From Elusimicrobiota bacterium (GTDB lineage Bacteria > Elusimicrobiota > Endomicrobiia > Endomicrobiales > Endomicrobiaceae): a DNA stretch of 26,573 nt. The position numbers were made by a program, and so were the translations under genes. The first letter of the stretch is position 1; the number at the start of each line of letters is the position of its first letter. The DNA lies in contig JAITCX010000133.1 of NCBI GenBank assembly GCA_031282945.1, positions 1-26,573 on the forward strand, in the 5' to 3' direction. Positions 1-26,573 of the stretch are shown here, piece by piece. Below the pieces are notes generated by a model. The model had not been told where the DNA came from. It was given only the letters and a program-made list of their open reading frames with translations, and ran no database searches.

Positions 1-515
1 CTAAAAAAATAAAAATATAAGTAAAATAATTTGATAATTTAAAGGAGAATTTTTTTATAATAGATGATATGAAATTGCAGCGGAATTTTAGATTTGCCCA
101 AAAATGCAAAAAAGAAAACTGCGCTTTATGCAATAGCGATGCAAATCCTGTTATTAAGTTTATACACATAACTCTAATTTTTACCTCACCGCCAGTCATG
201 GCCGCCTCTCTTTATCTTTCCAACTCTTAAACTTTTATTGCCGATTTTTTACTATACAAACAGTAAGCCTATGCCTAAAAATATAAGAAAAAATAATACG
301 AAAAGCCCAATAAGATTAAAAATATAGTGTTTATATATTGTTAGGAATTTATTAGTTGTATGTTATTATATATTGTTTTAAAAAGGAAAGCAAGAAATGC
401 AAGCGGTTTTTGCAAAAAATAAAATGTGCGCAAAAAACTTATTTGCTATGCCAAAATAAAACTTAAATAGCGCTAAATTTATTACAATAATTGATCAGCC
501 CGCGCCCTAAAATGT

Positions 516-546
516 AAAAATCCCCAGCTTGCGCCGGGGATTTTTT
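516..546 (-). terminator. Intrinsic terminator at the end of the psuG-yjjI-yjjW-ABC operon
   Basis: Stem AAAATCCCC(AG)..(CC)GGGGATTTT with T/A tracts on both sides, 34 nt downstream of the permease stop codon at 580. Confidence 0.75.
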
Positions 547-579
547 ATAGTGATAAGCTTATTAAAGAACGGCAAATTC

Positions 580-1506
580 TCAACGTTGGCCTTTGATATA
601 AGGTTTGTCCAGCGCTTTTGGCATGCTCGCCCTTCCAACAAAAAGCGCCAAAACCACAAGGGTGAGAATATATGGAAGCATCGCCAAAACTGAAGCGGGA
701 ATAAACTGCATCCCCCCCAACATAACCACCAAAGCTTGAGCAAATCCAAAAAGCAGACATGCCCCAAATGCTCCTTGAGGAGTCCACTTTCCAAAAATTA
801 CCGCCGCCAAAGCTATAAATCCATGACCTGAAATTACTGTGGAGCTAAACATGGAAACAACCGACAAGGTCATAGCCGCGCCGCCAAGCCCCGCAAAAAA
901 ACCAGACAAAATTGAACAGGCATAACGCACTGCATAAACGTTTATGCCCAAAGTGTCGGCCGCAGCCGGATGCTCGCCGCAGGCGGTGATGCGCATGCCC
1001 CATTTAGTTTTTGCAAAGAAAAACCACAATACAATTGTTAAAACAATAGCCAAAACGACGCTTGCGTCTATGTTTAAAGCGTTTAATGCGGAATTTTGAG
1101 TTTTTATTGAAAATATAGAAAACATAGTCGGGATCTTTTTTGTAACTGCAATCGTTTGAACCCCGCCGTTAAAATATATCCTGCATAAAAATAGAGCAAG
1201 GCCCGCCCCTATAAAATTTATGGCTATGCCTGAAATAAGTTGATTGGCGCGTAAATTTATGGACGCTATAGCATGAAAAACTACTAAGCCCGCCCCGCTT
1301 AAGCCGCCCATCAAAAATCCAAGCCACGGGTTTTGGGTAAAATATCCAACCGCCGCAGCCACAAAAGCGCCAAGCGTCATCAAACCTTCAAGCCCGATAT
1401 TGTCAACGCCGGAACGCTGCGTTATCACCCCGCCGAGAGCCGTAAAAATTAACGGCGCCGAATACATAAGCGAAATATTTATCGTCAGTAAAATAGAATC
1501 TATCAT
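580..1506 (-). CDS. Nucleoside/sugar ABC transporter permease (BPD_transp_2, NupC/YufQ-like)
   Basis: 308 aa hydrophobic protein; motifs 'RSGVDNIGLEG', 'GMRITACGEHPAAADTLGINV', 'SGHGFIALAAVIFGKW', 'LPYILTL'. 4-nt ATGA overlap with the upstream permease. Confidence 0.92.
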   Translation of the reverse strand: MIDSILLTINISLMYSAPLIFTALGGVITQRSGVDNIGLEGLMTLGAFVAAAVGYFTQNPWLGFLMGGLSGAGLVVFHAIASINLRANQLISGIAINFIGAGLALFLCRIYFNGGVQTIAVTKKIPTMFSIFSIKTQNSALNALNIDASVVLAIVLTIVLWFFFAKTKWGMRITACGEHPAAADTLGINVYAVRYACSILSGFFAGLGGAAMTLSVVSMFSSTVISGHGFIALAAVIFGKWTPQGAFGACLLFGFAQALVVMLGGMQFIPASVLAMLPYILTLVVLALFVGRASMPKALDKPYIKGQR

Positions 1507-2675
1507 TTTGCCGCTCCTTTTGACGCCAACTTGTCATCTTGTTTTGCCTGCCATTCTTTTTTCATTTTCATGGCGGAAAGTTTTGTGGCAATCATTGGGA
1601 ACATTGCAACCAAAGCCACGCAAAAAACTATTGCGCCTATCATAATATTTATAATTTCGCTGGGCGCGCCCATTGAGGATTGAATAGAACCGCCGCCAAA
1701 TTTTAATCCGCTAAAAAGCCAGCCCGAAAGCAATGTGGCAAGAGGATTGTTGTTTGCAAGCAGCGCAACCGAAAGCCCGTCCCACCCAAACCCCTCAGTG
1801 ATGGACAAAACAACTATGCGGGAATTGCTGGTGCCCAAAACTTGAAACGCTCCTCCCAAAGCCGCCAAAGCTCCTGCAATAAACATTGCAAAAACGGTAT
1901 TTTTCTTAATGCTGATGCCCGCAAACTCCGCGGCGCTTGGATTTGCCCCCACAGAACGAAGCTCAAAACCTTTGGTTGTGCGCATAAGAAAAAACCATGT
2001 CGCAAAAACAAATATTAGCGTTAAAATTATTCCAATGTGAATGTCGGTGCGTAAAAAATCTCCCAAAATTGGATGGCTGTTTATAAAAGAAAGACCCTCG
2101 GGAGTTGTTTTCCATTGCGAAAAAAGCCTCATGCTTGCACTCGGCAAAATGTCATAAGATGCCTGCGTGCCGCCTTTTTGAACGCCCGGAATAGAAAGTA
2201 TTGTATTGTTTAAATAAAGAGCTATCCAGTTTAACATAATTGTTGAGACCACTTCATTTGTCCCGTATTTAACTTTCAGCCAGCCGGCAATCGCTCCAAA
2301 TACGCCGCCGAAAAAACAAGCCGCAATTAATATTACAATCGGATGAATAATAATAGGCAAATGCAAATAATATCCAAGCATTGCGGCGGTGATAGTTCCA
2401 ATAATATATTGACCCTCAGCGCCGATATTAAACAATCCGCTGCGGTAGGCAAATGCAACGCTTAAGCCCGTCATAATTATCGGCACGGCATTTATGATGA
2501 TCTGCGAAATATATTTCGGTCTGTCAAACATCCCGCCGATCATTGCGCCATAAGCTTCAAAAGGATTGTAGCCTGCAATCAACAAAACAAAAAATCCAAC
2601 CAAAAACCCTACAATCAAAGCGATGATTATTGCGGATATCGGCTTTTTTAAAATTTCAATTATTTTATCAATCAT
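1503..2675 (-). CDS. Nucleoside/sugar ABC transporter permease (NupB/YufP-like)
   Basis: 390 aa; 'GLFNIGAEGQ', 'GTNEVVSTIMLNWIA', 'GFELRSVGANPSAAEFAGI', 'GFGWDGLSVALLA'. Confidence 0.92.
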   Translation of the reverse strand: MIDKIIEILKKPISAIIIALIVGFLVGFFVLLIAGYNPFEAYGAMIGGMFDRPKYISQIIINAVPIIMTGLSVAFAYRSGLFNIGAEGQYIIGTITAAMLGYYLHLPIIIHPIVILIAACFFGGVFGAIAGWLKVKYGTNEVVSTIMLNWIALYLNNTILSIPGVQKGGTQASYDILPSASMRLFSQWKTTPEGLSFINSHPILGDFLRTDIHIGIILTLIFVFATWFFLMRTTKGFELRSVGANPSAAEFAGISIKKNTVFAMFIAGALAALGGAFQVLGTSNSRIVVLSITEGFGWDGLSVALLANNNPLATLLSGWLFSGLKFGGGSIQSSMGAPSEIINIMIGAIVFCVALVAMFPMIATKLSAMKMKKEWQAKQDDKLASKGAAK

Positions 2676-4201
2676 TTTACGCTGCCTCCTGCCATCAATA
2701 ATCCAACTTCATTTTCATTTGTTTTAGAGGGGTCTAGATCGCCCACAATTTTGCCGTCATAAATTACATTGATGCGGTCGGAAACATCCAAAATTTCGTC
2801 CAACTCAAAACTCACCAAAAGCACAGCTTTGCCTTTGTCCCTTTGCGCTATCAAAGATTTATGCACAAACTCTATTGCGCCTACATCCAAACCTCTCGTG
2901 GGCTGAACCGCCACCAATAAAACTGGATCGTTTTCTATTTCTCTAGCGATAACAACTTTCTGTTGATTGCCGCCCGAGAGAGAACGCGCCAGAGAATGTT
3001 CGCAGTCTGCAGGTCTAATGTCAAATTTGTGGATGAGGGTTTTGGCATTATCAAAAATGTTCTTAAGCTTTAATAAAAGCCTGTCTGCAAATTTTGGGGC
3101 GGCGTACTTTTCCAAAATTAAATTTTCGCATATATCAAAATCCAAAACTAAACCGTATTTATGTCTGTCTTCTGGAATTGTGGCGATGCTGTTTGCCCTA
3201 ATATTGTGAGGAGGCGTGTTTTGAACTTGTTTGCCCTTGATAAGAATTTTTCCGCCGTCAGCTTTTGTAAGACCTGTGAGCGCCTCAATGAGTTCGCTTT
3301 GGCCGTTTCCGTCAATTCCTGCAATGCCCAAAATTTCTCCGGCTCTAACATTTAGAGATAGATTTTTCACTCTGTCTATCCCACGCGAATCTTTTACCCA
3401 CAAATCGCAAATTTCAAAAACTCTTTCTTTAGGTTGAGCAGGGGTCTTAGAAATGTGCAAAGAAACATCTCTTCCTACCATCATTTTTGCAAGGCTGTAC
3501 TCGTCTACGCCTTTGTCTTTAACATCAACGGTATCAATATAATTTCCGCGTCTGATGATTGTGCAGTAATCTGCAGATTTTATAATTTCTTTTAGCTTAT
3601 GGGTAATAATTATCACAGTTTTACCGTCTTGGGTGAGTTTGTGCATGGTATCTATAAGCTCGTCAATTTCATTGGGGGTTAAAACTGCAGTGGGCTCGTC
3701 TAAAATTAACGTTTGCGCGCCGCGGTAAAGACTTTTTAAAATTTCAACTTTTTGCTGAGTGGAAACGGACACATCGCATATTTTTGCATCGCCGTCCACT
3801 ATCATTCCATATTTTTCGCCAAGCTCTTTAATTTTTTCTTTTACAACTGCAGTGTCTATCACATCAAAAGCTTTGACGCTTTCCTTGCCCAACATTATAT
3901 TTTGAGCAATTGTAAAATTTTCCACCAACATAAAATGCTGATGAACCATCCCTATTCCATATTTTATCGCCACATTTGGATTTTTTATATATGCCAATTT
4001 TCCGTCTAAATAAATCTCGCCTTCGTCGGCCTCGTAGAGACCGTAGAGGATATTCATCAATGTGGATTTGCCCGCGCCGTTTTCACCTAAAAGAGCATGA
4101 ATAGTTTTTTTGCGGACATTCAAATTTACGCCATTTAAAGCCTTAAATGTTCCAAAAAATTTTGAAATGCTTTTCATACTTACAGCATAATTTTCGTCCA
4201 C
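2672..4201 (-). CDS. Nucleoside/sugar ABC transporter ATP-binding protein with tandem NBDs (NupA/YufO-like)
   Basis: Walker A GENGAGKST, 'ILDEPT', degenerate second Walker A GIDGNGQSEL, signature LSGGNQQK. Start placed at GTG 4201 because GGAGG lies 5 nt upstream; the ORF track starts at 4219. Confidence 0.92.
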   Translation of the reverse strand: MDENYAVSMKSISKFFGTFKALNGVNLNVRKKTIHALLGENGAGKSTLMNILYGLYEADEGEIYLDGKLAYIKNPNVAIKYGIGMVHQHFMLVENFTIAQNIMLGKESVKAFDVIDTAVVKEKIKELGEKYGMIVDGDAKICDVSVSTQQKVEILKSLYRGAQTLILDEPTAVLTPNEIDELIDTMHKLTQDGKTVIIITHKLKEIIKSADYCTIIRRGNYIDTVDVKDKGVDEYSLAKMMVGRDVSLHISKTPAQPKERVFEICDLWVKDSRGIDRVKNLSLNVRAGEILGIAGIDGNGQSELIEALTGLTKADGGKILIKGKQVQNTPPHNIRANSIATIPEDRHKYGLVLDFDICENLILEKYAAPKFADRLLLKLKNIFDNAKTLIHKFDIRPADCEHSLARSLSGGNQQKVVIAREIENDPVLLVAVQPTRGLDVGAIEFVHKSLIAQRDKGKAVLLVSFELDEILDVSDRINVIYDGKIVGDLDPSKTNENEVGLLMAGGSVK

Positions 4202-4227
4202 TGCGACCTCCCTTCTCATATGCGCTT

Positions 4228-4264
4228 AAAAAAACCGCAAGACGTTTTACGGTCTTGCGGTTTT
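4228..4264 (-). terminator. Intra-operon terminator/attenuator between the BMP lipoprotein and the ABC ATPase
   Basis: Perfect 13-bp stem AAAACCGCAAGAC (4231-4243) / GTCTTGCGGTTTT (4252-4264); ends in a T7 run on the minus strand. Confidence 0.75.
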
Positions 4265-4271
4265 AGCTAAA

Positions 4272-5306
4272 TTACAAACCTTTTATAAACTGCTGATACT
4301 GCGCATCAGTTATTGGAACAATAATTTGTCCATTTATAATTTTGTTTTCAATATCTTTTGTCTTTTGCAAAATGTCGGCTGGAACAAGTTTGCCGCTGGT
4401 TGGCGCAATGCCTACTCCGCCGTCTGAAAGACCCATTTCTACAGTGGTTCCGCCGAGCTTCTCGCCCGCCATAACGCGTTTTGTTACATCGTAAACGCCG
4501 ATATCAACATTTTTCAATGCGCTGGTTATAACATTATCAGGCGCCATATAATTCTGATCTAAGTCAACGCCGATAACCCACAAATTGCGCTCTTTTGCAG
4601 CTTCAATAACTCCTTGTCCAACGCCGCCTGCGGCATGGAAAATTACGTCAGCGCCGCTTGTATACATTTTCAAAGCGGCCGCTTTGCCTTTTGCCGCATC
4701 AGTAAAGGATTCCATAATTTGATAATCCACTTGAATTTTCTTTCCCATTTCTTTTGCGGCATACTGCACGCCTGCAAAATACCCATATTTAAATCTATTC
4801 ATCACTGGACTTTCCATTCCAATAATAAAGCCTACATGATTTGTTTTGGTCATATAAGCCGCAATGTAGCCGACTTCAAAAGAAGATTGTTCCGCTTTAA
4901 AAGTTACGCCGATCACATTTGGAACTGTTCCGTCTGGATATGTGTCGTCAACCAAAGCGAACAATTGATCTGGATTTGCCTGCGCGATTTGTTGGAGAGG
5001 ATCTTTCATCATAAATCCAATTGCCCAAATTATGTCTGCGCCTGCGTCAATTGACTTCTCCAAATTTGGAGCATAGTCGCTGCCTCTATGAGACTCAAGG
5101 AAACTAACCGTTACGCCCTCAGACTTAAGTTTTTCCATTCCCCCCCAAGCTGATTGGTTGAAAGATTGATCGTTTATTCCTCCAACATCCGTTACCATTG
5201 CAGCTTTAAACGCTCCATTGGCTGATTGGTCTTTTTTACCGCCGCAGCCGACAACCAAAACCGCTGCAACTGATAAAACTGCAACCAAAGACAAAAGTCT
5301 TTTCAT
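4272..5306 (-). CDS. BMP-family (PnrA/TmpC-like) nucleoside-binding lipoprotein
   Basis: 344 aa; lipobox 'LVVG-C'; motifs 'DVGGINDQSFNQSAWGG', 'FKAEQSSFEVGYIAA', 'DVIFHAAGGVGQGVIEAAKE', 'IGVDLDQ'; AAGGAG RBS. Confidence 0.92.
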   Translation of the reverse strand: MKRLLSLVAVLSVAAVLVVGCGGKKDQSANGAFKAAMVTDVGGINDQSFNQSAWGGMEKLKSEGVTVSFLESHRGSDYAPNLEKSIDAGADIIWAIGFMMKDPLQQIAQANPDQLFALVDDTYPDGTVPNVIGVTFKAEQSSFEVGYIAAYMTKTNHVGFIIGMESPVMNRFKYGYFAGVQYAAKEMGKKIQVDYQIMESFTDAAKGKAAALKMYTSGADVIFHAAGGVGQGVIEAAKERNLWVIGVDLDQNYMAPDNVITSALKNVDIGVYDVTKRVMAGEKLGGTTVEMGLSDGGVGIAPTSGKLVPADILQKTKDIENKIINGQIIVPITDAQYQQFIKGL

Positions 5307-5344
5307 AGTACTCTCCTTTTTTTTATTTTGCGCCCAAGGCGCAT

Positions 5345-6184
5345 TTATACAACTTTAACTTCATAAAAAAAATCTCGGCAATAATCAAATAATTTTTGCA
5401 TTTCCTCGGGGCTGGTATTTGGCGAGCGTGCAAAATCTCCTCTGACGCCGAAATTTCTAAAAGCTATAAGTTTTAGGCGCGCTTGCAAACTTTTTTTGCC
5501 TAAAAATTCTCTCAAGGCGTCCACAACATTTTTAGGCTGCATCATTGGAAAACAGACTATTCTAATTTCATATAATTTTTTTGCATCAAGCAAAAACAAA
5601 ATATTTTTTTTGACTGTATCATTATCTAAACTACTGCCGCGCGTTACGGTATGATAAGTATCATTATCCCATGATTTTAGATCTATCATGACGCCGTCTG
5701 TAAGAGAAAGCAGATCGGGATAGAGCGAAAAGTCGATGGTTCCGTTGGTGTCTATGAAACTGGAAAGGTTGGATTTTTTTGAAAGGCAAAAGAGGTCTGT
5801 TAAAAAAAAGGGGGCGAGCATACACTCGCCCCCTGATACAGTAATTCCGCTTATAAAGGGTAGATTATTTTGAATTTGGTCAAAAACTGCCATAGCCGGC
5901 ATTTTTGCAACTCTTGGAGAAGAAAAGTTTGGACAAATTTTTATGCAGGCATCGCATTCGCTACAAATTTCCTTTTTCCACAACACTTTTCCATTCTCCT
6001 TATGCAAAGCATTATTGGGACAGATTTTAACACATTTTGCGCAATTATTGCAAACTCTTTGCGTTTCTGGATTATGGCAGTAAATACAAGCCAAGTTGCA
6101 GCCTTGTAAAAAAACAACGCTTCTTGCGCCCGGTCCGTCCACAACGCTAAGAGGAATTATTTTGTTTACAATTGCCTCAATCAT
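5345..6184 (-). CDS. yjjW: YjjW-family glycyl-radical enzyme activating enzyme (radical SAM)
   Basis: 279 aa; 'SVVDGPGARSVVFLQGCNLACIYCHNPET' (CxxxCxxC); two ferredoxin-type motifs CNNCAKCVKICP and CSECDACIKICP; 'GITVSGGEC'; ATGA overlap with yjjI. Confidence 0.88.
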   Translation of the reverse strand: MIEAIVNKIIPLSVVDGPGARSVVFLQGCNLACIYCHNPETQRVCNNCAKCVKICPNNALHKENGKVLWKKEICSECDACIKICPNFSSPRVAKMPAMAVFDQIQNNLPFISGITVSGGECMLAPFFLTDLFCLSKKSNLSSFIDTNGTIDFSLYPDLLSLTDGVMIDLKSWDNDTYHTVTRGSSLDNDTVKKNILFLLDAKKLYEIRIVCFPMMQPKNVVDALREFLGKKSLQARLKLIAFRNFGVRGDFARSPNTSPEEMQKLFDYCRDFFYEVKVV

Positions 6185-7686
6185 ATCAACCTAACCTTCC
6201 TTTCAGCCAGTTTTGAAGCTTTATAATTGGGCGCTCCAAGCGCAACTGTGTCTTGCAAATTTGTTTCGCCCTTAAAGTATTTTTCCATTTCGCTTCTTTT
6301 TACAAGATAGCCCGTTATCCGCACAATATCGGCATCCTGCTCGTAAAAACTCATATACTGAACTCCCAAATTGAAAGCGCCTTTTACAATATCAACTAAA
6401 GCTTGAGAATTATTTTTTGCCGTTTGAGCTATTGGAAAAATATCGCCGACTCCCGCTGGAAAATAATGATGAAATTTTGCGCTGTGGCGTAAATGATCCA
6501 TAAAATTTTCAGGTTCATCGCCCACCGGAATTCTCACCCCTGAGGTTATGCCGATATCTGTGTCCAAACCAACTTGCGCATGCAAAACAAATTTGCCGCC
6601 TGTCAGAGGACTATAGAGCGCATCAAAACCAGCGACAATACTTGTAATTTTGTCCATAATTTTAATGCCCAGCTCGTCAGCTTGAGGCGAATTTCCGTAT
6701 TTTATATTTTTATCTCTCAGCAAAAAATTTACAGCTTCGGCAAGACCCGTCACGCCGAACATTCCAAGAAATCTATCCTTAGAAATAAAATTTTCGGCCG
6801 CCAAAAAACTGCTTTCAAAAAAGTTGGATTTCTCAACAATAAATTTAATGCGCTCGTTCATGTAATCTGCAATTAATTTCAAGCATTCCGGCAAAAGCTC
6901 GTTAAAGAAATGATCCATAGATTTAGCTTCTTTGGCAAGCTCGGTGAGCGTAATTCGGGTGAGCGTATAAGCCCCGCCTGAGAGCGGCAAAATATTGTAG
7001 CAGCTGCAAATGCCGTAATCAGCGCCGAAAGGTTTTTGATTTGCAATGTGGTTTGCAATTGCAGGGTTGGAACACATTAAAGACGTTTCTATAGCATATT
7101 TTAGAAAAGCCTCGTCTGTATTTTTCAGGTCGTATTTTATTGTGAGATTTGGCACGCAGTTTTTTAACTCGCGCTGCGTTTCCAAAATTAAATAGCCAAT
7201 TCTAGTGGCCTTGGGGCCGATATTTGCATGGCAAAAAGAATCGGTGATTGTTCTGTCCAAATAAGTTAAAAACAATTTTAGTTTGTAGCGGATCTCATCG
7301 TCTGTAAGGCCGTCAACGTATGGACTAAGCAGCTCGTCTAATTGACCGACATAGACGGGAAAACTTGTGATGGACGGCGTATGTCTATAAATTATTGCAA
7401 GATTTGTAAGCGCTTGATCTAAATTTTTTGCAGGACCAAGTCTTAAAAATTTGCTGCCCTCTTTTAAAAATTTTCCAAAATCAGCTTGAATGTAGCGCGG
7501 GCGGTACGGCGCATGCCCCTCCGCTAAATCGTTTATTGCGCCCGTTTCAAAATAATGTTTTGTCCTCGGGGGAATGTTTAAAACATCAATAGAGTTTTCG
7601 GCAAGTTTAGCAAGCGTTATAAGCTTTTGCTCGTAGGTAAGTTTTTTGGATGTGATAGTGTCATAAATTAGGTCATTAGCGTTCAT
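6181..7686 (-). CDS. yjjI: YjjI-family glycyl radical enzyme (DUF3029)
   Basis: 501 aa; 'EGHAPYRPRYI', 'HTPSITSFPVYVGQLD', 'FCHANIGP', 'CSCYNILPLSGG', C-terminal glycyl loop 'IVRITGYLVK'; GAGGAGG RBS. Confidence 0.88.
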   Translation of the reverse strand: MNANDLIYDTITSKKLTYEQKLITLAKLAENSIDVLNIPPRTKHYFETGAINDLAEGHAPYRPRYIQADFGKFLKEGSKFLRLGPAKNLDQALTNLAIIYRHTPSITSFPVYVGQLDELLSPYVDGLTDDEIRYKLKLFLTYLDRTITDSFCHANIGPKATRIGYLILETQRELKNCVPNLTIKYDLKNTDEAFLKYAIETSLMCSNPAIANHIANQKPFGADYGICSCYNILPLSGGAYTLTRITLTELAKEAKSMDHFFNELLPECLKLIADYMNERIKFIVEKSNFFESSFLAAENFISKDRFLGMFGVTGLAEAVNFLLRDKNIKYGNSPQADELGIKIMDKITSIVAGFDALYSPLTGGKFVLHAQVGLDTDIGITSGVRIPVGDEPENFMDHLRHSAKFHHYFPAGVGDIFPIAQTAKNNSQALVDIVKGAFNLGVQYMSFYEQDADIVRITGYLVKRSEMEKYFKGETNLQDTVALGAPNYKASKLAERKVRLI

Positions 7687-7750
7687 TGGATGCCTCCTCT
7701 AAATAAGCCCTCTCCAACATGTTTTCTCAGGTTGGATCTTCTAATTAAAA

Positions 7751-8686
7751 CTACTTTATATTTACAAATCCAACCGCTATTTTTGCGGCAAGATCTGCAT
7801 TGCTGTAGGCAAGCTGCATATTTGTTTCAAGCGATTTGCCGGCGGTGATATCTTTAATTTTGGAAAGTAAAAACGGCGTAACTTCTTTTCCCTTTATGCC
7901 TTTTTCTTGCGCTTCCTTGACAGCATTTTCTATCGCATCTGAAATTATTTTTTCATCCATTGCATATTCTTTTGGGACGGGATTGGCAACGACAATTCCA
8001 TTTTTAACGCCCATCAATTCATTGAAACGCATGGCCTGCGCTACAAATGTAGGATCGGGCACGGTGTGGTCTAAAGCGTAGCCGCTTGAGCGGGTAAAAA
8101 ATGCGGGAAAATCTTTTGTGTCGCCGATGCCGACAACGGGAACGCCTTTAGTTTCCAAAAATTCCAAAGTGAGTTTTATGTCTAAAATAGATTTGGCGCC
8201 CGAACATACAACGGTGACGGGAGTTCTGGAAAGCTCCTCTAAATCTGAAGAGATATCCATAGTTGTTTGCGCGCCGCGATGCACGCCGCCGATGCCGCCT
8301 GTGGCAAAAACATTGATGCCGCAGAGATTGGCAATACGCATTGTTGCAGACACCGTTGTGCCGCCCAGTTTGCGCCGCGCTAAGACCAGCGGAATATCTT
8401 TAGCGGCAACCTTTATAACATCTTTAGCTTTGGCCAAATCGTCCAGTTCCTGCTCAGTCATTCCAATTTTTATTTTGCCGTCAACCAAAGCGATGAGAGC
8501 GGCGGCGGCTCCCTGCGATTCTATGATGCTTTGCATTTTCAAAGCTGTTTGTTTATTTTCAGGATAAGGCATTCCATGCGTGATAATTGTGGATTCCAGC
8601 GCCACTACAGGAAGCCCATTTTTTATTGCTTGCTGAACTGATTTGCTGATGTCTACAAAATACAAATTAGGATCTTTAAGTGTCAT
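7751..8686 (-). CDS. psuG: Pseudouridine-5'-phosphate glycosidase (PsuG/IndA family)
   Basis: 311 aa; 'PVVALESTIITHGMPYP', 'ATGGIGGVHRG', 'DISSDL', 'CSGAKSILD', 'GKEVTPFLL'; AAGGAG RBS. Confidence 0.93.
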   Translation of the reverse strand: MTLKDPNLYFVDISKSVQQAIKNGLPVVALESTIITHGMPYPENKQTALKMQSIIESQGAAAALIALVDGKIKIGMTEQELDDLAKAKDVIKVAAKDIPLVLARRKLGGTTVSATMRIANLCGINVFATGGIGGVHRGAQTTMDISSDLEELSRTPVTVVCSGAKSILDIKLTLEFLETKGVPVVGIGDTKDFPAFFTRSSGYALDHTVPDPTFVAQAMRFNELMGVKNGIVVANPVPKEYAMDEKIISDAIENAVKEAQEKGIKGKEVTPFLLSKIKDITAGKSLETNMQLAYSNADLAAKIAVGFVNIK

Positions 8687-8790
8687 GATTTTTGTCTCCT
8701 TTAAGGCGCTAAAATGCGCTCAACTCTAAATATTAGGATTATGGGCTTGGCCATAATTTGCAATTTATTTTGCGGGGTGGATATCAATAG

Positions 8791-8819
8791 AATTTACAAA
8801 ATTGTGAAATATATGACAA
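8791..8819 (-). promoter_or_regulatory. Candidate sigma70 promoter of the psuG operon, overlapped by a CRP-family-like site
   Basis: Minus strand TTGTCA (8819-8814), N17, TAAATT (8796-8791); TGTGA-N6-TGACA at 8803-8818. Confidence 0.45.
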
Positions 8820-8857
8820 CTGATTTTTTTCTTTTGTAAAAAAGAATAATGGAATTA

Positions 8858-9063
8858 TTTCTCTTTTGGCAAAAGAGAAACAGAAAAGTAAAGGCAAAGC
8901 ATTTTTCTCTTTTTGAAAAAAGAGAAACAGAAAAACTAACGGCGCTTAAACGTTTATTCTCTCTTTGAAAAAGAGAGACAGAAATTTCTTTTGCCAAAGG
9001 AAACAAAAACTTCTAACGACACTTGCAACTGGCTTCTCTTTTCTGCAAAAGAGAGACAGAAAA
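8858..9063. repeat. Array of five degenerate palindromic units, consensus TCTCTTTT-n(2-4)-AAAAGAGA(A/G)ACAGAAA
   Basis: Units start at about 8858, 8904, 8958, 8985 and 9035; a weaker unit lies at about 8829-8846. Confidence 0.8.
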
Positions 9064-9203
9064 TTAACGCTCTTTAAACTTATTTCTTTTTATTTTTTTG
9101 CGCTTCCTTTTGGTTAAGAACAAGCGCTTAAAGTCCCTTTTTAAAAATTCATTTCTTTCTCATTAAAAGTTCATAACTCCTTTTCTCTTTATCAAACTCT
9201 TAA

Positions 9204-9504
9204 TATTTTTTTGCGCTCCCTTTTTATTTTTTAGCCACGCGCCATGCGAAAATTTTTTTCGCCCCCGCGCCGACTCTACTTTTGACGTGACTGACAGCAG
9301 TCTGTTCTGTCACGCCCGCCTGGGTGAGGGCAAGTGAAACTTCCAGTTTCCCTTGCCCTCTTGGCGAAAAAAATTTCTCGCATAGACAGGCGCTTTGCCG
9401 CTTGCGCTAGGCTAAAAAATAAAAAGAGCGCCCGAGAAAGTACGACACGACAACAGCAAAGACAAGACAAAAAAAACAACTGGAGCGTGGCTAAAAAATA
9501 AAAA
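9204..9504. other. Nested inverted-repeat structured element (possible ncRNA or non-autonomous mobile element)
   Basis: Arms 9213-9236/9410-9431 and 9244-9263/9363-9383 enclose hairpins 9286-9314 and 9326-9360; 9221-9240 is also perfectly complementary to 9485-9504. Confidence 0.6.
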
Positions 9505-9820
9505 AACGCAGGCGAGGGCGACCATACATCAACAACAGCAACAACAAAACAAAAAAATCTCTCGCAAAGCAAACGCTTACGCTCCGCTACGCCGAAAAAC
9601 CAAAAAGAGCGCTGGAAAAATTACAACGCGACAAAGACAAACAACAACAGCGGAAAACATTTCTCTTTTAAAAAAAACAAAATAAAAATTTTTCCCCTCA
9701 TCTCTTAACAACAACTCCCGCCCCAAAATTATTTTTTAAAACTGTTTGATTTCTCCCTTAAACTTCAACTTTTTTGGCTTTTCCTTGAACCCTTTATTTC
9801 CTTGCCCCACCGCTACATCT

Positions 9821-9999
9821 GGGGCTTGTGAGCGCCCGCAAAAGCGCGGGCGCTCACCTTTTAAAAACTCGCTCATTAATATTTAAGTTTTTATATGCAC
9901 TGCAAAAATAACTTTTCAATTCAAAATAAAATCTTGCTCTATTTATCAGCGAGTTTTTAAAAGGGCGGTCGGCGGCAAAGCCGCCGACCGCCAAGCCCC
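9821..9999. repeat. Symmetric cruciform/REPIN-like element
   Basis: GGGGCTT (9821-9827)/AAGCCCC (9993-9999); 12-bp hairpin 9828-9857; 17-bp inverted repeat 9857-9873/9948-9964; 13-bp hairpin 9964-9992. Confidence 0.8.
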
Positions 10000-10033
10000 T
10001 CAATTTTCAAACAGAATTTCAACTCCCCAAAAA

Positions 10034-10795
10034 TCAAAGACTAAACTTATACCCCGCCATAAGCGTAACTACAGAATAAGTATCAAAACTATAAGAATTA
10101 TATGTTTCCACTTCATTTAAAAAATCATCATAAGTCTGCGTGTCCCAAGAATATTTTAAATGCACATAATAAACGCTATAACCCAATTCCACCAACCACC
10201 CATTGTAAAATTCCCAACCAATTCCCGCCTGCCAATAAACCCCATTTTCTTTTTCCATTTTTACCGATTGATCAAGCGTGGGCGAATCCGCCCAAAATAA
10301 TGCAGTGTATCCAAAATTGCCTTTTATAAAAAATTCCCTAAACTGCTTAATTGGATTAGTTTGAACCGTAACATATACCGGTATAATGCTAAATCCAATC
10401 GGCGTATACTCCACCGGCGCATCCCTGTATTCTTCTCCCATAAATTCAAAATTATTGTATTGCACCGCCCACTTTCTATCTAATGATCTCTTGGCAAGAT
10501 AACCAGCCCCAGCCCCAAGTTTTAAATAATCTAAAACTATAATATGCAGATATTCAGCCCAAATGCCAAACGATGCATTGACACGCATTAATTGCGAACC
10601 CTCACGCCCAGCGCCCGCTTCAATGAAATTTCCAGCGCTATCCTCTACAGGATATTTATCCCACGTTTGTTTTGTTCCTATCGTCCCAAAATCAATGCTT
10701 CCCTTAATATTTAATTCGCCTGCCTCCACTGCATAAGAATGCGCATAAACTGAAAATAAAAAAACCATGCCTAATGATAAAATAATTTTTTTCAT
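10034..10795 (-). CDS. Outer-membrane beta-barrel protein (OmpA-like/porin-family barrel)
   Basis: 253 aa; signal peptide 'MKKIILSLGMVFLFSVYAHSYA'; amphipathic aromatic strands; C-terminal 'AGYKFSL'; AGGAG RBS; paralog of 19024-19758. Confidence 0.7.
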   Translation of the reverse strand: MKKIILSLGMVFLFSVYAHSYAVEAGELNIKGSIDFGTIGTKQTWDKYPVEDSAGNFIEAGAGREGSQLMRVNASFGIWAEYLHIIVLDYLKLGAGAGYLAKRSLDRKWAVQYNNFEFMGEEYRDAPVEYTPIGFSIIPVYVTVQTNPIKQFREFFIKGNFGYTALFWADSPTLDQSVKMEKENGVYWQAGIGWEFYNGWLVELGYSVYYVHLKYSWDTQTYDDFLNEVETYNSYSFDTYSVVTLMAGYKFSL

Positions 10796-10885
10796 AAGCG
10801 TCTCCTATAGAAAAATAAGCCCAATTTTCACATTGCTTACTTTTTAAATTTTATTTTTAAACTAAAATATCAAAACTTATATTTA

Positions 10886-11635
10886 TTATCTCACTTTATA
10901 AATTTTATGCAGCTGCGCCATTGGATATACATTTTTAAGAAATTTTACCGCTATCTCCCTACAAATAAACAATTTATCTAAACCCGCCGCCCGTCTATCC
11001 GTTGAAGGCTGCAAAATAAATAAAACGCTTTTTGAAATTGTAGATATAGCTTTTGCAGCCTCTAAAATCTCAATGCCTTCCGTATCTTTTGTTATAACGC
11101 ATTTAACAAAAATATCTTTTATACGAGATCTCAAAGCATAACTCAAAAAAAGTTTATGCGCTGTCAAAAAATCTAATTTGCATGCAGAATATAATTTGAT
11201 GTCCATAGAAATTATATCAACAAATTTTATTATTTGCTTTAAACTTTCGCATAATACGCCGTTTGACTGCAAATAAATATTAAAACCTAATTTTGTAATT
11301 TCAGCCAAAAATTTTCTCAAAAAAATTATATGCAGCAAAGGCTCGCCGCCCGTCAATGAAATATAAGGTTTTTTTGTATTAAACTTTTTTTTATTGTTGT
11401 CGCGCACGCTCAATACTTTTTTAATTAAGCGCTCAACGCTAAATATCTCAGGATTTTTTATAAAACCTTGCGGCGTATCGCAATAATTGCATCTCAAATT
11501 GCAGCCCGCAAAACGAATAAAAATTTGCGCCATCCCAGCATACGGTCCCTCACCTTGATATGAAAAAAATATCTCGGATATCGGCGCCCCAATCTCTGCG
11601 GCGCCATCTGCTTTTTTTTCTAAACGCTTAGGCAT
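10886..11635 (-). CDS. queE: 7-carboxy-7-deazaguanine synthase QueE-like radical SAM protein
   Basis: 'SEIFFSYQGEGPYAG', 'FIRFAGCNLRCNYCDT', 'SLTGGEPLL', C-terminal 'QLHK'. Start set to ATG 11635, which overlaps the upstream stop. Confidence 0.8.
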   Translation of the reverse strand: MPKRLEKKADGAAEIGAPISEIFFSYQGEGPYAGMAQIFIRFAGCNLRCNYCDTPQGFIKNPEIFSVERLIKKVLSVRDNNKKKFNTKKPYISLTGGEPLLHIIFLRKFLAEITKLGFNIYLQSNGVLCESLKQIIKFVDIISMDIKLYSACKLDFLTAHKLFLSYALRSRIKDIFVKCVITKDTEGIEILEAAKAISTISKSVLFILQPSTDRRAAGLDKLFICREIAVKFLKNVYPMAQLHKIYKVR

Positions 11636-13241
11636 TATTTTTTCCCATAGAACGCAAATACTGATTAAAACGCCCAATATAATCTACCGCCGCCTGTGAA
11701 CTTATATTAAAAGTTTTTGCCATTTTGTCTATCCAAATATCTACATTTTTTTGATCGTTTAAATATGCATACCCGATTACAATGCTTGCATACACTTGCG
11801 GAACTTCCATTTGTTTATTGTCAACCATCAATTGATAAACTTTTATCGCATTATTAAAATCGCCCGACAACAAAAAAGCCTGCCCCAATGCATAATTTAT
11901 TTCATTATAAGAAAATCTCAAAGCATTGGCCGCCGGCAATAATTGCCTCACCGCTTCCTGCGGCCTGCCCGCTTGCATGAGAGCATAAGCGTAAAATTTG
12001 TCTATGGTGAAATCTTTCCTTTTTGCTTGAGATAAAATTTTTCCCCAAAAAGCAAGTTGGCCGTTAAAATAATTCATTTGATTAAAAGTTAATATGCAAC
12101 AAACTATCAATAAAACAGATACAAAACTTAAAACTGCAATTTTTATTTTTTGTTTTGCCTTTTCGCCATTGTCTATAAACGGCGATAAAAAAGAATAAAA
12201 TAAAACTATAAAACCAAACATTGCAACATACATCCTGTTTCCCTGAAACCATAAACGCTCGCTTATCAATGCAGGCAAAATGAAAAATAAAGGCAGTAAA
12301 AAATAAAAAATATTTCTCTTTAATTTTGTCTTATCTTTTGTTGCAAAAATAAAAAAAGCAAAAACTAAAAAAGAAATAATTCCCATCACGGTAATCCATC
12401 CCCCTGTGTTTGGCGCAAAAGGCGAGCGTAAAAAAAACACAGAAGCGTAATAATCCCAAGTCATGCCGATATTGTCGTCTGTTAAATTTAATCTGCTAGG
12501 AAATCCGCCCCCCTCAATATGCAAAGCAAATTTACGCATATATGTAAAAAATATAATTGAACAAATCCATAACGCCAACAAAATTAAAAATTCTTTTTTT
12601 CTAAAAAAACTCCATTTTTTTTGTTCTACTAAAACGGCATATAAAACAAAAATTGCAGGAATAATAAGCGCTGATTCTCGGGTAAAAAAACAAATCAATA
12701 AAAATAAAATATGCGCAAATATATCCAATGGTTTTTTATCGTTTATAAAACGTATAAAGAAAATTAAAGCTAAAATAAAAGCTATAAAAAATATAGAATC
12801 ATTTCTGCCCGGTATCCATGCCGCTGTATAAATCATTATCGGGAAAACGGCAAAAGTTACGGCGGCTAAAAATGAAACTAGTTTGCTAAAAACATATTTG
12901 TATAAAAATAAAAATAATAAAACGCAGGAAAATGCATGGAGTAAAATATTTGTAAAGTGGGAAAATTTTTCGGATTCGCCTGCAATGTGATTGTCAGCTA
13001 TAAAAGAAACCGCAAGCATCGGCCTATAATAAGGCGTAGGGGATTTTTCAAATAAAACATTGTGCGCGAAAGCATTAAAAAACGCCCCTGCGCCTTTATA
13101 CTCGCTTGAGGCGGTATAAACAAAATTTACATCGTCAAGTCCAGTGTTTTTAAAGTTTATTGTCTTTGCATAAAGCAAAAAAGCTATAAGAAAAACTATT
13201 GCGCTCAGGACGCCTAAATTAGCAAACTTTGACTTAAACAT
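11628..13241 (-). CDS. Multi-pass membrane protein with C-terminal TPR-like region (TMTC-like, GT-C fold glycosyltransferase candidate)
   Basis: 537 aa; N-terminal 'LDD', 'YYRPM', 'HFTNILLH', 'AAWIPGRND', 'FTRESA', 'NRMY'; C-terminal 'YALGQAFLLSGDFNNAIKVYQ' looks TPR-like. Confidence 0.65.
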   Translation of the reverse strand: MFKSKFANLGVLSAIVFLIAFLLYAKTINFKNTGLDDVNFVYTASSEYKGAGAFFNAFAHNVLFEKSPTPYYRPMLAVSFIADNHIAGESEKFSHFTNILLHAFSCVLLFLFLYKYVFSKLVSFLAAVTFAVFPIMIYTAAWIPGRNDSIFFIAFILALIFFIRFINDKKPLDIFAHILFLLICFFTRESALIIPAIFVLYAVLVEQKKWSFFRKKEFLILLALWICSIIFFTYMRKFALHIEGGGFPSRLNLTDDNIGMTWDYYASVFFLRSPFAPNTGGWITVMGIISFLVFAFFIFATKDKTKLKRNIFYFLLPLFFILPALISERLWFQGNRMYVAMFGFIVLFYSFLSPFIDNGEKAKQKIKIAVLSFVSVLLIVCCILTFNQMNYFNGQLAFWGKILSQAKRKDFTIDKFYAYALMQAGRPQEAVRQLLPAANALRFSYNEINYALGQAFLLSGDFNNAIKVYQLMVDNKQMEVPQVYASIVIGYAYLNDQKNVDIWIDKMAKTFNISSQAAVDYIGRFNQYLRSMGKNNA

Positions 13242-13244
13242 TTC

Positions 13245-14684
13245 TCATCCTTTTTGTATTGATTGTACCGCCATCTCCCACCCAACTAAATCATATCGCG
13301 GCATTAAATAAGAATCTATGAAAACTTTCAGTTTTGAAAAAATAAAAATCCCTTCCTGCAGGATATTTAAAATATGAATAATAAACAAAAATGTATTTAT
13401 AAAAGCCAATGCAATTACAAATATATAGAAAGCTTTTTTATTAAATTTATAATTTTGCAAAACTTGAAATAACATAATGCATAAAAATAAAAGCGCAAAA
13501 TTTAAAAAGAAAAATGTTCTGGTTTGACTGCCCCAAATGGTAGGCGAAAACATCAAAAGCCCTCTGCTTAAAATTCCTAAAAATAAAATTGCAAAAGCGG
13601 TTAAAAGTTTTTGCCTGCTTCCATAAAACGCTCTGTAGATCAAATATCCCAAGGCAATGCAAACAATAATAAGTAAAAACAAAAATAAATAATTATAACT
13701 TGAAAAATAATATGGAGCGATATATCCATAAACTGTCATGGAATTTCGCGCTATATCAAAAATATAACCAAAAGCCAAAATTGTTATCGCTATAAAAATT
13801 ATTGAAATTTGCGCCGCTAAATTTTTTTGCCGCCAAACTACAAGCGCAAGCAAAATATAAAACAATAAAAATATTGAGTTGGGCTTAAAAATATAATGAT
13901 AAGCTGTGGAACTAAACCCGAGTTCTAAAAGTTTAAAAATCGATAAACTGGCAAAATCTCTAAACCAAATATAAGTTTCGCCTGACATGCGTACATACAG
14001 TCCCGGCGTTAAAACCGTATAGAGAGCGGATAAACAACAAATCATAAATTGAAGCCATATAAAAGTTTTGCCTCTGCCCTCATAAAAAATTAAAAAGAAA
14101 ACTAAAACGGGAAAAATCATTACAAGAATTTGTTCCACATTGCAGGCATAAATTAAAGCTAAAACAAAAATTATTGTTTGCCAAATATTTTTTGAATAAG
14201 GATTTCCTTCTATAATATTCTTTAAAGGAATAAAACTTATTAGCATTGCGCAAAAAGGCAAAAAATAAATAACTGTGTCAAGAACATAACCCGAAGTTTG
14301 CAAATCCCAAAATGGAAAAATAAAAAACAGAAGGCAAATGCCCCAAGATATTGGCTTGACGTTTTTAGAATTGATAAGGAAATTTATCGTATAGGCGGTT
14401 AGCGCAACAGTCAGCGGTCCAATTAAAAGAAAAAGCAAACGGTATTTTAAAACTATTAAATATACAGCATGAACTATAAGCTTTTGACCGAGCGTATAAA
14501 AATACATTTTCAAAAAAGCAATCATAGACCCAAAAGATTTTATACCCTCTAAACTTCTTGGAAAAGCATCGTCGGCCATATAAGGCAAAAGCAAATATAT
14601 AATGAAAAAAATGCCCCATAAAATTATATAAGGGGCATTTTTACTTTTAATAAAATTGGATAAACAATTCTTTAAAAAGACCAT
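13245..14684 (-). CDS. Polytopic membrane protein, DUF6056-like (GT-C-type glycosyltransferase candidate)
   Basis: 479 aa, highly hydrophobic; early 'MADD' acidic motif, 'CNVEQ', 'TPGLYVR', 'QTRT', as recalled for DUF6056/GtrII-like proteins. Confidence 0.5.
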   Translation of the reverse strand: MVFLKNCLSNFIKSKNAPYIILWGIFFIIYLLLPYMADDAFPRSLEGIKSFGSMIAFLKMYFYTLGQKLIVHAVYLIVLKYRLLFLLIGPLTVALTAYTINFLINSKNVKPISWGICLLFFIFPFWDLQTSGYVLDTVIYFLPFCAMLISFIPLKNIIEGNPYSKNIWQTIIFVLALIYACNVEQILVMIFPVLVFFLIFYEGRGKTFIWLQFMICCLSALYTVLTPGLYVRMSGETYIWFRDFASLSIFKLLELGFSSTAYHYIFKPNSIFLLFYILLALVVWRQKNLAAQISIIFIAITILAFGYIFDIARNSMTVYGYIAPYYFSSYNYLFLFLLIIVCIALGYLIYRAFYGSRQKLLTAFAILFLGILSRGLLMFSPTIWGSQTRTFFFLNFALLFLCIMLFQVLQNYKFNKKAFYIFVIALAFINTFLFIIHILNILQEGIFIFSKLKVFIDSYLMPRYDLVGWEMAVQSIQKG

Positions 14685-14700
14685 GCAATCAACTCAAGAG

Positions 14701-15120
14701 TTATGCTTTGTTTTTATCGTCTGAAGTTTTATCAGATGATTCTTGTTTTTTCTCAACTTGAGTTTTTTGATCTTGCTCCTGCAAAGTTTCCTGCGATTGC
14801 GCTTTAGCTTGATCTTGCGGCGCCGAGGACTGCTCAACTTTTGTAGACGCTTTTTGATCTTCCAATGCGCTTGCATAATTTATTTGCAAACTGGAAATAG
14901 ATTGCGTTAAAAAATTGTCTTCCATAGTGGTGAGATTGCCTTTCATTTTTTCTTTAAGCATTCTAAGCATATCTATTGTTTGGCGCGAACCTTCAACATC
15001 AGCCTTTTCAAGTTTGCCCGTTACAGGACTTGGCATTTTGCCAAGCTGCTGCCATCCTATTTGCACAAATAGCGTAATTAAATTAAATAATAGCGGATTT
15101 AAATCTTTGGTGTCAGTCAT
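14701..15120 (-). CDS. DUF1844 domain-containing protein
   Basis: 139 aa; 'LGKMPSPVTGK', 'SRQTIDMLRMLKEKMKGNL', 'LQINY'; low-complexity charged tail. Confidence 0.75.
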   Translation of the reverse strand: MTDTKDLNPLLFNLITLFVQIGWQQLGKMPSPVTGKLEKADVEGSRQTIDMLRMLKEKMKGNLTTMEDNFLTQSISSLQINYASALEDQKASTKVEQSSAPQDQAKAQSQETLQEQDQKTQVEKKQESSDKTSDDKNKA

Positions 15121-15262
15121 TTTTTTCTCCTAATTTTTTGTAATTCCCTTTTTCAAAAAAGAGATGAATTTAACTTTTTAAAAACAGATTAATAATGCGC
15201 AATATTTTATTTTTATTGCAAGAAATAATTCTCCTCTATTTTTTACAAAAGAGAGAGCCGTT

Positions 15263-16546
15263 TTATTTTTCAATTTTAAGTTTCACAGGATTGGTTTTGA
15301 CAATAGATTTCAGCGACTTCAACTTTTTTATAGAATTTTCCAAATTGGAATTTTGGGTTTTATGAGTGAGGATAACAACGTCTGCAAAATCCCCTTTATT
15401 AATATTAGGTTGAGTTAAACTTGCAATGGACACTTTGTTTTCGCCTAAAATGCCGCAGAGTTTTGCAAGCATGCCGGGCTTGTCGGCAAGCGTAAAACGC
15501 AAATAATATTCCCCGCCGCTATCGCCCGCCGGTAAAATTTTTATCTTTTTGTTTCTGTTATAAATAACATCCGTCACAATTCCAGCCGTGTTTGTCACAA
15601 TAAACTTTGAAAGGTTTACGATATCAGACACCACTGCGCTTGCCGCGGGGGATTGGCCTGCACCCTTGCCGTAAAACAAAACGTCTCCGCAATCTTTACC
15701 TCTAACCATAATCGCATTATATTCATTGTCAACCGTTGCAAAAGTATGTTTGTGATAAACGAGCCGCGGTTCAACTGATAAATCTATCCCGTTTTTTGTT
15801 TGTATAGCCGAGCCCACCAATTTTATGCAGCCGATATCTTTAGTTAAATGGACATCTTTAGCCTGCAAATTTGAAATGCCTTTGGTCGCTATATTTTTAA
15901 CTTTTATCCACCCGCCCCAAGCAAGCGACGCTAAAATTGCAAGCTTATTGGCAGTGTCAATTCCGTTTACGTCAAAAGACGGATCCGCCTCTGCAAAACC
16001 GGCAACTTGCGCCTTCTTTAAAGCGTCCTCATAAGAAATTCCCTCTTTGGTCATCTTGCTCAAAATAAAATTTGTGGTGCCGTTTAAGATGCCCTTTATC
16101 TCCAAAATTTCCTCAACGGCAAGCCCCTCATTTAAACCCTGTACAACGGGGATGACGCCGCCCACAGAAGCTTCATAATAAATAGCTTTTTGTTCGTCTT
16201 GAGCGGTTGTAAAAATCTGGTCCCAATATTTTGCCAGCACCGCTTTATTTGCCGTAACCACGCTTTTGCCCGCTTTCAAAGATTCTATTATTATTGTGCG
16301 GGCGGGTTCATAGCCGCCGATGAGTTCCACCACCAAATCTATCTCGGGATCGCGTATAATATCTTTAAAATTTTTTACATACAAATCGGCGCGATCTATG
16401 GGATTTCTGTCGCAAATTGATTTTATGCGCACATTTTTGCCGACTTTCGTCAAAACTATTTTTTGATTGGCCTCAAGAATACGCGCAACGCCTTTACCCA
16501 CCGTCCCGTATCCAATTAAACCGACATTTATTTGTTTCTTGTTCAT
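15263..16546 (-). CDS. hom: Homoserine dehydrogenase with C-terminal ACT domain
   Basis: 427 aa; 'GLIGYGTVGKG', 'VVTANKA', 'YEASVGGVIP', 'GILNGTTNFIL', 'GFAEADP', 'GKGAG', ACT 'DKPGMLAKL'. Confidence 0.95.
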   Translation of the reverse strand: MNKKQINVGLIGYGTVGKGVARILEANQKIVLTKVGKNVRIKSICDRNPIDRADLYVKNFKDIIRDPEIDLVVELIGGYEPARTIIIESLKAGKSVVTANKAVLAKYWDQIFTTAQDEQKAIYYEASVGGVIPVVQGLNEGLAVEEILEIKGILNGTTNFILSKMTKEGISYEDALKKAQVAGFAEADPSFDVNGIDTANKLAILASLAWGGWIKVKNIATKGISNLQAKDVHLTKDIGCIKLVGSAIQTKNGIDLSVEPRLVYHKHTFATVDNEYNAIMVRGKDCGDVLFYGKGAGQSPAASAVVSDIVNLSKFIVTNTAGIVTDVIYNRNKKIKILPAGDSGGEYYLRFTLADKPGMLAKLCGILGENKVSIASLTQPNINKGDFADVVILTHKTQNSNLENSIKKLKSLKSIVKTNPVKLKIEK

Positions 16547-16555
16547 GCAAACCTC

Positions 16556-17749
16556 TTACTTTTTATAATTTTTTGTCCACTGGGCAATCCTCAACAAAGC
16601 GTCATGAAAACGCCTGTCATGCGTCACCAAAGATATACGGGCAAAGCCCTCGCCATGTTTGCCAAAACCAATGCCGGGAGAAATTGCAACGCCTGTTTTT
16701 CTTAGCAAATCCTCGCAGAGTTTTAGAGATCCTTCTTTTTTTAGTTCGGGGGGAAATTCCGCCCAAACGTACATTGTAGCTTTTGTTTGAGGAGCATTAT
16801 AGCCCAGTTTATTTAAACCGTTTGAAAGTTTTTTCATACGTCTTTGATATGTATTTGCAATTTCTCGCACGGGCGAGTCGTCGCCCAGCAATGCCGCAAC
16901 GCCAGCCAATTGCATAAAAGTGGGAGACCCATAATCTATAAAAGATTTTAATTTCTCAAGCGGATACAAAAGTTTTTTGGAGCCGCATACCCAGCCCAAA
17001 CGCCAGCCCGCCATATTAAAACTTTTTGAAAAAGAGTGAAATTCAAGAGCTACATCTTTTGCGCCCTCAAATTCAAAAATAGACGGCGCCCGATAATCCC
17101 CAAAAGTTATCTCGCTATAGGCATTATCTGAGACCAATAAAATATTATTTTTCTTGCAAAAATTTATAGCTTCATTCCAAAAATTATTGTCCTCAACAAT
17201 TGCCGCCGTTGGATTGTTGGGATAATTTAGAAACATTATTTTTGCCTTTTTTAAAACGTTTTGAGGGATCTTTGTAAAATCGGGCAGATAATTGTTTTTT
17301 GCTAAAAGCGGCATAGAATGAATTTTTGCGCCTGCCAAAATCGGTCCATTAAAATGCGAGGGGTATGCCGGGTCGCAAACTAAAGCGATGTCGCCGGGAT
17401 TTAAATATGCCATGCACAAATGCGCAATTCCCTCTTTTGAACCAATCAAACTAAGCACTTCATTTTCAGGATCAATGTCCACTCCAAATCTTTTTGACAT
17501 CCACTGGCTGACTGCCTTTCTAAATTTCGGCATGCCTTTAGCTTGGGGGTAGCGGTGGGTGTTTTTGTGATGTTTAACGGTATCGCATAATCTGTCTACA
17601 ATATGCGCGGGCGTTGGATGATCGGGATTGCCCATACCGAGATCTATTACATCCAATTTTTTTTCATAAGCTTCTTTTTTTAGTTGATTGATTTTTGTAA
17701 ATAAGTACGGAGGGAGCATTTCCAAATTTTTTGACGGTTTAAGGTTCAT
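16556..17749 (-). CDS. PLP-dependent class I/II aminotransferase (AlaC/DapL-like)
   Basis: 397 aa; 'LPPYLF', 'IDLGMGNPD', 'IGSKEGIAH', 'NYPNNPT', 'DNAY', PLP lysine in 'SFSKSFNMAGWRLG'. AlaC versus LL-DAP aminotransferase cannot be resolved by eye. Confidence 0.85.
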   Translation of the reverse strand: MNLKPSKNLEMLPPYLFTKINQLKKEAYEKKLDVIDLGMGNPDHPTPAHIVDRLCDTVKHHKNTHRYPQAKGMPKFRKAVSQWMSKRFGVDIDPENEVLSLIGSKEGIAHLCMAYLNPGDIALVCDPAYPSHFNGPILAGAKIHSMPLLAKNNYLPDFTKIPQNVLKKAKIMFLNYPNNPTAAIVEDNNFWNEAINFCKKNNILLVSDNAYSEITFGDYRAPSIFEFEGAKDVALEFHSFSKSFNMAGWRLGWVCGSKKLLYPLEKLKSFIDYGSPTFMQLAGVAALLGDDSPVREIANTYQRRMKKLSNGLNKLGYNAPQTKATMYVWAEFPPELKKEGSLKLCEDLLRKTGVAISPGIGFGKHGEGFARISLVTHDRRFHDALLRIAQWTKNYKK

Positions 17750-17848
17750 GTTGTTTTGATCCTTTTATAAAATTTTAAAATACCTAAATAAAATTAAGAT
17801 GCTCAAAGGCCGAAATAAAGTAAAATTTTATTTAGGAATTTGGTATAC

Positions 17849-17877
17849 TTTATAATAAATTTTTGAGTCAAAGTCAA
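17849..17877 (-). promoter_or_regulatory. Sigma70 promoter for the aminotransferase-hom operon
   Basis: Minus strand TTGACT (17877-17872), N17, TATAAA (17854-17849). Confidence 0.6.
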
Positions 17878-17952
17878 AGCGTGGAAATTTATAAGCTCAT
17901 AGACTTTTTATAAAACAAATAGAGAATTTTGCAGCAGGACAGGAGGACGTTT

Positions 17953-18987
17953 ATGGTTAAAAAAATTTTGGTAGGGGTTATGGCTATTACATTTTTTACA
18001 AGCGCCGCACTGGCGCAAGGCATTTTTGGTTTTGTACCGCAAGTCGGCGACACAATCGCCGCCTCAGATTATTCTCAAAACTCTAATTGGCTGGCTTTGC
18101 CAAAAGATAAGGATATAAAAGATGAGGTGGATGTTTTTTATATTTACCCAACTGTTTGGACGGCAAATGGAGGTTATCCTATAGCTGATATAAACGATAA
18201 AAATATGAGAACAAGCGCCCAACAAAATTTTAAACTGCAGGGCTCGGCTTTTAAAGTCGGCAATATGTTTGCCCCTTATTATAGGCAATTGGATGTGGCT
18301 TACGCTATCTCAAAAGGCGGCTTGAGGGGAGGCGCATTGGCATTTTATAGAGGCGTTCCTAAAACGGATATTATCGCCGCTTTTGACTATTATATTAAAC
18401 ATTATAATAACGGCAGACCTTTTATTTTGGCAGGCCATTCTCAAGGGTCAATTATGATAAAAGAAATTTTGTTTGATTATATGAAAGAACACCCTGAAGT
18501 TTATCAAAGAATGATTGCGGCTTATATCATTGGAGCGCCGGTTACAAAAGAGGACTATGCCGCCCATCCATATCTTAAAGCGGCAAAATCAGCCGCCGAT
18601 TTAGGCGTTATCATTTCATATAATACTCAAGCGCCCGGTTGGGATATAAAAAATCCATTGGTGCTGCCAAATTCTGTAATGATAAATCCTATTTCATGGT
18701 CAACTACCGAACAAGAAGCTCCTGCAAAAAATAATTTAGGGACAATCGTCATAGAGGATGGAAAAGCTAAAAAAGTGGTCGGTATTGCAGATGCAAAAAT
18801 AGATTATAAAGCCAATGCTCTCATTTGTTCAACCGTTGAGATCATGCAATTTAGTTCGTCTCAGGCTCTCAGGCAGTTTTTTCCTCTGGGCGTTTACCAC
18901 GAAAACGACATTTTGCTTTATTATTATAATCTCAATCAAAACGCTAAAGATAGAGCCGCCAATTATCTTAAAACAAAGAAAAAATAA
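17953..18987 (+). CDS. Exported DUF3089-family alpha/beta hydrolase
   Basis: Signal peptide 'MVKKILVGVMAITFFTSAALA'; 'DVFYIYPT', 'FAPYYRQ', nucleophile elbow 'RPFILAGHSQGS'; AGGAGG at 17941 supports ATG 17953. Confidence 0.82.
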   Translation: MVKKILVGVMAITFFTSAALAQGIFGFVPQVGDTIAASDYSQNSNWLALPKDKDIKDEVDVFYIYPTVWTANGGYPIADINDKNMRTSAQQNFKLQGSAFKVGNMFAPYYRQLDVAYAISKGGLRGGALAFYRGVPKTDIIAAFDYYIKHYNNGRPFILAGHSQGSIMIKEILFDYMKEHPEVYQRMIAAYIIGAPVTKEDYAAHPYLKAAKSAADLGVIISYNTQAPGWDIKNPLVLPNSVMINPISWSTTEQEAPAKNNLGTIVIEDGKAKKVVGIADAKIDYKANALICSTVEIMQFSSSQALRQFFPLGVYHENDILLYYYNLNQNAKDRAANYLKTKKK

Positions 18988-19023
18988 ATGGATATTTTAA
19001 AAATATTTCTTAAAGGAAAACAA

Positions 19024-19758
19024 ATGAAAAAAATTTTAACGCTTGCATTAGCTTTAATTATCGGCATTGGCGCAAACGCTTTCGGCGCGGCAGGTCAAAT
19101 AAATGCAAAATTTGAATTAGGCGCTATCAATAATTTATACGGTCATGCGAGATTAGAGGCGGATCTGACAGACGGCGGCGTCATAATAGATAATACCGAT
19201 GTTACTGAAAATTTAGATACAACAGCTCCAATGGGTTTTGCATTTTACGGCGAATACCTTTATCCAATTATAAAAATCTTAAAAGTGGGCGGGGGTATGG
19301 GATACTCTTATCAAGGAAATATTCCAGTGCGCTTTGGAAATACAGACGTAAAAGACGCCAACAATGAGTCGCTAACTTACAGCGCAAATATTTTTCCTGT
19401 TTATCTCACTGTTCAATTTCATCCAATACCAGAAGTTGAGGGGCTTTTTGTGAAAGGAAATTTAGGACTTGCGCTTATCACATCTTTTGCTTTTAGCTCC
19501 CCTGAAATCTATAACGGCTACTCAAAAACATTGACGTCAAATATGTATTACGGCATTTCAACGGGCTATGAATTTGCAAGCGGTTTCATTTGCGAATTGG
19601 CGTTTTCAGCTATTAACTATAGAGTAAAATATACCGATTCTAATTCGCGCGTATTTGACGATGAGGGCAATCTCCTAGACGGTCTTGAAACATCCTCAAG
19701 GCAAACATGGCATTTTTCATATAGGAGAATTGGTTTAATTGCTGGATTTAAGTTTTAA
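19024..19758 (+). CDS. Outer-membrane beta-barrel protein, paralog of 10034-10795
   Basis: Signal peptide 'MKKILTLALALIIGIGANAFG'; C-terminal 'GLIAGFKF'; AAAGGA RBS before ATG 19024. Confidence 0.7.
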   Translation: MKKILTLALALIIGIGANAFGAAGQINAKFELGAINNLYGHARLEADLTDGGVIIDNTDVTENLDTTAPMGFAFYGEYLYPIIKILKVGGGMGYSYQGNIPVRFGNTDVKDANNESLTYSANIFPVYLTVQFHPIPEVEGLFVKGNLGLALITSFAFSSPEIYNGYSKTLTSNMYYGISTGYEFASGFICELAFSAINYRVKYTDSNSRVFDDEGNLLDGLETSSRQTWHFSYRRIGLIAGFKF

Positions 19759-19783
19759 ATAAATTATTTTTATAAAAGTTTAG

Positions 19784-19816
19784 AAAAAAGCCCCGCCGTT
19801 TTCGGCGGGGTTTTTT
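19784..19816. terminator. Bidirectional intrinsic terminator between the convergent beta-barrel and res genes
   Basis: AAAAAAG-CCCCGCCG-TTTT-CGGCGGGG-TTTTTT. Confidence 0.85.
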
Positions 19817-19867
19817 GTTGTAAACCAATTAGTTTTATTGTTTTTAACTTTTAAAAGCCAAGCAAAT

Positions 19868-22636
19868 TTATTCTATTTCCAATTCAGCTTTAAAAGCTTT
19901 TTCAAAATCAGCGCGATGTTTTTCATTATAAAAAGGCAGACCGATGAGCCGCCAATTTTTATTTTTTGTTTCTGTCGGTTCTTGTTTTTTCTCCACTTTT
20001 GAAATTGCCGTTAACATTTCCTGTTTCCAATCATCTTTCTCCAAAAGATGATCGCCTTTTGGTTCTATATAAAAAATATAATCAATATTATTTTTTCTCA
20101 TACATAAAACAAAATCAGGTTCAAAACCCTCTGCGTAATGGGCATTGTTCAAATAAGAATAGAGCTTTAATTTTCCTTCATTTCTTGCCAAGTAAATATT
20201 TTCCCAGCCCGCTTTCTTTAAAGTATTTATAAAACCATGAAACCATTTTACAAAAGATTTCTCCTCTGCAGTTCCAAAATTGTCGTTATAGACATACCAC
20301 TCATAGCGCGACAAATCCAATTGGTATTTTTCATTTTTTGGATTGTTTTGAGAAAAGCCGATTTCGCCGTCCCGCTCTTTTTTATATTTTCTCACAACTT
20401 CCTCTAAAAAATAATCTTTATATGGTTTTGATACAAAATATTCTTTCACTTTAATTCTTTTTTGTTCTTGTTTAACTTCTGTTTCCGCTTCCCTGCAAAC
20501 GCAATTTGCAATTTTCAATAAATCATCTCTGGAAAATGAATTTTCATCTTTATAAGTTTTAACTAAAACTGGATATTTGCCCAACAGCGCAATATATTCA
20601 CTCAGGCTTTTTAGTTCTGGATAAGCTTGTTTTAGACGATCAAAAGTTAAATTTTTATTGGAATTTATTGCAAATCTAATAATATTATTATATGGAACTA
20701 AATCTGCAAGCGTTTTGTTTGAAATAATTTTTAGCTCCGTTTCATCGTCTTGCAAATCGGATTTTAGATCAATTTTATTTTCATTTTCAAAGATCTCATG
20801 GGTAAAACTTTTCCCGCTTTCAAAAATAATTTCCGCTTGATTTTTTTGCGCATAATTTGGAATTGGCAAATCCTCTTTGGGATTGGTTTTAGAGATCGGT
20901 TCAATTTCATTTTCATCCATTAGCCCCAATCTCCCCTGATTGTCATACTTGAGATCTTTTTTGGAATATATTCCATTTACATATACTGAACCATTGTTAT
21001 ACAAGTCTGTTTTTGTAAAATCTTTTTTCATTTTAAGACTTATTTTCACAACTTCATCTCCCGCTATTAGACCTTCTTTATTTAAAGTGTGGCGAATCTC
21101 AGAAATATAACGATGATCATTTTTGCAGTGATAATGCATTTGTTCAATAATGCGCAGAGGTTCGGTTTCATTTTCATCAAATTTGCGGCGATATTTATCC
21201 TCGCCCTGATATTCAAAAGGAAAATATCTGGCGCCGCGGCCGATCAATTGAGCTTCCGAAATTGTTGTTTTGCCCGCCTTATAACTATCGCCTCTTTTGT
21301 ATTCGCCGTCGCGTTCATCATAAAGCCTGACGATATCAAACAAATTTAAAACATCCCAACCTTCATTTAAAATATTTACTGCAAAAATTGCCCGCACGGG
21401 ATTGTCCTGTTGTTCCAAAGTATTTAAAAGTTTATCCTGTCCTGCAACCAATCTTTCATTTGAGCGGTCATGAATTATTACTCTGTTTGTATCCAAAGCA
21501 AAATCCATTTTTAACTCACTTGCTAGATCGTCTAACTCTTTAAATTTAGAGCAAAAATACACAGCGGCTTTTTTTAAAATATTGCTATCGTCATCGGCTT
21601 TTTGAGCATTAAAAATTTTTTTAATTTTAGCGCCGCTTAAATTTGAAATCATTTTGTTAAATTTATCAAAAGCTTGCTTGCTCATTTCAGTCGGCTTTTT
21701 ATTATCTTTCGTTCCTTTGCTTTTAAATAAAATTATAGGTTTTAAAGCTATTTTATGCTCTTGGGCGATATGTTTTCTGTATTGCGAAATCAAAACGGCT
21801 CTCAACATTATTCCCTCTAAATCATTGTCCAAATCAATGCTGATAGCATTTGTAAAAACGTCTTTTGAATATCCGTCCTCGCGAAATTTTTTCAATGCAT
21901 AATCAAATAAAAGTTTATCCTCATAAATTTTTTTTGTGGCGGGATCGTCTAGTCCCGCGGTAGCGGTAAACTCAAACAAATAATTTTTTGCATTAGCTTT
22001 TAAAACTTCCTGCACAGAATTGCCCCAATTATTATCCTCATCTTTTTCAGCTTTTGTTGGATTATTGTGATGCGCTTCGTCTGCAAGCATTACAACAGAA
22101 ATATCCCTATCTTTAAAAGTATCAATTGAAATTGAATTTTCTGTTGTAGAGTCAGGCGATATTAATTGATGCAGTTTATGAATTGTAGAAAGTTTAATAT
22201 TTATTGCATGGTTATCGGTATTATCAAAAGTTTCCACTTGTTTTATGGGAACAATTCGGCCGTCAATTTCAATTTTTTGCGCAAACTGAAATTTCGGCGA
22301 TGATGAATTAATAAAATTATCTTTGCTTTTTATAATTATGTTTACTGAATTTACAAAAAACCAAAAATTTCTTTGACCTCTTTTATACATTTCCAAAATT
22401 AAAGCCGCCATAATTAAAGTTTTGCCGCTGCCCGTTGCCATTTGCCAAAGCAAATGATTTTGTTTATCAATTAAATTTTTATCAAAATCATAAAGGGGTT
22501 TATCGCTAAAATAATACAGCGCTTTGGAAATCGCTTCTTGCTGATACGGTCTTAAGGGATAGGCGAGGTTATCGGCGATATAGTCTGGTATTGGGGGAAA
22601 CTCGTCTTTGTGCGTGTTTAAAATTTTTTCTAACAT
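19868..22636 (-). CDS. res: Type III restriction endonuclease Res subunit (SF2 helicase plus C-terminal PD-(D/E)xK nuclease)
   Basis: 'LRPYQQEA', Walker A 'MATGSGKT', 'LADEAHH', 'EFTATA', 'LNEGWDV', 'QLIGRGARYFP', 'FEPDFVL...IEPKG'; GAGGAG RBS before ATG 22636. Confidence 0.9.
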   Translation of the reverse strand: MLEKILNTHKDEFPPIPDYIADNLAYPLRPYQQEAISKALYYFSDKPLYDFDKNLIDKQNHLLWQMATGSGKTLIMAALILEMYKRGQRNFWFFVNSVNIIIKSKDNFINSSSPKFQFAQKIEIDGRIVPIKQVETFDNTDNHAINIKLSTIHKLHQLISPDSTTENSISIDTFKDRDISVVMLADEAHHNNPTKAEKDEDNNWGNSVQEVLKANAKNYLFEFTATAGLDDPATKKIYEDKLLFDYALKKFREDGYSKDVFTNAISIDLDNDLEGIMLRAVLISQYRKHIAQEHKIALKPIILFKSKGTKDNKKPTEMSKQAFDKFNKMISNLSGAKIKKIFNAQKADDDSNILKKAAVYFCSKFKELDDLASELKMDFALDTNRVIIHDRSNERLVAGQDKLLNTLEQQDNPVRAIFAVNILNEGWDVLNLFDIVRLYDERDGEYKRGDSYKAGKTTISEAQLIGRGARYFPFEYQGEDKYRRKFDENETEPLRIIEQMHYHCKNDHRYISEIRHTLNKEGLIAGDEVVKISLKMKKDFTKTDLYNNGSVYVNGIYSKKDLKYDNQGRLGLMDENEIEPISKTNPKEDLPIPNYAQKNQAEIIFESGKSFTHEIFENENKIDLKSDLQDDETELKIISNKTLADLVPYNNIIRFAINSNKNLTFDRLKQAYPELKSLSEYIALLGKYPVLVKTYKDENSFSRDDLLKIANCVCREAETEVKQEQKRIKVKEYFVSKPYKDYFLEEVVRKYKKERDGEIGFSQNNPKNEKYQLDLSRYEWYVYNDNFGTAEEKSFVKWFHGFINTLKKAGWENIYLARNEGKLKLYSYLNNAHYAEGFEPDFVLCMRKNNIDYIFYIEPKGDHLLEKDDWKQEMLTAISKVEKKQEPTETKNKNWRLIGLPFYNEKHRADFEKAFKAELEIE

Positions 22637-22637
22637 T

Positions 22638-24649
22638 TTAGCTCCTCTCATAAAATTTTTCATTTAATTTTTTATCAATTTCTGCAATATTTTTATCCTC
22701 ATCATCTATATCCGCAAAATTGACGTACAAAGTATTTGCGTCTACCACCTCTTTCAATATTTCCTTCTTTTTAGAGATATTTAATTTCTCAAAATCATCA
22801 AACTCCTCGGGGTCTACTCTATAACTCAAAAAACTTGAATCTTTAGCTTTTTCCAATAATGCATTTAATTCCTCATCGCTTTTTGCATTGTCTACTTCAT
22901 CTATAAAATCTTGAGAATCGTTTGCCAAACTCATGTAAACAAAACTTGCGGCGTCTTGATTATTTTCTATTACTTTCGGCAAACTTTCCAATTGCAATTT
23001 AACTTGCCCCTCAATTTGTTCTATGCCGATAAAACGTCTTTTCATTTTCATTGCGGCAACTGAAGTTGTCCCGCTGCCGCTAAAAAAATCAAGGACTAGA
23101 TCATTTTCTTTTGTAGCTAAATTCAAGCACCACTCAATTAATCCCTCTGGTTTTGGATACATATTTGAGACTTTTTCATCAAGTCTATTATTCATTGCTA
23201 TCGTGCCTTGTGAATTTGGAAATTGGTCAAGCCAAGTTTTTTGGCGTTGATACTTATTTTGATCCTCATCTTTTGCAAAATAATGTTTTATTTTTATTAT
23301 TCCATTTTCTACAATTAAATCTTTATAATCGCTATCAAATTTTTTCTTGCTCCACATCCAACACCCATCATCGCCCTTATGTTTTTTAGGAATATACATA
23401 TTTATCGTTTTTTTAGGTTTTTCATAACTCAAAACACCGCAGTTATTTTCATATATTTCATAATACAAATTCGGCCGCGCCGAGCGAGTTCCATGCGGTC
23501 CATTATCTTGTAAGGGAACGGTATAATATTTGCCTCGTTCATCTTTATATGGATATGATTTTTGACCAACTATCGTTTTATTATAAATTGAATCCTTTGT
23601 TTTACTATATATCAATAAATAGTCATGAAGTTTTTGCAATTCGTGGTCGGATTTAGTAGTTACCGACCCTGCAGTTTTTCTTGGACAAGTTGCTACATAG
23701 TTTTCAACTCCAAAAATCTCATCCATTAAAAGCCGCATATACGCCTGTCCGTCATCGCCCATTGAAACCATAATTGAACCGTCATCCGCCAATAATTCTT
23801 TTGCAATAGTTAAGCGGTTTCTCATAAATGTAAGCCATGTAGATAAAGGAAAGTTTGAATTATACCTGAAGGTGTCGCTGTCTCTTACATCATTAAAATA
23901 GTAAGGCGGATCAATATAGATCAATTTCACTTTCCCGGCAAAACGACTTTTCAATGAATGCAAAACCACTAAATTATTTCCCTTAATAATTAAATTGTCT
24001 TTATCAAAATCTATATTTTCTAAACTGCCTGCGCTTACTTCGCATTTAAATTTTTCTATTGTTAAGCCGCCGTCTATTTTTTGATTTTTTTTAATCCCTT
24101 GATATTTTTTAAAATTTACAAAAACTTTCTCGTCTAAAAGTCTGTTGATTTGTTCGGGGGCGAGAATTTCATTAAAAAAGATTTCCTGTCTTTTTTGATC
24201 GTCTTTACTTTGGCCTCCTTCCAGTATGCAGTCTTTATAAGGCCAATTTAAAACTATGTCTTGGCTGTCGTCTAAAAATCTTTCGCCGACTGCCAAACCA
24301 ATGCGGTTTTTATATTTAGTAAAAGAATCTTTTAAATATTCTTTTTTATTTATAAATGTTAAAAAAGTATCAAGTTTAAAAATCCAAGTGTTTTCATTTA
24401 TGGCGGTAAACAACCATTTTTTTATTTGTTCATTTGAGCTAAGAAGCGATAGCAAATCTTTATCAAACTCTCTAGCTTTTTGCGATACTAAATTTTTATT
24501 AATTATTTTTTTGTCGGGGTCGTCAGGTAAGTTTATGAGGTATTCGGTTTTTGAGTTTAATAATTTTTCAAGGGAAGTTTGCAGAGTTTCTAACTCTCCG
24601 TACCCCCCACCCCCCCCCCCCCGTGTAAATTATCCCTGTTTTTTGACAT
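22638..24649 (-). CDS. mod: Type III R-M DNA methyltransferase Mod, frameshifted (phase-OFF) at a poly-G tract
   Basis: 'KVKLIYIDPPY' and 'VLDFFSGSGTT' (beta-class N6-adenine MTase). The frame stays open upstream of the track's TTG 24455 up to the G tract. The likely start is ATG 24649 (GGAGG 8 nt upstream), which is out of frame with G13. Confidence 0.85.
24603..24622 (-). repeat. Homopolymer tract G13-T-G6 (C6-A-C13 on +) in the 5' end of mod
   Basis: C at 24603-24608, A at 24609, C at 24610-24622. Confidence 0.95.
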
Positions 24650-24826
24650 TTTTTCATCCTCCCTTTTCTTATTTTTTACCGCTATTTTTAATAAATTGCT
24701 GAAAACTTTATTTTCATTTTGGTAAATCTTAAAAAACATTGAAGGATGAAAAGTGGGTTAGGGGGGATTAGGGGGCCAAAAGCATTCTCGTTTTTATGTA
24801 TTTTTTTAAGATTCATTTTATTACAA

Positions 24827-25341
24827 ATCAATATTTTGTAGACTTTTCTTTTACTATTTTTTACTTTAATATCATCAATTTAGCAAATTTACTAAAATAA
24901 TATCTTTAAAAATCAGGAGGATAAATTTATGATTGGAGCAATAGTCGGCGATATTGTATGGTCGCGTTTTGAATTTAATAATTATAAAAGCAAAGAATTT
25001 GAACTTTTTACTAAAGATTGTTTTGCTACCGATGACACCATTATGACTTTAGCTATCGCTAAAGCTATTATGGAAACGTCTAAAAATGTAAAACAAAATA
25101 AAAATGAATACGGCGCCGCCTTCCATCATAAATTGGGAGAGCTGAGTGTAAAGTATATGCAGGAAATCGGCAGAAAATATCCCACTTGCGGTTTTGGGGG
25201 AATGTTTTTCAAATGGGTATTTAGCGCAAATCCCGAGCCTTACAATAGTTATGGCAATGGAGCGGCGATGCGCATTAGTCCAATTGGTTTTATAGCAAAC
25301 AATATTTTGCAAGCGCAAGAACTTGCAAAAACGGTTACGCA
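24827..25341 (+). repeat. Copy 1 of the duplicated upstream region plus ADP-ribosylglycohydrolase 5' part (copy 2 at 26047 to window end)
   Basis: ATCAATATTTTGTA...AATCAGGAGGAT.AATTTATGATTGGAGCAATAG is shared by both copies; homology continues through the coding sequence. End coordinate is approximate. Confidence 0.9.
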
Positions 25342-25774
25342 GGTGACGCACAATCATCCCGAGGGAATTAAGGGCGCTCAAGCTGTTGCAGGCGCCGTTT
25401 TTATGGCCCTAAACTGCGCTACAAAGAGAGAAATTAAACAATATATCATAGACAATTATTATCCATTGGATTTTCGTATAGACGATATCCGCAATACATA
25501 TTCTTTCAATGAAACATGTCAGGAAACTGTGCCGCAAGCTATTGAATGTTTTCTGGAATCACACTCTTTTGAGGATGCCCTCCGCATCGGAGTTTCCCTT
25601 GGGGGCGACACCGACACCATATGCGCAATAACGGGCGCTATTGCGGAAGCTTATTACGGAGCGCCTGCGGCCGTAAAAGAAAAAGCGCTCAAGTTTTTAG
25701 ACGATGAACTTTTGACTATTTATAAGCAATGGAGAGAATTTGTATCCGCTAAATACGAGAATATTTTCCTTTAA
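24929..25774 (+). CDS. ADP-ribosylglycohydrolase family protein (DraG/ARH), copy 1
   Basis: 281 aa; 'GAIVGDIV', 'TDDT', 'SYGNGAAMR', 'THNHPEG', 'GGDTDTICAITG'; AGGAGG RBS. Confidence 0.9.
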   Translation: MIGAIVGDIVWSRFEFNNYKSKEFELFTKDCFATDDTIMTLAIAKAIMETSKNVKQNKNEYGAAFHHKLGELSVKYMQEIGRKYPTCGFGGMFFKWVFSANPEPYNSYGNGAAMRISPIGFIANNILQAQELAKTVTQVTHNHPEGIKGAQAVAGAVFMALNCATKREIKQYIIDNYYPLDFRIDDIRNTYSFNETCQETVPQAIECFLESHSFEDALRIGVSLGGDTDTICAITGAIAEAYYGAPAAVKEKALKFLDDELLTIYKQWREFVSAKYENIFL

Positions 25775-25800
25775 ATTTTTTTAATATTTTCCGCTATTTT

Positions 25801-26049
25801 TTATTTATTATTAATTTCTCTATAAAATTTTTCATTTAATTTTTTATCAATTTCTGCAATATTTTTATCCTCATCGTCTATATCTGTAAAATTTACATAT
25901 AGGGTATTGGCATCTACAATTTCTTTTAATATTTCCTTCTTTTGAGAAATATTAAATTCATCAAAACCATTAAATTTATGAGGGTCTATTCTATAGCTTA
26001 AAAAACTTGAATTTTTAGCTTTTTTCAATAATGCATTTAATTGTTCATC
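25801..26049 (-). pseudogene. Duplicated 3' fragment of mod
   Basis: 'KAKNSSFLSYRIDP...KKEILKEIVDANTLYVNFTDIDDEDKNIAEIDKKLNEKFY' matches the Mod C-terminus; 25822-25875 is identical to 22650-22703. Confidence 0.88.
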
Positions 26050-26145
26050 AATATTTTGTATACTTTTTTTACTATTTTTTACTTTAATATCATTATTTAG
26101 CAAATTTACTAAAATAATATCTTTAAAAATCAGGAGGATCAATTT

Positions 26146-26573
26146 ATGATTGGAGCAATAGCAGGCGATATTATAGGGTCTCGTTTTGAATTTAATAATT
26201 GCAAAAGCAAAGAATTTAAACTTTTTAGCAAAGATTGTTCTGCTACCGACGACAGCATAATGACCTTAGCTATCGCTAAAGCCATTATGGAAGCCGCTAA
26301 AAATAAAATGCAAAACAAAAATGAATACGACGTCGCTTTTCATGACGCATTAGGCAAGCTGACTGTAAAGCATATGCAAGAATTGGGACGCAAATACCCC
26401 GACTGCGGTTTTGGCGGTATGTTTTTCAAATGGGTATTTAGCGCAAATCCCGAGCCTTACAATAGTTATGGCAATGGAGCGGCGATGCGCATTAGTTCTG
26501 TTGGATTTATAGCAAACAATATTTTGCAAGCGCAGCAGCTTGCAAAAACCGTTACAGAAGTGACGCACACTCA
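26146..26573 (+). CDS. ADP-ribosylglycohydrolase family protein, copy 2 (cut by the window end)
   Basis: ATG 26146 with AGGAGG; translates MIGAIAGDIIGSRFEFNN...TDDS...SYGNGAAMR...VTHT and is open to the edge. Not in the ORF track because it has no stop in the window. Confidence 0.88.
   Translation, partial: MIGAIAGDIIGSRFEFNNCKSKEFKLFSKDCSATDDSIMTLAIAKAIMEAAKNKMQNKNEYDVAFHDALGKLTVKHMQELGRKYPDCGFGGMFFKWVFSANPEPYNSYGNGAAMRISSVGFIANNILQAQQLAKTVTEVTHT

Follow-up and report, generated by a model that had tools for sequence, protein, structure and literature searches.

A psuG-containing operon with the glycyl radical enzyme YjjI, its activase YjjW and a Bmp-type importer in an Elusimicrobiota bacterium

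The operon and its features

Seven co-oriented genes make up an operon at 8686-580 on the minus strand of the window, i.e. the whole 26,573-nucleotide stretch of Elusimicrobiota DNA analysed here. They encode PsuG, YjjI, YjjW, a Bmp-type binding protein, an ABC ATPase and two permeases. The original prediction had claimed just such a cluster, and all seven reading frames were found in place on that strand, with profile matches in agreement. The ATGA overlaps that had been noted are present at three junctions (yjjI/yjjW, ATPase/permease 1 and permease 1/permease 2), and the remaining intergenic gaps are 64, 38 and 52 bp.

The psuG gene (7751..8686, minus strand) encodes a pseudouridine-5'-phosphate glycosidase (PF04227, 411 bits), which scores 313 bits against the E. 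coli PsuG structure 4GIJ and is ~55% identical to E. coli PsuG. Glu31, Asp149 and Lys166 of the E. coli enzyme, which we take to be its catalytic positions, align with E31, D148 and K165 here, and all three are kept. Compared with the PsuK/PsuG (YeiC/YeiN) route of pseudouridine catabolism, the operon retains PsuG and lacks psuK. There is no psuK elsewhere in the window either, and none was recognised in the 85.5%-complete genome, whose four PfkB proteins read on sequence inspection as FruK-like, tagatose/fructose-kinase-like, RfaE and KdgK; the best PfkB match to PsuK has 27% identity. Neither udp nor deoB was found in the same 85.5%-complete genome.

The last four genes supply an importer set, namely a Bmp-family binding protein, a CUT2-type double ATPase and two PF02653 permeases. 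The first encodes a Bmp/PnrA-family substrate-binding lipoprotein (4272..5306, minus strand; PF02608, 266 bits), a probable nucleoside binder. Its solved relatives include BmpD (6SHU, E 2.5e-52) and PnrA/TmpC (2FQW, E 5e-46), and its best PDB match is 7X0R, "Lbp". The ATPase (2672..4219, minus strand) has two ATP-binding domains (PF00005 twice), with CUT2-type matches that are all below the equivalog cut-offs. Permease 1 (1503..2675, minus strand) overlaps the ATPase gene by the ATGA, as permease 2 (580..1506, minus strand) does permease 1. The system is a probable nucleoside importer. Ligands other than nucleosides, e.g. riboflavin, can also be bound by proteins of the Bmp family.

A terminator hairpin follows permease 2 (about 513..545, minus strand), with a 13-bp stem and then a U run; folding of the 76-nt stretch gives -21.9 kcal/mol (z -3.0). 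The original prediction of one final terminator holds as to this hairpin, but two more terminator-like hairpins lie inside the operon. The first is a strong one between bmp and the ATPase gene (about 4228..4262, minus strand; -21.6 kcal/mol, z -5.6, then U7), possibly an attenuator that would favour the mRNA of the binding protein. The other, at 5834-5809 (minus strand; U8, z -5.8), is within the yjjW coding sequence. As for the upstream promoter region that had been proposed, two promoter-like hexamer pairs are indeed present 5' of psuG (8872-8843 and 8819-8791, minus strand; weak, with 9/12 consensus matches), but the number of such sites is not above that in shuffles. Palindromic repeats are also found 5' of psuG. 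These were considered as operators of the operon and rejected, since the same element occurs ~357 times across the assembly.

The YjjI protein and its activase

YjjI (6181..7686, minus strand) is a full-length member of its family, matching PF11230 over profile positions 1-485 of 485 with 683.5 bits in a profile search, and TIGR04040 with 660 bits, above the cut-off of 498.3. The glycyl-radical site is Gly459 in RITGYLVKR, which aligns with E. coli G465, while Cys229, in the SCYN loop (S228-C229-Y230-N231), is equivalent to E. coli C236. Both motifs, R456-I-T-G459-Y and S228-C229-Y-N231, show no variation among 18 representatives, and their conservation over 94 sequences is 97% or higher. R64, R244 and R385 are invariant too and might form a phosphate site. 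Anaerobic induction of yjjI is on record, with FNR motifs present. In living E. coli cells, a radical probe labels YjjI at Gly465, the counterpart of G459 (preprint 10.64898/2026.08.13.742689). As had been held at the outset, no substrate has been assigned to YjjI in the literature searched, and the protein is absent from a recent broad review of glycyl radical enzymes (GREs).

The adjoining gene yjjW (5345..6184, minus strand) encodes the dedicated radical-SAM activase, with 345 bits to TIGR04041 against a cut-off of 250. The protein carries a CX3CX2C motif at C29-C36 and two CX2CX2CX3C ferredoxin motifs. The gene overlaps yjjI by 4 nt (ATGA), and YjjW is adjacent to YjjI in 66 of 74 related loci. 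Another radical-SAM reading frame, at 10886-11677, was brought up as a YjjW relative by BLAST clustering and discarded as generic, NrdG2/QueE-like and below every cut-off.

In the AF2 model of YjjI (pLDDT 92), the nearest folds are class III ribonucleotide reductases (RNRs; Foldseek E 6.5e-18, TM 0.65-0.76), followed by the sugar-phosphate/diol dehydratase GREs (PflD/YbiW, propanediol dehydratase and HypD). The profile match between YjjI and the class III RNR NrdD is weak (hhalign probability 89-93%), with C229 aligned to the NrdD Cys loop. The NrdD model TIGR02487 gives YjjI 30 bits, far from its cut-off of 326, and the match to PF13597 is only partial (39 bits, residues 237-447). We rejected the possibility that YjjI is the ribonucleotide reductase of this cell, because a bona fide NrdD is encoded in the genome and the NrdD models do not recognise YjjI as a member. 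That YjjI could be a reductase with the known NrdD mechanism is unlikely, as no Cys other than C229 is conserved throughout the family, and hhalign, with moderate alignment confidence, puts a gap flanked by the invariant R64-Y65 opposite NrdD N174-C175, so that NrdD Cys175 has no counterpart.

Gene neighbourhoods of yjjI and candidate substrates

A survey of the neighbourhoods of YjjI homologues, as had been suggested with the original prediction, covered 74-80 related loci gathered with a 9-sequence YjjI alignment and revealed a strong enrichment in nucleoside genes. These were located within 10 genes of yjjI-yjjW in 49 of 74 loci, or 23 of the 31 groups at 80% identity, and nucleoside families account for 18-25% of the ORFs within 9 genes of yjjI. 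Importers of at least three unrelated types are found beside yjjIW (Bmp-ABC in 32 loci, ECF in 16 and NupG in 3). The partner enzymes are Udp (20-22 loci), Cdd (15-16), DeoD (8), DeoB (8), DeoC (7), PsuK (7), PsuG (5) and Pdp (3). Minimal modules, consisting only of an importer and yjjIW, occur in L017, L024, L028, L034 and L042, and in Neobacillus loci with NupG. Nucleoside-linked yjjIW pairs were seen in Bacillota, a spirochaete MAG, E. coli, the present genome and a very distant YjjI clade (P0004), where the neighbours are a nucleoside hydrolase, a PfkB kinase, a PNP and a Bmp-ABC system. This enrichment supports a nucleoside-derived substrate for YjjI, as had been envisaged from the single locus, but the link is not universal: in several distant clades (Proteobacteria, an archaeon and others) no nucleoside genes are found near yjjIW, and the pair stands alone.

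Such clades would be expected if the clustering came from shared anaerobic/catabolite regulation or from operon shuffling, the substrate of YjjI being unrelated to nucleosides. The presence of a Crp/Fnr-type regulator in 33 loci, as common a partner as any, fits with this explanation, as do the Bacteroidales loci, which are without nucleoside neighbours and have FbaA, an OPT transporter and an acetyl-CoA hydrolase/transferase-family protein instead. However, several architectures and at least three unrelated families of nucleoside importer recur beside yjjIW in diverse lineages, a pattern hard to obtain with no functional link, and we therefore regard this explanation as unlikely.

The psuG gene itself is near yjjIW in 5 of 80 related loci, at least three of which have psuK close by as well. 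Since psuG is a partner in so few loci and the present operon has no psuK, a dedicated pseudouridine pathway around YjjI is unsupported. The psuG-containing yjjIW operon without psuK is a new arrangement, a pseudouridine-linked variant.

Uracil is the product of PsuG in this operon, and the partner enzymes are skewed to pyrimidines, with Udp, Cdd, PsuK/PsuG (5-7 loci) and Pdp set against the 8 loci with DeoD. It could be argued from this that YjjI acts on the pyrimidine base, uracil, freed by PsuG, Udp, Pdp or Cdd-plus-Udp, so that uracil breakdown would start independently of oxygen and the reversible glycosidase and phosphorylase reactions would be pulled forward. The assumption that all PNP_UDP_1 neighbours are uridine phosphorylases had to be abandoned when re-scoring put 8 of 30 as DeoD-type, which weakens a purely pyrimidine or uracil reading, and three loci (L013, L014 and L052) have a DeoD-type purine phosphorylase without Udp. 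Moreover, no ring-opening enzymes, uracil permease or amidohydrolase are conserved among the recurrent yjjIW neighbours, and the closest fold to YjjI is that of a ribose-acting enzyme. We find a uracil substrate very unlikely.

Another potential role is the removal of a modification from an RNA-derived nucleoside refractory to the ordinary phosphorylases. For example, the 2' substituent of a 2'-O-methyl nucleoside could be lost in the fashion of an RNR reaction, with a normal substrate of Udp, DeoD or DeoC as the product. This would suit the RNR-like fold of YjjI, the minimal modules of importer and yjjIW alone, and the recurrence near yjjIW of pseudouridine genes, which serve another modified-nucleoside route. 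Yet it is speculative, in that methyl-handling or other modification-specific genes do not recur nearby, and the stand-alone yjjIW of archaea and Proteobacteria points to a common endogenous substrate. We hold this role to be highly improbable.

We infer that the purine and pyrimidine phosphorylases, the nucleoside hydrolase plus kinase, and PsuG have no product in common apart from ribose phosphate. The reading we favour, and consider reasonably likely, is that this is a horizontally acquired operon for anaerobic nucleoside scavenging in which YjjI is an NrdD-like radical enzyme acting on the ribosyl part, the substrate class and reaction type being inferred from the neighbours and the fold. 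Nucleosides would be imported by the Bmp-type ABC system, and PsuG would cleave pseudouridine-5'-phosphate into uracil and ribose-5-phosphate. YjjI, converted by YjjW to its glycyl-radical form, would act on the ribosyl moiety of the imported compounds in a radical step that does without oxygen; its substrate may be the intact nucleoside, but ribose phosphate released from it is slightly more likely. The chemistry would most likely be akin to that of a class III RNR, where a Cys229 thiyl radical would take a hydrogen beside a hydroxyl, which would then be lost. The outcome could be dehydration or, given an external reductant such as formate, reduction, and the product may enter the DeoB/DeoC route or glycolysis.

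A more specific version, which we put forward tentatively as a possibility and not as the probable case, is that YjjI removes the 2-hydroxyl of ribose-5-phosphate (or of a ribonucleoside) irrespective of the base, as an RNR-like dehydratase or formate-dependent reductase. Ribose from RNA would thereby enter the deoxyribose-phosphate aldolase route and end up as glyceraldehyde-3-phosphate and a C2 unit. DeoC is present in 49 of 50 YjjI-carrying genomes and in 172 of 201 of the phylum sample, a weak contrast given that the background is already 86%. If true, 2-hydroxyl removal by YjjI would constitute an undescribed anaerobic splitting of pentoses and provide a function for one unassigned E. coli glycyl radical enzyme.

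YjjI/YjjW, an oxygen-sensitive pair, is a catalogued GRE family, function-less so far and present in E. coli. The conserved neighbours narrow the search for its substrate to nucleosides, nucleoside phosphates, and ribose or deoxyribose phosphates, and a ribosyl substrate, if confirmed, would mean a new type of reaction in the anaerobic nucleoside and RNA scavenging of gut ecosystems. What this locus adds is the argument from convergence on ribose phosphate across all partner enzymes. Other than this and the psuG-fused, psuK-less operon, what is new here is the occurrence of yjjI and psuG in this genome alone within its family, and the finding of no second catalytic cysteine in YjjI.

Distribution and comparison with known systems

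A set of about 186,000 representative species genomes contains at least 596 with YjjI/YjjW. The present host lives in the termite gut and has a small genome, and its relatives are without the YjjI family, unlike the E. coli setting. The operon was probably acquired by gene transfer, and the uniqueness of both yjjI and psuG within the family of the host suggests Clostridia as the source. The locus provides evidence that the yjjIW module moves between phyla as a unit.

E. coli YjjI (b4380) and YjjW (b4379) belong to the same families (TIGR04040 and TIGR04041, with PF11230, formerly DUF3029), the YjjI clade described here having ~42-45% identity to the E. coli protein. The two YjjI proteins are in the same length class (501 aa here, 516 aa in E. 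coli) and have the Gly and Cys motifs in common, and the activase gene overlaps in both. Nucleoside genes adjoin the pair in both organisms. In E. coli K-12, yjjI-yjjW is divergent from deoCABD, as had been claimed and as we found on checking, whereas here the pair is inside one co-directional operon with psuG and the Bmp-ABC importer.

The class III RNR NrdD is the closest solved fold and likewise has a glycyl radical site in the C-terminal region and a finger loop that carries the thiyl Cys. YjjI, however, is only ~13-15% identical to NrdD and ~200 residues shorter, and the Zn-ribbon cysteines and ATP-cone of NrdD are not seen in the YjjI alignment; judged by sequence, YjjI is outside the NrdD family. 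The dehydratase GREs are one-Cys, redox-neutral radical eliminases and carry a Cys-x-Glu loop, unlike the Cys-Tyr-Asn loop of YjjI. PflD/YbiW, propanediol dehydratase and HypD are members of PF02901 with ~800 aa, as compared to the 501 aa of YjjI, in PF11230. According to their PDB titles, structures of PflD/YbiW hold bound 1,5-anhydro-hexitol 6-phosphates, so that some GREs are able to bind cyclic sugar phosphates.

Operon layout and genomic setting

An intact operon of seven co-oriented ORFs, all identified with Pfam and NCBIfam, runs along the minus strand of the window from 8686 to 580. In order, they encode PsuG (PF04227, 411 bits), the glycyl radical enzyme (GRE) YjjI (PF11230, 683 bits with the entire profile covered; TIGR04040, 660 bits, cut-off 498), its radical-SAM activase YjjW (TIGR04041, 345 bits, cut-off 250), a binding protein of the Bmp/PnrA type (PF02608), an ABC ATPase with two domains and two permeases (PF02653). 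PsuG aligns with E. coli PsuG (4GIJ) at 313 bits and keeps the residues corresponding to Glu31, Asp149 and Lys166. In YjjW, the radical-SAM motif CX3CX2C is joined by two cluster motifs of the ferredoxin type. Among the solved proteins nearest to the Bmp protein are BmpD of Borrelia and PnrA/TmpC of Treponema.

Three of the junctions are ATGA overlaps, the remaining gaps are 38–64 bp, and a hairpin with a U-run lies 3' of the last permease gene. The layout of the original prediction was thus borne out, except that its single final terminator needs correcting, because two further terminator-like hairpins were found on the operon strand. One is located between bmp and the ATPase gene, a placement that could yield surplus binding-protein mRNA. 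The other, within yjjW (window 5809–5834, minus strand), has a perfect 11-bp GC-rich stem followed by U8 (−23.6 kcal/mol, z −5.8) and spans the codons of the SGGECMLAPFF segment; this hairpin could act as an internal attenuator, or could be there by chance. Promoter-like hexamers are present 5' of psuG, without statistical distinction. Immediately 5' of yjjI comes psuG; the operon lacks psuK and any gene for a regulator, a phosphorylase or a deaminase. Elsewhere, the 85.5%-complete assembly encodes Cdd, Pdp and DeoC; Udp, DeoB and a recognisable PsuK were not found in it.

The YjjI module was probably acquired horizontally, since this genome is the only one of 401 sampled from the host phylum with a real YjjI and the only one of 89 from the host family with PsuG, all seven proteins have their closest relatives, among the matches listed, in Clostridia (e.g., Anaerotruncus, Clostridium minihomine), and the operon has a GC content of 41.5%, compared to 37.1% genome-wide and 34.5% in the remainder of the window. 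In two Anaerotruncus loci (L018 and L019), psuG, Bmp-ABC, crp and yjjI-yjjW are found together, and L019 also has a called psuK. The sequenced DNA is from a termite-gut metagenome; a binning error is unlikely, because the dispersed palindromic repeat on this contig also marks over 100 others in the assembly, which ties the operon contig to this genome.

This element (~24–30 nt, GTTTCTCTTTT-N2-6-AAAAGAGAAA, in many copies followed by CAGAAAA) occurs in the window at 8857–9063 and at 9659, 15144 and 15234. The 1.5-Mb assembly (G000) has ~357 copies, in more than 100 places outside the window, typically in clusters of 3–6 at ~50 nt spacing and often at the ends of contigs. It resembles a REP/BIME-like repeat of very high abundance, and probably explains the breakup of the assembly into 252 contigs. 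A small radical-SAM protein is encoded 2.2 kb upstream of the operon (10886–11677, minus strand), beside PMT_2/DUF6056 membrane glycosyltransferase-like genes; being NrdG2/QueE-like and under all curated cut-offs, it looks unrelated to YjjW.

Nucleoside genes around yjjI

For the YjjI family, a library-wide HMMER search returned only ~18 full-length clusters at 50% identity, and a one-genome-per-species scan gave at least 596 loci. The best 80 of these (52–69% identity), mainly from Bacillota with some Bacteroidales and spirochaete MAGs, were retrieved with 10-kb flanks. Neighbours were assigned by ORF clustering and family scans in the 74 scorable loci. YjjW was found in 66, a Crp/Fnr-type regulator in 33, a Bmp-ABC importer in 32, uridine phosphorylase in 20–22, ECF transporter ATPases in 16 and cytidine deaminase in 15–16. 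Less frequent were DeoD-type purine nucleoside phosphorylase and DeoB (eight each), DeoC and an HTH-fused PsuK-like kinase (seven each), PsuG (five), and pyrimidine-nucleoside phosphorylase and the NupG symporter (three each). The survey proposed with the original prediction thus placed at least one nucleoside gene within 10 genes of yjjI in 49 of the 74 loci (23 of 31 groups dereplicated at 80% identity), and nucleoside families made up 18–25% of the ORFs within nine genes, where ~1% would be expected by chance from general gene content.

The importer can be upstream, downstream or divergent relative to yjjIW and belongs to at least three unrelated families, so the association must have been built repeatedly. 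In a very distant YjjI clade (P0004), the neighbours are nucleoside hydrolase, a PfkB kinase, PNP and Bmp-ABC, and in E. coli yjjIW is divergent from deoCABD. The link has exceptions: yjjIW stands alone in representatives of Proteobacteria, an archaeon and other lineages, and in Bacteroidales yjjI has other neighbours. Mere co-regulation remains as a rival explanation for the clustering. At the level of a nucleoside-derived substrate, the original prediction is supported by this context. A specific pseudouridine role is not, with PsuG at only five loci and psuK missing from the operon, which is a rare pseudouridine-linked form of a family with no assigned function.

Two YjjI paralogues are present in locus L041, in tandem (yjjI-yjjW-yjjI), and in Hungatella hathewayi (G401), in two loci. 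In three loci from Mollicutes-like or Bacilli MAGs (L020, L034 and L038; e.g., L034:7767–8198), the gene directly 3' of yjjW encodes a 143-aa protein that carries an H-x-H-x-H-type motif (HLHCHLCP) and matches no Pfam or NCBIfam family; this protein may belong to the histidine-triad type and act on nucleotides.

Full-text literature searches on YjjI, YjjW and DUF3029, and on glycyl radicals in connection with pseudouridine, uridine, nucleosides or deoxyribose, yielded no functional assignment. A 2011 paper guessed at nitrogen metabolism from FNR/NarP-type co-regulation, and yjjI is induced anaerobically in Yersinia. An August 2026 preprint (10.64898/2026.08.13.742689), in which Gly465 was probe-labelled in living E. 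coli, calls YjjI uncharacterised, and YjjI is absent from a June 2026 GRE review.

Fold, active site and candidate chemistry

No solved structure related to YjjI by sequence was found. A confident AlphaFold model (pLDDT 92, pTM 0.92) was built from 18 family representatives, and its predicted fold best matches class III ribonucleotide reductases (RNRs) in the PDB (TM 0.66–0.76), followed by PflD/YbiW, hydroxyproline dehydratases and propanediol dehydratase. Conservation across 94 family members covers the radical glycine G459 (E. coli G465) and C229, which sits in S-C-Y-N on a beta-hairpin; there is no second conserved Cys. In profile alignment, Cys175 of the E. coli class III RNR NrdD falls opposite a gap in YjjI, beside the invariant R64-Y65. 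The Cys loop of this genome's own, separately encoded NrdD aligns with C229. From the fold matches, Cys count and alignments, YjjI is NrdD-like in fold, yet not an NrdD. The genome's NrdD is apparently split on contig C89 (minus strand) into a 689-aa ORF (L107:1420–3489) and an overlapping 60-aa ORF (1241–1423) that matches the glycyl-radical end of the NrdD profile, its final 30 positions. The cause may be a frameshift or a sequencing error, or NrdD may be naturally split.

The partner routes, namely Udp/DeoD/Pdp with DeoB, nucleoside hydrolase with a kinase, and PsuG, all end in base and ribose phosphate. Since loci with purine-only partner enzymes are present, ribose phosphate is the sole product common to all architectures; base-directed chemistry on uracil remains as a rival. 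Processing of modified nucleosides also remains, and because minimal modules of an importer and yjjIW exist, the nucleoside itself is equally possible as the substrate. Given the common product and the RNR-like fold, our best hypothesis, of moderate confidence, is radical chemistry on the ribosyl moiety. The C229 thiyl radical would take a hydrogen from this moiety, and the adjacent hydroxyl would then be lost. The narrower assignment of YjjI as a ribose-phosphate dehydratase or reductase carries low confidence.

DeoC is encoded in 49 of 50 YjjI genomes, versus 86% of the phylum sample, which is weakly compatible with a YjjI product feeding DeoC. In the Bacillota sample (e.g., genomes G499, G539, G577 and G639), the open frames that match DeoC are 480–580 aa long, suggesting that DeoC is fused to another domain in some Clostridia.

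Judging from established GRE mechanisms, active sites with one Cys are typical of redox-neutral radical eliminases more than of enzymes that use the known reductase mechanism. With its single Cys, YjjI is more likely to give a dehydratase-type product, or to use formate directly, than to follow the two-residue reduction of NrdD.

Follow-up and report, generated by a model that had tools for sequence, protein, structure and literature searches.

The segment at 9821-9999 is probably a copy of a module, here called E, that closes one end of a dispersed, non-coding repeat, (S-D)n-E, as a palindromic cap; the repeat was found in this genome only. On this account, an apparent one-off regulatory device belongs as a module to a repeat system that spans the genome, and the features at 8829-9079 and 9091-9504 correspond to modules A and B, in one mosaic with 9821-9999. 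The window, meaning the whole stretch of DNA that was analysed (26,573 nucleotides), was contig C56 of a genome of 252 contigs, 1.51 Mb and 37% GC; the assembly was a fragmented MAG, 85.5% complete, with contigs of 2.5-27 kb. With regard to the host, the homoserine dehydrogenase encoded in the window showed 67-79% identity to its counterparts in termite-gut Endomicrobiaceae MAGs (Endomicrobium, Parendomicrobium, Endomicrobiellum), and the single sequencing run found to contain the window was a DNA run of a termite gut metagenome, with no RNA run found to contain it. Contigs aligned over 9400-10400 were short unitigs whose joints mirrored other repeat copies. No tRNA or tmRNA was found within the window.

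The hairpins and inverted repeats that a sequence-only reading had placed in the segment were all found at their positions, both by reading the sequence and with a repeat finder (Table 1). The symmetric four-way cruciform that it had proposed was also obtained, as RNA and DNA folds both gave a four-way junction with zero unpaired junction bases. The minus-strand RNA fold of a 191-nt stretch reached -102.3 kcal/mol vs. -50.7 ± 4.5 kcal/mol for shuffles (z = -11.5; 0 of 200), and the plus-strand DNA fold of the E stretch gave z = -11.3. The inner inverted repeat was perfect over 17 bp (9857-9873/9948-9964). The left and right hairpins (HP-L and HP-R) had the same position and different sequences, as had been described, the stem of HP-R being unrelated in sequence to that of HP-L; on the minus strand, HP-R was followed by CTTTTAAAAA. 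Module E may be viewed as two inverted half-units, each composed of GGGGCTTG, a GC hairpin and CTTTTAAAAACTCGCT, with HP-L and HP-R as different sequence lineages for which mutual pairing would be impossible. One strand would fold as a locked four-way junction, because two hairpins of different lineages cannot inter-pair.

Table 1. Coordinates of the structural parts of module E, of the modules of the mosaic and of the neighbouring genes in the window.
Feature	Position	Strand	Description
Outer inverted repeat, left arm GGGGCTTG	9821-9828	+	Stem P1 of the four-way junction
Left hairpin HP-L, GCGCC type	9828-9839/9846-9857	+	Perfect 12-bp stem, 6-nt loop, then CTTTT; -27.3 kcal/mol
Inner inverted repeat, left arm	9857-9881	+	CCTTTTAAAAACTCGCT, perfect part; 25 nt at 92%
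AT-rich core, 74 nt	9874-9947	+	Conserved motif CAAAATAAAAT at 9922-9932 (24-copy alignment)
Inner inverted repeat, right arm AGCGAGTTTTTAAAAGG	9940-9964	+	Repeat finder, alifold and covariation
Right hairpin HP-R, GGCGGC type	9964-9976/9980-9992	+	Perfect 13-bp stem, 3-nt loop; -31.2 kcal/mol
Outer inverted repeat, right arm CAAGCCCC	9992-9999 (plus TC to 10001)	+	Sharp right limit of the whole repeat
Whole composite	8823-10001	+	Fills the gene gap; 30-170 BLAST matches per segment
Module A	8823-9115	+	Genome-wide BLAST segments
Module X	9116-9197	+	Genome-wide BLAST segments
Module B	9198-9366	+	Genome-wide BLAST segments
Module b	9367-9480	+	Genome-wide BLAST segments
Module c/C	9481-9650	+	Genome-wide BLAST segments
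Module S	9651-9697	+	Part of the unit always before E
Module D	9698-9820	+	D-like sequence before all 24 E copies
Module E	9821-10001	+	Palindromic end-cap
Gene upstream of E	10034-10795	-	253 aa, no Pfam match; 3' end towards E over 34 nt
Gene downstream	7751-8686	-	Indigoidine_A-like, psuG-type; 5' end towards the A end of the composite

A repeat family, anticipated from the window, was supported by a search of the genome for further copies, which gave 24 full and 3 partial copies of E. The number varied little with the method: the inner-repeat motif occurred as 21 pairs spaced 70-75 nt apart, BLAST of the element returned 26 copies, and a covariance model made from 24 copies returned 27 matches (24 full, 1 cut by a contig end and 2 partial). 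Pairwise identity among copies had a median of 69% and a maximum of 89%. All copies were directional, with the GCGCC hairpin type on one fixed side and the GGCGGC type on the other. The left flank of E was conserved D sequence (..ACCGCTAAATCT) and the right flank was unrelated and variable; beyond CAAGCCCC(TC), all copies diverged immediately. The extent given to the element by the sequence-only reading was incomplete at the left end, 9821, as conservation ran on into 9651-9820. The GGGC/GCCC of the outer arms was unchanged in 24 copies.

Outside this genome, the covariance model found the element in 0 of 88 other Endomicrobiaceae genomes, and the half-unit pattern occurred in 0 of 400 genomes of the phylum (24 occurrences in the own genome; reversed control 0). 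The exact inner-repeat pair had 0 matches in all GTDB species genomes and JGI metagenome contigs, and a BLAST search of 30 relatives with the 1186-nt mosaic returned trivial low-complexity matches only. Lineage-specific therefore means here not found in the genomes searched, which include no other member of the genus of the host. Rfam 15 gave 0 matches at the gathering score, the best sub-threshold scores being 23-25 bits vs. thresholds of 90-100 bits. A protein-coding E was rejected: the longest open stretch switched strand and frame between copies, and none was consistently open. A full-text search of papers on Endomicrobia and Endomicrobiaceae gave no description of such repeats. The (S-D)n-E family is new for Endomicrobiaceae and belongs to a familiar general kind, the modular palindromic intergenic repeats.

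When the gap between the neighbouring genes (8687-10033) was compared with the genome by BLAST, it was wholly repetitive from 8823 to 10005. Modules followed the grammar A-(X)-B-(b or C)n-(S D)n-E, with order and relative orientation fixed at about 110 loci; ABbDE, ABbSDSDSDE and AXBbDDDDDD are examples of the module strings. Annotated modules numbered 143 for A, 105 for B, 94 for b, 61 for D, 51 for C, 43 for X and 26 for E. Together they took up 62.4 kb or more (4.1% of the assembly) on 125 of the 252 contigs, in mosaics of 0.4-1.4 kb that lay in gaps between genes. Fifty-eight of 504 contig ends lay inside modules, and modules A to E probably account in large part for the fragmentation of the MAG.

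Every E was preceded by a module of about 125-170 nt, D (with S). At C228:7440-8189, C226:51-900 and C50:236-1050, 4-6 D units lay in tandem at periods of about 142-170 nt, and each tandem D unit carried GGGGCTTG and the left arm alone of HP-L (C228). Because D units carry GGGGCTTG and the HP-L left arm, E is read as an inverted 'turnaround' that closes the D array and not as an inserted stranger. The limits of the D unit varied between loci, with or without S, which suggests repeated local amplification.

The mosaic was made of two repeat families, A-X-B-b/C and (S-D)n-E. Copies of module B had a median identity of 93% to the window copy, vs. about 76% for D and E, and by these identities module B, of the younger family A-X-B-b/C, is much younger than D and E. 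The (S-D)n-E family stood alone, without A-X-B-b/C, on C39, C101, C135 and C188, and over half of all D-E units, that of the window among them, were joined to A-X-B-b/C in fixed order. One E copy, at C49:149-414, was truncated within the core and continued as a piece of the A/B family in inverted orientation. This locus shows that the A/B and D/E families rearrange or insert into each other.

Mosaics were oriented with respect to genes, for which ORFs of at least 90 aa served as proxies. The E end was towards a gene 3' end at 19 of 23 loci (one-sided binomial p = 0.0013) and the A end towards a gene 5' end at 58 of 83 loci (p = 0.0002), the A boundary often being about 10-50 nt from the start of the next gene. 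The minus-strand order in the window, gene 1 (10795 to 10034), E-D-C-B-A and gene 2 (8686 to 7751), was the usual layout across loci. On short contigs, the cause of the orientation bias could be the replication strand rather than transcription. No other hairpin lay between the stop codon and E at 8 loci at least, including that of the window, and a native terminator lay in between at about 5. In the window, HP-R was the first terminator-like structure after the gene at 10034-10795, because the 34-nt spacer from its stop codon to E had no hairpin of its own.

The placement at 3' ends leads us to infer a candidate role of E as a terminator or insulator, as judged from gene positions and hairpin features. 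Read from the neighbouring gene, the outer hairpin and its U4 tract would act as a modest intrinsic terminator, and the mirror-image hairpin would halt transcription entering from the opposite side. As a convergent pair of modest terminators, E would insulate the repeat array from its neighbours, and would then be a compact bidirectional part. Inward terminators had been suggested before for the two hairpins, and the geometry agreed with that suggestion; the T-runs did not, with only 4 T each. Stems of 12-13 bp and -27 to -31 kcal/mol were followed by the tract CUUUUAAAAA (4 U), and a terminator scan with the rule of at least 5 T in 8 called neither hairpin.

Conservation of the fold was strong. 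RNAalifold on the 24-copy alignment recovered the four-way junction independently, and in the covariation count 94.8% of stem cells were paired, with both-side changes in 19 of 34 pairs (85 cells). None of 500 shuffles reached any of five measures, and slid partners were only 41-66% paired. Double changes occurred in 6 of 8 pairs of the HP-L stem and in 7 of 10 pairs of the HP-R stem, and the inner arm CTCGCT/AGCGAG covaried to CCCGCT/AGCGGG and TTCGCT/AGCGAA in other copies.

Stems were almost exclusively made of Watson-Crick pairs. Per-copy folding of 44 E hairpins gave 515 Watson-Crick pairs vs. 1 G-U pair (0.2%), and with a common procedure G-U pairs were 0.8% in E hairpins vs. 5.8% in 123 native terminator-like hairpins. 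Copies of E made up 0.3% of the genome, yet of the 81 perfect GC-rich hairpins counted in it, about 45 were in E. As each G-U pair leaves a C-A mismatch on the complementary strand, pairing would be either needed on both strands or restored in DNA. Template-switch correction of quasipalindromes is an established mutational mechanism, and the hairpins of E may be kept as true DNA palindromes by such template-switch ('quasipalindrome') correction, by a need to fold on two strands, or by both. The near-absence of G-U points to upkeep as true DNA palindromes, with selection on a single RNA unfit as a cause. Copies that are only 69% identical and have perfect, wobble-free stems offer a clean natural case in which to separate DNA-level palindrome upkeep from RNA-level selection.

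The term REPIN-like element, which had been applied to the segment, agreed with its form, that is, two inverted palindromic units with compensatory changes. A REPIN is defined by two inverted REP units and a spacer (PMC3116915). REPIN and REP-BIME elements of Pseudomonas and Enterobacteria share with E the inverted palindromic units around a spacer, the extragenic position, compensatory changes that keep the fold, an alternative 'clover' fold, which the REPIN authors propose to be the form that is recognised, and higher-order mosaics (PMC3116915). In contrast to REPINs, which occur as hundreds of near-identical copies, E had about 25 divergent copies in an Elusimicrobiota host, two hairpin lineages that lock the junction and no RAYT that could be found, and was never free-standing. 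A bona fide, free-standing REPIN was thus not what was found, as E was always fused to D and the assembly had no RAYT. The absence of a RAYT or recombinase gene from the window, noted by the sequence-only reading, was confirmed there, and the assembly also lacked Y1/RAYT matches.

A genuine REPIN, with hairpins that serve as REP-like sites for a Y1 (HUH) RAYT/IS200-like transposase acting on single-stranded DNA and with the gene of that enzyme unassembled or recently lost, appears unlikely. The matching architecture, the Watson-Crick-only stems, which point to structure at the DNA level, and the Y1_Tnp genes that 18 of the 88 family genomes carry argue for it, against which stand the lack of a PF01797 match in this 85.5%-complete assembly, the constant fusion of E to D, and the small number of copies (about 25), which lack a master sequence (maximum identity 89%, median 69%). 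Two hairpin lineages per element would also require one enzyme dimer to read two stems. Several of the Y1_Tnp (IS200/RAYT-type) genes of relatives had internal stop codons and a decayed look.

That E is a multicopy structured RNA, either an sRNA gene or a cis element (e.g., an RNase III or exonuclease-blocking structure within the upstream gene's 3' UTR), with the junction selected as RNA, is decidedly unlikely. The low G-U content (0.2-0.8% vs. 5.8% in native terminators) is unexpected under selection on one RNA strand, even though the very strong covariation, the very stable fold, the structure held despite a divergence of 31% between copies and the location after gene 3' ends (19 of 23 loci) would all agree with an RNA. 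Both strands folded equally well, neither had a conserved promoter, Rfam had no match, and E was present in one genome only when 88 genomes of the family and 400 of the phylum were searched.

It is quite improbable that E is a relic in decay that now has neither activity nor function, and whose stems are perfect only through template-switch correction of long GC palindromes. Old and divergent copies, Watson-Crick-only stems, the truncation of one copy (on C49) by another repeat and the failure to find a transposase are as expected from a relic; the gene-orientation bias (19 of 23 and 58 of 83 loci) implies selection on seating in transcription units, and the unpaired flanks GGGGCTTG and TTTTAAAAAC were invariant or nearly so in the 24-copy alignment, both of which argue against it. 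Little probability is likewise given to E as a DNA-level cruciform device whose two hairpins, different in sequence and Watson-Crick throughout, would be read by a structure-specific enzyme, or as a fold-back 'turnaround' that seeds amplification of the D array. If it were one of these, the A-to-E mosaics, at least 4% of the genome, would be a mobile or amplifying class without known transposase families.

An invertible switch with a promoter-like core, the other proposal made from the sequence, was not supported. The minus-strand TTGAAA (9919-9914), 18-nt spacer and TATAAA (9895-9890) were literally present in the core. A consensus promoter scan made no call on them, as the second hexamer misses the final T, and they occurred in the window copy only, with no sigma-70-like site conserved on either strand; the best shared promoter-like site was found on the plus strand in 11 of 24 copies, with weak AT hexamers coming from the repeat arm itself. 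A search for invertase genes gave three recombinases in the genome (1 serine and 2 tyrosine, on C180, C201 and C217), none of them near E and all at least 1.7 kb from any module. A switch in which a recombinase flips the 74-nt core between the 17-bp repeats, and so toggles transcription towards the array and psuG, is extremely improbable in spite of the perfect 17-bp inverted repeat around an AT-rich core with promoter hexamers in the window copy and of the recombinases in the genome, because the core had a single orientation relative to its asymmetric flanks (D side and hairpin types) in 24 of 24 copies, the hexamers were in no other copy, no recombinase gene was in the window or beside any E copy, and the inverted repeat belonged to a larger covarying four-way junction and not to an isolated pair of sites.

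As a dispersed end-capped repeat, (S-D)n-E would be a non-autonomous element whose spread is past, with its mobilising enzyme lost or unassembled. We infer mobility from copy dispersal only. Profiles of Y1 (PF01797), DDE_Tnp_1, rve, TnpB-type and RVT_1 had no match in the assembly, no target-site duplication was visible at E copies, and no near-identical E copies were found, the closest pair being 89% identical. Terminal inverted repeats, a trait of MITEs, were present as GGGGCTTG/CAAGCCCC together with mirrored half-units of about 55 nt. Classification as a strict MITE was rejected for the lack of a target-site duplication and of a parent IS or transposase with matching ends in the assembly. 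The hairpins were rejected as a target-site duplication, since HP-L and HP-R differ within the element and each is homologous across loci. A retroelement origin, considered for mosaics that share the A end and stop variably at the opposite end, was rejected, with no reverse transcriptase and no supporting feature found. An IS91/Helitron-like origin, raised by the CTTG ends, was also set aside after the Y2_Tnp profile gave no match in an assembly search whose positive control was likewise silent.

In build and behaviour, E resembles REP/BIME/REPIN, BOX and SPRITE elements, and neither its sequence nor a defining enzyme places it in any of these groups. The Correia elements (CREE) of Neisseria, about 100-180 bp in length, are intergenic palindromes that end in inverted repeats, and once transcribed they can stop transcription or be cleaved as double-stranded RNA. 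Module E is likewise palindromic and intergenic and has terminal inverted repeats; Correia elements differ in their 26-bp terminal repeats, their TA duplication and their standing alone, whereas no duplication is seen at E, which always caps an array. BOX elements of Streptococcus (boxA-boxB(n)-boxC) share with the composite the fixed terminal modules and variable tandem internal modules, and are also intergenic and strongly folded, follow the coding strand and have an uncertain mobilising enzyme (PMC3049150). The composite differs from BOX in its length (0.4-1.4 kb vs. about 0.1-0.3 kb), in being made of two families of different age, and in a terminal module that is itself a four-way junction. 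The likeness to BOX is only of the 'works like' type, sequence homology being unlikely given the other phylum and the lengths. The pneumococcal SPRITE, similar to a Rho-independent terminator, is also dispersed, terminator-like and enriched beside gene 3' ends (PMC3049150), but has a single long stem and a long U-rich tract where E has convergent GC hairpins, 4-T tracts and a 17-bp stem. The traits by which E stands out are the locked junction of two non-identical hairpins, the capping of a tandem array in mosaics of about 1.2 kb and the Watson-Crick-only stems in copies with an overall identity of only 69%.

At the other end of the mosaic, module A consisted of tandem small AT-rich hairpins (TTCTCTTTT-loop-AAAAGAGAA, then ACAGAAAA), repeated about every 46-52 nt. 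Its outer limit (TTCTCTTTTRTAAAAAAGAG) was sharp and often abutted the ribosome-binding site of the next gene. Module B (in the region 9198-9650 of the window) was a nested inverted repeat rich in GC; after it came 1-5 homologous b/C units, with A/C-rich low-complexity tails at their ends. The plus strand at 9198-9650 was strongly skewed, with an AT skew up to +0.66 and a GC skew down to -0.48. Between module A and the start codon of the psuG-like gene lay a unique spacer of 137 nt; TTGTCA-17-TAAATT was found in it on the minus strand at 8791-8819 and is a plausible candidate for a native promoter downstream of the mosaic.

What the first reader, a model, noticed from the sequence alone, without database searches (positions are those of the whole stretch)
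22638..24662. Phase-variable type III mod captured in the OFF state: candidate phasevarion
Seen: GGAGG (24662-24658), 8 nt, then ATG TCA AAA AAC AGG GAT AAT TTA CAC followed by G13-T-G6. With G13 the frame gives MSKNRDNLHGGGGVGGTES and stops at TAG 24592-24590. With G14 or G11 it continues ...GYGELETLQTSLEKLLNSKTEYLINLPDDPDKKIINKNLVSQKAREFDKDLLSLLSSNEQ... into the full MTase (670 aa for G14). The other upstream ATG (24657) is also out of frame. Established: SSR-switched type III mod genes control phasevarions in host-adapted bacteria, and Res cannot cut without Mod, so OFF is non-toxic. Here res looks intact, so both methylome and restriction would switch. To my knowledge this is not described for the inferred lineage.
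Basis: partly seen in the sequence, partly recalled or inferred. Interest (0 to 1): 0.75.

Follow-up and report, generated by a model that had tools for sequence, protein, structure and literature searches.

The report
Poly-G switch in Endomicrobium methylase gene
A termite-gut Endomicrobium-like bacterium has a DNA-methylase gene of a restriction system that a slippery run of 13 G's puts out of frame by one base; this looks like a well-known kind of random on/off switch, seen here in a lineage where it has not been described, but the switching itself could not be shown.

Summary
On the minus strand, GGAGG is followed after 8 nt by ATG 24649, then nine codons, then G13-T-G6. That frame stops after 19 codons. 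The +1 frame is an intact 663-codon Type III mod gene, followed by an intact res gene and a terminator.

In silico, G11, G14 or G17 restore a 669-671 aa Mod. Intact relatives start right at the conserved N-terminus and have no tract, so the tract sits in an added leader.

The window is one contig of a termite-gut Endomicrobiaceae MAG. That MAG holds about 20 further G/C runs of 12-23 nt. They lie in a second Type III mod, a Type I hsdS, PMP-repeat surface proteins and sugar-modifying enzymes, which is a Campylobacter-like set of contingency loci. Similar runs occur in 34 of 81 family genomes.

The most likely reading is a slipped-strand on/off switch of a known kind. An independent assembly of run X1 also gives G13. 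Only contigs, not raw reads, were available, and no second copy of the gene exists in the databases searched. Tract-length variation, an ON variant and any phasevarion therefore remain untested.

I class it as a new member of a known kind. The scan has found the same kind on other DNA many times.

The parts
24815..24842 (-). Candidate sigma-70-like promoter for mod-res (TCTACA-16-TAAAAT)
   Evidence: Consensus scan only. The number of hits in the region is not above the shuffled background, so the evidence is weak.
24658..24662 (-). Shine-Dalgarno GGAGG serving ATG 24649 with an 8-nt spacer
   Evidence: Read directly.
24655..24657 (-). Alternative ATG that abuts the SD (spacer 0). It is in frame with mod only at G12 or G15.
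   Evidence: Its use is not shown and is probably poor.
24647..24649 (-). Likely natural start codon of mod. It is in frame with mod at G11, G14 or G17.
24603..24622 (-). G13-T-G6 tract: G13 at 24622-24610, T at 24609, G6 at 24608-24603. It is the hypermutable element and would encode a poly-Gly linker when ON.
   Evidence: A Logan contig of run X1 spans it with no gaps.
24590..24592 (-). TAG that ends the 19-codon OFF-state peptide
22638..24629 (-). mod reading frame, 663 codons plus TAA. It encodes a Type III N6-adenine methyltransferase with PF12564 at residues 56-112, PF01555 at 234-544, DPPY at 240 and FSGSG at 516.
   Evidence: (PADLOC MTase_III, E 5e-140).
24453..24455 (-). TTG used as the start by the public annotations (605 aa). 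It has no SD and would remove the conserved N-terminus.
19868..22663 (-). res, the Type III restriction subunit. It is 931 aa from ATG 22663. The more likely form is 922 aa from ATG 22636, which has its own GAGGAG SD and follows the mod TAA directly. Motifs: GSGKT78, DEAH195, PD..ExK849.
   Evidence: (REase_III, E 8e-120).
19791..19810 (-). Intrinsic terminator closing the mod-res operon (8 G-C pairs followed by a T run)

Best explanation
This is a Type III restriction-modification operon (mod-res). Its methyltransferase gene is gated by a hypermutable poly-G run placed in a short, non-conserved N-terminal leader.

Proposed mechanism (inferred): slipped-strand mispairing during replication changes G13 by one base at high frequency. 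At G11, G14 or G17 the SD-served ATG 24649 reads through a poly-Gly linker into a 669-671 aa Mod. At G13 translation stops after 19 codons.

Without Mod there is no methylation. Type III Res also depends on Mod to recognise DNA, so there is no restriction either, and the OFF state is harmless. The assembled (majority) state is OFF.

The switch is one of about twenty poly-G/C contingency loci in this Endomicrobiaceae genome. The most likely benefit is population-level bet-hedging of defence and methylation specificity. Epigenetic control of other genes (a phasevarion) is a possible but untested extra.

Shown: the anatomy, the frame arithmetic, the intactness of both genes and the genome-wide tract repertoire. 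Inferred: slippage, switching and consequence.
For: The anatomy and frames were read directly. ON and OFF lengths were computed.

Mod and Res are bona fide Type III subunits with all catalytic motifs. The mod frame has no stop in 663 codons, whereas the other frames are full of stops.

Intact homologues, including the two other Endomicrobiaceae copies (G005, G012), begin with M-QNLL..L..LL at the point where the window's frame reads ELETLQTSLEKLL. They have no tract, so the tract lies in a dispensable added leader.

In the whole MAG the length distribution of G/C runs is bimodal: 240 runs of 6, 51 of 7, 8 of 8, 7 of 9 and 3 of 10, then about 17 runs of 12-23. These long runs sit at 5' ends or inside several genes:
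- a second Type III mod (C48, G15, with a 998-aa res);
- a Type I hsdS (C203, C14 between the two recognition domains);
- three PMP-repeat surface proteins;
- an FkbM methyltransferase, a Methyltransf_11 enzyme, a radical-SAM enzyme and an acyltransferase.
At least one of these genes is in frame across its tract (C7). Several are off by one base.

Runs of 12 or more G's occur in 34 of 81 family genomes, including near-finished assemblies.

An independent assembler (Logan) on run X1 gives the same G13-T-G6, with no gaps.

The tract passes the published operational criterion for a phase-variable mod gene, a mononucleotide run of at least 9 (PMC5909438).
Against: No variation in tract length was seen. 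Only contigs of the run were available, and contigs drop minority variants. No second copy of this gene exists in the protein or contig collections searched, so no ON allele was observed.

The X1 contig differs from the window in a 13-SNP block, yet it has the same tract length. This is weak evidence for stability, or for one shared population.

R-M genes are known to decay massively in endosymbiotic Endomicrobia (PMC4760077). A deleted mod remnant lies 1.2 kb away.

An intact res makes an OFF-to-ON switch on an unmethylated chromosome potentially risky.
Confidence: 0.65

Rival explanations
1. The consensus tract length is wrong. The tract is real, but the dominant genotype is G14 or G11, so the gene is ON. 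In this reading G13 is a short-read stutter or assembly artefact. The gene could still be phase-variable, and only 'captured OFF' would fall.
For: The source is a metagenome-assembled genome with about 18-28x word depth here. Long G runs are prone to PCR and sequencing stutter (general knowledge). Many contigs of this MAG break at or near long G/C runs, and four contigs start with G/C runs of 12-75 nt that may be two-colour poly-G artefacts.
Against: Two different assemblers give G13-T-G6 with no indel (window versus Logan contig). They do use overlapping or related read data.
Confidence: 0.17
2. This is a fixed pseudogene. The R-M system is being lost, as in endosymbiotic Endomicrobia, and the frameshift is simply the first inactivating lesion.
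For: In 'Ca. Endomicrobium trichonymphae' Rs-D17, 37 of 46 R-M genes are pseudogenes (PMC4760077). An internally deleted mod copy lies next door at 25818-26049.
Against: The only lesion lies exactly in a 13-nt hypermutable run. The following 663 codons and the whole of res are intact, with all motifs. The same design recurs in other R-M and surface-protein genes of the genome.
Confidence: 0.1
3. Expression happens without any DNA change. RNA-polymerase slippage or ribosomal frameshifting on the G run yields some full-length Mod from the G13 template, so the gene is constitutively expressed at a low level.
For: Long homopolymers can cause transcriptional slippage (general knowledge, best documented for A/T runs). 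Nothing specific was found here.
Against: There is no frameshift-stimulating structure or slippery heptamer. No RNA data hold this locus. This would act on top of DNA-level slippage, not replace it.
Confidence: 0.05
4. The tract is irrelevant. Mod is made from the internal TTG 24455 (605 aa), as in the JGI and NCBI annotations.
For: Both public annotations call this ORF.
Against: There is no SD before the TTG. The product would lack about 45 N-terminal residues that align with the N-termini of all intact homologues. Gene callers pick this start only because the true one is out of frame.
Confidence: 0.03

Closest known systems
Phase-variable Type III mod genes with mononucleotide G[n] tracts: Helicobacter pylori modH/modJ/modL and Campylobacter upsaliensis modU (Atack et al. 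2018, PMC5909438)
   Same: A Type III mod gene with a poly-G run inside the ORF. A one-base change in length toggles between the full-length protein and an early stop. The tract exceeds the survey's threshold of 9 nt. There are several independently gated R-M genes in one small genome.
   Different: The protein is only distantly related; the best solved-structure matches are Mbo45V at 5e-31 and EcoP15I Mod at 2e-21. The host is an insect-gut symbiont of phylum Elusimicrobiota, not a vertebrate pathogen. The tract sits in an added N-terminal leader. Switching, methylation motif and regulon are all unmeasured here.
Campylobacter jejuni poly-G/C contingency loci (29 loci in NCTC11168, PMC4965091; includes the Type IIG R-M cj0031, PMC4889913)
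   Same: A small, low-G+C genome with a few dozen long G/C runs. The runs are concentrated in surface-structure, sugar-modification and R-M genes.
   Different: A different phylum and ecology. Here the evidence is a single draft MAG with no tract-length population data. Some runs at contig ends may be artefacts.
R-M systems of Endomicrobium (Zheng et al. 2015, PMC4760077; Izawa et al. 2016, PMC5174739)
   Same: The same bacterial family. R-M genes are abundant, many are annotated as pseudogenes, and the R-M loci are rearranged or duplicated.
   Different: Those papers interpret disrupted R-M genes as decay. They do not mention homopolymers, frameshifts at repeats or phase variation. Here the single lesion lies in a hypermutable run.
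Haemophilus influenzae lic1 type multi-start translational switch (recalled from memory, not checked here)
   Same: Two start codons in different frames upstream of one repeat tract, so that different tract lengths could give strong, weak or no expression (ATG 24649 versus ATG 24657).
   Different: lic1 uses a tetranucleotide repeat. Here the second ATG abuts the SD and may not be used at all.

Membership tests
Type III restriction-modification system | Mod subunit: beta-class N6-adenine methyltransferase with motif IV (DPPY) before motif I (FxGxG) and a recognition domain between them | tested here: met
   PF01555 at E 2.4e-37. DPPY at residue 240 and FSGSG at 516. PADLOC MTase_III at E 5e-140. 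PDB matches to Mbo45V and EcoP15I Mod.
Type III restriction-modification system | Type III-specific Mod N-terminal domain | tested here: met
   PF12564 TypeIII_RM_meth at E 5e-17, residues 56-112.
Type III restriction-modification system | Res subunit: SF2 helicase motifs plus a C-terminal PD-(D/E)xK nuclease | tested here: met
   PF04851 at E 3.9e-26. PADLOC REase_III at E 8e-120. GSGKT78, DEAH195 and PD..ExK849.
Type III restriction-modification system | mod followed by res in one operon | tested here: met
   The res ATG 22636 follows the mod TAA directly and has its own SD. A single terminator lies after res.
Type III restriction-modification system | Site-specific hemimethylation and ATP-dependent cleavage | not testable with these tools
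   This needs biochemistry or kinetic sequencing data.
SSR phase-variable mod gene (criteria of PMC5909438) | Mononucleotide repeat of at least 9 nt within the mod ORF | tested here: met
   G13 at 24622-24610, ten codons after the start.
SSR phase-variable mod gene (criteria of PMC5909438) | A change of one repeat unit toggles between the full-length ORF and early termination | tested here: met
   In silico, G11, G14 and G17 give 669-671 aa and all other lengths give 18-28 aa.
SSR phase-variable mod gene (criteria of PMC5909438) | Tract length differs among cells, strains or samples, with both ON and OFF seen | tested here: inconclusive
   Only Logan contigs were available. One contig shows G13 and minority variants are invisible. 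No other copy of the gene was found in any collection.
Phasevarion (phase-variable regulon) | ON and OFF states differ in genome methylation and in the expression of a set of genes | not testable with these tools
   No methylome or transcriptome data hold this locus.

The most novel reading that the evidence does not exclude
Termite-gut Endomicrobiaceae, which are symbionts and not pathogens, may run a Campylobacter-like, genome-wide poly-G/C contingency system. In this genome it would gate at least three R-M specificity genes (two Type III mod, one Type I hsdS) together with PMP-like surface proteins. If so, part of what has been published as R-M 'pseudogenes' and decay in Endomicrobia would be reversible OFF states of a bet-hedging defence and methylome system. 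This mod gene may also be a three-level switch, using two start codons in different frames.
Probability: 0.3. Interest if true: 0.6.

Novelty: new member of a known kind. Interest (0 to 1): 0.38.

Why it matters
Repeat-gated Type III methyltransferases are well established in host-adapted pathogens and are predicted in many other bacteria, so the mechanism is not new.

What this case would add is its setting. The host is an insect-gut symbiont lineage of phylum Elusimicrobiota, whose many broken R-M genes have so far been read as genome decay. The MAG carries a whole set of long G/C runs in R-M, surface-protein and sugar-modification genes, and similar runs occur in a third or more of the family's genomes. 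If these runs switch, then three things follow:
- pseudogene counts for these symbionts are inflated;
- their phage defence and methylation are heterogeneous within populations;
- stochastic switching is part of life in the termite gut or inside its flagellates.

It also matters for annotation. Both public annotations call a truncated 605-aa Mod from an internal TTG.

Tried and rejected
1. Looked for tract-length variation in reads. Only one run (X1, termite gut metagenome) holds the locus, and it is stored as contigs. One contig spans the tract with G13-T-G6 and no indel.

2. Looked for other copies of the gene to compare tract lengths.
- The protein search finds only the window's own product; the next hit is 51% identical.
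- The cluster members are the JGI and NCBI calls of the same contig.
- Two exact-pattern scans of metagenome contigs with the tract flanks found nothing.
- The scan of species-representative genomes found nothing closer than 49%.
- Forty relatives gave at best 40% identity.

3. Asked whether relatives' orthologues carry a tract. Only two of 80 family genomes have this Mod subtype, and neither has a tract. Conservation of the switch across species is therefore not available as evidence.

4. Considered the TTG-24455 start. Rejected: there is no SD and the conserved N-terminus would be lost.

5. Looked at a poly-G run next to methyltransferase fragments in the near-finished relative G041. The run lies in frame in a separate 184-codon ORF upstream, and the locus is too degraded to interpret. 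I dropped it.

6. Asked whether the 13-SNP block in the X1 contig (23997-24171) comes from a paralogue. There is no paralogue of that segment in the MAG, so it is probably strain variation. It remains unresolved.

7. The supplement of the Atack 2018 survey is not held as text, so I could not check whether any Elusimicrobia entry is listed there.

Full report
OBSERVATION

- GGAGG at 24662-24658.
- An 8-nt spacer, then ATG at 24649.
- Nine codons (MSKNRDNLH).
- G13 at 24622-24610, T at 24609 and G6 at 24608-24603.

In this frame translation ends at TAG 24592-24590 after 19 codons. The frame displaced by +1 is open for 663 codons, from 24629 to the TAA at 22640-22638 (P0002). The other frames of the same stretch are littered with stops.

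G13 is not a chance feature. The next longest G/C run in the 26.6-kb window (36.7% G+C) is 7.

WHAT THE GENES ARE

P0002 carries the Type III Mod N-terminal domain PF12564 and the N6/N4 methyltransferase domain PF01555. It matches PADLOC MTase_III at 5e-140 and has DPPY at 240 and FSGSG at 516. Its nearest solved relatives are Mbo45V and EcoP15I Mod.

The next gene, at 19868-22663, is a Type III Res. It has PF04851, matches PADLOC REase_III at 8e-120, and carries GSGKT78, DEAH195 and a C-terminal PD..ExK motif. It most likely starts at ATG 22636. That codon follows the mod stop directly (TAAAATG) and has its own GAGGAG. It is also the start used by NCBI, giving 922 aa.

A strong terminator at 19810-19791 closes the operon. 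The G+C content of mod and res is 32.5-33%, slightly below the neighbouring genes. This is usual for R-M islands.

WHERE THE TRUE START IS

The public annotations (JGI and NCBI, same contig) call a 605-aa product from TTG 24455. That codon has no Shine-Dalgarno sequence.

An alignment with eleven intact homologues shows that their N-termini align with residues 11-17 of the open frame, at ELETLQTSLEKLL. The TTG start would therefore delete about 45 homologous residues.

Only two other Endomicrobiaceae genomes carry this Mod subtype (G005, G012). Both begin M(V)QNLL(D/E)DLK.. directly, preceded by an SD and with no G run. So MSKNRDNLH-(G)n-YG is an added leader, and the repeat sits where poly-Gly of variable length should be harmless.

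FRAME ARITHMETIC

Changing only the tract length in silico gives these products from ATG 24649:
- G11, G14 and G17: 669, 670 and 671 aa.
- All other lengths: 18-28 aa.

A second ATG, at 24657, abuts the SD with no spacer. It is in frame with mod at G12 and G15, giving 672 and 673 aa. The observed 3n+1 class is therefore the only one in which neither ATG reads into mod. If ATG 24657 is used at all, the switch would have three levels. This is speculative because the spacing is unfavourable.

ORGANISM AND GENOME CONTEXT

The window is the whole of contig C56 of a MAG: 1.51 Mb, 252 contigs, 85.5% complete, 1.7% contamination. The only public run that holds the locus is a termite-gut metagenome.

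The housekeeping LL-diaminopimelate aminotransferase on the same contig is 74-83% identical to proteins of Endomicrobium and Elusimicrobiota MAGs. The lineage is therefore Endomicrobiaceae.

Across the MAG the length distribution of G/C homopolymers is bimodal. It falls from 240 runs of 6 nt to 3 runs of 10 nt. About 17 runs of 12-23 nt then follow, plus four runs of 12-75 nt at contig starts that may be sequencing artefacts.

The long internal runs are placed as follows:
- C48, G15: in the 5' region of a second complete Type III system. Its mod has PF01555 and PF18273, and it has a 998-aa res.
- C203, C14: between the two recognition domains of the second hsdS of a Type I hsdM-hsdR-hsdS locus.
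- C58, C192 and C148: at or before the 5' ends of three Chlamydia-PMP-repeat surface proteins.
- C170: an FkbM methyltransferase.
- C92: a Methyltransf_11 enzyme.
- C7: a radical-SAM enzyme, in frame across its G13.
- C2: an acyltransferase-3.
- C131: an OmpA-domain giant protein.

These are the gene classes that carry poly-G contingency loci in Campylobacter (PMC4965091, PMC8355987).

Runs of 12 or more G's occur in 34 of 81 family genomes and in 9 of 15 genera. One relative with only four contigs has 17 runs of 11 or more, and a single-contig genome has two. In those genomes the runs sit at the 5' ends of radical-SAM, GDSL and PMP-repeat ORFs. The lineage as a whole therefore maintains long G/C runs in specific genes.

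IS THE OFF STATE REAL?

A Logan contig of run X1 (734 nt, word depth 27.6) spans 23956-24689 with no gap, and no indel is listed at the tract. A second assembler thus reproduces G13-T-G6.

That contig differs from the window by 13 substitutions clustered at 23997-24171. The MAG has no paralogue of this segment. It may therefore represent a slightly different strain with the same tract length.

This lowers the odds of a simple assembly error, but it says nothing about minority lengths, because contigs drop them. Raw reads could not be examined. No second copy of the gene exists in the protein collection, in the metagenome contigs or in the representative genomes. Tract variability and an ON allele, which are the defining properties of phase variation, remain untested.

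MECHANISM (best reading, confidence about 0.65)

Slipped-strand mispairing at G13 would move ATG 24649 in and out of the mod frame. The cited survey quotes rates of 1.8-13.5 x 10^-3 for G9 tracts (PMC5909438).

OFF cells would make a 19-aa peptide and no Mod. They would therefore have no methylation. Type III Res acts only in complex with Mod (established for EcoP15I-type enzymes), so they would have no restriction either. The roughly 1.95 kb of untranslated mod RNA may also lower res expression through polarity (inferred).

ON cells would methylate and restrict. Because res is intact, an OFF-to-ON switch meets an unmethylated chromosome. How self-cleavage would be avoided is unknown.

The likely benefit is heterogeneity of defence and methylation specificity within the population. 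Three independently gated R-M loci in this genome would multiply that heterogeneity. Regulation of other genes (a phasevarion) is possible, but nothing here speaks to it.

RIVALS

- The consensus length is wrong and the gene is really ON (about 0.17). This would not remove the switch.
- It is a fixed pseudogene in a lineage known for R-M decay (about 0.10). Rs-D17 has 37 of 46 R-M genes as pseudogenes (PMC4760077), and a deleted mod remnant lies at 25818-26049. Against this, the only lesion sits in the hypermutable run and both genes are otherwise intact.
- Transcriptional or translational slippage bypasses the frameshift (about 0.05).
- Mod is made from the internal TTG start (about 0.03).

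COMPARISON WITH WHAT IS KNOWN, AND NOVELTY

The design matches the G[n]-gated Type III mod genes of H. pylori (modH, modJ, modL) and C. upsaliensis (modU). It also meets the operational criterion of the REBASE survey, which found SSRs in 662 of 3805 Type III mod genes (17.4%), including environmental species (PMC5909438).

Membership in Type III R-M is met on every sequence criterion. Membership in 'phase-variable mod' is met on repeat length and frame logic, but variability is untested. 'Phasevarion' is untestable here.

No paper in the searched library combines Endomicrobium with phase variation. None of the listed hits of the wider search mentions Elusimicrobia together with phase-variation terms. 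The two papers on Endomicrobium R-M systems do not mention homopolymers or frameshifts.

This scan has already reported the same kind of switch on other DNA in at least 23 genomes.

VERDICT

This is a new member of a known kind, of modest interest in itself. The genome-wide and family-wide poly-G repertoire in a symbiont lineage is the more interesting lead.

Noticed in passing
window 25818-26049 (-) and 26020-26573 (+); also G000 contig C114:1176-1363: There is a second, internally deleted copy of the mod-ARH unit. The last ~230 nt of mod (85% identical to 22645-22877; the protein is 78% identical to Mod residues 583-661) are joined directly to a copy of the intergenic region plus the ADP-ribosylglycohydrolase gene (86% identical to 24801-25356). 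The deletion removed the tract and nearly all of mod. A third mod 3' fragment lies on contig C114.
   Followed up: partly
G000 contig C48 (L068): tract 8179-8193, mod frame 6134-8272 (-), res 3052-6048 (-): A second complete Type III system in the same MAG has a G15 run in the 5' region of mod (PF01555 plus EcoP15I C-terminal domain). The contig ends 80 nt upstream of the run, so the start codon and the ON/OFF state cannot be read.
   Followed up: partly
G000 contig C203 (L074): C14 at 6497-6510: This is a Type I locus, hsdM-hsdR-hsdS, followed by a second hsdS. A C14 run splits that second hsdS exactly between its two recognition domains. The present length would give a half-size HsdS.
   Followed up: partly
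G000 contigs C58 (G18), C192 (G16), C148 (C10); relative G010 locus L094: Giant Chlamydia-PMP-repeat surface proteins (1005+, 1739 and 252+ codons) each have a long G/C run at or just upstream of the 5' end. A single-contig relative has a G13 run 126 nt upstream of a PMP-repeat ORF.
   Followed up: partly
G000 contigs C102:1-75, C157:1-38, C220:11-53, C235:1-12: Four contigs begin with poly-C runs of 12-75 nt. These are either assembly breaks inside very long tracts or poly-G artefacts of two-colour Illumina chemistry. I excluded them from the tract count.
   Followed up: no
window 23997-24171: The Logan contig of run X1 differs from the window at 13 clustered positions inside mod (codons ~153-211) and is identical on both sides. 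There is no paralogue in the MAG. It is probably a second strain or a recombined allele in the sample.
   Followed up: partly
relative G041 (1.1 Mb, 4 contigs), e.g. C1:1086722-1086735: This near-finished small Endomicrobiaceae genome has 17 G/C runs of 11 nt or more and 20 PF01555 methyltransferase matches, many of them with internal stops. One G14 run lies about 170 nt upstream of methyltransferase fragments. It would be worth re-examining whether some published R-M 'pseudogenes' in this lineage are repeat-gated.
   Followed up: partly
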